Source: an uncultured Acidobacteriaceae bacterium (GTDB lineage: Bacteria > Acidobacteriota > Terriglobia > Terriglobales > Acidobacteriaceae). Taken from it: 64,000 nucleotides of DNA. Positions 1 to 64,000 of this stretch are shown piece by piece (the stretch's first letter is position 1; the number at the start of each line of letters is the position of its first letter). The notes beneath the pieces were generated by a model. The model was not told the DNA's origin, made no database searches, and saw nothing but the letters and a program-made list of their open reading frames with translations. The stretch spans positions 944,410-1,008,409 of the forward strand of contig CAWICF010000002.1 in assembly GCA_963834565.1 (NCBI GenBank), read 5' to 3'. A program made the position numbers and the translations under genes.

Positions 1-520
1 AAAGCACCAGATCTTTGGCGCTTGAACATCCCAGCTCGCCCCGGCTCACCCATGGCTCCAGGTAGCGCGCGATCACTTCAACCAGTTGCCCCAGATGCCT
101 GCGCAGCAGTGGATCAATGTCTTCGCTCAGTTCGAGCGCACTGTATTGCACCAGGCGCAGTAACTGCGGCCGCTGCATCATCGTTGCTGCGATCAAGTCG
201 AACGTGCGCGCCACTGCCTCACTCGCATCGTTGGCCTCCGCAACTCCCGACAGCAGGTCCCCGCTCAACTTCACCTTCTGCAACTCAGTGTCGAGAACTG
301 CGAAATACAGGTCGCGCTTCCGCGGATAGTGCCGATAGATCGTCACTTCATTCACGCCGGCGCTCGATGCGATGTCGCGTGTGCTCACACCGTTGTAACC
401 GAATCTCGCAAACATCTCTGCAGCGCTCGCCAGAATGCGCGATTCGGCGTCACCCTTGCCGGGATTCGGGCTTCTCATCGCGCGCAGTTTGGCTGCACCG
501 TTGCGATCGGGCGTCGTCAT
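1..520 (-). CDS. TetR/AcrR family transcriptional regulator (3' end runs off window; absent from ORF track)
   Basis: Manual minus-strand translation: MTTPDRNGAAKLRAMRSPNPGKGDAESRILASAAEMFARFGYNGVSTRDIASSAGVNEVTIYRHYPRKRDLYFAVL..., a classic TetR HTH. It stays open to position 1. Alternative ATGs at 478 and 556. Confidence 0.9.
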   Translation of the reverse strand, partial: MTTPDRNGAAKLRAMRSPNPGKGDAESRILASAAEMFARFGYNGVSTRDIASSAGVNEVTIYRHYPRKRDLYFAVLDTELQKVKLSGDLLSGVAEANDASEAVARTFDLIAATMMQRPQLLRLVQYSALELSEDIDPLLRRHLGQLVEVIARYLEPWVSRGELGCSSAKDLVL

Positions 521-713
521 CTGAAGATGTCTTTCGGCTGAATTCTTCTGGAGCATATTCTTTAAAGAATCGTCGATGGACTGCGACGAGTTCGGCAGAG
601 TGTCCAGCTCCGCACTTCCACCTGTTTTCTATTTGAGAAACAGAGCGTGATCAGGGTGAGCCAATTAAGGGAGAATGTCGCTCTGCAGAGTCTGGCATGC
701 TGCAGGAGACAAA

Positions 714-1382
714 TTACCGGATGCTCGAAACCATTGAACTAAATCCCATTCGTCCGGCACACCCAGGATTCCCCGGCGCCAACGGCTCCAGGTCTTCAAA
801 GTCAACTTCCACCGCATAACTCTGCATGATGTGTTCCAGAGTCATCACCACGCGGAAACTGTTCTTGTGCCTCACCACGATCCCTTCCAGTCCGCCCAGT
901 GCGCCCGACCGAATGCGCACCCGCTGTCCGACCGTCGCGAAAGGGTATGGCTGAGCCCGGTTGAGTCTCAGCCCCGTCTTTAACGCTTCGATCGTCGCGT
1001 CTGGCAGCGTTGCCGGCTCTCCACCTGTTCCACCGACAACTGCCAGAGCCCCGGGCACTGCGAGTACGTCGCTTCGCTCATTCCGCTCGATATGAACGAA
1101 AAGATAACCAGGAAATAGCGGAAGTTCGAGGGTGACTCTCGAGCCGTCGCTCCACCTGCGCTGTGACCGGTAGAGTGGAAGGTAGCACTCGATCTCGCGA
1201 TGCATCAGATGCTCGGCAACCCGCTTTTCGTGGCGAGACGTGGTGTAAAGGGCAAACCAATTTGAGGGTTGCGCCGCCTCCGGCAACCGAATCGGCGGTG
1301 GGCTGGGGGCCTCCCGACCGGCCTGATCCTCAATCTGGTGCAAAGCTTCGCCCTCCTCACTTGGGTGAGGTCTTTTCCACAC
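714..1382 (-). CDS. NusG paralog, UpxY/RfaH/LoaP-like transcription antiterminator
   Basis: NGN domain (WFALYTTSRHEKRV...LPLFPGYLFV) plus KOW (GQRVRIRSGALGGLEGIV). The true start may be downstream of 1382. Confidence 0.88.
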   Translation of the reverse strand: MWKRPHPSEEGEALHQIEDQAGREAPSPPPIRLPEAAQPSNWFALYTTSRHEKRVAEHLMHREIECYLPLYRSQRRWSDGSRVTLELPLFPGYLFVHIERNERSDVLAVPGALAVVGGTGGEPATLPDATIEALKTGLRLNRAQPYPFATVGQRVRIRSGALGGLEGIVVRHKNSFRVVMTLEHIMQSYAVEVDFEDLEPLAPGNPGCAGRMGFSSMVSSIR

Positions 1383-1887
1383 CCTTCGTCATCGGCAAAA
1401 AGGGTGCGGAGCAGCATCTGCGGACTCTGGGTTGTTGGCACGTTCCGTTTCACACGGGGGAGTTCAACGGCTGTTGCATGAAAGGAACTGCTTTCATCTG
1501 GCTTGCTTGCTGTTCCGTGGCTGAAACCATGGTAACGCCACTTGAAACCAATATATCAGTACGTTACGGGCAGTCAATGTGGAATTCGGGTGCCTGAAGT
1601 GATCGCATGCTTACTTCCGTGTTTTCCACAGGCAACAGGCCAGTAGCCGCTCCGCTCCGATTGCTTCTTTGGCCATACTGTATCGATTCGGGACACCTGC
1701 GGCGACTTCCACATCCAGGCACGAATGCCGCAGTCAATACCATGCCGGCACTGATCGCTTTGCGCATCGCCCTCCTCCGAATTTCGATGGATCTGTCAGC
1801 GGGTGCCCCCGGTCCCTGCATTTGGGAACCCGGGGAACAAATCGTGTGTGCTTCGTCATCGACTTTGAACCCGGGAAATCAAGCGGC

Positions 1888-3270
1888 TCACTGCCCCGGC
1901 TGCAGGTGCATCTTCAGGAACTGCACGTAAATGTCCCAGTCGCTCGGAACCATGCCGTGCCCGCCGTCGTGCATGTAGTAGGAAAGATCGTGAAAGATCG
2001 GCGTCTTCGCTGCCGGCCACACATCGGTATCCAGCGGATCTTTGCCGAGCAGCTTGTACACCGGCCCCGCCGCTACCTCTGCCAGAAACTCGCCCTTCGG
2101 ATCGGACCAGTAATCTGTGTTCCCCGTCTGCAGCAGCAGCGGCCGCGGCGCAATCAACGCCACCAGCAGATTCGCATCCATTGGTGCCTTGTCCGGGAAT
2201 CCCGCCCAGTGCCCATAGTTCGCCGCGAATTGATATGGAAAGCGTGTCGGCGCCGTCAGGTGCGCAATGGTTTCACCGTAATCGCGATGGCTCAGCGCGG
2301 CGCCGCCCTCGCCCGAGCAGCTCGCAATCATTGCCGCAAATCGTTGATCGTGCGCACCTGCCCACATCACCGTCTTGCCGAGCCGCGAAACGCCATGGAT
2401 CGCCACTCGTTTCGCGTCGATCGCCGGGTCCGTCTCGAAGTAATCCTGGACGCGGCTCATTCCCCACGCCCATGCGGCAATCGATCCCCAATCATCAGGC
2501 GGACGGTCCGGCAGTCCGGGCTTCAAGTAATGCGCACGGATTCCATTCCAAAAGCCGTTCAGATAATCCGGATCGACGTCGCCGTAGTAATAAGTCGCTA
2601 CACCAAATCCGGCATCGAGCAGCGGCTCCACATCGAGCCTCCCGAACCCGCGACCTTTTGGCGGCATCACCTTGGTATTCGTCTTCGGGTCCCAGACTTC
2701 TTCCGGCGTAATCCCCGGATCCTCAACCGAGTTTTGAATTGCGCCAAAGTTGATCGAAAAAAACATCGGCACCGGCTTGTGCGCATTCGCCGGCAGGTAG
2801 ATCAGCAGATGAATCTTCGGCCACGCCGGATCCTTCGAAAACGAAATCGTCACCTGTTTGCGAATCGCCTTTCCATCCAGCGCGGGCGTTCCCTTGTCCG
2901 TCACGTCGAAGCTCTCGTCCGCCGGCCGTCCCGGATCGCGTCCGTATTGCTGCGTCTCAAAAATCTCTTCGATCTCCGGCCGCCGTTTCGTCCACCACGT
3001 CTTTGCGTTCTTCACCGGTTTTCCGTCGTTCAATACCAGCGGGTCCACCAGCGTGTACGTCCCCACTTTCGCCTCGTCGTAGTTCACCGGAATCCCCGCC
3101 ACGACCGACGGCGGAGTTTGCATGGCGCGCATCGCCGAAGCCGGAAGTCCCGGCACCGTCGTCGGCGGCGGAGTGGGCGGCGCGGTCGGTGCCTGGGCCC
3201 GGTGCGTTTGCACCCCCAAAAGCAGCGAAACAAACACACAGGGAACGATGAAAGCAGGCCTGAATTGCAT
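1888..3270 (-). CDS. Secreted CE15-like glucuronoyl/acetylxylan esterase (alpha/beta hydrolase)
   Basis: Signal peptide MQFRPAF...AQA. Motifs WAWGMSRVQDY, HGVSRLGK (CE15 G-x-S-R-x-GK), CSGEGGAAL, LIAPRPLL, GGHG. Confidence 0.8.
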   Translation of the reverse strand: MQFRPAFIVPCVFVSLLLGVQTHRAQAPTAPPTPPPTTVPGLPASAMRAMQTPPSVVAGIPVNYDEAKVGTYTLVDPLVLNDGKPVKNAKTWWTKRRPEIEEIFETQQYGRDPGRPADESFDVTDKGTPALDGKAIRKQVTISFSKDPAWPKIHLLIYLPANAHKPVPMFFSINFGAIQNSVEDPGITPEEVWDPKTNTKVMPPKGRGFGRLDVEPLLDAGFGVATYYYGDVDPDYLNGFWNGIRAHYLKPGLPDRPPDDWGSIAAWAWGMSRVQDYFETDPAIDAKRVAIHGVSRLGKTVMWAGAHDQRFAAMIASCSGEGGAALSHRDYGETIAHLTAPTRFPYQFAANYGHWAGFPDKAPMDANLLVALIAPRPLLLQTGNTDYWSDPKGEFLAEVAAGPVYKLLGKDPLDTDVWPAAKTPIFHDLSYYMHDGGHGMVPSDWDIYVQFLKMHLQPGQ

Positions 3271-4245
3271 TGGAATCCCTCCAGGGGAGCATCTTTCAAA
3301 CACGATTTGCTAATGGAAATAAGTTGCCGACTGAAAAGCTAGTTTTCCGCCCATGCCGCTGTCAAGCTTTTGGGCAGCTCAGCCATCTTCGACCGCGAAA
3401 GTTGACTCCAGTATTCGAATTCTTCAGTTCTCTCAGGCCAATCCAGCAACTCAGCCACTGCTGCGAATCCGCGGGCCGCCCCGCTCAAACGCCTTTTCGA
3501 CCCTCGATCTCCGCCCGGCCAACTTCCTGGAACCCGCCTTATCACTCTCGCCCTAACAGAATCTGCACAGATTCGCTCCATTCGTGCACCCAACACGCAA
3601 TTCCACTTGCCAGGTGCCCTTTCTCCCAGGACCATTCTCGCTGCGCGCCGATTCACGCAACTTTCTGTCGGTTTTCACCTCGCCGAATGGACCGCAAATT
3701 GACGTCGCATTTTCTTCGTGCCATTTGAGCACCGCTGGAGCTATACTCTGTTCACTTTCTGAGTGGATTCGCGGCCCGCATTCGTGCGGTTACTTATTGG
3801 CGACACTCGTACTCCTATGACTCGTATAGGAACTTTGTAGAGTAAGAACGCAAATCAAAGCAGCTTCTCCTCAACCGGATCCCCCACTGGTTAAATAGCT
3901 GCAATACAACAATCAGTACCTTGGCTAATGCTCGATCTGAGGCTTTTTTCATTGCGCCGTCGTCTCTCATGCAGCGATTCCGGTATTACTCTTCTGGCCG
4001 TTCTTTGCAGGCCAAGCTTGACGTTCAGAAGACCCGTAATGCCGGCGTCGCAACTTCCCTCAAGCCCCCGTGTTACAAGGGGCATGATGTGGAGCGATTG
4101 ATCGGAACCCGGTGCTACGGCAGCCACAATAATGTTGGTTTGGGTTCAGGTTGAATAAGCCATGCGGCGGAAGTTTTTGGGGCCGCGTTTACGCGCGTGG
4201 CAATTGGAGGATCGCCCAAGTTCACCTGTTTCACCTGGAGCGCTT

Positions 4246-6675
4246 ATGAAAGCGTACTTCGTCGGTTCGTGTGTGCCTTTGTGTGTGTTGGTATGTGCCC
4301 TTGCTGGGTCCGTGGCATCGGCTGAAACGCAGCGCGCACTTCTCATCGGCATTAACACCTATCAACCCGCAGGCACAACCGCTGAACACCCCGCCGGCTG
4401 CATCTACGGCCGCTGCGAGCTCGGCTCCTTCCAGAATCTCGACGGCTCTGTGAACGACGCACAGGCTATGGCCGATCTGCTTACCAGTCCCAAGTTTGGT
4501 TTTCCCGCCACCAACGTCGTTCTGCTCACCAATCCCGCGGCTCCTCAGCCGCGTCCCGGCATCACGGTATTGCCCGCCGATCAAACCACGCACGACGGCA
4601 TCCTGGCGGCGATGCAGAAGTATCTCGTCGATCTCCCGCAGAAGGGCGACTCTGTGGTTTTCTACGACGCGAGTCATGGTTCACTGCGCGTGAACAGCAA
4701 AGGCAACAAGCTCACGGTGCTCGTCAACGGAAAATACGTCCACGCCGACAGCACGCTGGTTCCTTCCGACGCGTACAAAGGCGGCTACGACGTGCGTGAC
4801 CGCGAAATGACGCGCATCTTCAACGCCGCTCTCAATAAGGGTATTCATCTCACCGTCATCTTCGATAGTTGTCACTCCGGCGGAATCAGCCGCGGCATCG
4901 GCCCGGTCTATCGCGAGCGCGCGCTCGCCTTCGATCCGCGCGACATCGACGAAGCGCCTGATGCGCTGCCCAATGGTCAGCCTGCGCCCGCGCCGACCGA
5001 TCGCTCCGACAATCCAGCTCTCGTTTTCTCCGCCGCCCAGCAGGATCAAACAGCAAAAGAAATGCCGGTCAGCGACAAAGCAACTGACCCGCACGGCGCC
5101 TTTACCGCCGCACTTCTTGAGGCGCTGCAGACGCTGCCCGCCGACACTCCTGCTGAGCTCGTCTACCAACGAGTTAAGGCTGTCCTCGAAGGTGGCAGCG
5201 TCCCCGACCAGGAGCCCGATCTTGACGCGTCTGCCGCGCGCCGCCAGCAACCACTCTTCGGTGGATCCGCTGCAGGCTCAAGCAAGATTCGCACCGCCGC
5301 TCTTGGCACAGACGATGACGGTAGTGTGACTCTCGACATTGGTAAGGTCTCCGGAGTAGGCGTCGGCACGGAGTTCACTGGAATGACTGCGAACTCCGCC
5401 GGCCAGAAAGTGGTCCTTCGCATAACCGATCTCAACGGTATCGCCCGCTCCTCAGCCCAGGTCGTCAGCCCCACCGGAGCAAAGGTCGCGGCAGGCGATG
5501 TCTTCGAACTCACCAAGTGGGTCCCGGCAGACAATCCTCCGTTGAGCATCTGGCTTTGGCCCTCCAACCTATCTGAGAGCGACATCCTCGCGGCAGCAGC
5601 ACAAGTGCAGGCATCCGGTGCCACGCTCGTCTCCGATCCTGCTGAACAGCAATGGACGCACGTCATCAATTGGGATGGTTCGCACTGGACGCTGCAGCAG
5701 GCAGGCGCATCCACGTCCGTCAATCTCGGTGCAACGCTCTCCGCCCAGGCAATTAAGCAGAGCCTTCCCGCTGGCGCAAAGCTCTGGGTAAATCTTCCGG
5801 CATCGACGGAGCTTGCCACCAAGCTCACTCCTGCCGGATCAGATAGTGCCGTCCAGCACGCTGACAGCCTGACGAACGCCATGTACGCGCTCACCGGCGT
5901 TGTCACGGCAAATGGACCTGCCTATGCGTGGTACCACAAGAGCGAGCTCGCCGCCGGCCCGCCTTCGCCGAATGCTCCTGCGCACAGCCCGGGCTGCTCC
6001 GCAACCTCGCAGTACCCGGTGCGCTCTGATTGGGTGCCCGTCGCGAGCCCCGACGCCATCGATGCCGGAAGCACCAAGCTCAACAACTATTCGTCTCTGC
6101 TCGCCAAGGTGCACGGCTGGCTGGAACTCGCCAACAGTCCGGCCGACGCATCAACTGACGACTACTTCTCCCTAGGGTTGATTCCTTCCACCGGCACAGA
6201 TGTCGTCGACACTGCTCAGCCCGTCCATCAGGGAGATTCACTCAAGATGGCTCTTCAGTCCAGCTCGCGCGTCATTGAGCGCCGCTGGGTCTACGTGCTC
6301 GATATTGACTGCCACGGTCAGGGAACGGTACTGTATCCCCACAACTACGCTGAAAACCAGTTTCCAAACGATGCCGATAGCGGGCGCCAGTTTATTCTTC
6401 CCGGCGCTCCCACTTTACGTATCGGCCCGCCGTACGGAGTTGACACATTAATTCTGCTCAGCACTGCGCAGCCGTTGCCCGATCCGTACGCACTGAATTT
6501 TGAAGGCGTAGCTTCACGCGGAACGCGCGGCGTGGCTTCGCCCTTGGAGAAGTTGCTGAACCAGGCCAGTGGTGGCACCCGCGGATTTTCGGGCGAAGTG
6601 CCAACCAACTGGGGTATCGGGCTCATGACCGTTCACAGCGAACCCAAGCAGGCTGCTGCGAACGGGAGCAATTGA
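4246..6675 (+). CDS. Secreted caspase-like peptidase C14 with C-terminal DUF4384-like domain
   Basis: GGAG RBS then ATG at 4246; signal peptide. RALLIGIN, catalytic ASHG and DSCHSG, FSAAQQDQTAKE, HGAFTAALL. C-terminal YVLDIDCHGQGTVLYP...GPPYGVDTLILLST resembles DUF4384. Confidence 0.85.
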   Translation: MKAYFVGSCVPLCVLVCALAGSVASAETQRALLIGINTYQPAGTTAEHPAGCIYGRCELGSFQNLDGSVNDAQAMADLLTSPKFGFPATNVVLLTNPAAPQPRPGITVLPADQTTHDGILAAMQKYLVDLPQKGDSVVFYDASHGSLRVNSKGNKLTVLVNGKYVHADSTLVPSDAYKGGYDVRDREMTRIFNAALNKGIHLTVIFDSCHSGGISRGIGPVYRERALAFDPRDIDEAPDALPNGQPAPAPTDRSDNPALVFSAAQQDQTAKEMPVSDKATDPHGAFTAALLEALQTLPADTPAELVYQRVKAVLEGGSVPDQEPDLDASAARRQQPLFGGSAAGSSKIRTAALGTDDDGSVTLDIGKVSGVGVGTEFTGMTANSAGQKVVLRITDLNGIARSSAQVVSPTGAKVAAGDVFELTKWVPADNPPLSIWLWPSNLSESDILAAAAQVQASGATLVSDPAEQQWTHVINWDGSHWTLQQAGASTSVNLGATLSAQAIKQSLPAGAKLWVNLPASTELATKLTPAGSDSAVQHADSLTNAMYALTGVVTANGPAYAWYHKSELAAGPPSPNAPAHSPGCSATSQYPVRSDWVPVASPDAIDAGSTKLNNYSSLLAKVHGWLELANSPADASTDDYFSLGLIPSTGTDVVDTAQPVHQGDSLKMALQSSSRVIERRWVYVLDIDCHGQGTVLYPHNYAENQFPNDADSGRQFILPGAPTLRIGPPYGVDTLILLSTAQPLPDPYALNFEGVASRGTRGVASPLEKLLNQASGGTRGFSGEVPTNWGIGLMTVHSEPKQAAANGSN

Positions 6676-6763
6676 ATTTGCGCCATCATCATTCGGCTTT
6701 ATGAATTTCGTGAGCAGCCGGCGGCTCAATGAAAATACTCCGGCAAAGGATGGGGGTAGAAAG

Positions 6764-7978
6764 ATGGCAACTTCAAGACGCGATTTCCTTGCCGATGCAT
6801 CTGTCGTCGGCATGCTGGCTGCAATGCTTCCCGGATTGGCGGCTGCTCAGGATTCAGCGGTGGCTCACACTTCGACCAGCAACGCCGAAGCGGACGACGC
6901 GCCGCACGACTCCTTCGGTTTCTGGAACGGATTCTTCGATTCAGTGAACCCATATGCTGCGGACTACGGAAACAAGGCCGCAACACGCGGACCCGCAGAC
7001 CAGCTTCCAGATCCCCAGGCACAGACGCAGTACCTGCACTACGACTCTGACAACAAGCGCCTCCGCTATGCGTCGGACATTAAGAAAGAAGAACTGCTCG
7101 ACCATGACGGCGACGTCGGTGTCAGCATAGCGATTGCCCAATTTCGCCCAGGATCAGGGGAAAACAATCTCAAGGCGTCGCAACTGCGCATCGACACGAC
7201 ACAGGTTCACCCGTTCGTGGACATTATTACTCCGCTCGCCTGGTCGGCCATTGCATCCATCAACCCGAGCAAGATGGGTACGGTTTCCCTTGACCAACTC
7301 GGGTTCAAGTCACCGCAGGCAATGCAGGGCACAAGCAAGATCCTGCTCACTCGGGGAACGGGAAAGCTGGCTGTTAATGTATCCAGAGCCCAGGCCGAAT
7401 CGATGTTCATGAAGGCTCTCAACATCATGCTCCAGGGCGCCAAGATCGCGGCACCGATACTTACCCTTCCGGCCATCAGTGTGCCCGCGCTGAGCACATT
7501 TACTGAGATGATGAGCTACTGGGAAGATCGCACCCGGTTCGTCATGTCGGGTAATCTGACCACCGCAGTCGCTACCCAGCAGGCCTTAAACGATCCGGAT
7601 CGGGAACCCACGTATATGGGCCTGCTCTCCGGCGACTACCTCATGGTTCCGCAGAAACATGTGGATGAGCTTGCCAAGGCGCTGCCAAATCTCGATCTCA
7701 TGCAGGGCTACCTGGTGGCCAAGGATGCCGACCCGAACCTGCCCCTTGCGCAAAGGGCGCAGAGTTCGGTTCCCGGTATCACGTATGCGTCGATGCACGT
7801 CACGGTAGCGCCCTCGAATACCGATCTGAGCAAGCCGCCGATTTGGGCTAACTCAAGCTCCGGTAGCAGCAGCTCCAGCTCGTCTTCCAGCTCGAAGAAG
7901 AGCAGCTCCAGCAGTTCGAGTGGATCGAAGAGCGGATCGACTAGTTCGGGTAGTACTGGCAGCTCGAAGAGCCAGTAG
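6764..7978 (+). CDS. Tat-exported hypothetical protein with Ser-rich C-terminal tail
   Basis: Twin-arginine leader SRRDFL...AAA. The last ~42 aa are almost all Ser/Gly/Lys/Thr. Confidence 0.75.
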   Translation: MATSRRDFLADASVVGMLAAMLPGLAAAQDSAVAHTSTSNAEADDAPHDSFGFWNGFFDSVNPYAADYGNKAATRGPADQLPDPQAQTQYLHYDSDNKRLRYASDIKKEELLDHDGDVGVSIAIAQFRPGSGENNLKASQLRIDTTQVHPFVDIITPLAWSAIASINPSKMGTVSLDQLGFKSPQAMQGTSKILLTRGTGKLAVNVSRAQAESMFMKALNIMLQGAKIAAPILTLPAISVPALSTFTEMMSYWEDRTRFVMSGNLTTAVATQQALNDPDREPTYMGLLSGDYLMVPQKHVDELAKALPNLDLMQGYLVAKDADPNLPLAQRAQSSVPGITYASMHVTVAPSNTDLSKPPIWANSSSGSSSSSSSSSSKKSSSSSSSGSKSGSTSSGSTGSSKSQ

Positions 7979-8086
7979 TTAAGCGTGCGTAAATTGTGCG
8001 ACGGCAGCCCGTCTCTACGGGTATGCTGGGTGCAACGCAGCCGGGGGGTGCCGGCGGCGTTGCCGAACGGTCAGTCGGGGGTCAAT

Positions 8087-9586
8087 ATGAGCCGTGCTTT
8101 CTTATCAAGGGTGATCCTTTGCCTGAGTGCAGGGGCGCTTGCCGCGTTACCCGCCCGGGCGCAAAGCTTCGGGGCCGCGAAGGATAAGGTCACTCTCCAC
8201 CGCAAACTTCCTGCTCTCATCCACCTCCCCGGCAGCAGCATCAAGGTTGTCGTTCCGGGACAGGGTATGGTGGGTGACGTGTCGTACGATCTGCAGGCGC
8301 TGCTTGAAACGGAGATTCTCAAGGACGATCCGGACCTGCGCGTGGAGCCCAATAATCCTGACACAATTCTCACCTGCAACATCACGGGCTTCTACCATCC
8401 AGCGCCCACGATAACCACAGAGCCGGGGCTTGCTCTTACCAAGAATGGTCCGAACACGCAGCAATTAGAGCGGATCACGGGTAGCCTTAGCGTTGCCTTC
8501 CAGGCCAAATCGGCCACTGGCCGCACCTTGATCTCCGACAACGTCACTTCAAAGTACGACGAGCAGTTTGATAGTTCAGGAGTCTCCACCTCCCACGGCG
8601 TCATGGGGTCGCTCAGCGGTACCTGGGGCAAGTTGAAAGGCCAAAAGACCGAAGAAAACACTCCTCCCACCGATGCCGAGTTGCGTTCCAGGCTGCTGCT
8701 CGATGTGGTGCAGCAGATCGCCGAGCATATTGTGAATACGAATGAGGCGATCGACGTCTTTCTGGCCAAGGAAAAAGGCCCGATCGAGGAAGGCGACAAG
8801 CAAGCGGACGGTGAACTCTGGGAACGTGCTCTTGAAACCTTCGAGACTGCGCAGCCGTCCGGCAAGCCGGAAGAGGATGCATACCGCCTTTACAACATCG
8901 GCGTAGCGTATGAGGCGCTTGCCTACCAGGCAGACGACCCCAAGATGGCAATGAAGTACCTTGACCAGGCGGCCATCAACTACGGCAAGGCGATCGATGC
9001 AAAGCCCAGCGAAAAGTACTTTGTGAATCCGCAAGAGCGCATTGAAACGGCAATTGCGCACTACAAAGTCTTTGAAGAAGAGAAGAAGCCGCCGCCCGCG
9101 CCGGTCGAATCTGCCAGCACTGAGCCAGTCGGCCCGACAGCGACCAGAGGGCTCTCGAACAACCTGGTGATTAGCATGGTGAAGGCCGGAATGGACGACA
9201 ACACCGTCATACAGGCCATCCACGCAGCCAAGGCGGTCACTTTCGATCTCACCCCTGGGGGCGAGCAGCAGCTAACCAGTAATGGCGTAAGCGCCCGCGT
9301 CCTGGCGGCAATGAAGACGCAGGCGGCGACAAACTCTCAAGCGCCCTCCTCGCCCAGAGGACTCACCAATAACCAAGTAATTGCCATGATCAAGTCTGGC
9401 ATGGACGACGACACGGTAGTGACGGCCATCCGCGCTACCAAGGTGGTCGACTTCGATCTCACGCCGACGGGCCAGCAACAGCTTACCGGCAGCGGCGTCA
9501 GCAAGCTCGTATTGACTGCGATGAAGACTCGCGCTGCCAGAAAACCGGCCGCGGCAGGAACTGTAAAACAGGCGGCATCGCAATGA
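8087..9586 (+). CDS. Secreted TPR-containing protein with two tandem ~57-aa C-terminal repeats
   Basis: Signal peptide ending ARA-Q. TPR-like YRLYNIGVAYEALA...AAINYGKAIDAKP. Duplicated GL(S/T)NN..I.M.K.GMDD.TV..AI...FDLTP.G.QQL...GVS..VL.AMK. Confidence 0.75.
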   Translation: MSRAFLSRVILCLSAGALAALPARAQSFGAAKDKVTLHRKLPALIHLPGSSIKVVVPGQGMVGDVSYDLQALLETEILKDDPDLRVEPNNPDTILTCNITGFYHPAPTITTEPGLALTKNGPNTQQLERITGSLSVAFQAKSATGRTLISDNVTSKYDEQFDSSGVSTSHGVMGSLSGTWGKLKGQKTEENTPPTDAELRSRLLLDVVQQIAEHIVNTNEAIDVFLAKEKGPIEEGDKQADGELWERALETFETAQPSGKPEEDAYRLYNIGVAYEALAYQADDPKMAMKYLDQAAINYGKAIDAKPSEKYFVNPQERIETAIAHYKVFEEEKKPPPAPVESASTEPVGPTATRGLSNNLVISMVKAGMDDNTVIQAIHAAKAVTFDLTPGGEQQLTSNGVSARVLAAMKTQAATNSQAPSSPRGLTNNQVIAMIKSGMDDDTVVTAIRATKVVDFDLTPTGQQQLTGSGVSKLVLTAMKTRAARKPAAAGTVKQAASQ

Positions 9587-10830
9587 GACCGAATTACCGA
9601 CTCGCTGTTCTTGTGCCGGCGATACTTCTGGCCGGGCTTTGTGTGGCATCGCGCTCATACAGCGATGATGGCCGTTGCGGCTCCGGCCAGGATCTCGTCG
9701 TCCAGGCCCTCGAGCGCGTCACCCCGCAAAGCCCCGACAGCGACTTCGTCGACGCACTCGAACTGCTCAAACACGCAGTCTCTACCTGCCCTGAGCTGGG
9801 TGATGCGTGGTACTACCGCAGCCTCGTCGAGCAGCGTCTCGGCCATGCATCGCTCGCCAGGTACGCCATGGATAAGGCGCGCTTCAACGGCTCTGAAGCT
9901 CTCGACCAAAACCTCAATCCGCTTATTCTCTCTACGCCGGCCTCGCGCGGATTCAGCCAGGAAGCCAGTACCCCCGCCGCTCCTGCTGCGCCTCCCGTCA
10001 AGCCCGGCCCTGTCCAGCAGAAGTGGGCGCTTATCATCGGCATCGGCAACTTCACTGATGCCCAGGTTCCCAGGCTCAACTTCACCACCGCCGACGCCGA
10101 TGCCTTCGCCGCTGCTCTCAAAGATCCCAACATCGGTCAATTCCCTGCCGACAACGTGCAGGAGCTCACCAACGAAAACGCCACTACCAAAAACATAAAA
10201 GAAAAACTCAACTGGATCGCGCGTCAGGCCCAGCCCAACGATCTCGTCATCATTTATGTCGCGACGCATGGCACGCCCCGCACCATCGATTCTGCCGGAG
10301 GCGCGAATTATCTCGTCACGTACGATACTGAGGTTTACAAAGACGGCAGCTTCGATGAAGACGCCATGTATGCCACGGCGTATCCCATGATCGATCTCGC
10401 CAACGCGGTTGCCACGCGCATGAAAGCACTACGTACCGCCGTCTTTCTCGACACCTGCTATTCCGGTGGTTCCGTCGCCGGCGCCGCGCCTTCCCAGCAA
10501 ATCGTCACCGAGGCTCCTTCGAAAGAAATGCTGTCGCACATGACCGACGGAACTGGGCGCATTGTCATGGCTGCCAGCCAGGTTGATCAGGAATCGCTCG
10601 AGAGCCCCGATCTCCACCACGGCTATTTCACCTACTATCTGCTTCAGGCGCTGAAAAACGGCAAAGGACAAACTCCTCTCAGTCAGGTCTTCGCGTCGGT
10701 GGAGCAACAGGTATCGAAGAGCGTAGCCGCGAAAGGCGCTCACCAGGACCCTGTCATGAATCGAAGTTCTTCCGATGCCGACTTCGCGCTCCGCTCCGCC
10801 TCCGCCGACACGGCGTCCGCCAAGCCTTGA
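9583..10830 (+). CDS. Secreted TPR + caspase-like peptidase C14
   Basis: ATGA overlap with the upstream gene; signal peptide. TPR (GDAWYYRSLVE), KWALIIGIG, catalytic ATHG and LDTCYSG, HGYFTYYLLQAL. Confidence 0.87.
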   Translation: MRPNYRLAVLVPAILLAGLCVASRSYSDDGRCGSGQDLVVQALERVTPQSPDSDFVDALELLKHAVSTCPELGDAWYYRSLVEQRLGHASLARYAMDKARFNGSEALDQNLNPLILSTPASRGFSQEASTPAAPAAPPVKPGPVQQKWALIIGIGNFTDAQVPRLNFTTADADAFAAALKDPNIGQFPADNVQELTNENATTKNIKEKLNWIARQAQPNDLVIIYVATHGTPRTIDSAGGANYLVTYDTEVYKDGSFDEDAMYATAYPMIDLANAVATRMKALRTAVFLDTCYSGGSVAGAAPSQQIVTEAPSKEMLSHMTDGTGRIVMAASQVDQESLESPDLHHGYFTYYLLQALKNGKGQTPLSQVFASVEQQVSKSVAAKGAHQDPVMNRSSSDADFALRSASADTASAKP

Positions 10831-10861
10831 CGGATCAGCCACTCCGGCGTGGAAGCTTGTC

Positions 10862-13800
10862 ATGAATCGTACTTGCATCTTCGGTTTCGCGATCGCCTTA
10901 ATAGTCTGCTCGCTTGCTGCCATCTCTTTCGCGCAAACTACCAGCCTTCAAGACACGATTTCGCAGCACGAGCAGCAGCTTGCGCAGGCGCGCTCCAGCC
11001 GCAACATGCACGAAGTCGTGACGGAACTCAACATCCTCGGCTCGTACTACCGGCAAGCCGGCCAGCTGCAAAAAGGGCTCACCTGTCTCAACGAGGCCTT
11101 GCCAATAGAGCAACGTGCCTCCAGCCTCTACGGCCAGGCGACGACGCTCAACACCATGGGCCGCATCTACACTGACCTCGGCCAGGAAGACAAAGCGCTC
11201 TCAACGCTCAATCAAGCGCTGCCCATGTGGCGCGCTCTTGGTCAGCGCATCGGCGAAGCCGACACGCTCAGCTACATCGGCAAGGTCTACAACGACCTCG
11301 GCCAGCACGACGACGCGCTCAAGGTCCTCAATCAATCAATGGCCATCTGGCAGTTGATCGACAACCCCGCCGCAAACACTGCGCCGTCCGGCGCTTCACA
11401 ACAAAGCCCCACCTCAGGCGGCAGCCGGTCGAACATCAGTGTTGCCGGCGAAGCGGGAACCCTCGACAACCTGGGCCGGACTTACTCCGACGAAGGACAG
11501 GGCCTCGAAGCTCTCAAATACTTCAATCAGGCTCTGCCGCTCTTCAACCAGATCGGCGAACGTGGTGGCGCGGCGCTCGTCCTCAATGACATGGGCCCAG
11601 CTTTCGCGGCAATTGGCCAGAAGCAGAAGGCGCTTGAAAGCTACAACAAGGCGCTCGCGACCTTTCGCGAGATCGGCAGCCGCCAGGGCGAAGCGCTGAC
11701 TCTTGAAAACACCGGCTGGCTCTATCGCGATCTCGGTCAGAACCAGACTGCTCTCGACTACTACAACCTGGCACTGCCTATCTGGCGCGAGGTCGGCAAT
11801 CGCAGCGGAGAAGCGCGCGCGCTCAGCGATATCGGCCGTGCCTACGCCGATCTCGGCCAGCCTCAGAAAGCTCTCGAGTACGCGAGCCAGGCGCTGCCCA
11901 TCTTTCGCGAAACCGTCAGCCGTCGCGGTGAAGCCATGACCCTGAACAACATGGGCCGCGATCATTCCGACCTCGGCGAATCGAAAGATGCTCTCGATCT
12001 CGATCTTCAATCCCTCGCCATCTGGCGCGAGATCAAAGATCAGCGCAACGAAGCCGGATGCCTCATGACCATCGCCTGGGCTTACTCGCAGATGAAGCAG
12101 CCGGAAACCTCGTTGGCCAGCGCCCTCGCAGCTCTCTACCTCGCCAGGTCCACGGGCGATCCGCAGATTGAGGGCGGCGTCGAAACCTCAATGATGCTCG
12201 GCTTTCGCAAGCAGCAGCATCCAGAGGAGGCCATCTTCTTCGGCCTTGAAGCGGTCAACAACTACGAGCAGATCCGCAAAAACATCACCGGCCTCGACAA
12301 GCAGCTCCAGGCTGGCTACGCGCAATCTCGCGCCGGCATTTACCGCATGCTCGCCGAGTTGCTCGTCCAGTCCGGCCGACTCGGGCAGGCCGAGCAGATC
12401 CTCGATCTCCTGAAGGAGCAAGAACTGAAAGACGTCGTCGCCGGCGCGACCGCAAGCGCCTCAGCAGGCATCGAGCCGCTCAAGCTTTCTCCTGCGCAGC
12501 AGCAGGTCGAGTCACAACTGCCAGACATTGAGAAGAAAGCGCGCGACGTAGAAGAAGACACGCTTGCCTGCGTGCAGATTCAATCGAAGACGACTCACAC
12601 CCCGGATGATGACGCCCAGCTCAAATCGCTCGCCGCAAAGCTGCAACAGGAAGAAGGCGAAATCAGGTCCGCTCTTTTTGACATCATCTACCCTGAGCTC
12701 GACGCGCAATCCGCGCCGGGCAACGCTTCGAACGATACGACAAAAAGCTTTCTACAGGATTCGCTCGCCAAGCTCGGTTCCAACGTCGTCGGCATTCGAG
12801 TGCTGCTCGGCGACGATCACGCCTACGCCATCGTAGTCACCGCCGCCTCGCGCAAAAGTATCGTCTTACCAGCCACTTCTGCACAGATCCGCGATAAATC
12901 ACTTGAAGTTCTAAAAGCCATCGGTTCGCCTGCCACCGATCCCCGACCGCAGTTAAACCAGCTCTACGACATGATCGTCGCGCCCGTCGAAAGCCAGCTC
13001 AAATCCATCGAGTCCGCTCCCGGCGCAAAAGGCACCGTCCCCACGCTGCTTTGGTCGCTCGACGACGCGTTGCGCTACGTTCCCATGGGCGCTCTCTACG
13101 ACGGCCAACACTACATGGTCGAGCGCTTTCACAATGTCCTCTTCACCGCCGAAAGCTATGGTCACATGACTGATGCGCCGCTCGAGAGCGGTCAACAGCC
13201 GAGCGCACTCGCCATGGGACTCTCCAAAAGCTACGGCGGCCTTCCTGCCCTCCCCGGCGTCATTCCTGAGCTTGACTCCATCGTCCGCGACCCCGCAGTT
13301 CCGGACTCGCACGGCCCCATGCAAGGCAAGCTCCTGCCCGACGATCGGTTCACTCTCGCCGCGCTCAAAGCCGCCCTCGGCGCCGGCAGCAATTTCTCTG
13401 TCGTGCACATCGCCAGCCACTTTGTCCTCGAGGCCGGCAGCGGTGACGAGCCGTTCCTTATGATGGGCGGCGACAACACCGGAAACGGGAACGGCTTCGA
13501 GTGGAATCTTTCCGAGATGGAAAACTCCTCCATCGCCTTCCACGGCACCCGGTTGCTGACCCTTTCAGCTTGCAGCACCGCCAAGGACTACAAATCCAGA
13601 AATGGCTTTGAAATGGATAGCTTGGGGATGGTTGCTCAACAAAAAGATGCGGAAGCTGTCCTGGCGACGCTCTGGGATGTCAACGATCTCAGCACCAGCC
13701 GCATCATGAGCGACTTCTACGATCGCTGGGTCACGAATCCGACTCAGGGCAAAGCCGAAGCTCTCCGCCAAGCCCAGCTTGCGTTTATCCACGGCACCGC

Positions 13801-13930
13801 CGCTACGCCCGCAGCCAAGACCGGCCGCGGATTTGAGACCACCGATCAGTCGCCCGCCCAAAACTCTTCCCTAGGCTACGCCCACCCTTATTACTGGGCG
13901 CCCTTCGTGCTCATCGGGAACTATCAGTAG
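10862..13930 (+). CDS. Secreted TPR-array + CHAT (caspase-related) domain protein
   Basis: Signal peptide MNRTCIFGF...SFA-Q. About nine TPRs (EA.TL.N.G..Y.DLGQ...AL....QAL..WR). CHAT motifs LRYVPMGAL, VVHIASHF, LTLSACST, ATLWDVND, KAEALRQAQL, HPYYWAPFVLIG. Confidence 0.92.
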   Translation: MNRTCIFGFAIALIVCSLAAISFAQTTSLQDTISQHEQQLAQARSSRNMHEVVTELNILGSYYRQAGQLQKGLTCLNEALPIEQRASSLYGQATTLNTMGRIYTDLGQEDKALSTLNQALPMWRALGQRIGEADTLSYIGKVYNDLGQHDDALKVLNQSMAIWQLIDNPAANTAPSGASQQSPTSGGSRSNISVAGEAGTLDNLGRTYSDEGQGLEALKYFNQALPLFNQIGERGGAALVLNDMGPAFAAIGQKQKALESYNKALATFREIGSRQGEALTLENTGWLYRDLGQNQTALDYYNLALPIWREVGNRSGEARALSDIGRAYADLGQPQKALEYASQALPIFRETVSRRGEAMTLNNMGRDHSDLGESKDALDLDLQSLAIWREIKDQRNEAGCLMTIAWAYSQMKQPETSLASALAALYLARSTGDPQIEGGVETSMMLGFRKQQHPEEAIFFGLEAVNNYEQIRKNITGLDKQLQAGYAQSRAGIYRMLAELLVQSGRLGQAEQILDLLKEQELKDVVAGATASASAGIEPLKLSPAQQQVESQLPDIEKKARDVEEDTLACVQIQSKTTHTPDDDAQLKSLAAKLQQEEGEIRSALFDIIYPELDAQSAPGNASNDTTKSFLQDSLAKLGSNVVGIRVLLGDDHAYAIVVTAASRKSIVLPATSAQIRDKSLEVLKAIGSPATDPRPQLNQLYDMIVAPVESQLKSIESAPGAKGTVPTLLWSLDDALRYVPMGALYDGQHYMVERFHNVLFTAESYGHMTDAPLESGQQPSALAMGLSKSYGGLPALPGVIPELDSIVRDPAVPDSHGPMQGKLLPDDRFTLAALKAALGAGSNFSVVHIASHFVLEAGSGDEPFLMMGGDNTGNGNGFEWNLSEMENSSIAFHGTRLLTLSACSTAKDYKSRNGFEMDSLGMVAQQKDAEAVLATLWDVNDLSTSRIMSDFYDRWVTNPTQGKAEALRQAQLAFIHGTAATPAAKTGRGFETTDQSPAQNSSLGYAHPYYWAPFVLIGNYQ

Positions 13931-14003
13931 CGATATCGATCAGCTTGTCACCGACATTCCATTACCTGCGGTGCTAGAATCCCGGCCCGCGGAGGGAAAT
14001 GCA

Positions 14004-14480
14004 ATGCGTACGATCCGGCTCCTGGCAATCATCGCGCTCATCTTTTTACCGGCAGTCTCATTTAGCAGCGAGCGTTACGACGGAAATTGGCTCACCAAGC
14101 TCAGTTGCCCGCCCAAAGGAAACACCGAAGGCTACACCTGGCAATTTGTCAGCGTGATCCAGAATGGCAACCTTCACGGAGAGCGTGGCACTGCAGGCCA
14201 GCCCGGTTACTTCACGATCGATGGCGCCATCGGCGACGACGGCAACGCCAAGCTCGCTGCCAGCGGCGTCATTGCCTCACGGGAATATGCGCGCGGCGTT
14301 TTCGCCCACCAGGGCGAGCCTTACAGTTACGACGTCAAAGCGCAATTCAAAGACACGACCGGAACAGGAACGAAGGGCCAAGGCCTCGGCATCGTCGGCC
14401 GCACCTGCACCTTCGAGTTCACAAAGCAGTCACCTGCTTCACCAACCGGGGTCGAGTCTGGAAAAGCTCAGTCCAAATAA
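14004..14480 (+). CDS. Small secreted beta-rich hypothetical protein
   Basis: GGAGGG RBS and signal peptide; two Cys near the mature ends. An extended -10-like TGCTAGAAT lies at 13972-13980. Confidence 0.7.
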   Translation: MRTIRLLAIIALIFLPAVSFSSERYDGNWLTKLSCPPKGNTEGYTWQFVSVIQNGNLHGERGTAGQPGYFTIDGAIGDDGNAKLAASGVIASREYARGVFAHQGEPYSYDVKAQFKDTTGTGTKGQGLGIVGRTCTFEFTKQSPASPTGVESGKAQSK

Positions 14481-14788
14481 CAACCGCTGTTCAGCAAACG
14501 GCAGCCTGTCAAAACTCGAACTGTCTCAACCACGGGGTTCACCCCATCCCATGTCAAGTTTTCCTTCGCCCCAAAATGCTCTCAACTCCCTCATTCCTGA
14601 AGAAATAAAAAATCTCGCGAACAGTGCGTATAATTTCCCGCAATTCTCTACACTTGTTTCAGGATCGCGGAACAAGAAACCAAAGCGTGTCACAAAAAGT
14701 CCTCGGGACGGCGTCCGCACCAGCGCGCCAGTTTAGACGTCGCCGAAAAACTCCCGCCGCGAGTTTTGTTACCAGGGCACGGCTTACC

Positions 14789-14867
14789 GGGGCCCCCAGC
14801 GACCGGGGTCCCCAAGAAGCAGCTTTTGCTTCTCGGGGCGGAGCGATCGGTCTTCGTCGCTGGGGTG
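14789..14867. repeat. Nested REP-like palindrome
   Basis: Outer arms CCCCAGCGAC / GTCGCTGGGG enclose inner arms CCCCAAGAAGCA / TGCTTCTCGGGG (one mismatch). Confidence 0.6.
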
Positions 14868-15214
14868 ACTTGAGCCGGCCCGCATTCGCACAATTGAACG
14901 ATTCGGGCTTCAGCCCCTGAGAAACTAAAGCGGACATCGAGACGGACATCGAGACGAGGATCGATAGGACGGATCTCGCGCATGATGCCTGGAGCCGACA
15001 AAGGTTATTTTGAGGTGAAAGTGGCACATCACGAGACGGACGCACCAAAACATGAGACGAATTTGCAGCAAAAGCAGTGCAAATCGCCCTTAACTCGCCT
15101 CGATCGACGACTTTAGCGACGCATCAATAGAATCAATACTTTACGAGGAAACATGAATTTTGAGGGGGGGATTAATCAACTAGTACACATCGGCGCCGCG
15201 CAGCTTTTAGTGCC

Positions 15215-16258
15215 CTAACTCAGCAGCTGCTTTGCCACCTTGATGTACAGCTCCACCGCTTCCAGCAACTCCTTCTTCGCGAGCCTCTCTTTCGGCGTGT
15301 GCGCCACATGAATGCTGCCAGGCCCCAGCAGCAGCGGCTCGCCCCAGTTGCTCAGTTGCGGAATGTCCGTCGTGAACTTCGCCACCATCGTCGGCAATCC
15401 CTCGACGGCCTTCAGCCGCACAAATGGAATCTCCAGCGTGAAGTCCACCTCCGCCAATCCCTCAGCGGCTCTCAGAACCGCCGCGCGCAAAGGCGCCGAG
15501 TCGCCCACCAGCCGAATCAGGATCTGTGCCTCGGCCTTATCGGCAATCACGTTCGGCGCGTGCCCGCCGTGAATCTGTCCGATGTTCAGCGTGCTCGGCC
15601 CTACATCTTCGGTTACCGGTAGATCAATTTCCAGCAATCGGTCCAGCACCTTCACCAGCTTGTGCACCGCACTGTCGCCCAGTTCCGGATACGCCGAATG
15701 CGCCATCTTCCCGTGCGCTTTCAGGAAAACGCGAAGCGAGCCTTTCGACGCCAGCGCAAGTTTGTTGTCAGTTGGCTCGCCGTTGATCAGGAACCGGCTT
15801 CCCTTCGGCGCGAGGTTTGCAACTTTCGCTCCCGCCGAGTCGCGCTCCTCGCCGCTCACAAACAGTACGCCAACCCGTAGCCCCGCGGCACGCAGCGCGT
15901 CTGCGGCTGCAATCTGCGCTGCGATAATTCCCTTCGCGTCTGATACCCCGCGCCCATACATGAACTCCTCGTCCTCAGTGAACGGGATGTAGGGCGGTAC
16001 GGTGTCCATATGGGTCGAAAAAACCAGATCCGGCTTCTCGCCCTTCGGCCCACCAAACACATTCCAACGGTTCTCGCTGATCCCGCTCTCCGTCGGCTGC
16101 GGAACCGGAGTCTTCTCTACTTCCCATCCTCGCCCCGCCAAAAACTCGGCGAGAAAATCTCCCACTAGCCCCTCATGGTAGGTCGTCGATTCGATTTCGC
16201 ATAACTGGCGTGTCAACCCAATCGGGTCGAGGGCAACAGCCTCGGAGCTTTCTTTCAT
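15215..16258 (-). CDS. M20/M25/M40 family metallo-hydrolase (ArgE/DapE-like)
   Basis: STHMDTVP, GRGVSDAKG, SGEE, INGEPT, GPGSIHVAHTPKE. Start set to the ATG at 16258. Confidence 0.9.
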   Translation of the reverse strand: MKESSEAVALDPIGLTRQLCEIESTTYHEGLVGDFLAEFLAGRGWEVEKTPVPQPTESGISENRWNVFGGPKGEKPDLVFSTHMDTVPPYIPFTEDEEFMYGRGVSDAKGIIAAQIAAADALRAAGLRVGVLFVSGEERDSAGAKVANLAPKGSRFLINGEPTDNKLALASKGSLRVFLKAHGKMAHSAYPELGDSAVHKLVKVLDRLLEIDLPVTEDVGPSTLNIGQIHGGHAPNVIADKAEAQILIRLVGDSAPLRAAVLRAAEGLAEVDFTLEIPFVRLKAVEGLPTMVAKFTTDIPQLSNWGEPLLLGPGSIHVAHTPKERLAKKELLEAVELYIKVAKQLLS

Positions 16259-16433
16259 GGTGCTGCCAGAATACCCTACGCATCCGGCCCGCCGTTGATT
16301 CTGCAGCCGTTTTGCCAGTTCAGAGACACCGCAAGTTGGAGCCGCGCAAGATTTGGAGCCGCGCAAGATATAGTCCCGCCCTTCGCGATACCCGCGTTTC
16401 CGGCACGCCGCTGGGCGTAAAATGATGTGTGGT

Positions 16434-17213
16434 ATGACCACCACATTGGCCCCGGTCCAACTGACACCTGATTCGGTCGGCCCCCCGGCCAGTTCCGGCT
16501 TTACGATCATCTCGCCAGGTGAAAATTCCTCCCGCGGCGCCATTCGGACCTTCTCGCTCGCCGGTCCCGCTGGCCGGCTTGAAGCGGTGCTGAATGAGGG
16601 TGCATCCGACGCTCCTTTCGCCGCCCTCGTCTGCCACCCTCATCCGCTTCACGGCGGCAATCTGCACAACAAGGTTGTTTACCATGCCATGAAGGCCCTT
16701 AATGATCCCAATTGGGGCCTGGGCTTTCCCGTTCTGCGCTTCAACTTTCGTGGCGCCGGCTTGAGCGAAGGCACACACGACGGCAACGCAGAAGTCGGCG
16801 ATGTTCTTGCCGCGCTGGACTGGCTCAATCGCGAGTTTCAGCGTCCGCTGGTTGTCGCCGGATTCAGTTTCGGTGCCGCCATGGCGCTCCATGCGTGTCG
16901 TCGCCCAACTGCATCTCACGGCTCAATACCGCAACTTGCCAACGTCCGCGCCCTCATCGCTCTCGGCCTTCCCACGCAAATCGACTCTCCTGCTTACCGC
17001 TACGCATTCCTTCACAACGTCACAGTTCCCAAGCTCTTCCTCAGCGGAATCTGCGACCCATTCGCGTTGCCCGATCAACTGACTCAAATCGCCGCCTCTG
17101 CGGCGGACCCTAAACAGCTCATCCTTCTTCCTGGCGCCGACCACTTTTTCTCCGGACATCTCGAACCCATGCAACGCGCCATCGCCAGCTGGGTCAAGGA
17201 GCAATTGCAATGA
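16434..17213 (+). CDS. Alpha/beta hydrolase (COG2945-like)
   Basis: CHPHPLHGGNLHNKVV, LRFNFRGAG.SEG, AGFSFGA nucleophile elbow, GADHFF. Confidence 0.88.
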   Translation: MTTTLAPVQLTPDSVGPPASSGFTIISPGENSSRGAIRTFSLAGPAGRLEAVLNEGASDAPFAALVCHPHPLHGGNLHNKVVYHAMKALNDPNWGLGFPVLRFNFRGAGLSEGTHDGNAEVGDVLAALDWLNREFQRPLVVAGFSFGAAMALHACRRPTASHGSIPQLANVRALIALGLPTQIDSPAYRYAFLHNVTVPKLFLSGICDPFALPDQLTQIAASAADPKQLILLPGADHFFSGHLEPMQRAIASWVKEQLQ

Positions 17214-18655
17214 CCCCGGTCAGCGACACACCTCTTGAAACTCTGCACTCCACGGCAACCGAAATCTTTACCGGAGCGCTCAAAGCCTGCAATATCGACT
17301 CGGCCTTCGACCGCCGCCTGCGATTTGAAGGTCATATCCTGCACCGCCTCATGCCCGACGGCAGCGGCCCGTCCACAATCGATCTCGCCGCCTACAAGCG
17401 CGTGTTCATCATTGCCATCGGCAAGGCCGCTGCCCCCATGCTCGATACCCTGCTCGATCGCATGAAACGCCGTCAGGGCCTTCGCGGCATCTGCTGCAGC
17501 AATCAGCTCCCGCTCAAGCACAACTGGCGCTTCCGCTACTTCGAGGGCGGTCATCCCTTGCCCAATGAGGACTCCTTTGCCGCTGCTCGCGCCACGCTCG
17601 CGCTTCTCAACAAGGCAAAGAAAGACACTCTCGTTTTTTTCCTCATCTCCGGCGGCGGATCGGCCTTGTTCGATCTGCCGATCGACCCCCACATCACACT
17701 CGAAGAAACCGTCGCATTTCATCAGTTGCTCATCGCCTCTGGCGCGCCCATCAATGAAATCAACACTCTTCGCAAGCACTTCTCTGCCGTGAAGGGAGGC
17801 CGCCTCGCCATCGCCGCACCCGATGCACAGAAGATCAGCCTGCTGGTTCCGGATGTCCCACTTCGCGCACTCGACGCGCTCTCTTCCGGGCCCACATCGC
17901 CCGACCATTCCACCGTCGCCGAAGTCCGCGAGTTGCTCACCAAATACGACCTCTTGCCAAAATTCCCAGCCTCTGTACGCGCCTTCTTCGAACACAAAGA
18001 CATGCCGGAATCGCCTGGCAACAAGAGCTGGCGGCCTTCCTTTCTGCCGAAGATGCCCTGGGCCGATGCGCGCCGAGTCACCTCGGCAGCCAGCATGAGC
18101 AGCGAGGATGCCGCGTTTCGCGATTCGGTTTTCGAGATCCTGCTTTCGAGCCACGACCTCGTCGAAAATGCCCGTACTCTCGCCCGGAAAGCTGGGTACC
18201 ACGTCGTCGTCGACAACAGTTGTGATGATTGGGACTACGCCGACGCTTCCCGTTACCTTCTCGAGCGTTTTCACGCTCTTCGTGCTAATCACGAGCGTCT
18301 CTGCCTTATCTCCGTCGGCGAAGTTACCGTAACTCTAAACCGTGCACCTGGCGCCGGTGGCCGCAACCAGCAGTTTGCGCTTGCCTGCGCGCTCGATCTC
18401 GCCAACCATCCCGGCGAGCGTCTCACTGTGCTCAGTGCCGGCTCCGATGGCATCGACGGCAACACCCAATCGGCCGGCGCAATCGGCGATCCCACCACGG
18501 TCGAGCGCGCTCGCTTCTTCGGTTACGACCCCGCTCAATCGCTTGCACAATTCAACGCTTGTCCACTCTTCACGGCTCTCGGCGACTCCGTTGTCACTGG
18601 CCCCACAGGCCAGAACCTGCGCGACCTGCGGCTCCTCATTTCGGAACGCGCTTAG
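17210..18655 (+). CDS. Glycerate 2-kinase, MOFRL/DUF4147 family
   Basis: AIGKAA, GGHPLP, LISGGGSAL, RKHFSAVKGGRLA, GGRNQ, GSDGIDG, TGPTGQNLRD. ATGA overlap with the upstream gene. Confidence 0.9.
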   Translation: MTPVSDTPLETLHSTATEIFTGALKACNIDSAFDRRLRFEGHILHRLMPDGSGPSTIDLAAYKRVFIIAIGKAAAPMLDTLLDRMKRRQGLRGICCSNQLPLKHNWRFRYFEGGHPLPNEDSFAAARATLALLNKAKKDTLVFFLISGGGSALFDLPIDPHITLEETVAFHQLLIASGAPINEINTLRKHFSAVKGGRLAIAAPDAQKISLLVPDVPLRALDALSSGPTSPDHSTVAEVRELLTKYDLLPKFPASVRAFFEHKDMPESPGNKSWRPSFLPKMPWADARRVTSAASMSSEDAAFRDSVFEILLSSHDLVENARTLARKAGYHVVVDNSCDDWDYADASRYLLERFHALRANHERLCLISVGEVTVTLNRAPGAGGRNQQFALACALDLANHPGERLTVLSAGSDGIDGNTQSAGAIGDPTTVERARFFGYDPAQSLAQFNACPLFTALGDSVVTGPTGQNLRDLRLLISERA

Positions 18656-18744
18656 CTGCTCTAAATCGCAGAACGCCGTTCTCAGTGGAAAACCCGGCGC
18701 AACTTTGGCGTCTGCAATTCAACCGACTGCATTAGGATTGGTTC

Positions 18745-19797
18745 GTGGCTCGGAAATCCAACCGTAAATCAGCCGGCAAACTACCTGACATTCGCGCTGT
18801 TGCCGCCATGGCGAAGGTTTCCATCGCCACCGTCTCCCGAACTATCAACGGCTCTCCGCTTGTCAGCGAGCGCCTCAACCGCCGCGTCTGGCAAGCGATC
18901 AAACAACTCAACTATCTGCCCAACACGCACGCACGCACCCTCGTCTCCGGCCGCAGCCGCATCTTCGGCATCATCGTTGAGAACATCAGCAATCCTTTTT
19001 TCCCCGATCTGATTCAGAGCTTCGAATCCATCGCCGTCGCCCACGGCTACGAAATCCTCGTTAGCTCGACCAACAGCGATCCCGCTGTGCTTGCAGCCTG
19101 CGCGCGCCGCATGCTCGAGCGAAAAGTCGATGGTGTGGCCGTGATGACCTTCGGCGAAGAGGAGCCCGTGCTCGACCAGTTGGTGCACCGCGGCGTCCCC
19201 ATCGTGCTCGCCGAGTTCAAAGTCGACGACCCAAAGGCCAGTACCATCCTCCTCGACTATTCAACCGGCATTCACGCCGCCGTCCGTCACCTCGCCGAAC
19301 TTGGCCATCGCAACATCGCGTTCCTCGCCGGTCCGCACAGCCTCCACTCAGCGATCACGCGCGAAAATGACTTCCGTGCCGCGATGGAATCCCTCAATCT
19401 GCCGATCCAGAAGAAGTGCGTCATCGAGTGCGACCACACGCTCAAAGGCGGCGTCGCCGGGTTCGAGCAGTTGCAGAAACTCGTATCAAGCCCCACCGCC
19501 ATCGTCTGTTCCAACGACATCACCGCCATCGGAGTCTTGCGCGCCGCCTACATGGCGGGCCTGCACGTTCCTCAGGATCTCTCCGTCATCGGCCTCGATG
19601 ACATCGACTTCGCTGAGTTCACGCTTCCCCCGCTCACCACCATCCGTCTCTCCCGCGCCGACCTCGCCCGCGCCGCCTTTGAGGCACTCCGCCTGCAGGC
19701 CGAAGATCCGCAAAATCCTCAAATGCAGCGTGAATTCCTCGTCTCTACCTCTCTCGTCGTCCGCGGCTCAACCGCTGCGCCTTCGTCAGCTCAATAA
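18745..19797 (+). CDS. LacI family transcriptional regulator
   Basis: HTH DIRAVAAMAKVSIATVSRTIN, NPFF, VCSNDITAIG, SVIGLDD, PPLTTI. Confidence 0.95.
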   Translation: MARKSNRKSAGKLPDIRAVAAMAKVSIATVSRTINGSPLVSERLNRRVWQAIKQLNYLPNTHARTLVSGRSRIFGIIVENISNPFFPDLIQSFESIAVAHGYEILVSSTNSDPAVLAACARRMLERKVDGVAVMTFGEEEPVLDQLVHRGVPIVLAEFKVDDPKASTILLDYSTGIHAAVRHLAELGHRNIAFLAGPHSLHSAITRENDFRAAMESLNLPIQKKCVIECDHTLKGGVAGFEQLQKLVSSPTAIVCSNDITAIGVLRAAYMAGLHVPQDLSVIGLDDIDFAEFTLPPLTTIRLSRADLARAAFEALRLQAEDPQNPQMQREFLVSTSLVVRGSTAAPSSAQ

Positions 19798-19900
19798 TCT
19801 CTCAATAAGAACCACCGGGAAGGAACAGCACTTTCTCAGTTTGCCCGTCTAAAATCTATCCCGAACCGGTACACGTTTGAATGCGTATTGTGCAAGAAAT

Positions 19901-22237
19901 ATGAATTTTAAGGCACGTGGACTTTGTCTTTTTCTTGTCTTTGCAGCGCTGCAGGCTTCCGTCTCCAGGAGTGAGCGGTCCTCTCAAGCTTCGCTCAAGC
20001 CTCCCCAGCGCACCGATTCGCCGGTGCCTCTCATTGCCCGCTCACTCCACCTCTCCGATTTTCCCAACATGCAGCCGCGCCCTGAGCTTCGCTCCAGACT
20101 GGCGATGGTCTCAGGTTTCATCCAGAACACACCGAACGACGGTCAGCCGGCAACGCAACGAACCGAAGTCTGGATGGCCCATACCAAATCGACGCTTTAC
20201 TTCGTCTTCATCTGCTACGACGATCATCCTGACTTGATCCGGGGCCACCTCGCGCGCCGCGAAAACATCCTCACCGACGACTACGTCACTGTCCTTCTCG
20301 ATCCCTTTCGCGACCGTCGCCTTGGAGTCGGCTTCAGCGTGAATCCCGCCGGCGTACAGGCCGATGCCTCATGGAGCGAAGCCAGCGGAACCGACTATAG
20401 CTACGACACAGTTTGGGATTCCGAAGGGCAGGTCACCAAACAGGGTTGGATGGCGCTCATTGCTATCCCCTTCCGCAGCCTTCGTTTCCATAACGACCGA
20501 TCCGACTGGGGCGTTGTCTTGATGCGCGTTCTCCCGCGAAACTCCGAACAGGACTTTTGGCCCCGCGTCGCCGCCGATGTCACAGGGATCCTCACTCAGG
20601 AAGGATCGCTCCACGATCTTGAAGGCATCAGCGGCTCGCACAATTTGCAGATCAATCCCTATGTCCTCGGGCAAAACGAGCGCAGCCTCGTCGACATCGA
20701 TCCGACTAATCCGTTCATCAGCTCTCGCCATGCTGAAGTTACGGCCGGCGGCGAGATCAAGTGGATTCTCCAGGACAGCATTGTTCTCGACGCAACCATC
20801 AATCCCGACTTCAGCGATATTGAGTCAGAACAGCCGCAGTTCACCGTCGATCAGCGCTACCCCGTTTACTTCCCTGAACTGCGCCCATTCTTTCTCGAAA
20901 ATGCCAACTACTTCCTCACGCCGATCAACCTGGTCTACACGCGCAACATCGTGCATCCCGAATACGGCATCCGCTTGACCGGCAAGATGGACCACACCAA
21001 TGTCGGCCTCTTTGCCACCGACGACCGTCAGCCCGGCGAAGCGGTCGCGCCCGGCGATCCGCTCTACCTCAAGCACGCCACCGTCGCCGTCGGGCGGGTC
21101 TCACAGGACCTCGGCAAAGGTTCGAGCCTCGGCCTCATCTACACCGACGAGGAATTTGGCCAGGGTTGGAACCGCATCGGTGGCGTCGATTCCACCATCC
21201 TCTTCGACAAGCATTGGACAGCCCACGGCCAGATGGTCGAAAGCTCAACCATGGGCGATGAAGACAGCGGAACACCGACGCCCTATTCCGCCGGCCCGGC
21301 CGGCGAGATCCAGGTCCAGCGATCAGGTCACGCTTTCAACCTGAACGACAACTACATTGACGTCAGCACCGGCTTTCAAACCCAGTTGGGCTTCATCCAA
21401 TCCGCCAACGTTCGCAACAACTTTGCCCACGCTACCTATCAATGGTTTCCAACGCACAAGTTTTACCAGAGCTGGGGTTTTGAATCGTCAGAGAATTTCG
21501 CTTTCGATCACCAGGGTGACCGCGTCTTCCGCTATTTCAGCTTCGACCCATTCTTGCTATTGCCGCGCAACATCGTCATCGCACCGATCGTCGGCGAAAA
21601 CTCTGACACGCTGAGTCCGCTCAACTATCCGGCGCTTACGCAATTCCACAACTTCACCGAGAACTTCGTCGGTTTCGTGTTGCGCGGCGCGCCCTTGTCG
21701 CAATTCAACTTCAATCTGCAGACCTTTCGCAGCGGCAACGTAAACTACAACCCCGTCACCGGCCAGGCGCCTTTTCTGCTCAATCAGGAAACCGTCTCGC
21801 TCCTCTTCACTGTGCAGCCGGTCCGGCAGCTCACCATCGACAACACCTATCTTCTCGACCGCGACCACGCTGTTTCAAACGGCGCGCTCGTCTACGAAAG
21901 CCAGACGATGCGCAGCAAGGTGAATTACCAGTTCACGCGCTCCATTTCAGCACGAGTCATCGCCGAGTACGACTCGACCCTCGCAAACCCTCTCGAGACC
22001 TCGCTCCTCCGCACCAGAGAGTTTGCCTCACAGGCGCTTCTCACCTGGTTGCCGTATCCGGGCACAGCAGTTTACATCGGATACAGTGACGACCTGCAAA
22101 ACCTCGACCGCAGCCTTTGCAATCGCCTGCCCAATGGTTCGTGCGACCCGAATAACACGACCCCTCCCCGCGCCGGCCCGCTCTTCAACGACGGTCGCCA
22201 GGTATTCATCAAGGCCTCCTATCTACTCCGTTTTTGA
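19901..22237 (+). CDS. CBM9-like sugar-binding domain + DUF5916 beta-barrel-like protein
   Basis: Signal peptide; FIQNTPNDGQPATQRTEVW, LDPFRDRR, VNPAGVQAD, WMALIAIPFRSLRF, DATINPDFSDIE, FPELRPFFLE; C-terminal KASYLLRF. Confidence 0.8.
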   Translation: MNFKARGLCLFLVFAALQASVSRSERSSQASLKPPQRTDSPVPLIARSLHLSDFPNMQPRPELRSRLAMVSGFIQNTPNDGQPATQRTEVWMAHTKSTLYFVFICYDDHPDLIRGHLARRENILTDDYVTVLLDPFRDRRLGVGFSVNPAGVQADASWSEASGTDYSYDTVWDSEGQVTKQGWMALIAIPFRSLRFHNDRSDWGVVLMRVLPRNSEQDFWPRVAADVTGILTQEGSLHDLEGISGSHNLQINPYVLGQNERSLVDIDPTNPFISSRHAEVTAGGEIKWILQDSIVLDATINPDFSDIESEQPQFTVDQRYPVYFPELRPFFLENANYFLTPINLVYTRNIVHPEYGIRLTGKMDHTNVGLFATDDRQPGEAVAPGDPLYLKHATVAVGRVSQDLGKGSSLGLIYTDEEFGQGWNRIGGVDSTILFDKHWTAHGQMVESSTMGDEDSGTPTPYSAGPAGEIQVQRSGHAFNLNDNYIDVSTGFQTQLGFIQSANVRNNFAHATYQWFPTHKFYQSWGFESSENFAFDHQGDRVFRYFSFDPFLLLPRNIVIAPIVGENSDTLSPLNYPALTQFHNFTENFVGFVLRGAPLSQFNFNLQTFRSGNVNYNPVTGQAPFLLNQETVSLLFTVQPVRQLTIDNTYLLDRDHAVSNGALVYESQTMRSKVNYQFTRSISARVIAEYDSTLANPLETSLLRTREFASQALLTWLPYPGTAVYIGYSDDLQNLDRSLCNRLPNGSCDPNNTTPPRAGPLFNDGRQVFIKASYLLRF

Positions 22238-22455
22238 TTTCACCGAAATTGCTCTTGAATCAACCCCAGCACCTGAATACACCCCGCCCGCATGGTCCCA
22301 GACCGCTTCACAATAGCAAATCGCCGCTTTCCCTTTTACATCCCAAACATCTAACGATTGCAATTGGATGACATGTCGGTTGCAGCGCGCATACGCTTTG
22401 CACGATATGCTGTCCAAAGAGCCATTCGCTGCAGGGCCCCGCTCGAGCATTGATT

Positions 22456-23526
22456 ATGACGACTGCCTATCTCAACCGGATCGCCACTGCAGTGCCGCCG
22501 AACGACATGCATCGGCCCTTTTCTGCCTTCGCTGAGACATTGCTGCCGGAAGGCACGCAGCGAAACCTCTTCCGCCGCATGTCGCGCATGGCCGCCATCG
22601 ACCATCGCTTCACCTTTGTCCATCCCGTCCCAACCGAGGACGGCATGTGGAAAGATGCCGACGGCTTTTATGTTCCCGGCAGTTTCCCTCCCACCGCACG
22701 TCGCATGCAAGCCTTCGAACTGTTTGCACCCCAGCTTGCCCGCTGCGCACTCAACAAACTCGCGCTCTCTCAGGAAGAGCGCCGCGGCATCACCCACGTG
22801 ATCGTCACCTGCTGCACCGGGCTCTACGCACCGGGTCTCGACTACGAGATGGTCGAGCATCTCAACCTCAATCCCTCCGTCGAGCGCACGTTCATCGGCT
22901 TCATGGGATGCTACGCCGCCATCAACGCCCTCAAGACCGCTCGCCATATCATTCGCTCCGAGCCCGACTCAAGAATCCTTCTTCTCAGCCTCGAACTCTG
23001 CTCGCTCCACATGCAGGAGCTGCACAACCTTGAGCAGCTTCTCGCCTTCCTCGTCTTTGCCGATGGATGCGCCGCCTATCTCGTCACTGCGAATCCTACC
23101 GGTTTCGCGCTCGACAGCTTCCTCGCAGTCAATCTCGCCGGAACCAACACCCTCATCACCTGGCGAATCGGCGCGCAGGGCTTCGACATGCAGCTTTCCG
23201 GCCAGATCCCTGGCGAACTTCGCAGCGGTCTCCAGGCTGCCGGCCCTCAAATCACGTGCGGCACCGCTCCTGCCTCCATCGATCTCTGGGCTGTTCATCC
23301 TGGCGGCCGAACCATACTTGACGCAGCCGAACAAGGACTCGCGCTGCCCGCTGAAGCGCTCTGCGATTCTCGAACCATCCTGCGCCAGTTCGGCAACATG
23401 TCCTCTGCCTCGGTTATGTTCGTCCTCGAGCGGCTCATGCAGCGCGCACGTCCCGGTCAGCGCGGTTGCGCCATGTCCTTCGGTCCGGGCGTCACGGCGG
23501 AGACCATGCTCTTCCATGCCGTCTGA
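22456..23526 (+). CDS. Type III polyketide synthase (chalcone/stilbene synthase-like)
   Basis: Cys-His-Asn triad: FMGCYAAIN, WAVHPGG, FGNMSSAS. Also LELCSLH, FADG, FGPG. Confidence 0.95.
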   Translation: MTTAYLNRIATAVPPNDMHRPFSAFAETLLPEGTQRNLFRRMSRMAAIDHRFTFVHPVPTEDGMWKDADGFYVPGSFPPTARRMQAFELFAPQLARCALNKLALSQEERRGITHVIVTCCTGLYAPGLDYEMVEHLNLNPSVERTFIGFMGCYAAINALKTARHIIRSEPDSRILLLSLELCSLHMQELHNLEQLLAFLVFADGCAAYLVTANPTGFALDSFLAVNLAGTNTLITWRIGAQGFDMQLSGQIPGELRSGLQAAGPQITCGTAPASIDLWAVHPGGRTILDAAEQGLALPAEALCDSRTILRQFGNMSSASVMFVLERLMQRARPGQRGCAMSFGPGVTAETMLFHAV

Positions 23527-24253
23527 CGCCATGCCATTCCCAACCACGCTCGACTTCACCCGCCGCGCGCAACTCTCCGAACTAATGGATGAGCCCTGCT
23601 CGCGCGACGAACTCCGCGCCTGTCTCCGCGACGTCACCCGCCTCAATCGCTGGTTCCTTACTTATCGCCCGCTTTTCCAATTTCTCGACTCCTTTGTCCC
23701 TTCGCCCCTCCCGCAGCCGCTCCACATCCTCGACGTCGGCTGCGGCAATGGCGATGCTCTGCGCCGCATCAGGCGCTGGGCCGCAAAGCGCAACCTCGCT
23801 GTCGAACTCACCGGCCTCGACATCAATCCCGACGCCGTCGCCGTTGCAGCCGAATTGGCGCCGCCCGCGTATCGCATCCGCTGGATCACCTCCGACATCT
23901 TCGCATTCGCGCCTGATCGTCCCATTCATCTCGTGATCAGTACGATTTTCACGCACCATCTTGACGATCCCAGCCTCATCCGCTTTCTCCGGTGGATGGA
24001 GCAGTACGCCGAGCTCGGTTGGTTCATCAACGATCTCTCCCGCGCTCGCATTCCATACCATCTGCTCCGCATCTTTGCGAAAGTGGCTCGCCTCCATCCT
24101 TTCGTGCAGCACGACGGTCCCGTCTCCATCGCCCGCTCCTTCATTCCTGAAGATTGGCGACAACTTTGTGCCGTCGCCGGCCTCGGCGAGGGCGCCGTCG
24201 CCGTCCAGCCCTTCAAACCAGCGCGCCTTTGCGTCGCTCGAAGAAAAGCGTGA
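23516..24253 (+). CDS. Class I SAM-dependent methyltransferase (PKS-associated)
   Basis: SELMDEP, ILDVGCGNGD motif I, FTHHLD, INDLSR, HDGPVSIARSF. Start at 23516 or 23531. Confidence 0.88.
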   Translation: MPSDAMPFPTTLDFTRRAQLSELMDEPCSRDELRACLRDVTRLNRWFLTYRPLFQFLDSFVPSPLPQPLHILDVGCGNGDALRRIRRWAAKRNLAVELTGLDINPDAVAVAAELAPPAYRIRWITSDIFAFAPDRPIHLVISTIFTHHLDDPSLIRFLRWMEQYAELGWFINDLSRARIPYHLLRIFAKVARLHPFVQHDGPVSIARSFIPEDWRQLCAVAGLGEGAVAVQPFKPARLCVARRKA

Positions 24254-25431
24254 CGCGCGCGAGCACCACGCCGGATCACCTCGTCATCGGCGGTGGACCC
24301 GCCGGATCGATGCTCGCCCTGCGTCTGGCCAAAGCAGGCAGTCGTGTCACGCTAGTCGAAAGAGAACCCACCGCCCATCACAAGGTCTGCGGCGAATTCA
24401 TCAGTCGCGAAGCAATTCACTATCTCCACCAGATCGGCATCGATTCGCTTGCCCTCGGTGCTGAAATCATCCGCACCATCCGCCTGTCCTCAGGCAAGAG
24501 AGTCGTATCCGTCTCACTTCCCTTTCAGGCGCTCTCCCTCTCCCGCCGCACACTCGACGAAGCCCTGCTCACGCGGGCCGCGGAAAAATGCACGGTCCTT
24601 CGCGGGCACACTGTCGAAACTCTCGATGTCCATGCTGGCACCTGGACCGCTCGCCTCAGTAGCGGCAAATCGCTTGATGCGTCCAACGTTTTTCTCGCCA
24701 CCGGCAAGCACGATCTCCGCGGATTCGCGCGCCCTGCAGGCAGGCAAGGCGACCTCATCGGTTTCAAGATGCACTGGCGACTCGCACCCGCGCAGATCGA
24801 CGCGTTGCGCAAAGCCATGGACCTCTATCTCTTCCCCGGCGGCTACGGTGGTCTCTCTCTCATCGAAGACAACGTCGCCAATCTCTGCCTCGTCGTTCGC
24901 CGCAGCGTCTTGCATGCTCATGGCGCTTGGCCAATGCTTCTCACCGCAATCCTGGCCGAAAACGAACACATGCGCCGGCTTTTGAGCGACGCGCAGCCGC
25001 TCTGGCCTCGCCCACTCGCCATATCGCCCATTCCGTACGGCTATCTCGCCACTAAATCGCGCGGTCCCTGGTGCGTTGGCGATCAGGCCGCGGTCATCCC
25101 GTCTTTCACCGGCGACGGCATCTCCATCGCTCTACACAGTGCCGCGCTCGCCGCAGAGATGTTCCTCGCCAGTCGCAGCCCGGCCGAATACCACCGCATT
25201 CTGAGCGCCCAATTGCACCGCTCCATGAACCTCGCGACGGCCCTCTCACGCGCCGCCGTCACAGCTCCAGGCCGCGTCGCTGCGCTCCTGGCTGCTTCTG
25301 CTTTCCCGCGCGTGTTAACAACCATTGCCAATTCAACCCGCATCCCAGCACATGCCTTGCTCGGGCGGCACGAAGCCCATGAATCGCACCGCTCGCCGCC
25401 GGGAGCTTTCTCCGCAACACCGCAGTTTTGA
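24250..25431 (+). CDS. FAD-dependent oxidoreductase/monooxygenase (geranylgeranyl reductase-like)
   Basis: VIGGGPAGS dinucleotide motif, HKVCGEFIS, ATGK, GGYGG, VGDQAAVIPSFTGDGISIAL. GTGA overlap with the upstream stop. Confidence 0.88.
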   Translation: MTRASTTPDHLVIGGGPAGSMLALRLAKAGSRVTLVEREPTAHHKVCGEFISREAIHYLHQIGIDSLALGAEIIRTIRLSSGKRVVSVSLPFQALSLSRRTLDEALLTRAAEKCTVLRGHTVETLDVHAGTWTARLSSGKSLDASNVFLATGKHDLRGFARPAGRQGDLIGFKMHWRLAPAQIDALRKAMDLYLFPGGYGGLSLIEDNVANLCLVVRRSVLHAHGAWPMLLTAILAENEHMRRLLSDAQPLWPRPLAISPIPYGYLATKSRGPWCVGDQAAVIPSFTGDGISIALHSAALAAEMFLASRSPAEYHRILSAQLHRSMNLATALSRAAVTAPGRVAALLAASAFPRVLTTIANSTRIPAHALLGRHEAHESHRSPPGAFSATPQF

Positions 25432-25441
25432 TAACCTTCGA

Positions 25442-26200
25442 TTATTGTGTGATCGAGTATTGAGTGACAGGGGCGTTTGCCTCGCGCCACTCCTCGATCT
25501 CCGCGTGTGTCCGTTCCGCCGCCACTCGCCGGTCGGTGTAAATTCTCGGCTCCCCAAATCGAAGCTGTGCGGTAAATCCTTGCACGCCCATCACTTTCCA
25601 TGTGTGCGGCAGGAACTCCGCGCCGCCATACCAGCACAGCTCGCGTTCCTCCGTGCCGCCCGCCGCCGCATACCGGATTGCGACGGCGGTAATCGGCGCT
25701 CCCGCCTTCGTCGCCGGGTCGATCAGCCCCGAATGGAAGCGAAGCACGTGCGATCCGTCTGTACTGGTGCCTTCAGGAAAAAGCAGCACCGGAACCGGCA
25801 GATTCAACCGCTCTGCGATCTCATCGGTGATACGCATGGCGCTGCGCTTGCTCTTGCGATCCAGAAAAAGCGTCCCGCCCGTTCGCGCGGCCCATCCAAA
25901 ATACGGCCAGTTCTCAACCTCTTTTTTCGACACAAAAAAGCACGGCATCGCCGCGCTGAGAATGAGAATGTCGAGATAACTCAGGTGATTCGAAACCACC
26001 AGGCCGCTCGTCGGTGGTGTGCCCTCTACCTTTACTTCAACGCCGAGGCACCGCAGGACTCGTTGCGATGCATCCAACAGCCAAGCTGCCCGCCGCACGA
26101 GCGTCATGCGCCCGCACAACCGCATCCACCAGAAATGCCAAACGATCCATGCGAGGACAATCACCAGCGCCACAGCACGCCAGACGCGCCGCAGAGTCAC
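25442..26200 (-). CDS. Lysophospholipid / lyso-ornithine lipid acyltransferase (OlsA/PlsC-like)
   Basis: SNHLSYLD (HX4D), FPEGTST. GTG start overlaps the stop of the upstream GNAT gene (GTGA). Confidence 0.88.
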   Translation of the reverse strand: MTLRRVWRAVALVIVLAWIVWHFWWMRLCGRMTLVRRAAWLLDASQRVLRCLGVEVKVEGTPPTSGLVVSNHLSYLDILILSAAMPCFFVSKKEVENWPYFGWAARTGGTLFLDRKSKRSAMRITDEIAERLNLPVPVLLFPEGTSTDGSHVLRFHSGLIDPATKAGAPITAVAIRYAAAGGTEERELCWYGGAEFLPHTWKVMGVQGFTAQLRFGEPRIYTDRRVAAERTHAEIEEWREANAPVTQYSITQ

Positions 26201-27174
26201 TGCGTGAGTGGCGCCAGGAATCGGTTGCGCGCGGCAGCCGAAAGCATCTTCAAATCGAGGAGCGTTAGAAAATCGATCGTGCGAAACTCGCGGTCCCACG
26301 CCGGCGGCGCCGCGATCCGCGCGCCAATCGCCAGATATGTCTTCAGCAGCTTCGGCACCTTTGCCGTGCCGGACGTCGCAGAACCATCCGGCGTCAATCG
26401 ATCTTCCTCGCGAGAGGCCGGCTGTGCGTACATCTCCTGCGCCTCGACGGGGCACGCATACGCTGGTGTCGGCATCGTTTCGAACTCCGGAGAACACCTG
26501 AAATTCTCCAACAGGCGATACATTTGCCAACCCTCCGCCGGATGATTCGAGTTCAACGAAGAGCAGCCAAGCAGATAGCGCAGCCCCATCTCGCTAGCAT
26601 ACTGCGCAATCCCGCGCCATAGCAGCATCAGAACCTCAGGCGTGCGATGGTCCCGGTCGATCGATGCGCGCCCAAGTTCAAGAATCCCTGGCCGTAGCGG
26701 TTCGTAAGGCGCCAGGTTGAACTCCTGTTCCGAGTAGTATCCGAGGTGCCGTCCCGCCGTGTCGCCCGACTGCATGCGATAAGTTCCCACCACGCGCCGT
26801 GTCGTCTTGTCTTCCACCAGCAGGTGTTCGCACACTGTATCGAAGCGGTCGATATCGAGTCCTGTCTCAAACGAGCTCTCCAATCCCTCGCCCAATTCAA
26901 TATTGAAGACTCTGAAGCGCAATCGGCACGCAGCCTCGCGATCGTGCGCCGTCTCTGCCAGGCGCAGGCGATAACGCCCCACGTCGGCATGAATGCGCCG
27001 CGCCGGGGTCGGTAACAATTTTGGCGTATCTTGTGCTGCGGGTCCGATTGCGGCGAACGACGGATACCCGAACGCAACCTTGAATGAGAGTTTTTCCCGG
27101 CTCGACTCTGTCACGCCTGCAGTATCGGGGCACTCCTGTGAAAGGACGGTCAAACCGCCGCAAAAACGGTGCAA
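26197..27174 (-). CDS. olsB: GNAT N-acyltransferase, ornithine lipid synthase OlsB-like
   Basis: RLRFRVFNIELGEG, DRFD..CEHLLV, VVGTYRM, ELGRASI, LLWRGIA, YLLGCSS, PKLLKTYL.IGA. The start is uncertain (possibly ~27114). Confidence 0.75.
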   Translation of the reverse strand: MHRFCGGLTVLSQECPDTAGVTESSREKLSFKVAFGYPSFAAIGPAAQDTPKLLPTPARRIHADVGRYRLRLAETAHDREAACRLRFRVFNIELGEGLESSFETGLDIDRFDTVCEHLLVEDKTTRRVVGTYRMQSGDTAGRHLGYYSEQEFNLAPYEPLRPGILELGRASIDRDHRTPEVLMLLWRGIAQYASEMGLRYLLGCSSLNSNHPAEGWQMYRLLENFRCSPEFETMPTPAYACPVEAQEMYAQPASREEDRLTPDGSATSGTAKVPKLLKTYLAIGARIAAPPAWDREFRTIDFLTLLDLKMLSAAARNRFLAPLTQ

Positions 27175-27327
27175 ATCTTATGTGAACGTTCATCAACCGG
27201 CAACAAATCGTCGCGTTCACACAGAAATCTCTTCGCATTTACGTGAAAAACGCCGGCAGGAACTCTGCCGGCGTCCTCACTCTTAAATATCCACAATCCC
27301 AAAGGATTGGTCCCGCTCTAAATAGAC

Positions 27328-28383
27328 CTACCGTGCGCGGCCGCCAAATCCCGTACCACCGCGTGCGGCCATCATCGGCCCGCGCGACGTATACCCGCCT
27401 CCAGCGAAGCCACGTCCGGCATAACCTGGTCCGGCATACCCATAGCCGTGGCCGGCATACCCGTTCCCATAAGCGCGCACACCAACCCCCGGCGCAACCG
27501 CCCGCGGCGCATATCCATACCCGTACCCTCGAATCGGCGCGCCCGGATACACACGCGCACCGTAGTACGGAACTGCGGCCGGCCGCGGCCCGATCACAAT
27601 TCCGCCGTACGCATATACTGGCGGCAAAGCATAAGGTGGGGGAGGAACTGGCGCCGCATACGGAATCACCGGCGCTGGAGCATACGACATCGCCGGAGGC
27701 GGTGGTGGCTGATCATAGGGCGCAGGCTGCGGGGGCGCGTAGGAATCCTGCGGCGCAGCATCGGGCGCCTGCGTCGGCGCGGGAGGCGCTGGCGTATAAG
27801 CATCTGGCGTTCGCTGGTAGAGTCCATAGGGATCGCGCTGCGGCTCCTGGCCCGCCGGCACTTCGATATCCTCCATCACCCGCAGCGTCAGCGGCGTCTC
27901 CGCCTTCAACGTCGGCCTTGGTCCCCGCCGCGGAAGGTTAATCAGGTCAATCGGCCACAACACCGGAATCATCCACAGCACCGTGTCGCGCACTGCGTGG
28001 CCTTTGCCCAGGATGCGTCCCGACGCGTCGATCTTGTATCCAGGCACGTCCACTACCTTCGCGTTGATCGGAACTACATTGTCGCCAACGTAGAGCTTGT
28101 CGAACGAAAGCTCCATCCAGCCCTTGCCGACAAAGTGGCCGGGATCCCTATATTCGGCAAACTCGCCGCCAAGGTAGGCTCCGTAGGGCAGCATGAAATC
28201 GCCGCGCCGATGCTCCACCTTGCACAGCACCGGATCGCCGATGGCAGTGGTCTTCGAAGAGATTCTGCCGTCACCTGTCGTACACGAAACCAGCGCGCCG
28301 GCTGGAATCAGGTGTGTGCCCATGTCAGCAAACAGCGGGGGAGTGAGAAGCAGAGTGAGGACAGCGAAGGGGATGCGTTTCAT
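27328..28383 (-). CDS. Secreted hypothetical protein: beta-sandwich-like N-terminal domain plus Pro/Tyr/Gly-rich low-complexity tail
   Basis: GGAG RBS; signal peptide MKRIPFAVL...LFA-D; IPAGALV...ISSK...GD pattern; PAPYDQPPP and GYGYGY / RGG tail. Confidence 0.7.
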   Translation of the reverse strand: MKRIPFAVLTLLLTPPLFADMGTHLIPAGALVSCTTGDGRISSKTTAIGDPVLCKVEHRRGDFMLPYGAYLGGEFAEYRDPGHFVGKGWMELSFDKLYVGDNVVPINAKVVDVPGYKIDASGRILGKGHAVRDTVLWMIPVLWPIDLINLPRRGPRPTLKAETPLTLRVMEDIEVPAGQEPQRDPYGLYQRTPDAYTPAPPAPTQAPDAAPQDSYAPPQPAPYDQPPPPPAMSYAPAPVIPYAAPVPPPPYALPPVYAYGGIVIGPRPAAVPYYGARVYPGAPIRGYGYGYAPRAVAPGVGVRAYGNGYAGHGYGYAGPGYAGRGFAGGGYTSRGPMMAARGGTGFGGRAR

Positions 28384-28569
28384 AGACATTCTCCAAGGCG
28401 AAACCTGGTTGCGTTCGATACGTCCCGTGGAAGTCAACTTGCGGAAACGGAATTTGAGAGGAGGGCTCCGAGATGACAGAGGAAACCCTGCGCGATGCGA
28501 AAAGTTTCGCCGCGATGCGAATTATTTTTTCTGGGTGGGTGACGACACACTGAATCGCGCGTCGCGAGC

Positions 28570-28639
28570 GATCAGAATCCCAATTCTGATCAACGAATCA
28601 ATTAAGAGCTGGATCAAACGATCACAGATTGATTCGATC
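28570..28639. promoter_or_regulatory. AT-rich segment with perfect 9-bp inverted repeat and five GATC sites
   Basis: GATCAGAAT-ccca-ATTCTGATC at 28570-28591; GATC at 28570, 28588, 28612, 28620 and 28636. Confidence 0.4.
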
Positions 28640-28695
28640 ACCTAATGAATTAAGAAAATCCAACATTTATGAAATCGAGATGCATCCGCGCAGCA

Positions 28696-31427
<2,732 letters not shown>

Positions 31428-31431
<4 letters not shown>

Positions 31432-32546
31432 GCCGGCCCCTCGCCAACCAGCATTTCTTCCGTAGCAGGAATCTTGCGCGGCGCAACGCCATCCAGCGCC
31501 TTGGCTATCGCCGCAATATGCTCGGGCGTGTTGCCGCAACATCCGCCCGCAATGTTGATCAGCCCCTCACGCGCGAATCCGCTCAGGTACCGCGCCATGT
31601 CGGCAGGCTCCAGGTCAAATCCGGTCGGAGCAAGCGGATTTGGCAGCCCTGCATTCGGATAGCATGAGATTGCGACGTTCGCCTTGTCAGCGAGCTCTTC
31701 GAGAAATGGATACATGAGATCCGGACCGAGCGAACAATTGAGCCCGACCGAAATCGGATGCACATGCTCCACCGCGTTCCAGAACGCAGCGATTGTCTGG
31801 CCCGAGATCATCGTCTCGCCGCCGCGGCCGACGGCCGCCGAGATCATCACCGGCAGCTCACGGCCCAGCTCATTGAACACTTCGCGAATCGCCACCAGCG
31901 CCGCTTTTGCATTCAGCGAATCGAAAATCGTCTCCACCAGCAGCAGGTCCACTCCGCCCGCCATCAGCGCGCGCGCCTGCTCGACGTAAGCGGTCTTCAC
32001 CTGGTCGAACGTTACGGTGCGGAATCCCGGATTCTCCGCATCTGGCGAAGTCGATAGCGACACTGTCAGCGGCCCCATCGCTCCCGCAACAAATCGTGGT
32101 CGCCCGGTCTCATTTGCAACCCGATCCGCCCACTCCTTCGCCAACTGCGCGGACTTCTCGTTCAACTCCCACGCCAGCTGCTTGAGAAACTTGTCGTCGA
32201 TCACTTTCTGATAAAACTCCGGATCCTTCCGACCACCATGCTCGCGCGGATCGTCGACAAAGAACTCGCTCTGTGAGATCGTCGTCGCGCCAAAGGTATT
32301 CGTCTCGACGATGTCCGCGCCTGCCTCCAGGAATCTCCGATGAATGTCGCCAATCATCTCCGGCTGGGTCAGCGTGAACAGATCGCCATTATTCAGCAGA
32401 TCCTTCTTCGCGTCCTTGAAGCGCTCGCCGCGAATATCCGCCTCTTTCATTCCGTAGGCGCGAATCGTCGTTCCCATCGCCCCATCGATAATGGCGATGC
32501 GATGCGCGAGAACGTCTTCCAGCGAATGTGCGTGCGTCTTCGTCAT
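31428..32546 (-). CDS. metH: Homocysteine S-methyltransferase domain (split MetH, N-terminal part)
   Basis: [53 protein letters not shown] overlap with the C-terminal part. Confidence 0.95.
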
Positions 32547-32818
32547 CTCTTCCTTCAGATTCAATCTTTGCCAATCCCGGCCCAGGCCCGGAATCCCCCA
32601 AAAGTTCAACTGAACGGGGTGAGCCGCAAGCTGGAAGTGAGGGGAAAGCGGCCTATTCTCAAGAATATCCGAGCCGATGCTCGTTCCGGACCGATTCGCG
32701 CCGAATGCGCTCCAATACACCCTGAAATGCAACCCTATTCATTGGATGGCGAGGCCCCGTTCTCGGCATCTTTTCTCCCAGCCCCGAATAAAATCGACGT
32801 TCTAAACTGAAGAGAGCA

Positions 32819-33790
32819 ATGATCCAAACCCTTTTTGGCAACCCAGATCCCGAAGAAGCTGCTGACCAGGACCAGAAAAAAAGCTTCCTCCATCGCATGC
32901 GGCAAGCGGTCTCGCGCACCCGCGAGACTTTCTCCTCGAAGATCTCCGACCTCGCCGCCCTCACCCGCACCGTCGACGAATCCTCTCTAGAAGAACTCGA
33001 AACGGTGCTGCTCACAAGCGACCTTGGCGTCCCCACCACCACCGCGATCCTCGACGCACTCCGCGATCGCGCCCGCCATCAGGCCATCCAGGGCGGCGCC
33101 GAACTCCGCAATCTGCTCAAGGAGCAAATGATCGCCATCCTCCGTGCCCCGCAAGGTGCGGCAGCCACACCGCAGGTGTTGCCGAAGATCACCTTCCTCG
33201 TCGGCGTTAACGGAACCGGCAAAACGACCTCCAGCGGCAAGCTCGCCGCGTGGTCCCGCGCACAAGGGCACTCTGTCCTCCTCTGCGCAGCGGACACTTT
33301 TCGTGCTGCGGCGATTGAGCAGCTCGAAATCTGGGCCGCGCGCTCGGGAGTCGAGATGATCAAGACGCGTCAGGGCGGCGACCCAGCAGCCGTTCTCTAC
33401 GACGCCGTCACCGCTGCAAAATCGCGCGGCATCGACGATCTCTACGTAGACACCGCCGGCCGCCTGCACACCAAGTCCGGACTGATGGACGAGCTCGACA
33501 AGATGCGCCGAACGGCCGCTCGACTCGTTCCCGGCGCGCCGCACGAAGTTCTTCTCGTCATGGATGCAACGACCGGCCAGAACGGCCTCCAGCAGGCCCG
33601 CCAGTTCACGCAAGCAGCCGGCGCCACCGGTATCGTCCTCACCAAGCTCGACGGCACCGCCAAGGGCGGCATCGCCGTCGCCATCGCCCGCGAGCTTTCA
33701 CTTCCTGTCCGCTTCGTCGGCGTCGGCGAACAAATGACCGACCTGCTGGAGTTTTCGCCGGAAGAGTTTGTGGACTCGTTGTTGGAGTAA
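32819..33790 (+). CDS. ftsY: Signal recognition particle receptor FtsY
   Basis: [45 protein letters not shown]. Confidence 0.98.
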
Positions 33791-33815
33791 GATGACTGGC
33801 AGGGAAACCCATTAA

Positions 33816-34208
33816 ATGCATTTCACGCTTTTCGATCTCATCTACGGAGCAGGATGGATCTTCGGCTTTTTCGTGTCCCTTGTTGCCATGGTCTGGGGTT
33901 GGATCAGGTGGATTCGACGCGAGAAAGGATGGTCGATCCTGTCGCTTTCATCTCTGATTGCCTTCGCGCTTGCCTCGGCTTCGGCTTTGCTCGTCGCCGC
34001 GATGATGGCCTATGAACTCGCGATTCGCGAATTCACTTATGACGACTCGTCACTCATGAGAATCTGCGCGTGGGGTGCGTTGATCTCTTTATCAGCCTTA
34101 GTCCTAGCACTCATGGGGGTCTGGCGCCCTAACTCAATTCGTTGGCACGCTCTAGTCTGTAGTTTCGGAACTCTCGTATTTTGGCTCATGGCGGCTGCGG
34201 GCGAATAA
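33816..34208 (+). CDS. Hypothetical multi-pass membrane protein
   Basis: 130-aa ORF with about four hydrophobic segments; visibly lower GC than ftsY. Confidence 0.55.
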
Positions 34209-34217
34209 AACAGGACC

Positions 34218-34493
34218 TCACGCCGCCAATCGCGCAATCTTGACGCGCCGGTTGCGCATCGCCTTTGCCAGATCGTAATTGGCCTGCATCCTGATCCACA
34301 CGTCGGGAGAAGTTCCGAATGCCTCGGAAAGACGCACCGCCATCTCGGCCGATACGCCGGTCCTGCCATGGATCATCCGCGACAGATTGGCCCGCGTGAT
34401 CTTCAGGTGTGCGGCCAAGCGGGTAACGGTCAAGCCCAAACCCTCCATATATTCCTGAACGATCTCGCCCGGATGTGCGGGGTTATACATCAT
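34218..34493 (-). CDS. higA: HigA family antitoxin (XRE HTH)
   Basis: MYNPAHPGEI, LAAHLKITRANLSRMIHG, SAEMAVRLSEAFG, WIRMQANYDL. Confidence 0.93.
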   Translation of the reverse strand: MMYNPAHPGEIVQEYMEGLGLTVTRLAAHLKITRANLSRMIHGRTGVSAEMAVRLSEAFGTSPDVWIRMQANYDLAKAMRNRRVKIARLAA

Positions 34494-34506
34494 ATGGTTT
34501 TCTCCT

Positions 34507-34785
34507 TCAGTGATAGTCCAAATAATCAATTAAAGTCGCATCTTCGCCGTCAAATCTGAACGTGATGCGCCAATTGCCGTTCACACGCACGGACCAATGG
34601 CCTTTCAACTCACCTTTGAGCGAATGCAAATGCCAACCCGGCACGTTCATGTCGTTTGGCGACGTGCTGGCGTCAAGCAATGTCAGTTGCCTACGGAGCT
34701 TCGTGGCGTGCGCCGGCTCGATTCCCGCCTTGCTGTCAGTACGGTAAAAACTCCCCAGCCCAGCGTGCCGGAAACTCCTGATCAT
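34507..34785 (-). CDS. higB: HigB-like toxin (RelE/ParE, plasmid maintenance system killer type)
   Basis: MIRSFRHAGL, PGWHLHSLKGELKGHWSVRVNGNWRITFRF, DYLDYH. Confidence 0.93.
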   Translation of the reverse strand: MIRSFRHAGLGSFYRTDSKAGIEPAHATKLRRQLTLLDASTSPNDMNVPGWHLHSLKGELKGHWSVRVNGNWRITFRFDGEDATLIDYLDYH

Positions 34786-34820
34786 CTGTATAGTGTACTG
34801 ACACAATATACAAACGTCAA
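34786..34820 (-). promoter_or_regulatory. Sigma70 promoter of higBA, apparently leaderless, overlapped by an imperfect inverted repeat
   Basis: Minus strand TTGACG (34820-34815), 17 nt, TACACT (34797-34792), 6 nt, then ATG. Inverted repeat TGTATAGTGT...ACACAATATACA. Confidence 0.7.
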
Positions 34821-34897
34821 GGAATCCTTTGCGCGTAGCTTGCATACCCCAAGTCACACGCCTCGCGGCGTGTACACTTGAGGGTTCCTCGTGCGAT

Positions 34898-36040
34898 ATG
34901 ACCGCTCCGTCCGACCTCGATCTCCGCTGGATGCAGCGCGCCCTCGACCTCGCGCGCAACGGCATCGGCGTCACCTCGCCCAATCCCGCCGTGGGCTGCG
35001 TCATTCTCGATGCCGCCGGCCGGCTCATCGGTGAAGGCTGGCACGAATACGACTTGCTCGACCATGCTGAAGTCGTCGCGCTCGTTGCTGCGCGTAAAAA
35101 CGCGCCGGACCGCATTCATGGCGGCACCGCCTACGTCACGCTGGAACCATGCAGCATCGTAGGCCGCACTCCTCCCTGCACTGCCTCGCTCATCAGTGCC
35201 GGTCTCGCGCGCGTCGTTGCCGCTACCATCGATCCCAACCCCAGCGTGGCTGGCCGGGGCATTCAAACTCTCCGTGACGCGGGCATCCAGGTCGACGTCG
35301 GCGTGGGCGAGCAGGAAACTCGCCGTCTTAACGAAGGCTTCGCGCGATGGATTCAGCACAAGCAGCCCTTCGTTCTGATGAAAGTCGCCATGACGCTCGA
35401 CGCGCGCATTGCGCCGCCGCCCGGTCATCAAACCGCGCACGCACCCTACTGGATCACCAGCGAAGTGGCCCGCGCGGCCGTGCAGCCCCTCCGCTGGGCT
35501 GCCGACGCCACTATGGTCGGCGTCGACACCGTCCTCGCCGACGATCCTTGGATGACCGATCGAAGCGGCAAGCGCCGCCGCCGTCCGCTTCTGCGCATCG
35601 TCCTCGACTCCGCCCTGCGCATACCTCTCGACTGCCACCTCGTCACCACCGTGCAGAACGACGTTGTCGTCTTCACCGTCTCACGCGATGAAGCCCGCGC
35701 TGCCGAACTCCGCAACCGCGGCGTCCGAGTCGAGATTCTTCCCGCGGACACAGGCCGTGTACCGCTTGAAGCTGTCCTCACCAAGCTGGGCGAAGAGGGC
35801 GTCCTCACTCTGCTGCTCGAAACCGGCACGCGCCTCAACACCGCTTTCCTTGCCACCGGCCTCGTCGACCGCCTCCATCTCTTTATTTCGCCGCAGATCA
35901 TGGGTTCCGACGCCGTCCCCGCCTTCCGCGGACTGCCCCGCTTCGTGCACATGAACGAAGTCGAACTTGATCGCTACGGCGACGACCTCGGCATCTCCTC
36001 GCTGCTGCGCGATCCCTGGCCGCCGGCGGCAACCTCCTGA
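34898..36040 (+). CDS. ribD: Bifunctional diaminohydroxyphosphoribosylaminopyrimidine deaminase/reductase
   Basis: SPNPAVGCVI, HAE, VTLEPC...TPPC, DPNP, KVAMTLD, ETGTRL. Confidence 0.96.
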   Translation: MTAPSDLDLRWMQRALDLARNGIGVTSPNPAVGCVILDAAGRLIGEGWHEYDLLDHAEVVALVAARKNAPDRIHGGTAYVTLEPCSIVGRTPPCTASLISAGLARVVAATIDPNPSVAGRGIQTLRDAGIQVDVGVGEQETRRLNEGFARWIQHKQPFVLMKVAMTLDARIAPPPGHQTAHAPYWITSEVARAAVQPLRWAADATMVGVDTVLADDPWMTDRSGKRRRRPLLRIVLDSALRIPLDCHLVTTVQNDVVVFTVSRDEARAAELRNRGVRVEILPADTGRVPLEAVLTKLGEEGVLTLLLETGTRLNTAFLATGLVDRLHLFISPQIMGSDAVPAFRGLPRFVHMNEVELDRYGDDLGISSLLRDPWPPAATS

Positions 36041-36175
36041 GGTACTCCTGCCTTCCTCGATTCTTATAAAATAGAAGTGCAGGCGCCGCCGGCTTTGTCC
36101 CTGACATCGGACTTTGTGGTTCAATTGTCGAGCCGGCTCACCAAACAGGTCTGCGCGTAACAAGAAAGAAAGCAG

Positions 36176-36685
36176 ATGCTTTCAAAGCCCGTCATCACGG
36201 CACTAGTCTCTCTTGTCGGACTCGTCGGAGTCCTCGCCTGGCGCGTGCGCGAGGGCCGTAGCCCGGTGACGCTGAAGAAGATCGTGATGCCGCCCCTCGG
36301 CATGGCCACTGGCTTCTGCATGTTCCTCGTTCCTCAGTGCCGGGTTCCCCTTTTTTGGGGCGTCGGAGCTTTCCTCATCGGAGCCGTCGTCCTCGCCTAT
36401 CCCCTCCTTCTGACCTCCGACCTGCACTACCAGAATGGCGTCATCATGATGAAGCGCTCCAGCGCCTTTTTCTCGGTCATCATCGTGCTCGCCGCCGTAC
36501 GCTACCTCGCCCGCGGCTACTTCGACCGCTTCCTCAACCTCGAGCAGACCGGCGCACTCTTCTACCTGCTCGCCTTCGGCATGATCCTCCGCTGGCGCGC
36601 CAAGCTCTACTTCGCCTACCGCACACTCACCGCCGACCACGCGGTCCCCGCTGCCCCCGTCCCTGAAGAAGCCTCCGCCGACTAG
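36176..36685 (+). CDS. CcdC/DUF1453 family membrane protein
   Basis: WRVREGRSPVTLKKIVMPPLGMATGFCMF, LAFGMILRWR; several hydrophobic helices. Confidence 0.75.
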   Translation: MLSKPVITALVSLVGLVGVLAWRVREGRSPVTLKKIVMPPLGMATGFCMFLVPQCRVPLFWGVGAFLIGAVVLAYPLLLTSDLHYQNGVIMMKRSSAFFSVIIVLAAVRYLARGYFDRFLNLEQTGALFYLLAFGMILRWRAKLYFAYRTLTADHAVPAAPVPEEASAD

Positions 36686-36793
36686 CACCGCCAACGCCGC
36701 CCGCCTTTTCCGCTTGTCCCCTGCTTCTATGAGACAATCAGTCATCGTTTCCCCTCCCTGGCGTTTCTGAACATCGCAATCAAGGACCATCAG

Positions 36794-37147
36794 ATGTCAC
36801 GTGCTCCGGCTGTGAACCGCATCGCTCTTTCCGTTGAGCGCAAAGACTCGACCGCCATCGTTCACTGCCGCGGCCGACTCGTCTCCGGCCTGTGCGGCGA
36901 GTTCCACACAAAAATCCATCCTCTGTTTCGCGAAAGCAAGCGCGTCATCCTCGACCTGACCGAACTCGAATCGGTCGACAGCATGGGTTTGGGCACCTTG
37001 GTCCGACTTTACGTCTCCGCCAAATCGGCCGGCTCTTGCCTCGAACTCATTCACCTCAACAAGCAGGTCCGCAAGCTGCTCGGCCTCACAAACCTCCTTG
37101 GCGTCTTCGGCGACATGTGCGAAAAGGGCGTCATGATGAAGTTCTAG
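36794..37147 (+). CDS. STAS domain anti-sigma factor antagonist
   Basis: VILDLTELESVDSMGLGTLV (D-S-x-G phospho-Ser motif). Confidence 0.9.
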   Translation: MSRAPAVNRIALSVERKDSTAIVHCRGRLVSGLCGEFHTKIHPLFRESKRVILDLTELESVDSMGLGTLVRLYVSAKSAGSCLELIHLNKQVRKLLGLTNLLGVFGDMCEKGVMMKF

Positions 37148-37206
37148 TCCCTCCGTCCCTCAGTCCCTGATTTTCGCTCCCTTGCCCCGTTGCTCCCTCG
37201 CTCCCT
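37146..37206. repeat. Octamer tandem array (NNNTCCCT)
   Basis: AGTCCCT-CCGTCCCT-CAGTCCCT ... CGCTCCCT-TGCCCCGT-TGCTCCCT-CGCTCCCT. Confidence 0.65.
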
Positions 37207-37217
37207 ATCATCAACTC

Positions 37218-37892
37218 ATGTTCACCGGCATCATCGAGCAGACCGGAACCCTCGTCAGCCTCACCGATCGCGGTGGCGTCCGCCGTATCACTGTGGAAGC
37301 TCCCGGCATAGCGTCACGCCTGCGTGAAGGCGACTCTCTCGGCGTCTCCGGCGTTTGCCTCACCGCGCTCGACGTTGATCCCACCAACTTCCATGCCGAT
37401 CTTGCCCAGGAGACTCTCGACCGCACTTCGCTCGGCTCGCTCGCCTCAGGCGCACGCGTCAATCTCGAGCTTCCCACCGCTGCCGGCAGTCCGCTGGGCG
37501 GCCACATCGTGCAAGGCCATGTAGATGGCACCGGCGTGATGACCGCGCTTGATCCCGTCATCCCCACCACCGACCGAAACTTCAACCGCGAAACTACCGA
37601 CTGGACCCTCAAAGTCCGCGTCCCTGATAACGTTCGCGGCTGGATGGTGCCCAAAGGTTCCGTCGCCGTCGAAGGCATCAGCCTGACGATCGCAGCCGTC
37701 GCAGCCGACGAGATCTCGATCGCCATCCTGCCTCTCACGTACTGGCGCACAAATTTGCACACACTTTCGGTCGGCGCGCCGATGAACATCGAGGCCGACG
37801 TGCTCGTCAAACTCGCTGCCATGCAGACCCAGCAGGCAAAGAAACCCGCGTTCGAGCTTACCGAAGCTTGGCTCGTCGCCAACGGGTACTGA
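37218..37892 (+). CDS. ribE: Riboflavin synthase alpha chain (ribC in E. coli nomenclature)
   Basis: N-terminal MFTGIIE, GVCLT, VNLE, GGHIVQGHVD, KGSVAVEGISLT, NIEAD. Confidence 0.96.
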   Translation: MFTGIIEQTGTLVSLTDRGGVRRITVEAPGIASRLREGDSLGVSGVCLTALDVDPTNFHADLAQETLDRTSLGSLASGARVNLELPTAAGSPLGGHIVQGHVDGTGVMTALDPVIPTTDRNFNRETTDWTLKVRVPDNVRGWMVPKGSVAVEGISLTIAAVAADEISIAILPLTYWRTNLHTLSVGAPMNIEADVLVKLAAMQTQQAKKPAFELTEAWLVANGY

Positions 37893-38087
37893 GAGCAGTT
37901 CACAGTTCTTAGGCTCGTTGTTGAAGGTTGCACGAGCCCCATCGAAGCGATCTGAGCAGCGAACCCCAAACTACAGCGGTTTCGCAGTTACTGTGTCCCG
38001 AAGCCATGACCGCCAAGTGGATTTTTCCTCAAGGAAAATCCACCCACCGCTGAGGCCTGAAACGGCTACACCAACTGCGAAACCGCT

Positions 38088-38648
38088 CTAAGAACTGCGA
38101 ACCTGGTGCGGCACAATCTCCGGCGGCGCCACTTCCACCCACTTCGCCGTCGATGCCTCCGACCGGCACTCCGACCACAACGCGTAAATATCGCGGTGCG
38201 CCACCAGCCCCGTATCCACCAGTACGGCCTTGCCCGCATCCGCCGCCGTGTAATGCTCGCGGCACCATCGGATAAATGGCTCGGCCTGCCTCCCTTTGCG
38301 CATTGTGAACCAGTCAATGATCGGGTAAGGCGACTCGCCCTGCACATTCTCCGGCGTCCACCAGAAGCGCACTGGTCCCTTCGGCGAAAATCTCTCCTCG
38401 ATGCACGTGCCGCCTCCATGCATCGCCCGCACAAAATCCGCCCACGTCATCAGCCGGCCGCACCGTTTCATGCGCATCCTGAAACGATGCTCCTGCTGTT
38501 GCCTTATCCATCGAAGCAGTACGATATACGGAATCGCGACAACAGCCAGAAGGGCAAACACCGGAACCAGCAGCACTCCCAGCGCCGCAGTCAAATAAGC
38601 ACCGAACGCTTTCGGTTCCCGCGCGCTGTGTAGACCCTGCGTCTCCAT
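38088..38648 (-). CDS. Hypothetical protein with N-terminal membrane anchor
   Basis: 186-aa ORF filling the gap, with one hydrophobic stretch; no recognised motif. Confidence 0.6.
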   Translation of the reverse strand: METQGLHSAREPKAFGAYLTAALGVLLVPVFALLAVVAIPYIVLLRWIRQQQEHRFRMRMKRCGRLMTWADFVRAMHGGGTCIEERFSPKGPVRFWWTPENVQGESPYPIIDWFTMRKGRQAEPFIRWCREHYTAADAGKAVLVDTGLVAHRDIYALWSECRSEASTAKWVEVAPPEIVPHQVRSS

Positions 38649-38700
38649 CGTCGCTGCTCACATCGAACTTCGCTCGCACTGCGGTTAGCTCAAATCGCAC

Positions 38701-40203
38701 TCATTTCGCCGTCAGTTTCGGCGGAGCTGTCACGTATTCCTCTCCGGTCCGCGCCAATATCAAGTTCCGCCGGTCGGTCAGCAATTTGATCCGGTCAGTC
38801 AATTCAATGAATTCTTTCTTCTGCTCCGCCGTCAGCCCCGTTGCGTTCAAATCCGGCGCTTGTGGCTTCGCTCCCGGCGCACTTCCCTCGCTCGCGGGCC
38901 CTCCCGGCTGCGCTGCCGCTCTGGTCGGACCCAGTCCTGCCGCCTTATTCAGCTCGTCCAGCTTCGCCGTCAGCAGCGGCAGCTCGCGATCGATTAAGAC
39001 TGGTCTAATTACCGGCGTCTTCGTCCGCCCGGCAGCAATCTCATTGCGGTTGTTTTCTTCCCACACCGGCATCATGCCCACGTGCCCTAGTTCGACGCGA
39101 ATCCCAGCCGGACCGTAGTCCTTCCGCACCGCTGAAAACAGCCCGATCGCCTCATCCCGCGGCTCGCCGTTCGAATCCGGATTCAGCCCATCGACATAAC
39201 TCCGCGACTGGTTCGACAGAAAGTTCCCCAGCGAATAAAAAATCACGGTGTCGCGCCCGTCCTGCGTCTTGTAGGTCTCAATCGGCTGCAGCACATGCGG
39301 ATGCGCGCCCACAACCACGCTTGCTCCAGCCTCAAGCATCTTGTGCGCCAGGTCCACATCCTCCGGCCGCGGCGCGGTCGCGTACTCAATTCCCCAGTGC
39401 ACGCTGATCACCAGCAGATCGCATTGCGCTCGCGCCGCTTTCACCGCAGCGATCACCGTCGCCTCGTCCGCTCCCGGCGCGCCGCCGGCCTCGCCCGGAT
39501 ATGGGTAAAAATTTACATGCGGTTGATCTGCCGCCTCGGGATTCCGGTTCCCATTCAGCCAGCGCGTCATTCCCAGCCAGCCCACCTTGATTCCATTCGC
39601 TTCTGTGAAAACCGGCTGCCATGCCGTCGCCTCATTGTCTGACGTTCCTACAAACAGCAACCCTGCCTCGCGCAGGTGCTCGCGCGTCTCCGCGAACCCC
39701 GCCCACCCCTGGTCCATTACGTGGTTGTTGGCAAACGATACGATCTTGATCCCGCTCGCCTTCAGTGCCTCGGGCAGCGCTACCGGTGCGTCAAACATGA
39801 ATGGTTTCGTCCCATGTGAGTGCTCCGGCGCCACTGGAGTTTCCATGTTCACAAACCCGAAATCCGCGCCGAGAAACACGTCCGCCACATCGCTGAAGAG
39901 CGGCGCCCAACCCTGTTCGCCCTCGCCTGCCGCCGCGGCAGCCGCCCTCACCGCCTCATGCGGAATCACATCCCCCGCCACGGCAAAACTCACCTGCGCA
40001 AGCTCATGCGGGTACGGAACCACGACCGCCGCGTGCTGCCGCGTTTGCATCCCCGAGTGCAGCGCCACTCCCAGCACCGCCAAGCCGAGCCCACCCACCA
40101 GGACCCGCCAGTACCTGCGCGTAGCCGGCAGCTTTCCGGCCGGCACTTGACGATCCGCAGCCCACTCTGGCCCGCCCCGATTTTCTTCCAATGCCCACTC
40201 CAT
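38701..40203 (-). CDS. CapA/PGA_cap family metallophosphoesterase-fold protein
   Basis: AGDVIPH, FVNMETP, FANNHVMDQG, SVHWGIEY, GAHPHVLQPIE, YSLGNFLS. Confidence 0.9.
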   Translation of the reverse strand: MEWALEENRGGPEWAADRQVPAGKLPATRRYWRVLVGGLGLAVLGVALHSGMQTRQHAAVVVPYPHELAQVSFAVAGDVIPHEAVRAAAAAAGEGEQGWAPLFSDVADVFLGADFGFVNMETPVAPEHSHGTKPFMFDAPVALPEALKASGIKIVSFANNHVMDQGWAGFAETREHLREAGLLFVGTSDNEATAWQPVFTEANGIKVGWLGMTRWLNGNRNPEAADQPHVNFYPYPGEAGGAPGADEATVIAAVKAARAQCDLLVISVHWGIEYATAPRPEDVDLAHKMLEAGASVVVGAHPHVLQPIETYKTQDGRDTVIFYSLGNFLSNQSRSYVDGLNPDSNGEPRDEAIGLFSAVRKDYGPAGIRVELGHVGMMPVWEENNRNEIAAGRTKTPVIRPVLIDRELPLLTAKLDELNKAAGLGPTRAAAQPGGPASEGSAPGAKPQAPDLNATGLTAEQKKEFIELTDRIKLLTDRRNLILARTGEEYVTAPPKLTAK

Positions 40204-40450
40204 CTTCGGTCTTGCTCCCTCACCCGTCTCAAAGAGTGAATGGAATCAGCATACAGGCGCTCTGGCTTCGCCTCTCACCCGATAGCGGACGCAGGTGCCC
40301 ATCCCGCAACCGCCGCGAGCGTCCTGCGCTGTTTCCGTGTCCGGTCGGGCGGATCGACTGACCGTCTCTTGATGATGAGGGCGAGCAGGACGGCATCGCG
40401 AAAATTCTTGGCGACGATCCCGAAGCAGTGCGGCCCGTTCTGGCAACGGA

Positions 40451-40765
40451 TCACTTTCCCGCTGGGACGTCGCGTCCGAATCCGAGCACTTTGATCACAA
40501 TATTGGGTGAGACGCGGCCTGCAAACAGCTTCATCCAATCGTTGGGGTCGGCGACAATTGCCCAGGAAATGTATATTCCGCAGTTCAGCTTGATCCAGAA
40601 GGCGTTGGGGACGTCCGGATCCACCAACTGTCGTCCCTTCGGAAGGGGATAATCCTGAAGCGCAATGAGGAAAGCCCCGACCTCCTGCGTTGCTGCGCTA
40701 TCGCCGCGAACCAGTTCCGTGCCTTGGTCCTGCACTTCAATGGGAATGTCATATGTGCAGGACAT
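40451..40765 (-). CDS. Hypothetical protein, RelE/ParE-like topology (putative toxin)
   Basis: 104 aa directly downstream of the AbrB-like gene; pattern ...LQDYPLPKGRQL...FWIKL..IYISWAI...VIKVLGFG. Confidence 0.5.
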   Translation of the reverse strand: MSCTYDIPIEVQDQGTELVRGDSAATQEVGAFLIALQDYPLPKGRQLVDPDVPNAFWIKLNCGIYISWAIVADPNDWMKLFAGRVSPNIVIKVLGFGRDVPAGK

Positions 40766-40807
40766 GCGCCGGATGATAGCACAAGCCTTGTATAACCAGG
40801 GCGGGAA

Positions 40808-41167
40808 TCAGATCTCTGCCCCTTCCGCTTGACTCTGACCGGCCGCCGACTTTGCGGCTGGCCTTGTGGTTCGCTTCGCCGCCCCTGCGTGCGTTTTTCC
40901 CCGTGGACCCTTGTAACCAATCTTGTCGAGGAACTGGTTCAGCGGAACATTTGTACTCCTGCCTCCGAGGCGCGAAAGAAACTTTTCGCGCAGCTCCTTC
41001 GGCAGTTCATCGCGCTTGAGCGCCACCACTGGGTGCAGCTCCAGATGGTTGTCCTTCATCTCGATCATGATGGGACTTCCTTCGCCAAGCCCGTAGTAAT
41101 CGAGGATTGCCTTGGAAAGGGTGAGCTGGCGCTTGGTTCCGATTTGTGTCATCTGCTGGGGTGTCAT
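40808..41167 (-). CDS. AbrB/MazE/SpoVT family DNA-binding protein (putative antitoxin)
   Basis: TQIGTKRQLTLSKAILDYYGLGEGSPIMIEMKDNHLELHP is a swapped-hairpin AbrB signature. Start set to the ATG at 41167. Confidence 0.8.
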   Translation of the reverse strand: MTPQQMTQIGTKRQLTLSKAILDYYGLGEGSPIMIEMKDNHLELHPVVALKRDELPKELREKFLSRLGGRSTNVPLNQFLDKIGYKGPRGKTHAGAAKRTTRPAAKSAAGQSQAEGAEI

Positions 41168-41193
41168 AACAACCTCTGACGTAACCAATGATA

Positions 41194-41244
41194 GCGGAAA
41201 CGCGGATATTCCGCAATGCGCGGATTCCGCAATGCGCGTTCCGC
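41194..41244. promoter_or_regulatory. Operator-like direct and inverted repeats upstream of the AbrB gene
   Basis: ATTCCGCAATGCGCG twice (41208, 41224); palindromes GCGGA-tat-TCCGC (41202-41214) and GCGGA-t-TCCGC (41220-41230). Confidence 0.5.
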
Positions 41245-41316
41245 CTGAGGGATCAAGCACAAACGTCACATTCCATGATAGATGCGCCGATGCGACTTCC
41301 GCATCTTGCCTGGGGC

Positions 41317-41607
41317 CTAATCCGCAAACCGCAGCAGGATCTGACAAATGAGCCCCACAACCAGAAGGCCCGCGCCACTCACGGCGCGCCATACGGACTT
41401 TCGCGCCTCTTCCAATTCCGCGTCTTTCAGATTCAGCTTTGGGAATGTCGTGCGAAACGCATCGACGATGCGTTTGGTTTTCAGGTTGCGAGGCCCGAAG
41501 AAGACATCCCACGACAGCACTGCGCCTCCCAGAAATGTGATCACATCCGCGAGGATCCCCAGTGTCAAGCGATGATCATGTACGAAGCCCATACCCGACT
41601 GGTCCAT
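41317..41607 (-). CDS. Small two-transmembrane hypothetical protein
   Basis: Two hydrophobic helices (LGILADVITFLGGAVLSW; AVSGAGLLVVGLICQILL) around a charged loop. Confidence 0.6.
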   Translation of the reverse strand: MDQSGMGFVHDHRLTLGILADVITFLGGAVLSWDVFFGPRNLKTKRIVDAFRTTFPKLNLKDAELEEARKSVWRAVSGAGLLVVGLICQILLRFAD

Positions 41608-41824
41608 GCCCGACTATATCGCGGAGCCGCGCCTACAAGAACCAGGAAGTCCAAGATCCATCTGGCCGCAATCGAATTCGCGCGATACAGGGGAACTACC
41701 GCGAGCGTCCTGCGCCTTCTCTTCGTCTATCTTGCTGTCAAACTGTTACCCTTGAGCAGGACAGCCGGGGTGCGCTCAAGCATCGTTCCAGCATCAAAAC
41801 AGCGCAATTCCGGCAGGCAAAACC

Positions 41825-43018
41825 ATGGCAGAGTTCGTTATCAAGCTGGCCGATGAACGTGGCCGGGTTCAGGAGCAAATCCAGACCGCCTCCACGGCCG
41901 AGGAGTTGCGGGCCCGGTTCATCCACGCGGGCTATCATGTTTTCTCGGTCCGGACCCGTGGCTCGATCGCCCTCACGCGCCGCAAAGTCAAGCTTGAGCC
42001 TTTCCTCGTCTTCAACCAGCAGTTCCTCACCCTCATCAAAGCCGGCCTGCCCATACTCAGCTCACTGCAAATGCTCGGCAAAATCCAAAAGAATGCTGCC
42101 TTTGCGGGCCAGCTCGACGACGTTTCCACCCGCGTAAAAACCGGCGAAGCTCTCTCCGCTGCCTTCGAGGCGCAGAACGGCTTCCCCCTCATGTACACCA
42201 CAACACTGCTGGCTGGCGAACGCTCCGGCAACCTGAATGAAGTCCTGGAGCGCTACGTCACTTTCCAGAAACTCGCGCTCACCTTCCGCAAGAAGCTGGT
42301 TACTTCGCTCATCTACCCATGCGTGCTCATGACCCTGGTTATCGGGCTCATGATCTTCCTCTTCACCGTCGTCGTTCCGCAGTTCGCCGTCCTCTACGAC
42401 GAGATGGGCTCCAAGCTCCCGGCCATGACCCTGGGCCTGCTCAGCTTCGGCAAGTGGATGCGGGGCCACATCCTTTACATCGCGATTATCGCGCTCATCG
42501 GGGGCGCGTTCTTCTACCGCTTCTCACTCACCGATCGCGGCAAGGACTTCATCGACGGCTTCCGCGTCAAGCTTCCCGTTTTTGGCAAAATCTGGCTCAA
42601 GTATCAGGTCGCCCTCTTCGCGCGCACACTCTCCACGCTGCTCACCGGCGGCCTTCCGCTCGTCCCTTCGCTTGAGACCGCGGCCAAATCCATCTCATCG
42701 CGCCGTGTTTCAAAGGCCGTTCTCACTTCGCTCGTCACCGTGCGCGAAGGTAAGAGTCTCGCCGATTCGCTCTCCGGCACCGGCGTCTTCCCTCCGCTCG
42801 CGTGCGAAATGATCACCGTTGGCGAGCAGACCGGCGCTTTGCCCCAAATGCTCAACTCCGTCGCCGAATTCTATGAGGAAGACGTAGGCACTGCGCTCGC
42901 CGCCGCCATGAACCTGGTGGAGCCCATCATCCTCATCGTTATGGGCACCGTCGTCGTCTTCATTCTTATCTCTCTCTACCTGCCGATTTTTTCACTCGGG
43001 CAGGCGGGAACCATGTAA
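41825..43018 (+). CDS. pilC: Type IV pilus / T2SS inner membrane platform protein (PilC/GspF)
   Basis: TLIKAGLPI, GERSGNL, SLIYP, LLTGGLPL, VGEQTGAL..ML, LYLPIF. Confidence 0.92.
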   Translation: MAEFVIKLADERGRVQEQIQTASTAEELRARFIHAGYHVFSVRTRGSIALTRRKVKLEPFLVFNQQFLTLIKAGLPILSSLQMLGKIQKNAAFAGQLDDVSTRVKTGEALSAAFEAQNGFPLMYTTTLLAGERSGNLNEVLERYVTFQKLALTFRKKLVTSLIYPCVLMTLVIGLMIFLFTVVVPQFAVLYDEMGSKLPAMTLGLLSFGKWMRGHILYIAIIALIGGAFFYRFSLTDRGKDFIDGFRVKLPVFGKIWLKYQVALFARTLSTLLTGGLPLVPSLETAAKSISSRRVSKAVLTSLVTVREGKSLADSLSGTGVFPPLACEMITVGEQTGALPQMLNSVAEFYEEDVGTALAAAMNLVEPIILIVMGTVVVFILISLYLPIFSLGQAGTM

Positions 43019-43045
43019 CGGCAGGACTCGAGGAGGAAATTTCCC

Positions 43046-44707
43046 ATGGCTGAAACCGACGTTCTTACACCTCCGGCAACCACCGCTCCTGCCCTCCCGT
43101 CCGCAAATGGTGCCGACGAGCGCGCAAACGCTCAGGCTCTTGCTGCGCGCTATCACTCCGAATTCGTCGACCTGAAAAACTTCAAGATCCAGCATGACCT
43201 GCTGCGCACCGTGCCGGTCGAGCTCATGTTCCGCTACAACTTCGTGCCCATCGAGCAGCAGGCCGACATGCTCGTCATCGCCGTCAGCGATCCCTCCCGG
43301 CTCATGGTGCTCGACGAAATCGCGGGTCTGCTCGGCGCGCGCATCCAGGCCCGCGTCGCCACGCTCTCGCAAATCACTGAAGTTCTCAAGAAAACCGAGC
43401 AGTCGCAGCGCGTACTCGACGAAGCCAGCGAAGGCCTCACCTTCGACGTTCTCACCGGCGACGAAAACCCCGACGAAAACATCTCCATCGAGAAGCTCAC
43501 CAGCGACACGGAAGACATCAGCCCCATTATCCGCCTGGTCGACACCACAATCTTCACCGCGCTTGAGCGCCGCGCTTCCGATATTCACATCGAGAGCTAC
43601 GACGACTCCGTCCACGTCAAGTACCGCATCGACGGTGTCCTGCAGGAAGCCATGGCGCCCATCGCCCGCGAGCACCACGGCACCATTCTCGGCCGAATCA
43701 AGATCATGAGCGAGCTCGACATCGCCGAGAAGCGTGTGCCGCAGGACGGCCGCTTCCGCGTGCGCTACAAGACCCGCCTCATCGACTTCCGCGTTTCCAT
43801 AATGCCGACGATCTATGGCGAGAACGCCGTGCTCCGCGTGCTCGACAAGGAATCGATGAGCGAGAAGTTCAAAAACCTCACGCTCGACGTGGTGGGCTTC
43901 GCCGACGCCGACCTCCGCCGCTTTCGCCGCTACATTCGCGAACCGTACGGCATGGTGCTCGTCACCGGCCCTACCGGTTCCGGCAAAACCACCACGCTCT
44001 ATGCCGCGCTCAATGAGATCAAGAGCGACGAAGACAAGATCATCACCATCGAAGACCCGGTCGAGTACCAGATTCGCGGCATCACGCAGATTCCCGTGAA
44101 CGAGAAAAAAGGCCTCACCTTCGCACGCGGCCTGCGTTCGATCCTGCGTCACGACCCGGACAAGATCCTCGTCGGCGAAATCCGTGACCAGGAGACCGCG
44201 CAGATCGCCATCAACTCCGCGCTCACCGGCCACCTCGTCTTCACTACTGTCCACGCTAACAACGTGGTCGATGTCCTCGGCCGCTTTCTCAACATGGGTG
44301 TCGAAGCCTACAACTTCGTCTCCGCACTGAACTGCATCCTCGCTCAGCGCCTCGTGCGTACCATCTGCGAGTACTGTGCGCGCACCGTCCGCTACAGCGA
44401 CGATGTTCTGGTCGCCAGCGGAATGGATCCCGCCGAGTGGCGCAGCTTCGCCTTCCGCGAAGGCGTCGGCTGCATGGAGTGCGGCGGCACCGGCTATCGC
44501 GGCCGTACCGCCATCCATGAATTGCTTGACCTCACTGACACGATTCGCGAGATCATTCTCGCCAAAAAGCCCACGTCCGAAATCCGCAGAGAAGCGCAAA
44601 AAGAAGGCATGAGTTTCCTGCGCGAATCGGCCATTGAACGTGTACGCCGCGGTATCACCACGCTCAAAGAAATCAACAAGGTCACCTTCATTGAGGCATC
44701 AAGGTAA
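43046..44707 (+). CDS. pilB: Type IV pilus / T2SS assembly ATPase (PilB/GspE)
   Basis: ASDIHIE, RVPQDGRF, GPTGSGKTTTLY, TIEDPVEY, LRHDPDKILVGEIRD, TGHLVFTTVH, CxxC...CxxC Zn motif. Confidence 0.95.
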   Translation: MAETDVLTPPATTAPALPSANGADERANAQALAARYHSEFVDLKNFKIQHDLLRTVPVELMFRYNFVPIEQQADMLVIAVSDPSRLMVLDEIAGLLGARIQARVATLSQITEVLKKTEQSQRVLDEASEGLTFDVLTGDENPDENISIEKLTSDTEDISPIIRLVDTTIFTALERRASDIHIESYDDSVHVKYRIDGVLQEAMAPIAREHHGTILGRIKIMSELDIAEKRVPQDGRFRVRYKTRLIDFRVSIMPTIYGENAVLRVLDKESMSEKFKNLTLDVVGFADADLRRFRRYIREPYGMVLVTGPTGSGKTTTLYAALNEIKSDEDKIITIEDPVEYQIRGITQIPVNEKKGLTFARGLRSILRHDPDKILVGEIRDQETAQIAINSALTGHLVFTTVHANNVVDVLGRFLNMGVEAYNFVSALNCILAQRLVRTICEYCARTVRYSDDVLVASGMDPAEWRSFAFREGVGCMECGGTGYRGRTAIHELLDLTDTIREIILAKKPTSEIRREAQKEGMSFLRESAIERVRRGITTLKEINKVTFIEASR

Positions 44708-44716
44708 GTCAAGGAA

Positions 44717-45637
44717 TTGCTCGTGAAATTCGCAGCAAAGAAAGTCGTAACATCCAAACCCGGCGGACGCCCCCCGGCCGCCGTCGAAATCTCGACTGAG
44801 GGCGTCCTGGCCGCTGCGTCCCCCGGCGCGGGCCAGGCTTCCGTCTACGCATTCGCACCGCTCGCGCCTGGCACTGTCTCGCCCGCAATCGAGGGCACGA
44901 ATCTCCGCGATCCAGGAGCAGTCGCCAAGGCGATTCGCTCCGCACTCGGCGATGTTTCGCCGCGCACGCACTTTGTCACGCTCATCCTGCCCGATATCCT
45001 CGTCCGCGTCTTCATGCTCGACTTCGATTCCATGCCCGCCAAGCAGGCCGAAGCCATCTCCGTCGTCCGTTTCCGACTCCGCAAAATGGTCCCCTTTGAC
45101 GTGGAACACGCCGGCGTCAGCTATCAGGTGCTCTCGCAAAACGAAGCTGAGTGCAAGGTTCTCGCTGCCGTCGTTCCCGGCCCGGTTCTTGCCGAATACG
45201 AGACCGCGGTCCGCGACGCAGGCTACGAACCCGGCGCTGTTCTCTCCTCGAGCCTCGCCGCGCTTGAAGCCGTGGACAACATGGAAGCCGTGATGGCCGC
45301 AAATCTCAGCACCCTCGCCATCACTACTTCCATCGCCAACGGCCGGGACTTGCTGCTCTATCGCACTCTCGATCTGCCGCAGAATCCGCAACAGCGCCTC
45401 TACGAAATCCAGCGCAGCATTGCCGTCGCCGCTGCCTACTACGAGGACAAGCTTGGTTCCCGGCCCCGCCGTCTCCACTATGCCGGCTCCGTTCCCGGCG
45501 CTGATTTCGCGCGCGCCCTCGACGATCCCGAGCTCTCTGTCGTTGATTGGGTGCCTCGCCCTGAAAGCGGTGCGGTCACGACTTTGCCTCAAGCCAGTTA
45601 TGCCGGCGTGGCCGGCGCGCTGACGGGAGCGAGATAG
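44717..45637 (+). CDS. pilM: PilM-like actin-fold pilus assembly protein
   Basis: Position after pilB; AVEISTEGV, LILPD..VRVF, RFRLRKMVPF, EPGAV. Confidence 0.75.
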   Translation: MLVKFAAKKVVTSKPGGRPPAAVEISTEGVLAAASPGAGQASVYAFAPLAPGTVSPAIEGTNLRDPGAVAKAIRSALGDVSPRTHFVTLILPDILVRVFMLDFDSMPAKQAEAISVVRFRLRKMVPFDVEHAGVSYQVLSQNEAECKVLAAVVPGPVLAEYETAVRDAGYEPGAVLSSSLAALEAVDNMEAVMAANLSTLAITTSIANGRDLLLYRTLDLPQNPQQRLYEIQRSIAVAAAYYEDKLGSRPRRLHYAGSVPGADFARALDDPELSVVDWVPRPESGAVTTLPQASYAGVAGALTGAR

Positions 45638-45641
45638 CACG

Positions 45642-46442
45642 ATGCGCATCTCTCTCAATCTCGCTACGCGCCCCTTTACCGACTTCGGACCCGCGATCAA
45701 GCGTCTGCGGATCGCCATGGGCATCCTCGCTGCGCTCTCAATCCTCTTTGGCTTCGGGCTTCATTTCTTCGATAGCCGCGCCGCTGAAGCACGCGCCCGA
45801 GAGCATGCCGTCGACATGCAGATTGCGCGCGTCCAAGCCGAGCGCCAGCACGCCGAAGACTTCATGCATCAGTCCGCCAACGCGCAATTGCTGGCTCAGG
45901 CCCAGGCCCTCAACCAGATCTTCGACGAAAAGGCCTTCTCCTGGACTCTCGCCATGGAAGCCATGGAGACCGTCCTGCCAGCCGGCGTGCAGGTTACATC
46001 CATCGAACCCGCGCGCGAGAAGGACGGTCACATCGCCGTTCACATGCGGGTCACTGGCGGTCACGATCGGGCCGTCGAACTGGTGCGCAACCTCGAGGAC
46101 TCGAGGCGTTTCCTTCAACCGCGCATCGTCAACGAGAGCGCTGCGAGCAACAACGCTCCCAATCAGCGCCCCGGACCGGTCACTGCCTCCGACCGCTTCG
46201 ACTTCGATCTCTTCGCTGACTACAACCCGCCCTCGCTTGAAGAACGCGTGGCCCTGCGCACCATGCCCCGGCAGCACGTTTCCAGCGTTCCGCTCGGCAT
46301 TCGCCCGCCGAACTCGCCGAATCATCCTCCATTTGCGCAGCACTCAGAGCGCCAGCCCTACACCGGCCCGGCTCCATCGCAGCCCGGCACAAACCCCGCC
46401 TTCTATCGCAATCCTGCGTCCACGCCTGGAGGTCCGCAATGA
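45642..46442 (+). CDS. pilN: PilN domain protein
   Basis: MRISLNLATRPF, one TM, coiled coil, FSWT...ETVLPAGVQVTSI. Confidence 0.8.
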   Translation: MRISLNLATRPFTDFGPAIKRLRIAMGILAALSILFGFGLHFFDSRAAEARAREHAVDMQIARVQAERQHAEDFMHQSANAQLLAQAQALNQIFDEKAFSWTLAMEAMETVLPAGVQVTSIEPAREKDGHIAVHMRVTGGHDRAVELVRNLEDSRRFLQPRIVNESAASNNAPNQRPGPVTASDRFDFDLFADYNPPSLEERVALRTMPRQHVSSVPLGIRPPNSPNHPPFAQHSERQPYTGPAPSQPGTNPAFYRNPASTPGGPQ

Positions 46443-47104
46443 GCACGGCAGCCACCTCCACCACGTTGCGCGAACGCCTCAGCTCTCCTCTCACCTGGCA
46501 TCTCGCCGGGTTCGTCGTTCTGCTTGTAATTGCCATCGCTCTCGGCATTCGCCTGGGTTTTGACTGGACCGCCACCGATGCGCACGCAAACAGCGTTCTC
46601 ACCTCGAAGCAACTCCAGTTGAAGGCTCTTGAAATTCAGACCGTTCCCTTACGCGGCATCGACGGGCGCGTCGAAAAAACACGCGAGCAGATTGATCACT
46701 TCCAGCAGAAACGCATACCGCCCAACTACTCCTCCATCGACGAGCGTATCGACGAACTCGAAGTTGCCTCCGGTGTGCATCTCACCCGCGTGCAGTACAC
46801 GCAGCGTCCGCCCGGCTCCGGCCTCACCGAGATTACGATCGATACCAACCTCGCGGGCGACTATCCGGCCATCATGCGTTTCGTCAACGGCATCGAGCGC
46901 GACCCCATCTTCTTCGTCATCCGCGCCATGTCGTTTACCGGCCAGCAGGGCGGTCTCGTCAGCCTGCGCATGGAAGTCTCCACCTGGCTGCGGCCCGCCG
47001 ATGCAGCGGCCAGCGGTCTGCCGCCCACACCCGAAAACTCTGACCAAGCTCCCTCCGCATCCAATTCGGGATCCGTCTCCAGCCCGGGAAAGGAGGGTGA
47101 ATAA
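46439..47104 (+). CDS. PilO/GspM-like protein
   Basis: ATGA overlap with pilN; one TM; GDYPAIMRFVNGIERD...FFVIR ferredoxin-like pattern. Confidence 0.7.
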   Translation: MSTAATSTTLRERLSSPLTWHLAGFVVLLVIAIALGIRLGFDWTATDAHANSVLTSKQLQLKALEIQTVPLRGIDGRVEKTREQIDHFQQKRIPPNYSSIDERIDELEVASGVHLTRVQYTQRPPGSGLTEITIDTNLAGDYPAIMRFVNGIERDPIFFVIRAMSFTGQQGGLVSLRMEVSTWLRPADAAASGLPPTPENSDQAPSASNSGSVSSPGKEGE

Positions 47105-47106
47105 TC

Positions 47107-47721
47107 ATGGCCCTCGCTCTCGGTGCAGAAAACAAGAAGCAGGTTTATCTGCTCGTGGTTCTCGGTGCCTGCATTGTCATCGGCGGCGGCTTCGAGCTTT
47201 ACAGCAACTTTGCCACGCCCTCGACGCCATCTGCTCCTCCCGCCGTCAATGCGCCCAATCTCCACACACCGCCCGCACAAGGCGCCACTTTGACCGAAGG
47301 CGCTGAAGCCCAGAAACTGACCAATGCCGACATCGACCCTACTCTGCACTTCGACAAGCTCGCGCAGACCGAAGACGTCGAGTACGAAGGCACGGGCCGC
47401 AACATCTTCTCCATGGATTCCGCGCCTCCGCCCATCGAGAAGCAGCTTGCCTCTGCGCGCCCCAATCCTGCGCCTGTCGTCCCGCAGGGCCCGCCTCCGC
47501 CGCCCAAGCCGCCCGCAATCGATCTCAAGTACTTCGGCTACGAGCAGGACGGTGACAAGGCCTTCAAGGCTTTCTTCGTTCACGGCGAAGACATCTTCAT
47601 GGCCCACTCTGGCGAGATCGTCGACCATCGCTACAAGGTGGGCGCAATCCGCCCCATGAGCGTCGAAATCACCGACCTCGCCTACAACAACACGCAGACC
47701 ATTCCACTCACATCCAACTGA
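47107..47721 (+). CDS. Pilus/T2SS-associated hypothetical protein (PilP/GspC position)
   Basis: One TM, GRNIF, Pro-rich linker, LKYFGY...GEDIF.A..GEIV..RYKV. Confidence 0.7.
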   Translation: MALALGAENKKQVYLLVVLGACIVIGGGFELYSNFATPSTPSAPPAVNAPNLHTPPAQGATLTEGAEAQKLTNADIDPTLHFDKLAQTEDVEYEGTGRNIFSMDSAPPPIEKQLASARPNPAPVVPQGPPPPPKPPAIDLKYFGYEQDGDKAFKAFFVHGEDIFMAHSGEIVDHRYKVGAIRPMSVEITDLAYNNTQTIPLTSN

Positions 47722-47728
47722 GCCGCGC

Positions 47729-48661
47729 ATGAATCACTTCCCGACAATTCGCAGCACACTCCGCACAACCTCCGCGCGCAAAAGTGAGGATGGCTACATG
47801 CTGCTCGTCGCCGTCTTCTTTCTCGCGCTCATGGTGATCTCCCTTGCCGTCGCCGCTCCGGCGATCATCAAGTCCATCCAGCGCGACCACGATCTCGAGA
47901 CTTTTCAGCGCGGCAAGCAGTATCGACGCGCGATCCAGCTTTACTACCGCAAATTCCACGCCTATCCGCCCAACGTCGACGCGCTCGTCAACACCAACCA
48001 GATCCGCTTCCTGCGCAAGAAGTACACCGATCCCATCACCGGCAAGGACGATTGGAAGCCGGTACTCTTCGGCCAGAACAAAACGCCCACTGCGATGGGC
48101 TTCTTCGGTCAGCCGCTAAGCGGTAATGCAACTACGATCGCCGGCATCGGTCCCAGCGGCGGTGGCATGGCCGGGCTGCCGGGCATCACGCCACTCGGCG
48201 GCCCATCGGCCTCGAACCCGAGTACGTCGAGTAGCGGCTTCAGCCTGAGTCCTTCCAGCCCAGACAACAGTGGCGACTCATCTTCCAACACAACCGGCAC
48301 CTCCGGCGGCACACCCACCTCCGGGTCTAACTCAACTTCATCGGGCTCCGGTAGTTCAAATTCCAGCTCCGATCAGCCCTCCGGCCAGACCTTCGGCGGA
48401 GCCGGCATCATCGGCTTCTCGCCCGGCAGCTCGAAGCAATCGATTCTGGTCTACAAGAAAAAGAACCACTACAACGAGTGGGAGTTCACCTACGATCCGC
48501 TCTCCGATATGCAAATGATGGGCGGTGGGAACCTAGGCACCATCGGCCAGCCTGCAAGCAGCACCACGAACCCAGTCGGAACAAACCCCTTCAGCAGCAC
48601 TCCGACCTCCGGCGCAGGGTCCAGTCCCAACCCAGGCTCGTCGACAACCACCTCTCAGTAG
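47729..48661 (+). CDS. Pseudopilin / minor pilin-like protein (GspK/PilX-like)
   Basis: Prepilin-like ED G|YMLL followed by a hydrophobic helix; FLRKKYTDPITG; Ser/Gly-rich region. Confidence 0.72.
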   Translation: MNHFPTIRSTLRTTSARKSEDGYMLLVAVFFLALMVISLAVAAPAIIKSIQRDHDLETFQRGKQYRRAIQLYYRKFHAYPPNVDALVNTNQIRFLRKKYTDPITGKDDWKPVLFGQNKTPTAMGFFGQPLSGNATTIAGIGPSGGGMAGLPGITPLGGPSASNPSTSSSGFSLSPSSPDNSGDSSSNTTGTSGGTPTSGSNSTSSGSGSSNSSSDQPSGQTFGGAGIIGFSPGSSKQSILVYKKKNHYNEWEFTYDPLSDMQMMGGGNLGTIGQPASSTTNPVGTNPFSSTPTSGAGSSPNPGSSTTTSQ

Positions 48662-48685
48662 CGCAACCCTCAATTTCAAAAAGCA

Positions 48686-48717
48686 AAAGGCCCGCCCATC
48701 CGGGCGAGCCTTCTTCT
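48686..48717. terminator. Probable bidirectional intrinsic terminator
   Basis: AAAA-GGCCCGCCC-atcc-GGGCGAGCC-TTCTTCTT between convergent genes. Confidence 0.65.
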
Positions 48718-48749
48718 TGGTCCCTTTTTCCCTTGGTCCCTAGTTCCCT
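48718..48749. repeat. Octamer tandem array (NNNTCCCT x4)
   Basis: TGGTCCCT-TTTTCCCT-TGGTCCCT-AGTTCCCT. Confidence 0.7.
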
Positions 48750-48753
48750 GTCT

Positions 48754-49125
48754 TTACACGTTGAACGAGGATCCGCAGCCGCAGGTCGACTTCACCTGGG
48801 GATTCTCGAACTTGAAGCCGGCAGCCTCCAACGTCTCCACGTAATCCACCGTGCAGCCATTCAGGTACATCAGCGACGTGGCGTCGACGAACACCTTCAA
48901 GTCGTCGAAACTGAACACCTTATCCATCATGCCGCTCTGGTTCTCAAAAGCCATCGAATACTGGAACCCCGAACAGCCTCCGCCCACCACGCCAATGCGC
49001 AGCCCGGCAGGCAGTGGATTCTGGGTGGCCATGATCTCGCGCACCTTGGCAATCGCCTGTGGAGTCAAAATAAGAGGCGCCTTCTTTTCGGTTTCCTGGG
49101 TCGGTGCAACGGTGGTTGTGGCCAT
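48754..49125 (-). CDS. HesB/IscA family Fe-S cluster assembly protein (IscA/ErpA)
   Basis: LRIGVVGGGCSGFQY, FVDATS, FENP, CGCGSSF. Confidence 0.95.
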   Translation of the reverse strand: MATTTVAPTQETEKKAPLILTPQAIAKVREIMATQNPLPAGLRIGVVGGGCSGFQYSMAFENQSGMMDKVFSFDDLKVFVDATSLMYLNGCTVDYVETLEAAGFKFENPQVKSTCGCGSSFNV

Positions 49126-49448
49126 AGTCTCTCCCTTTGGGGTGATCTTGCTCACCCTATCTCTTCAACTTTAGCGTTCTACGGGCGCCGGCACAAGCCC
49201 CACGCTCCAATTCAATTCGTTAGATGCACCACCTAATGGAACGTCGCGGCTGGCAACGCGGTCCGCAACACCAAAATCGGGCTTATGGGAGGTGTAAAGG
49301 CTTGTAATCCCACCAACAAGACGGTTCCCAAAGTCACAAGAATGGGACTATGATGATGTCGAAAAAGGCCCCTCTACCCACGAGACCCGCGGATTCCCCC
49401 AACGATCCCGCCGGTATCTGGGACCGGAAATCGTACGGAGGTGCTCAT

Positions 49449-49730
49449 ATGCCGCTTGTCCCAGTGATGTGGACCGTTTGGGCCGCGTTCGTCGTTTTCA
49501 CGGCTGCAGTTTATATTTACCGTTCAAGCCTCACGCGCGATGAAGAGGACCAGATCTTCCTCGACGACTCCTTCGAACACGAAAAGAACGCCCAGGCGAT
49601 CATCGTTTCAAAGGTCGCCAAAGTAGAGCCGCTTGCGCACATCGGCATTTGGCTGGTCGTTGGTATGTCCGTGGTCGTAGTCATCTACTACGCGCGCGAC
49701 ATCATGATCCAGCTCCATTTGATCGGGTAA
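49449..49730 (+). CDS. Small two-TM hypothetical protein (paralog A)
   Basis: GGAG RBS; YRSSLTRDEEDQIFLDDS core between two TMs. Confidence 0.75.
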   Translation: MPLVPVMWTVWAAFVVFTAAVYIYRSSLTRDEEDQIFLDDSFEHEKNAQAIIVSKVAKVEPLAHIGIWLVVGMSVVVVIYYARDIMIQLHLIG

Positions 49731-49858
49731 CGCGGCACTCCCCGCTGCCCGCGCCGTGCGGCGAGCCCTTGTCGCACGGTCGCAATTCGTGCGCACAATC
49801 CCAGCCGCAGCATCACCGGGCCGCAGGCTGTTGGCGGAGTTGTCCGCGAGACCGTTTC

Positions 49859-50140
49859 CTAACGCAGTTGGTGGACCACGTCGAAAGCGTAGTAGACCAC
49901 AACAACAAGCGTCGTCGCGCCGACCAGCGCGAGAACCAGCCGCTTCAGTGGCTGGATCTTCTCGACCTTAACGGCAATCGCCGCCTGCTCTGATTGTTCA
50001 TGGCTTGAAGATTCAGAGAGGAACAGCTGATCCTCTTCATTTTTCGCCAGCCTCGACGCATAAAGAATTACGATGGCCATCAACACAACCGATGCGCCCC
50101 ACACCGACCAGATCACCGGGGTCCAGTTCATATCTTCCAC
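49859..50140 (-). CDS. Small two-TM hypothetical protein (paralog B)
   Basis: YASRLAKNEEDQLFLSES core; aligns end to end with paralog A. Confidence 0.75.
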   Translation of the reverse strand: MEDMNWTPVIWSVWGASVVLMAIVILYASRLAKNEEDQLFLSESSSHEQSEQAAIAVKVEKIQPLKRLVLALVGATTLVVVVYYAFDVVHQLR

Positions 50141-50396
50141 CTTCCCATCGTTGTTCGCTCCCCAACCGATGAGCGCAAAACTCCTGCGGCCTCATCAGCG
50201 ACGAGTCATTTTTCGTTGTTTATGTTAACCAGCTAAAGGCTCACCCGCGGGTGACAGCAATCACACTCCCCTTCACCTGTCCCACGATGAAAAAAGCCCG
50301 GAAGGCGCCTCATCTTCATGAATTGAGCGTTCGAGCGGTCCTTCAGAACAGAGGGTGTGTAATGGCAACAACGAAGAAGGTTGAGATTCTCGCCCA

Positions 50397-51059
50397 ATGA
50401 AGAGTGCCATTGTTTTTGGATCAAGCGGATTCGTGGGTTCGCATCTTTTGAGCGAGCTGTTGAACAGCCCTGATTACGGAAAGGTAACCGCCGTCGCTCG
50501 GAAAAGCCTGAATATCACTCACACAAAACTAAGAACAGTGATAGGCGATTACAACTCCCTTGCGGATGCGAAATCGGAAATCGCTGCGGATGAAGTCTTC
50601 ATTGCTCTTGGTACAACCAGGGCGAAATCGCCTGAGGAGGCCGCGTACTACCGGGTGGATCACGACTATCCCCTCCTGGCGGCGCGGATAGCCAAAGAAA
50701 GAGGGGCAAAATCGGTCTTTCTGGTTACAGCAGTCGGCGCCAATCCCAATTCGAAGTTCTTCTATGTACGGACCAAAGGAGAAACCGAGCGCGACGTGGT
50801 CGCACTCCATTTCGAGCATACGCACATCTTTCGCCCTTCGATGGTCATCGGGAGAAGGGGAGAGAAACGCTCATTGTTGGAAGAAGCACTGATGAGTTAT
50901 TGGCCTGTCTTAAATCCCCTTTTGAGATGGAAAGGCGGGAAATATAAGGGCATTTCGGGCGAAGATATTGCTAAAGCAATGGTGAAGTCGGCAAGGAATG
51001 AAACAGAGAAGGTAAAGATTTATCACTGGAGTGAAATGCACGATTTGCTACAAAGTTAA
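50397..51059 (+). CDS. NAD(P)-binding Rossmann protein (HTATIP2/YraR-like)
   Basis: FGSSGFVGS, FIALGTT, VDHDYP, YVRTKGETE, IFRPS; visibly AT-richer than its flanks. Confidence 0.88.
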   Translation: MKSAIVFGSSGFVGSHLLSELLNSPDYGKVTAVARKSLNITHTKLRTVIGDYNSLADAKSEIAADEVFIALGTTRAKSPEEAAYYRVDHDYPLLAARIAKERGAKSVFLVTAVGANPNSKFFYVRTKGETERDVVALHFEHTHIFRPSMVIGRRGEKRSLLEEALMSYWPVLNPLLRWKGGKYKGISGEDIAKAMVKSARNETEKVKIYHWSEMHDLLQS

Positions 51060-51120
51060 TTCGCGCCGGGAACGTGCCAAAACTCGACGTCGTCAGCCAT
51101 CAGATCGTCGCGCCCAACTT

Positions 51121-51144
51121 TGCTTCCTCGCTCCCTAGTTCCCT
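51121..51144. repeat. Octamer tandem array (x3)
   Basis: TGCTTCCT-CGCTCCCT-AGTTCCCT. Confidence 0.55.
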
Positions 51145-51147
51145 GCC

Positions 51148-52389
51148 TTACTCCACTTCCTGCCTTGCCCTGTATCCATCTCTGGCAATGACGTCGTATT
51201 TCAGCGGCTTGTGCTTCTCATCCTGCATGTGCAGCGGCTGCCCCTCGTCATCCACCAGCTCCACGTGAATCTTGCGGTACGTCCCGTCCTGCTTGGCATT
51301 CGTCGGATGGTACACCAGCTCATACTTGGCGCGAATGTTCTCGTTAATGGCGCGGATATCGTCCGGCAGTTCGCCCACAAAGCGCGGCGCAAAGTGCATA
51401 CCGCCCGTCAGATTGGAAAATGTCTGCATCTGGTTATCTGCCTGCAGATAGGTCATGTCCCGCATACCGCCCATCATGCCTCCGCGGCCTTCGGTCATCG
51501 CCAGCAGCAGGCCGCCCGTCGAGATGGTGAAGATCGTGATATCGCGCGAAGCCTTCACTCGCGCCAGGATCTTGTCCAGCGTCAGCTTCGACATTGAATC
51601 CACGCCGGATGCAATCAGGATGATGTACTTCGGCCCTTCAATCCGGCTCAACCGGTCCAGCGACTCCGCCAGCGCGTCAAAAACGTCGGTCTCTGAAAAC
51701 GCAGCCGGCATGTACACTTCGTTCGCCAGTTCGTTGATGCCCTGGATGATCTGCCGCTTGTCCTGCGTAAAGTCGCTGACGATGTGCGAATTCAAATCGA
51801 ACGTCATCATCGCTATGTAATCCTGCGGCCGCAGTTGCTGTGCAAACGCCCACGCCGAGTTCAGCGCATCGACCCTGAAGGCATAGCCGCGCGATGCATA
51901 CTCCATCAGGATCAGCGCTGTAATCGGCGCTTCGCCGCGCTTGAACCCCTCGATTTTCTGCTGCACGCCGTCTTCATAGATGCGGAAGTTCTCCGGCTTC
52001 AATCCCGGCACAAACGTGTGTGTTTTTTCCAGCAGCACACCTACGTCGACTGTCACTTCAGGCACTTCGACGCGCAGGCTCATGTTCGGCGTGCCTTCCG
52101 GGTTCTTGAACTTCGGCTCCGCTGGTGCAGGCGGCGGATTATCGTCGGGGTTTTCGGTCTTCTTGGGCAGCGCGATCGAGCCGTTGTCTCCGCTCGGTCC
52201 GCCCGCATCCGGCGCCGTCTGGTCCGGCTGCTGTTGCTGCGATCCGGACTGCTGGCTCTGCTGGTCCAGCCCAATCAGCCGCGTCTGGGCGTCCGCCATT
52301 GGCGCCGCCGTCAGCGCCCACAGAGCAAGAAACGCTGGGGTAAGCGTAAGACTCTGCAGTAGATTCACCTTCAGACGCTTCATTTGCAT
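51148..52389 (-). CDS. Acidobacterial VWA domain-containing protein
   Basis: Signal peptide; VTVDVGV, ENFRIYEDGVQQKI, ETDVFDAL, ASGVD, TGG, YELVYHPTN...DGTYRKI.V, ARDGY. Confidence 0.85.
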   Translation of the reverse strand: MQMKRLKVNLLQSLTLTPAFLALWALTAAPMADAQTRLIGLDQQSQQSGSQQQQPDQTAPDAGGPSGDNGSIALPKKTENPDDNPPPAPAEPKFKNPEGTPNMSLRVEVPEVTVDVGVLLEKTHTFVPGLKPENFRIYEDGVQQKIEGFKRGEAPITALILMEYASRGYAFRVDALNSAWAFAQQLRPQDYIAMMTFDLNSHIVSDFTQDKRQIIQGINELANEVYMPAAFSETDVFDALAESLDRLSRIEGPKYIILIASGVDSMSKLTLDKILARVKASRDITIFTISTGGLLLAMTEGRGGMMGGMRDMTYLQADNQMQTFSNLTGGMHFAPRFVGELPDDIRAINENIRAKYELVYHPTNAKQDGTYRKIHVELVDDEGQPLHMQDEKHKPLKYDVIARDGYRARQEVE

Positions 52390-52470
52390 AGCAACCTCAC
52401 GTGCACACCAGAATAGACGATTCAGTCACCCTCTCGCTCAAAGCCGAAAAACGAGTGCCGGCTGGGCTCT

Positions 52471-54414
52471 GTGCTCACGTTTGCCCGCCCGCTGTACTCT
52501 TATATAGACGTGACATCTACCTTCAAGGCATCGTTTGTGAGCCTCACCGTGCTGGCCTTTCTGGCGTTCGCCGCTCCAGCTGCAACCCTCTCAGCGCAAA
52601 GCGAAGCTGCACCCGCCGGGCCGCCGCAAAATCCACCCATCTTTCCCCTCAGCCAGGTGCACCGCGGCCTCACCGGCACAGCCTGGACCGTCTTTCAAGG
52701 CTCGACGCCCGAACCCATGCCGGTTGAAATCCTCGGCGTCCTGCGTGGCGCGCGCGGACCCGGCCAGGACATGATCCTTGCCCAGCTTCACGGCGCAAAG
52801 GCCGAATACACCGGCGTCGTTGAAGGCATGAGCGGCAGTCCCGTCTACATCGACGGCAAATTGCTTGGCTCGCTTTCTTACCGCATTGGCCAATTCGCCA
52901 AAGATCCCATTGCCGGCATCACGCCCATCGAGCAGATCCTCGAAGTCCGCGACTTCGCCGCGCACGACTCCGAACTGCGCGAAGCTGTATCGTCGTCTGA
53001 CTCTGCTTCGCCCGCTGCACTTCTCGCCTCACTCAATGCGCCCGGCGCAAGCAACGCCGCAACCACAGCGCCCGCTCTTTCCGACGCGAACACGACCTTT
53101 CAACCCATGGATACGCCGCTCGTCATGAGCGGTTTCAGTTCCGATGCGATTCGCTTCTGGCAACAGCACACTGCGGGCACGAGTCTTGAGACCGTGGCCG
53201 TCGGCGGTATGGGGGGCTCGTCCACTTCCGACTCCAACGTCGTCGCCCCGCCCGCCCCATTGGTTCCAGGCTCCGCGGTCAGCATGCAGCTTGTTCGCGG
53301 CGATGTTGAAATCTCCGCCACCTGCACCGTCACCTGGGTCGACCCGAAGCAGCTCCTCGCGTGCGGGCATCCCGTCCTCGAAGCCGGCCCGGTTTCGTTG
53401 CCCATGACTACCGCCGACGTCGTCACCACGCTCGCCTCTCCGCTTAGCGCCTTCAAGATCATCAATACCGGCGTCACCATCGGCTCCTTCACGCAGGATC
53501 GCGAATCGGGCATTCGCGGCGTCTACGGAACCCAGGCCCGCATGATCCCGATGCATATCTCGGTTGACGCACCCGAGGGCCCGCGTAATGTCAACGTCGA
53601 CATCCTCGATCTGCCCTCGCTCACACCTCTCGCAATGGAGGTCGTCGTCTACCAGTCGCTGCTTGAGTCCAACGAGAGCAGCGCGGCGCTCAGCTATCAC
53701 GTCACCGGCAACATCGATCTCACCGGCTTTCCGCCCGTTCCCCTCGACCAGTGGGCCGCAGCCGATTCCGGTCTCGCTCCCGCACCCATGATGGCGGCTC
53801 TTCAGGCCGGACAGCAGTTCCAGCAGCTATATGCCAACAGCACGCGCCAGGGCATCATTCGCCAGATCGATCTCCATATCGAAGCCGTCCCGCGCCACGT
53901 ACAGGTCACCCTCGAGCAGGCTCGCGTCGTCTCCGGCGACATTATCCACGCCGGTGACACGGTGGAAATCGAGGCCACGCTCCGTCCCTGGCAGCAACCT
54001 GAGCGCAACGTTCGCGTCGCCATCAAGCTTCCCGCTCGCATTCCCTCCGGCAACCTGCGCCTGCTCGTCTCCGATGGCGCTACGCTCGACCGCACCCTTC
54101 AGCAGCCGCACCTCGGTCCCGGTACTCCTCCTGCCGATTTGCAAACCGTCCTCGCGCAGGCCCGGAGTCAGCACCCCGTCGACCGCATCTACGTCAGCCT
54201 TCTCGCGCCTGAAACGCAGGCCGAAATTAACGGCCAGACCCTCACCAGCATTCCACTCTCCATGGCCAATGCCCTCGAACCGCTGCGCAACTCGCAAACA
54301 GTGGGCCTCAATGGCGAATCTGCCGAAGTCGCCGGTGAGGCTCCCGCCGGCGGCGTCCTCTCCGGCTTCCAGATCCTCAATGTCCACATCGAGCCAGGCG
54401 GCGGTTTAAACTAA
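52471..54414 (+). CDS. SpoIVB peptidase S55 domain protein
   Basis: TVFQGSTPE, GVVEGMSGSPVYIDGKLLG, AGITPI, ATCTVT, ACGHP, QDRESG. Confidence 0.88.
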   Translation: MLTFARPLYSYIDVTSTFKASFVSLTVLAFLAFAAPAATLSAQSEAAPAGPPQNPPIFPLSQVHRGLTGTAWTVFQGSTPEPMPVEILGVLRGARGPGQDMILAQLHGAKAEYTGVVEGMSGSPVYIDGKLLGSLSYRIGQFAKDPIAGITPIEQILEVRDFAAHDSELREAVSSSDSASPAALLASLNAPGASNAATTAPALSDANTTFQPMDTPLVMSGFSSDAIRFWQQHTAGTSLETVAVGGMGGSSTSDSNVVAPPAPLVPGSAVSMQLVRGDVEISATCTVTWVDPKQLLACGHPVLEAGPVSLPMTTADVVTTLASPLSAFKIINTGVTIGSFTQDRESGIRGVYGTQARMIPMHISVDAPEGPRNVNVDILDLPSLTPLAMEVVVYQSLLESNESSAALSYHVTGNIDLTGFPPVPLDQWAAADSGLAPAPMMAALQAGQQFQQLYANSTRQGIIRQIDLHIEAVPRHVQVTLEQARVVSGDIIHAGDTVEIEATLRPWQQPERNVRVAIKLPARIPSGNLRLLVSDGATLDRTLQQPHLGPGTPPADLQTVLAQARSQHPVDRIYVSLLAPETQAEINGQTLTSIPLSMANALEPLRNSQTVGLNGESAEVAGEAPAGGVLSGFQILNVHIEPGGGLN

Positions 54415-54507
54415 GGAAAGAGAAAATTCACAGCCCATTCATCCGGACCAAATTTTGGGGGGCTTCATCTGGTTCGGTGGCCTATCATCGAGGACTGCGG
54501 AGCAATC

Positions 54508-55515
54508 ATGGCTCAGATTCAAGGTCTTGCAGCACACGCGGCCGGCGCCGAACTTCTGCCTTTCCGCTATGACCCGGGCAAACTTGGTTTAAACGAAGTT
54601 GAAATCGCCATTACTCACTGCGGCATCTGCCACAGCGATCTTCATCTCATCGCCAACGACTGGGGCATCAGCCAGTATCCCTTTATCCCGGGCCACGAGA
54701 TTATCGGCACAGTTGCAGCCGTCGGACCGGAAGTTCGCAACCTCGAAGTCGGCCAGCGCGTCGGACTCGGCTGGCAGTCCAACTCCTGCGGCCAGTGCGA
54801 GTGGTGCACTCGCGGCCTGGAAAACCTCTGCCCCTTCTCTGAAGGCACCTGCGTCCATCGTAACGGCGGCTATGCCGACCGCGTCCGGGCCAACTCCCGC
54901 TTCGTCCTTCCCATTCCCGACGCCCTCGGCAGCGAAGAAGCAGCTCCACTCCTTTGCGGCGGCATCACGGTCTACAATCCGCTGCGCATCAACGGCGTCA
55001 ACCCGTCTTCCCGCGTCGGTGTCGTCGGCATCGGTGGTCTCGGCCATCTCGCCATCCAGTTTGCCCGCGTCTTCGGCGCCGAAGTCTTTGCCTTCTCCAC
55101 GTCCATCGGAAAAGAAGAAGAAGCTCGCGCGCTCGGTGCGCACCACTTCATCAACAGCCGCGAAACTAAGTCCTTGAAGGAAGTCACCGGCGCCCTTGAC
55201 TTCCTCATCACCACGGTTAACGCCGATCAGGACTGGGGCACGTTCCTCGGCACGCTGCGTCCCAACGGAGCTCTCTGGTTTGTCGGCGTTCCGCCGTCGC
55301 CCGTCTCTGTCCACGCCTTTCCGCTCATCTCCGGCCTACGAACCATCGGCGGAAGCCCCATCGGCCCACCGGCCCGCATTCGAGAGATGCTCGACGTAGC
55401 CGCTCGTCACGGAGTCAAGGCCATCACCGAGCCCTTCCCCATGGCCAAAGCCAACGAGGCCATCGACAAGGTGAAGAAGAGCAAGGTGCGCTACCGCGCT
55501 GTGCTGGCAAACTAG
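54508..55515 (+). CDS. ahr: Zn-dependent NAD(P) alcohol dehydrogenase / aldehyde reductase (Ahr/CAD-like)
   Basis: CGICHSD, PGHEIIG, CGQCEWC...C structural Zn, APLLCGGIT, GIGGLGH. Confidence 0.9.
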   Translation: MAQIQGLAAHAAGAELLPFRYDPGKLGLNEVEIAITHCGICHSDLHLIANDWGISQYPFIPGHEIIGTVAAVGPEVRNLEVGQRVGLGWQSNSCGQCEWCTRGLENLCPFSEGTCVHRNGGYADRVRANSRFVLPIPDALGSEEAAPLLCGGITVYNPLRINGVNPSSRVGVVGIGGLGHLAIQFARVFGAEVFAFSTSIGKEEEARALGAHHFINSRETKSLKEVTGALDFLITTVNADQDWGTFLGTLRPNGALWFVGVPPSPVSVHAFPLISGLRTIGGSPIGPPARIREMLDVAARHGVKAITEPFPMAKANEAIDKVKKSKVRYRAVLAN

Positions 55516-55540
55516 CCTTTTCAATGAGAAGTGAGTCCAC

Positions 55541-56020
55541 TTGAGTCATCTTGCGGTTCTCAATGCCGCGGTAGTCGTAACCGGGGCAATCTTGTTTTGC
55601 AACCCTCAGTCGGGCAACCCTCAGCAGAAAGACGGCAACGTCGCTCAGCAACAGCAATGTCTCCGGTACGACACTCCCGGGGTCAAGCTAACCGGTAAAT
55701 TGCTTACGCGAAAGGTATTCGGGCCCCCTGGTTATGGCGAGACCCCGGGCAGGGACGAGCGAACCACTATCCTGATTCTCAAATTCAAGCACTCAGTCTG
55801 CGTCGATCCAACTGCAGATGCGCAAACGGCAAGAAGCGCAAATCTGAACCACGCCGAGAACGTTCGAGAGATGCAGTTGTTCATGAATGAATCTCAAACC
55901 GCAATCGCGATGAGACTCGCTGGACGGAAGGTCGCCGTAGTCGGAACGCTGAACGAATCCATTACCGCCAGCCAATATACAAAGGTCTGGGTCGACACAA
56001 GCGCGTTCGCTTTAGAGTAG
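55541..56020 (+). CDS. DUF4431-like secreted protein
   Basis: N-terminal hydrophobic stretch; CL.Y...LTG.L...GPPGYGE.P..D; lower GC. Confidence 0.65.
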   Translation: MSHLAVLNAAVVVTGAILFCNPQSGNPQQKDGNVAQQQQCLRYDTPGVKLTGKLLTRKVFGPPGYGETPGRDERTTILILKFKHSVCVDPTADAQTARSANLNHAENVREMQLFMNESQTAIAMRLAGRKVAVVGTLNESITASQYTKVWVDTSAFALE

Positions 56021-56171
56021 AGCCATCCTCAGGCCTTCCAAGGTCGGGAGAGTTCGCCACCAGCGTCGTTAGCACGCCGGCTCGCCGACTTGCCGCTTTC
56101 TAACTCAGCCAACTCCGCTAGCCCGCTTCCCTATCGATTTCCACACCCACTTTTCGCTAACATATTTGTCG

Positions 56172-56399
56172 ATGCCTTTCCCGATCCGCACCTGCGTGGT
56201 CTGCCAGGAGGAGTTTGAACTCCGCCCCGATAAGCCGGGTTTCGCCAATCGCTGCCCATCCTGCAGCGAACCCGAATCCGCCGATTCCGACAACGGCGAG
56301 CGCCGTCCCTTCGATCCCACCGAGCGCCGCGTCGAGATGGAAGTGAACGCCGCCCGCCGCCGCGCCATCCGCGACTTGCTCTACCGCAAAGACAGCTAA
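56172..56399 (+). CDS. Small putative Zn-finger protein
   Basis: CVVC ... CPSC pair followed by a charged helix. Confidence 0.7.
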   Translation: MPFPIRTCVVCQEEFELRPDKPGFANRCPSCSEPESADSDNGERRPFDPTERRVEMEVNAARRRAIRDLLYRKDS

Positions 56400-56448
56400 G
56401 ACGTTCGGCCCCGCATTTCATAAGTAATCTCCGCGCAGCCGATTCGCC

Positions 56449-56479
56449 TTGACCCGTCACGGTTCCCCTGTGCTATGGT
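56449..56479 (+). promoter_or_regulatory. Putative sigma70 promoter for the IK-repeat gene
   Basis: TTGACC at 56449 and extended -10 TG-c-TATGGT at 56471-56479; GGGAG RBS before the ATG at 56521. Confidence 0.45.
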
Positions 56480-56520
56480 TTTTCCCGAGGTTTCCCAGCT
56501 CAAATAACCGGGAGTCTACG

Positions 56521-56991
56521 ATGGAAAAGAAGCAGCTTCCTCCCTCCCTCGACGAAGCTCTGGCCCAGGTCGATCCCGAGCGACGCCGCCTGCTCGGCAT
56601 GTTGCTTGCCGGAGCCGCCGCCCTGCCCCTCATCTCCACCACCTCGCTCGCCCAGGACAAAACTAAGGACAAATCGGCCATCAAACATGGTCCGTTGGAT
56701 GACAAGGCGAGCTCCACGCAGATCAAGAGCAATTCGAACATCAAAGCGGACTCGCAGATCAAGAGCGACAACAACATCAAGTACTCGCCGCAAACTATCA
56801 AGCTCACAAATGCCGACAAAAGTTCCTCCATTAAAAGCGATTACGTCAAAAGCGGATCATCGGCAAACATCAGGAGCTCGAACACGGCAATTAAGAGCGA
56901 CTACGTCAAAGGCGGCTCGTCGATCAAGGCGTCTTCGTCGACAATCAAAAGCTCGGCTCCAGCGCAGCAGAAAACCAAACCTAATCAGTAA
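56521..56991 (+). CDS. Tat-like leader + repetitive [IV]K core protein (candidate RiPP-like precursor)
   Basis: 156 aa; leader ...DPERRRLLGMLLAGAAALPLISTTSLA-Q; core with 10 IK, 2 VK and 1 IR; IKSDYVK occurs twice. Confidence 0.8.
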   Translation: MEKKQLPPSLDEALAQVDPERRRLLGMLLAGAAALPLISTTSLAQDKTKDKSAIKHGPLDDKASSTQIKSNSNIKADSQIKSDNNIKYSPQTIKLTNADKSSSIKSDYVKSGSSANIRSSNTAIKSDYVKGGSSIKASSSTIKSSAPAQQKTKPNQ

Positions 56992-57000
56992 CGAATCGCG

Positions 57001-58165
57001 TTGAGCAACCCGCACGTCAATCCCGCCATTCGCTTCTTCGCGGACGATGCGGGCTACTTGGCCTACAACTCGGGGTCCGATTGCTTGCACCAGCTCAATG
57101 CCGTCGCTTCGCTGATCTTTGAGCTCTGCGATGGATCGCGCACCATAGACGAGATCCAAGCGCTCGTTTTGCCCGCACTCCCGTTCGGCCATCACGTCGA
57201 GATCGACCGGTTTCTGGCTGACTCTCGCCTCCGGCCTTCTTATTCCGGCAAGCGCGAGCCCAACTGCTCCGCGGGAATTCACCGCTGAAGAGCTCTCGGC
57301 CCTCGTCGAACACCTGTGCGAAACCGGCCAGCCCGATGCCGCTCTGCGCTGCGCGAAAAAACTCACGCAAGTCGCCGGCGCGGATCCTGCCGCCTGGCAC
57401 ACGCTCGGCCGCATCGCCCGGCTCGCCGGCCTACGTCCGCTCGCAGCCGATGCCTACGAGAGATACCTCGCCGCATGTCCTGAAGACGCGCCCATCGAGC
57501 ACCTGCTCGTCGCCCTTCGCGATGAGCCTCCGCCGCCGCGCGCCTCTGACGACTGCGTCCGCCTTACGTTCGCCGACTTCGCATCGCACTACGACACGAA
57601 AATGCGCGACAATCTCGGCTACCAGGCGCCTGAGCGCCTTGCGGAATTCATCCGCGCCGAACTCTGCAATTCATCCGCACTCTCCATCCTCGACATCGGG
57701 TGCGGCACCGGACTCGCCGGAGTCGCGCTCAAAGTCCGAGCCGCTCATCTCCTGGGTATCGACCTTTCGCCCGAAATGATCGAGCACGCCCGTGCTCGCG
57801 GCGTCTACGATTCACTCGAAGTCGCCGAAATCACCAATTGGCTCGCCAACTCGCACGATCTCTTCGACCTGATCGTTGCCTGCGATTGTCTCGTCTACTT
57901 CGGCGACTTGACTTCGCTCGTTCAACTCGCCGCTGCGCGCCTCAAGCCCGGCGGCCATTTCGCCTTCACGGTTGAGTGCGGCGACCTTTACCCGTTCAAA
58001 CTCACTGACTCAGGGCGCTTCACGCATCATCGCGACCACATCTGTTCCGCCGCCGCACAATCTGGCCTGCAGCTCACACGCCTTGAAGCCGGTTTTCTGC
58101 GCACCGAGGCCGGACTCGACGTCACCGGCCTCTTCGCGCTCCTGCGCAAACCTTTCGACCCCTGA
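57001..58165 (+). pseudogene. PqqD/RRE-TPR-class I SAM methyltransferase fusion interrupted by a frameshift at ~57222-57226
   Basis: Frame 1: PqqD-like (LHQLNAVASLIFELCDGSRTIDEI...EIDRFLADS). Frame 2 continues LASGLLIP, TPR (AAWHTLGRIARLAG...AYERYLAACPED), then PPRASDDCVRLTFADFASHYD and ILDIGCGTGLAG. Frame 2 has no ATG/GTG/TTG between the shift and 57602. Confidence 0.8.
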
Positions 58166-58237
58166 CAGTGTGTATGGTCTTGGCAAATCATGTTTCTCCG
58201 GACAACTCTTCCTTCCCCGTCCACGTCCCACAAACAT

Positions 58238-59323
58238 ATGCCTCATTTGAGACCCCGCCTCTTCGCCGCGGCCCTTGCCTGCATTGTCTGCCTCGTCGAG
58301 CCATCCGCCCACGCTGCTAGATCCCGTGCTCAGAGTCTTCTCTCTCCATGGGATCTGCATCCGGTCTCGCTCACCGATGCAAAATATGATTGCCCCACGG
58401 TCACCGCGCTCCCGCACGACATCGTCGCCTACGATTACTACTCAGATTCGAAGCACTCCATCATCGATCCCACGCGCTACGCCGCCTACCAGGCGGCCTC
58501 AAAACAATACGGCGGCGTTGAAGATGCCGCAGAGCGCGCCGCTGACAATTTCCAAAGCACGGGCAGCCGCGCCGCCGCTGCTTGCGCCGCGCGGATTCTC
58601 TTCGCGCAGGCGCAGGCCAACGCAATGGCCGGCAACATGTCCTCGAACCAGGCCTATTACGTGCAGAATTGGGCTGTGGGTGCTCTTGCCGTCGCATGGC
58701 TCAAAGTGCGTTCGGCCGACGCCTTGGGCCTCTCACCCGTGCAGACCGCCGCTCTCACCTCGTGGATGAAGACCGTCGCCGGCCAAGTTGAAGACTATTT
58801 CGACAAGCAGCACGAGAAGAACAGCGGTAGTGGCGTCAACAATCACTATTACTGGGCCGGATTCGCTGCGCTCGCCGCCGGCATCGCCGCCAACGACCGG
58901 AGCCTTTACGACTGGGGCATCAGCACGTACAAATTCGGCATCGACCAGATCGAGCCCGACGGCACGTTGCCACTTGAAATGGCTCGCGGCCAGCGCGCTC
59001 TTCACTATCACCTCTTCGCGCTTGCGCCGCTCGTGACGATGGCTGAGCTCGCCTCCGCTAACGGCGACGACCTTTACGCCTACGACAACTCCCGTCTCAA
59101 GCTTCTCGTCGACGTCAGCGTGGCTGGCCTCGCCGATAACCACTTCTTTGCCGAGAAATCCGGCGTAGCGCAGGACACGCCCAAGGACGGCCAAATCTCC
59201 GCCTCCGACATCTCCTGGATCCGCCCCTATGCGCGCCGATTCCCCTCACCCGCGATCGCCGCCGTGCTTTCCCACACCCCCATTGGCTCCGACCGTTACC
59301 TCGGCGGCCTGCCACCCTTGTAA
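58238..59323 (+). CDS. Alginate lyase (PL5-like), secreted
   Basis: NNHYYWAG (PL5 NNH-x-YW), DGTLPLEMARGQRALHYHLFAL; signal peptide. Confidence 0.85.
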   Translation: MPHLRPRLFAAALACIVCLVEPSAHAARSRAQSLLSPWDLHPVSLTDAKYDCPTVTALPHDIVAYDYYSDSKHSIIDPTRYAAYQAASKQYGGVEDAAERAADNFQSTGSRAAAACAARILFAQAQANAMAGNMSSNQAYYVQNWAVGALAVAWLKVRSADALGLSPVQTAALTSWMKTVAGQVEDYFDKQHEKNSGSGVNNHYYWAGFAALAAGIAANDRSLYDWGISTYKFGIDQIEPDGTLPLEMARGQRALHYHLFALAPLVTMAELASANGDDLYAYDNSRLKLLVDVSVAGLADNHFFAEKSGVAQDTPKDGQISASDISWIRPYARRFPSPAIAAVLSHTPIGSDRYLGGLPPL

Positions 59324-59359
59324 CCGCTGCGCACACTCCATCCCCGGTACAATACATAA

Positions 59360-60895
59360 GTGAGTAAAGTTTCCCCGCCCGCGGCACCCGTAGTGGGCTT
59401 CGTCTCCCTCGGCTGCCCCAAAAACCTCGTCGATTCTGAGGTCATGATGGGCCTTCTCGATCGCGCCGGCGCGCGTCTCACCTCCCATCCCGAAGAGGCC
59501 GAAATCCTCGTCGTCAACACCTGCTCCTTCATCGACACAGCCAAGCAGGAATCAGTCGACACCATTCTCGAGATGGCCCGCCACAAGACCGAGGGCCGCG
59601 CACGCAAGCTTATCGTCGCCGGCTGCCTCGTCGAGCGCTATCGCGACGAGATTCAGAAAAACATCCCTGAAGTCGACGCCGTGGTCGGCACCGGCGAGCT
59701 CGAAGCCATCCTCGATGCCGCCGGCATTGCTCCTTCACTTGCCGCCGCGCCTTCGCCGTTCAACATCATTACCAGCACTGCCGCTGACATACGATCAGGC
59801 CGCGAATCCGGCGCCGGAACGCACAAGTCTGCCTTGCAGGCCGTCACGTCCAGACAAGAGGGCGACCATCGCGAGCGCCAGGGCCGATTCCGCCGCGACG
59901 ACTGGGCGGGCGCATCGCACCTGCTGCCTACCTACCTCTACGACGAAACCACCCCGCGCATGCTATCGACGCCGCGCGCCTCGGCTTACATCAAAATCGC
60001 CGAGGGCTGCGACCACCCTTGCAGCTTCTGTGTCATTCCCAACCTGAGGGGCAAATTCCGCTCGCGCAGATTTGAATCGGTCGTCGCTGAAGCGCAACAG
60101 CTCGTTGCCCGCGGCGTGCAGGAGATCACGCTCATCGGTCAGGACACCACCTGCTACGGCGAAGATCTGGGCCTGAAGGATGGGTTGGCAACTCTGCTCG
60201 ATTCAATCGCCAGGATCGACGGCCTGCGCTGGCTGCGCTTCCTCTACGCCTACCCCAACCGCGTCACTGGACGCCTGCTCGAGACCATCGCCAAACACGA
60301 TAACATTTGCAAGTATCTCGATCTCCCGCTGCAACACGCTTCGCCCGACGTCCTGAAGCGCATGAAGCGCGGGGCCGGCGCCGACATTTTCCTGAAGACC
60401 CTCGAAAAAGTCCGCGCTGCTGTCCCCGGCATCGCGCTCCGCACCTCGTTCATCGTCGGCTTCCCCGGCGAGTCGCTTCGCGACTTTGAACTTTTGGAGC
60501 AATTCATCGGCGAGGCCAGGTTCGACTGGCTCGGCGTCTTCAACTATTCCGACGAAGAGGGCTCCGGAGCATTCTCGCTCGACGCGAAAATTCCGAGGCG
60601 CACCATCGAGTCGCGCCGCAAGCGCCTTATGCGCCTGCAGCAGTCCATCTCGCGTCGTGCCAAGAAAAACTGGGTAGGCCGTGAAGTTGCTGTTCTCGCC
60701 GAAGGCGAAAGCGCCGAGACGCCGCTGCTTTGGGAAGGCCGCACCGAGTTCCACGCGCCCGAAATCGACGGCAAGGTCTATATCAACGACTTCGGATCTC
60801 TGGAAAATCTGGAAGCCGGCCAGTTCTACCGCGCCCAGATCACCGAGGCCCACGACTACGACCTCGTCGCCCGCGTCGTCTCCTCGAAACTCTGA
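59360..60895 (+). CDS. rimO: Ribosomal protein S12 methylthiotransferase
   Basis: SLGCPKNLVDSE, VNTCSFI, AGCLVERY, IAEGCDHPCSFC (CX3CX2C), YAYP, APEIDG TRAM domain. Confidence 0.96.
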   Translation: MSKVSPPAAPVVGFVSLGCPKNLVDSEVMMGLLDRAGARLTSHPEEAEILVVNTCSFIDTAKQESVDTILEMARHKTEGRARKLIVAGCLVERYRDEIQKNIPEVDAVVGTGELEAILDAAGIAPSLAAAPSPFNIITSTAADIRSGRESGAGTHKSALQAVTSRQEGDHRERQGRFRRDDWAGASHLLPTYLYDETTPRMLSTPRASAYIKIAEGCDHPCSFCVIPNLRGKFRSRRFESVVAEAQQLVARGVQEITLIGQDTTCYGEDLGLKDGLATLLDSIARIDGLRWLRFLYAYPNRVTGRLLETIAKHDNICKYLDLPLQHASPDVLKRMKRGAGADIFLKTLEKVRAAVPGIALRTSFIVGFPGESLRDFELLEQFIGEARFDWLGVFNYSDEEGSGAFSLDAKIPRRTIESRRKRLMRLQQSISRRAKKNWVGREVAVLAEGESAETPLLWEGRTEFHAPEIDGKVYINDFGSLENLEAGQFYRAQITEAHDYDLVARVVSSKL

Positions 60896-60954
60896 TCACC
60901 AGTGCGAACCCGCACGTCCCACTCTGTTTCCTGCAACCTGTAACCTGTTATCCC

Positions 60955-61536
60955 ATGGACGACCTCCTTCACATCCACGAGCCGCCACAACTCCCAGCTC
61001 TTCTCGAACAAGCCGCGTGCCTCGACTTCACCATGGCCTCCGAGCCCAAAACAGGCGCGCTCCTCCGCGTGCTCGCCGCATCCAAACCCGCCGGCCGCAT
61101 CCTCGAACTCGGTACCGGAGTTGGCGTCGGCGCGGCGTGGCTGCTCTCCGGCATGGACGCATCGTCTACCCTCATCAGCGTCGATACTAACTTCAGCTTT
61201 CAGTCCGCCGCACGTCGCATCCTTGGCATCGATCCACGCCTTTCGCTCGTGCTTGAAGATGCAGTCGACTTTCTCGTCCGCCAGCCATCGGCAAGCTTCG
61301 ATCTCGTCTTCGCCGATGCTCTCCGCGGAAAATTCGAGGGCCTCGACGAGGCCCTCACCGTCGTCAAGCCGGGCGGTTTCTACGTCATCGACGATCTGCT
61401 GCCGCAACCTAATTGGCCCGAAGGCCATGGTGACAAAATCGCGCCGCTCGTCGAGCGTCTCGCTTCACTCAAGGATTTCCACATCGTCCCTATCACCTGG
61501 GCTAGCGGCTTGGTCCTTGCCGTCAAGAAAATCTGA
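60955..61536 (+). CDS. O-methyltransferase (class I SAM)
   Basis: SEPKTGALL, ILELGTGVG, FDLVFADA, KPGGFYVIDDL. Confidence 0.85.
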   Translation: MDDLLHIHEPPQLPALLEQAACLDFTMASEPKTGALLRVLAASKPAGRILELGTGVGVGAAWLLSGMDASSTLISVDTNFSFQSAARRILGIDPRLSLVLEDAVDFLVRQPSASFDLVFADALRGKFEGLDEALTVVKPGGFYVIDDLLPQPNWPEGHGDKIAPLVERLASLKDFHIVPITWASGLVLAVKKI

Positions 61537-61589
61537 TCCACTTCATTTTTCTCTTTCGCTTCAAACAGGCAGAGCCATATCATCTCCTC

Positions 61590-62180
61590 ATGTCTCTGCC
61601 ACGCCGCAGCTTTCTCAAGTCCGCCGCCGTCGGGGGTCCGACCCTCGCGGCATCTTTGTCATTGCCGCTAGGGTGGGTTGCCGAACTGAGCCTCGCACAA
61701 TTACCGCCTGCTGCAACGCCTTCTGACCTGCACGTCGTCCCCGCTGGCCAGGACCGTTTCGGCGCGCCGCACTCCTTGGGCTTCAGTTCGCTTGCGTTCA
61801 AAGTCGTCACCTCTGACACCGCCGGCAACCTCTTTGTCATCGAGCACCGCAATCTGGTGCCGGATACCGGTCCGGCTCTCCATCTTCACCTTTCGCAAGA
61901 AGAGTGGTTCTATGTGATGGACGGTGAGGTCCGGTTCCAGGTGGGCGATCAGCGCATCCACCTGCGCGCCGGCGAGTCCGTCCTTGCTCCACGCCGCATT
62001 CCGCACTGTTTTTCCGCAGTCGGCTCGCCCGCCCACATGCTCATTGCGTTCACTCCCGCCGACAAAATGGAACAGTACTTCATCGACGCCGCCGCCCACC
62101 CATCGCTTGCCGCCACTGAAGACTTTATGAACCGCTATGCGATGAAATGGGTTGGCCCCTCGCCGTTCTGGAAGACGTAA
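61590..62180 (+). CDS. Tat-exported cupin domain protein (quercetinase-like)
   Basis: PRRSFLK twin-arginine; LHLHLSQEEWFYVMDG...PRRIPHCF cupin motifs. Confidence 0.85.
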   Translation: MSLPRRSFLKSAAVGGPTLAASLSLPLGWVAELSLAQLPPAATPSDLHVVPAGQDRFGAPHSLGFSSLAFKVVTSDTAGNLFVIEHRNLVPDTGPALHLHLSQEEWFYVMDGEVRFQVGDQRIHLRAGESVLAPRRIPHCFSAVGSPAHMLIAFTPADKMEQYFIDAAAHPSLAATEDFMNRYAMKWVGPSPFWKT

Positions 62181-62195
62181 GAGCAGGAATCAAAG

Positions 62196-62576
62196 CTAAT
62201 TGGCCCAGATCTGCGGAAACTCCTTCGGCCGCGGCACCGTCCCGCTTTCCAGCGCCAGCAGCCATTCGCCCGCCTCTTTGCGCAGCTGGGTCAGATCGAC
62301 ACCGCCAAACAATGCAGGATAGGCTTCAATCCGCTTGAGCGCCCTTCGCAACAGCGAGACCGCTCCTCGGATGTTTCCCGTTTGCAGATGGTGAAATGCC
62401 GCCGAGATCTGAATCAGCGCTTGCAGAAATGTCTTCTCCGGTTCCTTCAATCGCAGCCAGACACACTCCAAATGTTCGTGCGCATGCCAGAACTGTTCAT
62501 TCCGATAGCAGCGCACACCTTCCGACAGTTCGCCAGATTCCCAATCGAACGACACACTCCGAGCATAGGCGATCAC
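62196..62576 (-). CDS. DUF309 domain protein
   Basis: FWHAHEHLE..W...FLQALIQISAAFHH. Confidence 0.88.
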   Translation of the reverse strand: MIAYARSVSFDWESGELSEGVRCYRNEQFWHAHEHLECVWLRLKEPEKTFLQALIQISAAFHHLQTGNIRGAVSLLRRALKRIEAYPALFGGVDLTQLRKEAGEWLLALESGTVPRPKEFPQIWAN

Positions 62577-62609
62577 TCCTTTTCCCCCAGCCCCAGTCCC
62601 GTAATCCGG

Positions 62610-62641
62610 CAGTCCCTTAGTCCCTTGTACCCCTGCTCCCT
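62610..62641. repeat. Octamer tandem array (x4)
   Basis: CAGTCCCT-TAGTCCCT-TGTACCCC-TGCTCCCT. Confidence 0.6.
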
Positions 62642-62657
62642 GTAGTATCCTTCCCGC

Positions 62658-63488
62658 ATGAATTCACGGCTTCCCGACTCCGCCGCTCTTAAGTTCAGCT
62701 GCGCCGCACTCTTCGCTGCGCTTGCCTTCGCCGCTCCCGCCAGCGCTCAGGACTGGGCCAAAACGATCCTCAACAAATCGCCGCGCCACCAGGAATGGGT
62801 CAAGGTCACCCACGGCTCCCGCACCATCGACGCCTTCATCGTCTACCCCGAGGTCAGCCACAAGGCGCCTGTCGTGCTTCTCATCCACGAGATCTTCGGC
62901 CTCAGTGACTGGGCCCGCTCCATGGCCGACGACATCGCTGCCATGGGCTACATCGTCATCGCGCCCGATCTGCTTTCCGGCTTCGGCCCCAATGGCGGAA
63001 ACACCAGCGCATTTCCCGATCAGCAAGCCGTCATCAAAGCCGTCTCCGGCCTCGATCCCGAAGTCGTCACCGCCGACCTGAACGCCGCCGCCGACTACGC
63101 ACTCAAGCTGCCCGCCGCAAACGGCAAGTTCGCTGTCACCGGCTACTGCTGGGGCGGAGGAAAATCGTTCCTTTTCGCAACGCAGCGTCACGATCTCAGC
63201 GCCGCCTTCGTCTTTTACGGCCCTCCGCCGCCCAACGGCGCGCTCTCCGGCATCACCGCGCCCGTTTACGGCTTCTACGCCGGCAATGACGCGCGCATTA
63301 CGGCAACGGTCCCCGACACCAAAACCGCAATGGCCACCGCCGGCAAGAAATACGATCCCGTCATTTACAACGGCGCCGGCCACGGCTTTATGCGCGCCGG
63401 CGAAGACCCCACCAACACCAACCCCGCCAACACAGCTGCGCGCAACGAAGCCCTCAAGCGTCTGGAGTCACTCCTCAAAGGGATGTAA
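62658..63488 (+). CDS. Dienelactone hydrolase family protein, secreted
   Basis: HEIFGL, IAPDL, GYCWGG nucleophile, FYG, GAGHGFMR. Confidence 0.92.
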   Translation: MNSRLPDSAALKFSCAALFAALAFAAPASAQDWAKTILNKSPRHQEWVKVTHGSRTIDAFIVYPEVSHKAPVVLLIHEIFGLSDWARSMADDIAAMGYIVIAPDLLSGFGPNGGNTSAFPDQQAVIKAVSGLDPEVVTADLNAAADYALKLPAANGKFAVTGYCWGGGKSFLFATQRHDLSAAFVFYGPPPPNGALSGITAPVYGFYAGNDARITATVPDTKTAMATAGKKYDPVIYNGAGHGFMRAGEDPTNTNPANTAARNEALKRLESLLKGM

Positions 63489-63496
63489 CGCCAACT

Positions 63497-63670
63497 GGGT
63501 GCCCCTTCCGAGCTTTGCTTGGGTGGGGTAGCACGAATCTCACCTTGTCGTCCTTCACCGTGCACAATAACCGGTGCCCTACGTCTCGACTCTTAAACTT
63601 GGGATCGCACGAGATCCACGGAGTTACGATATTGGTTGGCGGGTTCCCTATCCACGCTTTGCTTGGGGGG
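63497..63670. repeat. Cluster of three REP-like units
   Basis: GGGTGCCCCTTCCGAGCTTTGCTTGGGTGGG (63497), GGTGCCCTACGTCTCGACTCTTAAACTTGGG (63573), GGGTTCCCTATCCACGCTTTGCTTGGGGGG (63641). Confidence 0.55.
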
Positions 63671-63691
63671 AACGCACGCGCCCTGTGATCC

Positions 63692-63922
63692 ATGCCTGCC
63701 AAGAAAAAATCCGCCAAACTTTTCCACTGCCCCTCGTGCGGCATGCTGGTGCGCCCCAACGACGAAGACTTCCCCTTCTGCAGCGACCGATGCCGCAAGA
63801 TCGATCTCGGCAAGTGGGCCAGTGGTGTCTACAAAATCAGCTCACCCGTCCTCGACCCCGAAGTCCTTGAAGACCTTGGCAATCCGTCCAGCACACGCAG
63901 CGGCGGTTCCCATGAAGAGTGA
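63692..63922 (+). CDS. yacG: DNA gyrase inhibitor YacG
   Basis: CPSC...FPFCSDRCRKIDLGKWA...Y.I. Confidence 0.93.
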   Translation: MPAKKKSAKLFHCPSCGMLVRPNDEDFPFCSDRCRKIDLGKWASGVYKISSPVLDPEVLEDLGNPSSTRSGGSHEE

Positions 63923-64000
63923 GAGTTCCTCCACAGATTCAGTCCAAAACCAGAACCCCACGGAGTGGTGGGCCACAGCCGTCGCCACCTTCTTCGGCAT
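63912..64000 (+). CDS. pgpA: Probable phosphatidylglycerophosphatase A, N-terminal fragment (runs off window)
   Basis: MKSESSSTDSVQNQNPTEWWATAVATFFG resembles the PgpA N-terminus (AT.FG.G); only 29 codons are visible. Confidence 0.5.
   Translation, partial: MKSESSSTDSVQNQNPTEWWATAVATFFG

Follow-up and report, generated by a model that had tools for sequence, protein, structure and literature searches.

Conserved Arg-Gly motifs in a cluster of exported metacaspase-like and CHAT proteins from Terracidiphilus as candidate shared processing sites

Introduction

Do the short Arg-Gly motifs that recur across a bacterial cluster of caspase-like and CHAT genes mark a common processing site, or do they resemble each other by coincidence? 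A sequence-only reading of the locus had listed nine such motifs of the form x-R-G-hydrophobic. It proposed that they share a scissile R-G bond through which the proteases activate each other and release domains. The window analyzed here is the whole stretch of 64,000 nucleotides that contains the locus. Its host is Terracidiphilus (Acidobacteriota), a soil bacterium.

Results

Gene content of the cluster

The cluster comprises six genes on the same strand, encoding two metacaspase-like C14 peptidases (here caspase 1 and caspase 2), a TPR-CHAT peptidase, a Tat-exported protein and two accessory proteins. All six products bear export signals. The genes are as follows.

Caspase 1: 4246..6675, + strand; exported C14 peptidase, 809 aa from MKAYF
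Tat-exported protein: 6764..7978, + strand; family without annotation, Ser-rich C-terminal tail
p3: 8087..9586, + strand; exported, two ~65-aa C-terminal repeats, each opening with RGL
Caspase 2: 9583..10830, + strand; exported, helical N-terminal domain, Pro/Ala-rich linker and C14 peptidase domain
TPR-CHAT peptidase: 10862..13930, + strand; exported, Pfam TPR_12 at 182 bits and CHAT at 158 bits
Small exported protein: 14004..14480, + strand; carries YARGV at 14286-14300

Homologues of caspase 1 have 809 aa and those of the TPR-CHAT peptidase 1022 aa, and p3 had no match in Pfam. The genes flanking the cluster encode a NusG-like protein, an M20 peptidase, a hydrolase and a DUF4147 protein. 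An independent search found five other Acidobacteriota genomes with genes of the Tat protein family, and in all five these genes adjoined a gene for caspase 1, caspase 2 or CHAT.

Catalytic features of the proteases

Both caspases matched Pfam Peptidase_C14 (PF00656) well above the cut-off of 21.4 bits, caspase 1 at 67.2 bits and caspase 2 at 79.0 bits. Caspase 1 combines a core resembling type II metacaspases with beta-rich middle domains, a DUF4384 domain (29 bits in Pfam) and a conserved tail. Its His/Cys dyad lies in ASHG and DSCHSG, with H144 and C209 invariant (alignment A2), and the corresponding motifs in caspase 2 are ATHG and DTCYSG. Both proteins retain the Asp of the D-x-C motif, which forms part of the acidic S1 pocket of metacaspases, a role demonstrated in AtMC4. 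When the p20 region of caspase 1 was aligned to Yca1 and TbMCA2, the LxGxxND and FDSCHSG motifs were kept, and D207 and D71 were invariant. The Asp of the xND motif is one that we take, after TbMCA2, to belong to the acidic S1 pocket. Both caspases are thus members of Peptidase C14 with an intact dyad and S1 Asp, from which cleavage after Arg or Lys is predicted. The Cys of the specificity pocket (Cys92 in TbMC2, Cys29 in AtMC9) is missing from both, replaced by Ser in caspase 1 (LDGSVND) and by Thr/Ala in caspase 2 (FTTADAD); loss of this Cys reduces activity in AtMC9 and TbMC2 (PMC5756287), a point against the cut-site reading.

A Foldseek search with the AlphaFold2 model of caspase 1 returned AtMC9 and AtMC4 at E about 1e-11, in alignments spanning 360-410 columns, as well as GSU0716 and MALT1. 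The CHAT domain (PF12770) scored 158.5 bits against a cut-off of 24, and its His/Cys motifs (HIASHF and LSACST) are maintained across 120 homologues.

Presence and composition of the motifs

All nine motifs listed in the sequence-only reading are present in the translated open reading frames, where that reading had placed them. They hold ten RG sites, as SRGTRGV contains two. The motifs, and the loop that holds two of them, are as follows.

ISRGI: 4885..4899, + strand; caspase 1, R codon at 4891, R244-G245
SRGTRGV: 6514-6534, + strand; caspase 1
GTRGF: 6574-6588, + strand; caspase 1
Caspase 1 tail loop: 6514..6606, + strand; SRG-TRG, a short helix (SPLEKLL) and GTRGF, with the last beta-strand directly after
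ATRGP: 6980..6994, + strand; Tat protein, N-terminal tether between the FW helix and the core, R96-G97
ATRGL: at 9140, + strand; p3
SPRGL: at 9350, + strand; p3
ASRGF: 9940..9954, + strand; caspase 2, end of the N-terminal domain with a variable linker directly after, R122-G123
TGRGFE: 13820..13837, + strand; CHAT, variable loop joining the last helix to the last strand (HPYYWAPF), R1018-G1019
YARGV: 14286-14300, + strand; small exported protein

The codons for RG vary by site (CGC GGA, CGC GGC, AGA GGG and others), so the motifs do not reflect a repeated DNA word. The residue before Arg (P2, if the bond after Arg is cut) is Ser or Pro at ISRG, ASRG of caspase 1, ASRG of caspase 2 and SPRG. 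It is Thr at four RG sites (three TRG in caspase 1 and the Tat protein, and ATRG in p3), Gly at the CHAT site and Ala in YARGV. A hydrophobic P4 occurs only in VASR-G (R786 of caspase 1); elsewhere this position is G, A, P, K or R. RGF[S/E] occurs exactly once in each of the three proteases within the genus. We note that P2 and P2' are loosely defined, a point against a cut site.

Motif frequency relative to background

The RG dipeptide itself is not enriched, with 13-15 seen and about 15 expected. The five large proteins contain 13, compared with 14.7 expected from a crude proteome of the same genome and 11.1 from its crude secreted subset. The narrower pattern [ST]-R-G was found 8-9 times against 1.0-1.6 expected (1.5 genome-wide and 1.0 from secreted proteins; Poisson p = 3.4e-5); the count is 9, or 8 with the p3 start at 8087. 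For this pattern, the cluster is the top-scoring block of the genome and caspase 1 the top single protein. We note that the [ST]RG pattern was picked after the data had been seen, and that some tripeptide of the type [class]-X-Y is enriched to at least the same degree in 23% of random five-gene blocks of the same genome. Enrichment alone is therefore insufficient for the claim. It is weak evidence, and the real evidence is conservation.

Conservation of the sites

Conservation in orthologs was found for part of the set. Six sites are kept far beyond the genus, namely R244-G245, R786 and R807-G808 of caspase 1, R122-G123 of caspase 2, R1018-G1019 of CHAT and R96-G97 of the Tat protein, whereas both p3 sites and YARGV are not. 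In orthologues of p3, the Arg of both sites is replaced by K, N or D or is absent, and the number of repeats ranges from 1 to 2. In the small exported protein, YARGV or YSRGM is retained at 54% identity or more and appears as YVPGR at 42-45% identity. This protein is probably outside the motif set.

Among 31 caspase 1 sequences, down to 29% identity, R244 and G245 are invariant and the P2 residue varies among S, A, L and C; conservation at the tail sites reaches 90% or more in the same set. Across the phylum the tail reads GVx[ST]RG ... PLxxLL ... G[TS]R[GSA] ... PxxWS, and indels surround the motifs. In caspase 2, R122 is found in 119 of 119 homologues and G123 in 117 of 119, position 124 is F or I, and residues 125-137 are variable; orthologues at 48-50% identity retain ARGLE. 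The TGRGFE island of CHAT is similarly maintained between variable flanks (G 119/120, R 119/120, G 120/120, F 109/120 and E 107/120), and homologues at 28-33% identity retain its Arg as RG, RS or RT.

The Tat protein belongs to a family with 258 representatives at E below 1e-3, in which the twin-arginine residues are invariant (alignment A1). In the tether, 42 of 65 distant representatives have RG, compared with 17.6 by shuffling (maximum 27), and 22 of 65 have [ST]RG, compared with 2.3. A further nine distant representatives have KG, and the Gly is at least 90% conserved. Arg-to-Lys swaps are present at some sites. Hydrophobicity of the residue after Gly is confined to the genus.

Location and predicted flexibility

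The six conserved sites fall within variable or low-confidence segments, with at least one in each protease. The motif, in which a small or hydroxyl residue precedes Arg and Gly, is carried by four proteins: caspase 1 (in the loop after the catalytic Cys and in the tail loop), caspase 2, CHAT and the Tat protein, in each case in a flexible segment. The proposed placement in Pro/Ser/Ala-rich linkers was borne out in part, in that the caspase 2 and CHAT islands adjoin variable sequence; YARGV lies inside a conserved domain. For the tail sites of caspase 1, the description as a linker needs adjustment, as the stretch is highly conserved but disordered in the AlphaFold2 prediction: mature residues 759-787 have pLDDT <50 and the last strand (790-799) is confident. 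ISRGI is seven residues past the catalytic Cys (DSCHSGGISRG), where a low-confidence loop begins; mature residues 215-229 have pLDDT <50 in the AlphaFold2 model, and this loop holds the conserved R216 and R225. An invariant R-G at Cys+7 could also serve the active site uncut, which would count against a cut there. The motif segment of the Tat protein is predicted by AlphaFold2 as coil with pLDDT about 58 (pTM of the model 0.70). In the caspase 1 tail and the CHAT loop, cleavage would only nick the loop just before the last beta-strand; the strand would stay in place and no domain would be freed.

Discussion

Comparison with known systems

The premise that metacaspases and orthocaspases prefer basic P1 residues and process themselves in linkers agrees with published work. 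All characterized non-caspase C14 enzymes require Arg or Lys at P1 (PMC5756287). AtMC9 and AtMC4, both type II metacaspases, cleave themselves in a flexible linker, after an Arg or a Lys; in AtMC4 the cuts fall at Lys and Arg, with Lys225 held by the Asp137 pocket. These two enzymes (C14B; PDB 6w8r, 8a53, 9n3d) are the best structural matches of the caspase 1 model. Features common to both sides are the His/Cys dyad, the pocket Asp of D-x-C and, past the catalytic Cys, a flexible stretch with conserved basic residues. In contrast to them, the cluster proteins are bacterial and exported, and caspase 1 has about 450 extra residues including DUF4384, Ser in place of the pocket Cys, and a candidate site only 7-16 residues past the Cys.

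The orthocaspase MaOC1 of Microcystis aeruginosa was the only bacterial C14 enzyme characterized biochemically as of a 2017 review, and it requires self-processing for activity (PMC5756287); its known substrate is an antitoxin (PMC7935541). Like the cluster caspases it is a bacterial C14 protein, and it is itself Arg-specific, but it is cytoplasmic, consists of a p20 domain only, and has no described shared substrate motif or exported partner family. Substrates of the human paracaspase MALT1 have the common form LxP/S-R-G, cut between Arg and Gly (PMC4659944). Their Ser/Pro at P2, Arg at P1 and Gly at P1' match the core of ASRG, ATRG and SPRG here, although MALT1 is eukaryotic, cytoplasmic and activated by oligomerization, and the hydrophobic P4 is mostly missing from the cluster sites.

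Bacterial gasdermin operons use caspase-like proteases. These operons, as well as Craspase, in which the TPR-CHAT protein Csx29 cuts Csx30, resemble the cluster in placing a protease gene beside a partner with a flexible cut site, but all proteins of the cluster bear export signals. Neither a gasdermin nor a Csx30 or cas gene turned up in the cluster and its neighboring genes. A type III-E Craspase (Csx29-Csx30), whose TPR-CHAT protein is cytoplasmic and associated with Cas7-11 and Csx30, was rejected, since the TPR-CHAT protein here has a signal peptide and its neighbors are not cas genes. The Tat protein was likewise ruled out as a gasdermin: it had no match in Pfam or PADLOC, and Foldseek against the PDB returned nothing below E = 0.1, with CDC/MACPF matches at TM <0.1.

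Alternative explanations

One alternative is that the motifs have no common function. Local demands of structure or catalysis would then hold each R-G in place separately: it might, for example, shape the loop at the active site of caspase 1, cap a domain of caspase 2 and make a turn in the loop of CHAT. The shared motif would be a post hoc coincidence. The absence of RG enrichment and the ease with which random blocks yield an equally enriched motif fit this explanation, as do the lack of conservation at three of nine sites, the variation of flanking residues between proteins, and the invariance of R244, with its Gly, seven residues from the catalytic Cys. At two loci of the Tat family, on long contigs, the motif also persists where neither C14 nor CHAT genes lie within 8 kb. 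Coincidence explains less well why four unrelated families in one cluster each keep a conserved Arg-Gly island within sequence that is otherwise variable or disordered, as structural residues would be unusual where pLDDT is <50-60, or why RG in the Tat tether lies far above both shuffled and within-protein controls. The Arg-to-Lys swaps and the small P1' residues (G, S, A) of distant homologues also suit a protease site better. Overall, we regard separate local roles as unlikely, though a serious competitor.

The motif could instead be a docking or pseudo-substrate element, not a scissile bond, that assembles or silences a periplasmic complex, either by binding the CHAT TPR array or the helical N-terminal domain of caspase 2, or by filling the C14 S1 pocket as an inhibitory loop. 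The TPR array resembles peptide-binding TPRs of the LGN/Pins type, and the linker Lys of AtMC4 occupies the S1 pocket uncut as an autoinhibitor. Moreover, the tail loop of caspase 1 is very conserved over about 30 residues, beyond the need of a minimal cut site, and a cut there frees no domain. Against docking, distant homologues retain only Arg and a small next residue, not an extended epitope, and the motif is kept at loci with the Tat protein and caspase 1 or caspase 2 that have no TPR-CHAT gene within the sequence examined. Pseudo-substrate loops of metacaspases are in the end cut as well, and that variant therefore overlaps with the cut-site reading. We consider an uncut element of this kind quite improbable.

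Proposed shared processing by C14 proteases

Of the readings considered, the most likely is that the R-G motif is a shared processing site for Arg-specific C14 proteases. Conserved flexible islands and the known biology of C14 enzymes favor it, but RG is unenriched, three of nine sites are not conserved and no P2' preference is general. We therefore regard a common scissile R-G bond as plausible but tentative, a candidate only. If the reading is correct, the motif would be both recognition and cut site for the C14 proteases of the cluster, with Ser, Thr or Gly at P2, Arg at P1 and Gly at P1'. The proteases may process themselves and each other at this motif, and may mature the Tat protein by a cut that would free its N-terminal FW helix.

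Organization of the caspase/CHAT cluster

The proteins considered here are encoded by six + strand genes (4246-14480), with short gaps or overlaps between neighbors. A signal-peptide-like sequence stands at the start of all six products, which are therefore predicted to be exported. By the names on its homologs, the organism belongs to Terracidiphilus (Acidobacteriota). In gene order, the products are:

Caspase 1, first gene, + strand: Pfam Peptidase_C14 and DUF4384
Tat protein, second gene, 6764-7978, + strand: twin-arginine leader, no family match
p3, third gene, + strand: no family match, two C-terminal repeats of ~65 aa
Caspase 2, fourth gene, + strand: helical N-terminal domain, Pro/Ala-rich linker, Peptidase_C14
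TPR-CHAT protein, fifth gene, + strand
Small protein, sixth gene, + strand

The longest open reading frames of caspase 1 and the TPR-CHAT protein begin 28-29 codons before the starts of their homologs (extensions at 4162-4245 and 10775-10861); from homologs of 809 and 1022 aa, the true starts are likely at 4246 and 10862. The p3 gene likely starts at 8087, its longest reading frame beginning 34 codons earlier. Genes flanking the cluster are unrelated to it (NusG-like upstream; M20 peptidase, hydrolase and DUF4147 downstream). Also upstream, long reading frames overlap on opposite strands at 1669-3342 (+) and 1888-3303 (-), and the first of these (557 aa) had no match in Pfam. The small protein has a paralog (43% identity) in the same genome, outside the window (contig C2, 310470-310871).

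The enzymes of the cluster are ordinary C14 and CHAT members. PADLOC defence-system models gave only generic caspase and TPR matches, and a PDB sequence search with the CHAT protein and caspase 2 returned TPR matches only, or none. Caspase 2 was rejected as a member of the NCBIfam family caspase_w_EACC1, its score of 104 bits lying below the 140 cut-off.

Motif frequency

The sequence-only reading had listed nine places in these proteins where an arginine-glycine pair is followed by a hydrophobic residue, and proposed them as a shared cleavage code. All of the listed motifs are present in the translated sequence at the positions given. A DNA-level cause, such as a repeated word of the type CCGCGG, was ruled out: codons and flanks differ between sites, and p3 uses AGA.

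Arg-Gly pairs as such were not enriched, with 13 in the five large proteins versus 14.7 expected from a crude whole-genome proteome (3977 ORFs, none overlapping) and 11.1 from a crude secreted subset. The narrower pattern [ST]-R-G was enriched (9 versus 1.5 expected, or 1.0 from secreted proteins; p = 3.4e-5), and genome-wide this locus was the best block and caspase 1 the best single protein. We note that this pattern was picked after inspection of the data. In a look-elsewhere test over 4000 patterns of the form [class]-X-Y, some pattern was at least as enriched in 23% of random five-gene blocks. We therefore do not take the enrichment as proof, although the locus ranks first, and counts alone cannot carry the claim of a shared motif. 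Low arginine content as a form of self-protection was also rejected, as arginine is ordinary for secreted proteins (13th-41st percentile).

Conservation of sites in orthologs

The expectation that the sites would be conserved in orthologs was borne out in part: those in caspase 1, caspase 2, the CHAT protein and the Tat protein were kept, whereas both p3 sites and the YARGV of the small protein were lost. Within the genus, orthologous clusters from five genomes (65-80% identity) kept most sites. In orthologs, the Arg of both p3 sites is replaced by K, N or D or is missing. YARGV lies inside a conserved domain and reads YVPGR at 42-45% identity; these sites were dropped from the code. Two RG in the TPR array and a further RG at R218 of the Tat protein are unremarkable. 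The ~65-aa repeat of p3 (GLxNxxVIxMVKxGMDDxTV..., 9140-9530) occurs in one or two copies among orthologs and matches no family model.

Searching the whole phylum with the tail of caspase 1 returned full-length orthologs of 28-39% identity from eight further genomes, which we aligned with closer homologs (31 sequences). Across this alignment, the R-G seven residues past the catalytic Cys (DSCHSGxxxRG) is invariant, and another Arg, about nine positions further on, reaches at least 90% conservation. The tail keeps GVx[ST]RG ... PLxxLL ... G[TS]R[GSA] ... PxxWS, with indels flanking the motifs. The hydrophobic residue after Gly, part of the motif as first proposed, is not conserved there. In the predicted structure (pTM 0.67), pLDDT falls below 50 at mature residues 215-229, where the invariant R-G and the Arg that follows it lie, and again at 759-787, where a short helix is surrounded by the three RG sites of the tail; the model is again confident in the last strand (790-799). 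The tail therefore appears as a highly conserved loop that is nevertheless predicted to be disordered, as is typical of functional linear motifs. For the catalytic part, the type II metacaspases AtMC9 and AtMC4 match (E ~1e-11), and there are further structural matches to GSU0716, MALT1, legumain and caspase-9.

Among 119 homologs of caspase 2, R122 is present in all and G123 in 117; F or I occupies position 124, followed by 13 variable residues. Orthologs of 48-50% identity read ARGLE at this site. The TGRGFE island of the CHAT protein is ~99% conserved among 120 homologs, with variable flanks, and in CHAT proteins of 28-33% identity the Arg is retained, with G, S or T as the next residue. 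All three proteases contain exactly one RGF[S/E] each within the genus, an arrangement that would suit cross-activation.

The Tat-exported family and its neighbors

The Tat protein is the most telling part of the cluster. Among 1.84 billion cluster representatives (50% clustering), searched exhaustively, it has 258 relatives, and the family has no Pfam, NCBIfam or PADLOC model. Its members have a low-complexity stretch rich in Ser, Gly and Lys, which is C-terminal or inserted mid-protein. The AlphaFold2 model (63 sequences, pTM 0.70) consists of a short FW helix (pLDDT 74-86), a coil of ~30 residues and a confident core, and the TRG lies within the coil (pLDDT ~58). Foldseek searches against PDB and BFVD gave no significant match for this fold, and cytolysin/MACPF entries in the output were disregarded (TM scores below 0.1, probabilities 0.02 or less).

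We examined the 50 residues past the conserved FW motif, here called the tether, in 65 full-length relatives with a twin-arginine leader. RG was present in 42 of these tethers, compared with a shuffled mean of 17.6 (maximum 27 in 500 shuffles) and 10.6% of other windows in the same proteins. For [ST]RG the count was 22, against a shuffled mean of 2.3 (maximum 8) and 1.3% of other windows, and nine more of the 65 had KG only. In the family alignment, conservation of the Gly at the tether site is 90% or more, and the consensus is RG. Because these sequences lay outside the original observation, the result is free of after-the-fact pattern choice.

Homologs of the Tat protein adjoin different proteases in different genomes:

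L031 and L035, loci of distant genomes: beside a caspase 1 ortholog
L047 and L048, loci of another genus: beside p3 and caspase 2, with no caspase 1 or CHAT gene in the ~18 kb examined
L049, a locus of another family: beside a TPR-CHAT gene

When the Tat protein served as an independent query, each of the five Acidobacteriota genomes recovered had a C14 or CHAT gene adjoining the Tat-family gene. A universal link was rejected: among the metagenome contigs read, two long ones keep the motif but lack any C14 or CHAT gene within 8 kb. On one metagenome contig (L052, 5782-7506; Tat-family member P0495), the partner is a divergently paired FHA and trypsin-like (Trypsin_2) protease, which is not caspase-like; kinase and PP2C phosphatase genes come next on the protease side.

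The cluster is modular across Acidobacteriota genera, with the Tat-protein gene as the common element accompanied by caspase 1 only, p3 and caspase 2 only, or TPR-CHAT. At L049 (4398-7562; genome G421, from another family in the phylum), the TPR-CHAT protein is 56% identical to that of the window over its full length and the adjoining Tat protein 25%. With the CHAT protein so much closer than its neighbor, the CHAT gene may have been transferred laterally.

Proposed cleavage and alternative explanations

Every C14 enzyme characterized outside the caspases requires Arg or Lys at P1, owing to an acidic pocket, and the orthocaspase MaOC1 requires self-processing for activity (PMC5756287). In AtMC4, a linker Lys is held in the pocket of the D-S-C Asp, and self-cleavage occurs at several Lys and Arg. 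The catalytic dyad and the Asp of D-x-C are retained in both caspase 1 and caspase 2. The conserved sites share Ser, Thr or Gly at P2, Arg or sometimes Lys at P1, and Gly at P1' (Ser, Ala or Thr in distant relatives). On the simplest reading, these R-G sites would be cut by the putatively Arg-specific proteases of the cluster. Cutting would likely have three roles: in caspase 2 it would remove the N-terminal domain, in caspase 1 it would nick the loop after the Cys, much as happens when caspases and type II metacaspases are activated, and in the Tat protein it would release the N-terminal helix. We infer every step beyond sequence, conservation and predicted flexibility.

Each R-G may instead have its own structural role, with coincidence accounting for the resemblance, an explanation we consider possible but doubtful. 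The invariant R-G of caspase 1 lies by the active site and may serve catalysis rather than mark a cut. As a candidate explanation that we do not count as evidence, R244 might stand in place of a Ca-binding Asp of TbMCA2. Cuts in the caspase 1 tail and CHAT loop would free no domain. The pocket Cys is missing from both C14 proteins, and in other C14 enzymes its loss reduces activity (PMC5756287). The motif might also act in docking, for example to the TPR array of the CHAT protein, which is LGN-like, or as a pseudo-substrate for the S1 pocket, for which AtMC4 offers a precedent; we judge this unlikely.

Extended to the Tat family, the cleavage reading would make these proteins pro-proteins, with a conserved [S/T]-R|G site in the tether of the N-terminal FW helix. 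The tether would be cut by interchangeable exported proteases (caspase 1, caspase 2 or TPR-CHAT, and a trypsin-like enzyme in one case), activating the protein outside the cytoplasm, and the proteases would cut each other at the same motif in an extracytoplasmic caspase-type cascade. Such a family would be an envelope counterpart of gasdermins, which are caspase-activated effectors. We offer this full scheme speculatively and give it a low probability.

Biological significance

We found no published description of a fully exported arrangement of such a cluster, of the Tat-exported partner family, of shared S/T-R-G islands or of natural substrates of exported bacterial caspase homologs. The one orthocaspase characterized biochemically as of a 2017 review (PMC5756287), MaOC1, is cytoplasmic. 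Should the sites not be real, the locus would still show how far motif-spotting can be trusted in clusters of this kind, since one in three of the sites that look alike in one genome vanishes in orthologs. The locus provides a small, concrete group of candidate cut sites: each protease contributes one, and a widespread, unannotated Tat-exported family another. If the cleavage reading is true, the recognition core Ser/Thr-Arg|Gly would resemble that of human MALT1, whose substrates share LxP/S-R|G (PMC4659944), and bacteria would run a caspase-style activation cascade in their envelope.

Follow-up and report, generated by a model that had tools for sequence, protein, structure and literature searches.

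A conserved gene pair encoding a Lys-rich protein with a predicted Tat signal and an RRE-TPR-methyltransferase: a candidate leader-guided modification module in Acidobacteriaceae and other bacteria

The DNA analysed here (the window, 64,000 nucleotides from an uncultured Acidobacteriaceae bacterium) carries a short open reading frame rich in IK repeats directly upstream of a PqqD-like domain and a methyltransferase read in different frames, raising the question of whether the two genes form an enzyme-substrate pair and, if so, which residues are modified and how the product leaves the cell. The reading preferred here, to which we give a probability of about 0.6, is that of a leader-guided, two-gene module for peptide or protein modification, in which an RRE domain would bind the leader, a methyltransferase would modify the core, most probably at Lys, and the Tat pathway would export the product. 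The features of the locus are as follows.

56510-56514, plus strand: Shine-Dalgarno-like GGGAG, 6 nt ahead of the ATG (direct sequence reading).
56521-56991, plus strand: precursor (putative substrate) gene, 156 aa, stop codon within the span (open reading frame and leader HMM).
56521-56652, plus strand: leader, also the predicted Tat signal peptide, aa 1-44 (leader alignment A3, Pfam, NCBI names).
56653-56988, plus strand: core, aa 45-156, rich in Ser, Asn and Asp, Lys content about 16%, 13 [IV][KR] units.
57001-57222, plus strand: enzyme gene, frame 1, RRE/PqqD-fold domain, aa 1-74, TTG start (Pfam, AF2, Foldseek).
57222-57226, plus strand: CTCTC where the intact allele has CTCTCTC, a 2-nt (CT) deletion that shifts the frame within RRE helix 3.
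57224-57283, plus strand: frame 2, remainder of RRE helix 3, short strand and linker (LASGLLIPASASPTAPREF) (homologue comparison, AF2).
57284-57517, plus strand: frame 2, TPR region, five helices, about 2.5 repeats, restored aa 96-173 (Pfam TPR_14, PDB, AF2).
57548-58165, plus strand: frame 2, class I SAM methyltransferase, aa 184-388 plus stop codon (Pfam, Foldseek, PDB profile).

Direct reading confirmed the original description of a 156-aa open reading frame with a ribosome-binding site, a leader and an IK-repeat core, as well as the 9-nt spacing (56992-57000) to the PqqD-like gene downstream, and the precursor was the sole match of the leader HMM in the 64-kb window (E 3.3e-20). The promoter of its own that had been claimed for this gene was not recovered: a sigma-70 consensus scan upstream of the precursor, accepting spacers of 16-18 nt, found no promoter, and a TTGACC...TATGGT pair at 56449-56479 has a spacer of 19 nt, beyond that range. 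Both genes are partly covered by fragmentary, low-depth metatranscriptome contigs, possibly including DNA, at a depth no higher than that of the flanking genes, so that expression of the pair is not established. Two neighbouring genes were considered as further parts of the system and rejected: an alginate lyase (58190-59323), which is not kept with the pair outside close relatives and is missing even at the syntenic locus L025, and the sole nearby radical SAM gene (59360-60895), a RimO/MiaB-type methylthiotransferase (UPF0004, Radical_SAM and TRAM domains) kept only in that syntenic relative.

The downstream gene has the architecture originally proposed, with a PqqD-like domain joined across a frameshift to TPR repeats and a class I SAM methyltransferase (57001-58165, frame 1 then frame 2, stop codon at 58163-58165). 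Its frame-1 segment comprises strands 1-3, helices 1-2 and the first half of helix 3, and runs to D74/S75. Against Pfam PqqD (PF05402; cut-off 23.4 bits) the frame-restored protein of the window scored 22.6 bits and a close homologue (P0001) 23.5 bits, and all 19 N-terminal domains compared, 18 from database homologues and one from a related locus, matched at E <= 0.1 (best E 3.8e-7). The AF2 model of an intact homologue 86% identical to the window enzyme (pLDDT 92.4) has an N-terminal domain of three strands (10-15, 18-23, 28-32) and three helices (34-42, 49-59, 65-78). A whole-protein Foldseek search returned methyltransferases only and is uninformative on this domain; the fold was assigned from a separate model of the domain (pLDDT 88), whose top 20 matches were nearly all RRE domains. 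The best of these, at TM 0.69-0.78, were the lasso-peptide RREs TfuB1 (6jx3, TM 0.74/0.78, rmsd 2.3) and TbiB1 (5v1u/5v1v), both in structures solved with bound leader, followed by the PbtF RRE, PqqD, CteB, TruD, LynD, MccB and NisB; TfuB1 was also the best sequence match in the PDB. As modelled, the domain is a PqqD-family RRE, a winged helix-turn-helix with a three-stranded sheet and three helices, and the PqqD fold, which had been singled out beforehand as a test by which the prediction could fail, was thereby recovered.

The TPR region is delimited by PDB TPR matches at profile positions 95-170 and by AF2 helices spanning H96-H173. The C-terminal domain has the fold and motifs of a class I Rossmann-fold SAM methyltransferase: Pfam Methyltransf_23/25/12/11 matched above their cut-offs (E 1e-13 to 1e-15), the SAM motif DIGCGTG lies at 57692-57712, and a GIDLS segment holds the invariant Asp. 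Foldseek on the whole protein retrieved NodS, ToxA, ChlM, UbiG and PmtA, with E of about 1e-10 to solved methyltransferases (26% identity and rmsd 3.3 for NodS, 23% identity for the PmtA type), while PDB profiles matched METTL27 best (E 4e-15) and PEAMT at E 1.5e-10. Of the nearest relatives whose substrates are known, most are N-methyltransferases (phosphoethanolamine N-MTase, NodS, phosphatidylethanolamine N-MTase, MitM, ToxA, NTM1), and several of these methylate amines. The O-methyltransferases ChlM and UbiG scored about equally in Foldseek; the target atom of class I methyltransferases cannot be assigned by sequence.

The frameshift itself is a genuine natural allele. At the deletion site close homologues read DRFLADSLASGLL (ADSLASG), and the window-type deletion was found in runs X1, X3 and X6 from three studies, whereas the CT behind position 57221 was present in runs X11, X12, X14, X19 and X20, sample X20 holding both alleles. 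Sequencing error and programmed frameshifting were both rejected, given the independent assemblies from three studies with the deletion, the five runs with the restored CT, the sample with both alleles and the missing slippery motif. Since the deletion splits RRE helix 3, the enzyme is probably inactive in the window strain, and for this strain alone the pair would probably be best regarded as a decaying pseudogene pair without present function: the deletion allele is fixed in contigs of the three studies, and the first ATG, GTG or TTG in the downstream frame, at 57602, already lies within the methyltransferase domain. Against decay speak the intact precursor reading frame, the co-occurrence of both alleles in one sample, and an enzyme gene otherwise free of lesions, which differs from the intact alleles on metagenome contigs from other studies by 2 SNPs in 1.9 kb (99.9% identity), so that the loss must be very recent or may be undone by slippage within the short CT run.

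Beyond this strain, intact homologues of about 388 aa are common, and the family in the protein library comprises 164 clusters at 50% identity. Every full-length homologue has RRE, TPR and methyltransferase in one polypeptide, strongly conserved along its whole length (86 sequences). The leader HMM placed a leader-bearing small reading frame directly upstream of the enzyme at 35 of the 38 full-length, RRE-containing loci, and at none of the 42 loci where the methyltransferase match lacked the RRE region. Each paired locus has exactly one such match, always directly upstream and on the same strand, with E of 1e-11 to 1e-24 at 34 of the 35 loci; the remaining one, the frameshifted L039, scored 7e-4. 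As for the three full-length loci without a leader, one contig ends 68 nt upstream of the enzyme, and at the other two (L033, L034) no precursor lies within 5-6 kb. In the reverse direction, the enzyme was found 107 nt downstream of the database precursor P0214, and P0143 stands alone on a short contig. The pair spans Acidobacteriota, Alphaproteobacteria, Planctomycetota, Desulfovibrionaceae, Pseudomonadales and Ilumatobacteraceae, at least five phyla in all, and among the locus neighbours no third gene is kept with it across phyla. The expectation that homologous enzymes would adjoin leader and repeat reading frames was thus borne out, and such a pairing of adjacent short precursor and enzyme gene, with conserved leader and variable core, fits the arrangement by which RiPP systems are recognised.

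These comparative data also bear on the most sceptical interpretation, namely that the adjacency is meaningless, either an ordinary Tat-exported low-complexity protein lying beside an unrelated methyltransferase or a small reading frame that is not a real gene. GC-rich DNA can yield low-complexity reading frames by chance, and Pfam and NCBIfam hold no specific family for either protein; yet the pair, and only the pair, recurs across phyla in a large family, its occurrence follows the presence of the RRE, and the leader is constrained where the core is variable, which contradicts chance adjacency and makes it very improbable.

The conserved leader has the marks of a complete twin-arginine signal peptide. 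In the window it reads MEKKQLPPSLDEALAQVDPERRRLLGMLLAGAAALPLISTTSLA, followed by predicted cleavage before Q (SLA|Q), and consists of a conserved n-region (LDEALAQVD, 56548-56574), the twin-arginine motif RRRLLG (56581-56598) and an h-region; this variant, RRRLLG followed by MLLAGAAALPLISTTSLA|Q, stands beside a family consensus of RRGFLK. Across the family the pattern is [LI]-[DE]-x-x-L-x-x-[VI]-x(3)-RRxFLK, with L14, R21 and R22 invariant in alignment A3, and the usual elements of a Tat signal are present: a motif of the (S/T)-R-R-x-F-L-K type, a moderately hydrophobic h-region and a cleavage site of the A-x-A type. Among 22 family leaders, 8 were matched by Pfam TAT_signal (best E 8e-4) and 7 by TM_PetC, which models the Rieske Tat anchor; the window's own leader had no match to TAT_signal. 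Relatives are named 'twin-arginine translocation signal domain-containing protein' by NCBI (PGAP). The RiPP-like interpretation of the original prediction therefore stands in part: the RRE fold and the adjacent reading frames with a conserved leader agree with it, whereas the leader appears to be a full Tat signal and not a dedicated RiPP leader, which makes the system as much one of protein modification as a classical RiPP pathway.

Conservation of the n-region extends well past what Tat export needs, suggesting that this segment is read by a partner. Its hydrophobic residues are spaced i, i+4, i+7, as would suit a helix, but leaders in solved RRE complexes are bound as a beta-strand, so that the TPR rather than the RRE may read the n-region motif. 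The recognised element being a full Tat signal, the RRE-TPR part might alternatively act mainly as a substrate-specific proofreading chaperone, with the methyltransferase acting on a small molecule or on another protein. Dedicated cytoplasmic Tat-signal binders do exist, the proofreading chaperones TorD, DmsD and NapD, and the catalytic domain resembles small-molecule methyltransferases. However, the strongly conserved fusion of all three domains in every full-length homologue, a low-complexity cargo without cofactor that would need no folding check, and an RRE fold known only from peptide-modification pathways render this explanation improbable. The present proteins resemble TorD, DmsD and NapD as cytoplasmic proteins dedicated to one Tat substrate and expected to bind its signal before export, and differ from them in the RRE fold (all-helical in TorD, ferredoxin-like in NapD), in the fused catalytic domain and in the cofactor-less cargo.

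The modification of the core by the fused methyltransferase, preferred here, leads to the question of the target residue. The window core contains 13 [IV][KR] dipeptides spaced 5-14 aa apart, with IKSDYVK present twice; composition-preserving shuffles averaged 2.3 such dipeptides and peaked at 9, none of 200,000 reaching 13. Cores of the family are hypervariable and mostly repeat-rich (IK/LK repeats, GKGKGK, KKKKKKKK). The Lys content is 14-57% across the 32 locus cores whose RR motif is recognisable, and Lys richness is likewise seen in 116 of 118 database precursors. Two minimal cores, P0176 (A, E, G and K only) and L031 (D, G, K, N, P and Q only), leave Lys as the sole side chain common to all cores. 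Strict universality of Lys richness was rejected, since some relatives carry the same leader on a small folded CHB_HEX_C_1 domain with only 2-8% Lys, among them P0292 (core about 5% Lys), which lies directly upstream of a PqqD-TPR-MTase. No support was obtained for the earlier suggestion that the precursor gives several short products.

The same low-Lys partners, the acidic blocks beside many poly-K cores (e.g., EGEGEEG-K8-EGE) and the presence of ChlM and UbiG among the structural neighbours would suit a genuine enzyme-substrate pair with another target, be it Glu/Asp carboxylates (as esters), backbone or Gln/Asn amides, or a leader-adjacent site, the Lys richness then serving the function of the exported product instead of marking the modification site. 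This appears unlikely, because no acidic or amide residue is universal (the cores of L031 and L036 lack Glu, and that of P0176 is limited to A, E, G and K), Lys occurs in every intact core, and the best sequence and structure matches of known substrate are mostly N-methyltransferases.

Under the preferred reading, the first 44 residues of the precursor would combine a Tat export signal with a family-specific recognition leader, the remainder being a hydrophilic, Lys-rich repeat core, in an Acidobacteriaceae bacterium of soil or bog. While the precursor is still in the cytoplasm, its leader would be bound by the RRE, perhaps with the aid of the TPR, a step indirectly supported by the strict co-occurrence of RRE and leader reading frame. 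The tethered methyltransferase of the same polypeptide would then repeatedly methylate the core, most probably at Lys epsilon-amines and perhaps at Arg in GRGRG-type cores. Since the leader is a full Tat signal, export and cleavage after SLA|Q would probably be left to the general Tat pathway and signal peptidase, which would explain the absence of a conserved dedicated protease or transporter.

Several known systems can be compared with the pair. With the lasso-peptide B1 and PqqD RREs (TfuB1, TbiB1, PqqD) it shares the three strands and three helices and the short precursor gene alongside, but its RRE forms a single protein with TPR repeats and a class I methyltransferase, and this fusion is the only conserved enzyme; a lasso cyclase or protease and a radical SAM or YcaO partner are absent, and the leader appears to be a complete Tat signal instead of a dedicated leader cut by a pathway protease. 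The PqqA peptide and the radical SAM PqqE that accompany PqqD in PQQ biosynthesis were not found at the locus. The closest relatives of the catalytic domain are the amine N-methyltransferases (phosphoethanolamine N-MTase, NodS, bacterial phosphatidylethanolamine N-MTase), some of which methylate one primary amine repeatedly, and human METTL27; unlike the present enzyme they act on small molecules or lipids (the substrate of METTL27 being unknown) and have no RRE, TPR or partner peptide. A weak similarity links the enzyme to Rickettsia PKMT1/2, which methylate many Lys residues on the exported OmpB, and to M. tuberculosis Rv2067c, which methylates histone H3K79, both likewise combining a class I methyltransferase with a winged-helix accessory domain: Pfam PKMT_2nd matched 6 of the 19 N-terminal domains (best E 0.0026), and Rv2067c aligned with the N-terminal domain model at a Foldseek TM of about 0.6 (E 0.15). 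These enzymes differ in lacking leader-guided recognition and an adjacent substrate gene. RiPP methyltransferases such as that of the daptides would be comparable in performing SAM-dependent methylation of a ribosomal peptide; the match to the daptide model (NF041820) stayed far below its cut-off (21 bits against 175). To our knowledge, RiPP methyltransferases serve as accessory tailoring enzymes within larger clusters, and their targets are termini or other residues.

A parallel in logic only is offered by the bufferins, in which the MNIO enzyme BufB and the RRE-containing BufC modify precursors with Sec signal peptides, the signal peptide being dispensable for modification (PMC11626156). Both cases would share a precursor with a secretion signal, RRE-assisted modification in the cytoplasm and export and cleavage by housekeeping machinery, and bufferin precursors, too, exceed the usual length of RiPP precursors and may be small folded proteins (PMC11626156). 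They differ here in the use of Tat instead of Sec, of a methyltransferase instead of an MNIO oxidase, and of Lys-rich instead of Cys-containing cores; none of the bufferin hallmarks (MNIO/DUF692, a DUF2063 partner, a Cys-containing precursor) occurs in the pair or its conserved neighbours.

A literature search covering RRE/PqqD methyltransferases, TPR, Tat signals, COG4976 and lysine methyltransferases found no description of the system, and neither a paper nor a curated family (Pfam, NCBIfam) describing it was found, in keeping with the original remark that an RRE system with a methyltransferase as its only enzyme was not recognised as described. If confirmed, the module would extend RRE-guided modification to a minimal two-gene system with a methyltransferase as its sole enzyme and a Tat signal as its leader, much as the bufferins did with Sec signals, and its secreted product, heavily Lys-methylated polycationic peptides or proteins, would be new. 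We know of no role for such polycations in soil Acidobacteria, Alphaproteobacteria or Planctomycetes. Somewhat short of even odds, in our estimate, is the broader view of a widespread, unrecognised class in which a Tat signal serves as leader, an enzyme-fused RRE as reader and general Tat export, in place of a dedicated protease and exporter, as the outlet for poly-(methyl-lysine) polycations of the IK, GK and poly-K types. The authors of RRE-Finder put aside 1,050 methyltransferase matches as presumed false positives, some of which may belong to the RRE-TPR-methyltransferase family.

A weakly related subgroup of leaders was also observed, carried by proteins with a Thr-rich core and encoded directly upstream of a GT2-TPR glycosyltransferase, which suggests that enzymes of other types may be used in the same way.

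The window carries a gene for a small leader-bearing protein (the precursor) and, directly downstream, a gene for an enzyme composed of a RiPP recognition element (RRE), a TPR region and a methyltransferase:
56521-56991, + strand, precursor ORF of 156 amino acids
GGGAG, six nt 5' of the precursor ORF start
57001-58165, + strand, enzyme gene in two frames, starting with TTG at 57001, 9 nt past the precursor stop, and ending with the stop codon 58163-58165
58190-59323, alginate lyase family gene between this module and RimO (Pfam E 2e-43)

The first 44 residues of the precursor (MEKKQLPPSLDEALAQVDPERRRLLGMLLAGAAALPLISTTSLA) constitute the leader and are followed by a Ser/Asn/Asp/Lys-rich core, in which 13 [IV][KR] dipeptides recur at intervals of 5-14 residues, with two copies of IKSDYVK. 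The 13 units claimed by the original prediction were counted again, and none of 200,000 shuffled cores (mean 2.3) reached this number; the promoter it assigned to the precursor was not recovered, as a sigma-70 scan of the upstream DNA detected none. Just 5' of the precursor gene, a 77-aa ORF (56166-56399) has two CxxC pairs (CVVCQEEF…CPSC), is zinc-ribbon-like and has no Pfam match; its size is below that of the ORFs (at least 90 aa) covered by the neighbour-gene comparison.

Frame 1 of the enzyme gene encodes 74 residues with a PqqD-like domain, and frame 2 encodes the TPR region and then a class I SAM methyltransferase, up to the stop. The intact close homologues P0001 and P0002 (database proteins of 388 aa, 84-86% identity) read DRFLADSLASGLLIPA at the break site, implying CTCTCTC where the window has CTCTC (57222-57226). 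Contigs of the public sequencing runs X1, X3 and X6 (three studies) show no difference from the window, and those of X11, X12, X14, X19 and the RNA library X20 have CT inserted after 57221, with at most two SNPs per 1.9 kb; both alleles are present in the X20 metatranscriptome sample. Since both the deletion and the CT-restored alleles occur among public contigs, each in several runs, assembly error was rejected as the cause of the break, as was programmed frameshifting from the allele pattern in the metagenome runs; the frameshift represents a genuine allele of recent origin. It falls within helix 3 of the N-terminal domain, the first ATG, GTG or TTG of the downstream frame is at 57602, and the enzyme is probably inactive in the window strain. 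That the locus is a pseudogene in this strain is thus rather probable from its broken frame, with the near-identical intact alleles, including that of the RNA library, on the other side. The (CT)2/(CT)3 difference at 57222-57226 represents a natural repeat-length polymorphism switching the gene between broken and intact. In X19, the intact allele lacks the 57301 SNP found alongside it in the other runs; recurrent slippage or a mixture of strains may be the reason. Three other metagenome-assembled genomes (loci L020, L030 and L039) likewise have a split or truncated enzyme ORF, and the L039 precursor is frameshifted; assembly error or additional natural inactivation may account for these lesions.

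The AF2 model of P0001 (86 homologues; pLDDT 92.4, pTM 0.86) shows an N-terminal domain of three strands (10-15, 18-23, 28-32) and three helices (34-42, 49-59, 65-78). Modelled alone (pLDDT 88) and searched against PDB structures, this domain matched best TfuB1 (6jx3, TM 0.74/0.78, rmsd 2.3 A) and TbiB1 (5v1u/5v1v), both with leader peptides bound, followed by PbtF RRE, PqqD, CteB, TruD, ThcOx, LynD, MccB, SuiB and NisB. TfuB1 was also the best PDB match by sequence (E 0.022). All 19 N-terminal domains tested matched Pfam PqqD (best E 3.8e-7); the frame-restored window protein scored 22.6 bits, just under the cut-off of 23.4. As modelled, the domain is therefore an RRE of the PqqD/RRE fold family, as originally predicted.

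A genome scan yielded 38 loci with a full-length enzyme homologue, distributed among Acidobacteriaceae/Terracidiphilus, other Acidobacteriota, Bryobacterales, Vicinamibacterales, Micropepsaceae/Rhizomicrobium, other Alphaproteobacteria, Planctomycetota, Desulfovibrionaceae, Pseudomonadales and Ilumatobacteraceae, with a small ORF ending 40-200 nt 5' of the enzyme in nearly all. When every stop-to-stop ORF of all loci, on either strand, was scanned with a leader HMM, exactly one ORF per locus matched in 35 of these 38, always directly upstream of the enzyme and in the same orientation, versus none of the 42 loci in which the methyltransferase match does not include the RRE region. Of the other three, L014 ends 68 nt upstream of the enzyme, and L033 and L034 have no leader-HMM match. 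In the reverse direction, the enzyme follows the precursor P0214 at a distance of 107 nt, and the precursor P0143 stands alone on a contig of 4.6 kb. A meaningless adjacency of the two genes is highly improbable given these counts. All-against-all clustering of flanking ORFs found no other cross-phylum conserved neighbour. The original observation holds, and the predicted interpretation does so in part, for the RRE and for the pairing of leader and variable core, with the qualification that the enzyme allele of the window strain is broken.

The only locus syntenic with the window, L025 (Terracidiphilus), lacks the alginate lyase gene, which is therefore a lineage-specific insertion or loss. 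Its N-terminus is signal-peptide-like by eye, and one X20 metatranscriptome contig has a 6-nt insertion (GCCGAC) at 58714, an in-frame strain variant. In an alphaproteobacterial lineage (L081-L084, 3079-3870 and 5446-8195), a second class I methyltransferase of ~263 aa lies directly 5' of the precursor, and the convergent downstream gene encodes 1286 aa of TPR/Glyco_transf_41 (OGT-like) type.

The cross-phylum leader consensus is [LI]-[DE]-x-x-L-x-x-[VI]-[DSN]-x-x-R-R-x-F-L-K, with L14, R21 and R22 invariant; after it come a hydrophobic segment rich in Ala and Gly, P-L-M-T-S and A-x-A-[QE]. Pfam TAT_signal matched 8 of 22 leaders and a Rieske Tat-anchor model 7 of 22, and PGAP labels relatives 'twin-arginine translocation signal domain-containing protein'; judged by sequence, the leader is a complete twin-arginine signal. 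The n-region is conserved far above the needs of Tat export, as expected for a recognition sequence. In its logic the pair would also resemble Tat-signal chaperones, and a chaperone-only role of the RRE-TPR part for this signal is one alternative, which we consider quite unlikely.

Cores are hypervariable, with IK/LK/VK repeats in Acidobacteriaceae, GKGKGK, in some cases mixed with GRGRG, in Bryobacterales, Planctomycetes, Vicinamibacterales and Pseudomonadales, KKKKKKKK with acidic flanks in Alphaproteobacteria, and a loop with two Cys ahead of KKK in loci of Rhizomicrobium type. In all 32 locus cores for which an RR motif could be recognised, the Lys content is 14-57%, and 116 of 118 database precursors are Lys-rich, the other two resembling out-of-frame poly-K. 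Searching 1.84 billion representatives with a profile gave 164 clusters, all of 40-303 aa. A core subtype with a conserved two-Cys loop, GKC(D/P)EGLVV(S/N)KK(T/S/A)GKC(A/V)VPKKK (loci L011, L015, L035; proteins P0168, P0236, P0241, P0255, P0256), suggests a disulfide-bridged, Lys-rich product. A Planctomicrobium precursor (L027, 804-1202) has an EF-hand-like stretch, KFDKDGDNALNQKELAAAL, between GKGKG blocks. Some Acidobacteriaceae leaders are fused to a small folded CHB_HEX_C_1/Fn3_assoc domain, with 2-8% core Lys:
L088/L089, 4001-4453 and 4762-5925, loci with such leader-domain fusions
L087, the same type
Among proteins of this type, P0292 lies directly 5' of a 387-aa PqqD-TPR-MTase and P0352 belongs to a tandem array of three paralogues. 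Because such low-Lys folded cargo lies beside the enzyme, it appears to be the leader, rather than low complexity, that defines the substrate, placing the system on the border between RiPP biosynthesis and protein modification guided by a leader. Folded or pre-modified cargo is suited to export by Tat.

The methyltransferase domain has the canonical SAM motif DIGCGTG. Its nearest solved relatives are, by sequence, METTL27 (E 4e-15, substrate unknown), phosphoethanolamine N-methyltransferases, ToxA, MitM and NodS, and, by structure, NodS (26% identity), ToxA, ChlM, MitM, UbiG, phosphatidylethanolamine N-methyltransferase and NTM1; no specific NCBIfam model exists for the enzyme, all matches being far under their cut-offs. 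We propose that the RRE, perhaps with the TPR region, would bind the leader in the cytoplasm, that the tethered methyltransferase would methylate the core repeatedly, most probably at Lys epsilon-amines, and that Tat would export the product and signal peptidase cut off the leader. General Tat and signal peptidase would do the jobs of a dedicated protease and exporter, explaining their absence. Another target atom is unlikely: O-methyltransferases also occur among the relatives, but N-methyltransferases, several amine-acting, predominate, and Lys is the only side chain common to minimal cores.

Lasso, PQQ, sactipeptide, YcaO and bufferin identities were rejected for the pair, and no description of it was found in the literature or curated families. 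Bufferins, whose precursors bear a Sec signal peptide and undergo modification assisted by a partner with an RRE (PMC11626156), are closest in logic, although the signal here is predicted to be Tat. The pair would represent a widespread and readily testable form of RRE-guided modification. A subgroup with only weakly related leaders (…RRxFLKxLxxGsAFAVPVVSSFSM) and a Thr-rich core, in L093 (1-2265) and L094, has an HprK-related-kinase-like gene upstream and, ten nt 3' of the precursor, a gene for a GT2+TPR protein. The top NCBIfam match of this protein, far under its cut-off, is SunS-family peptide S-glycosyltransferase; these loci may encode a parallel leader-guided glycosylation system.
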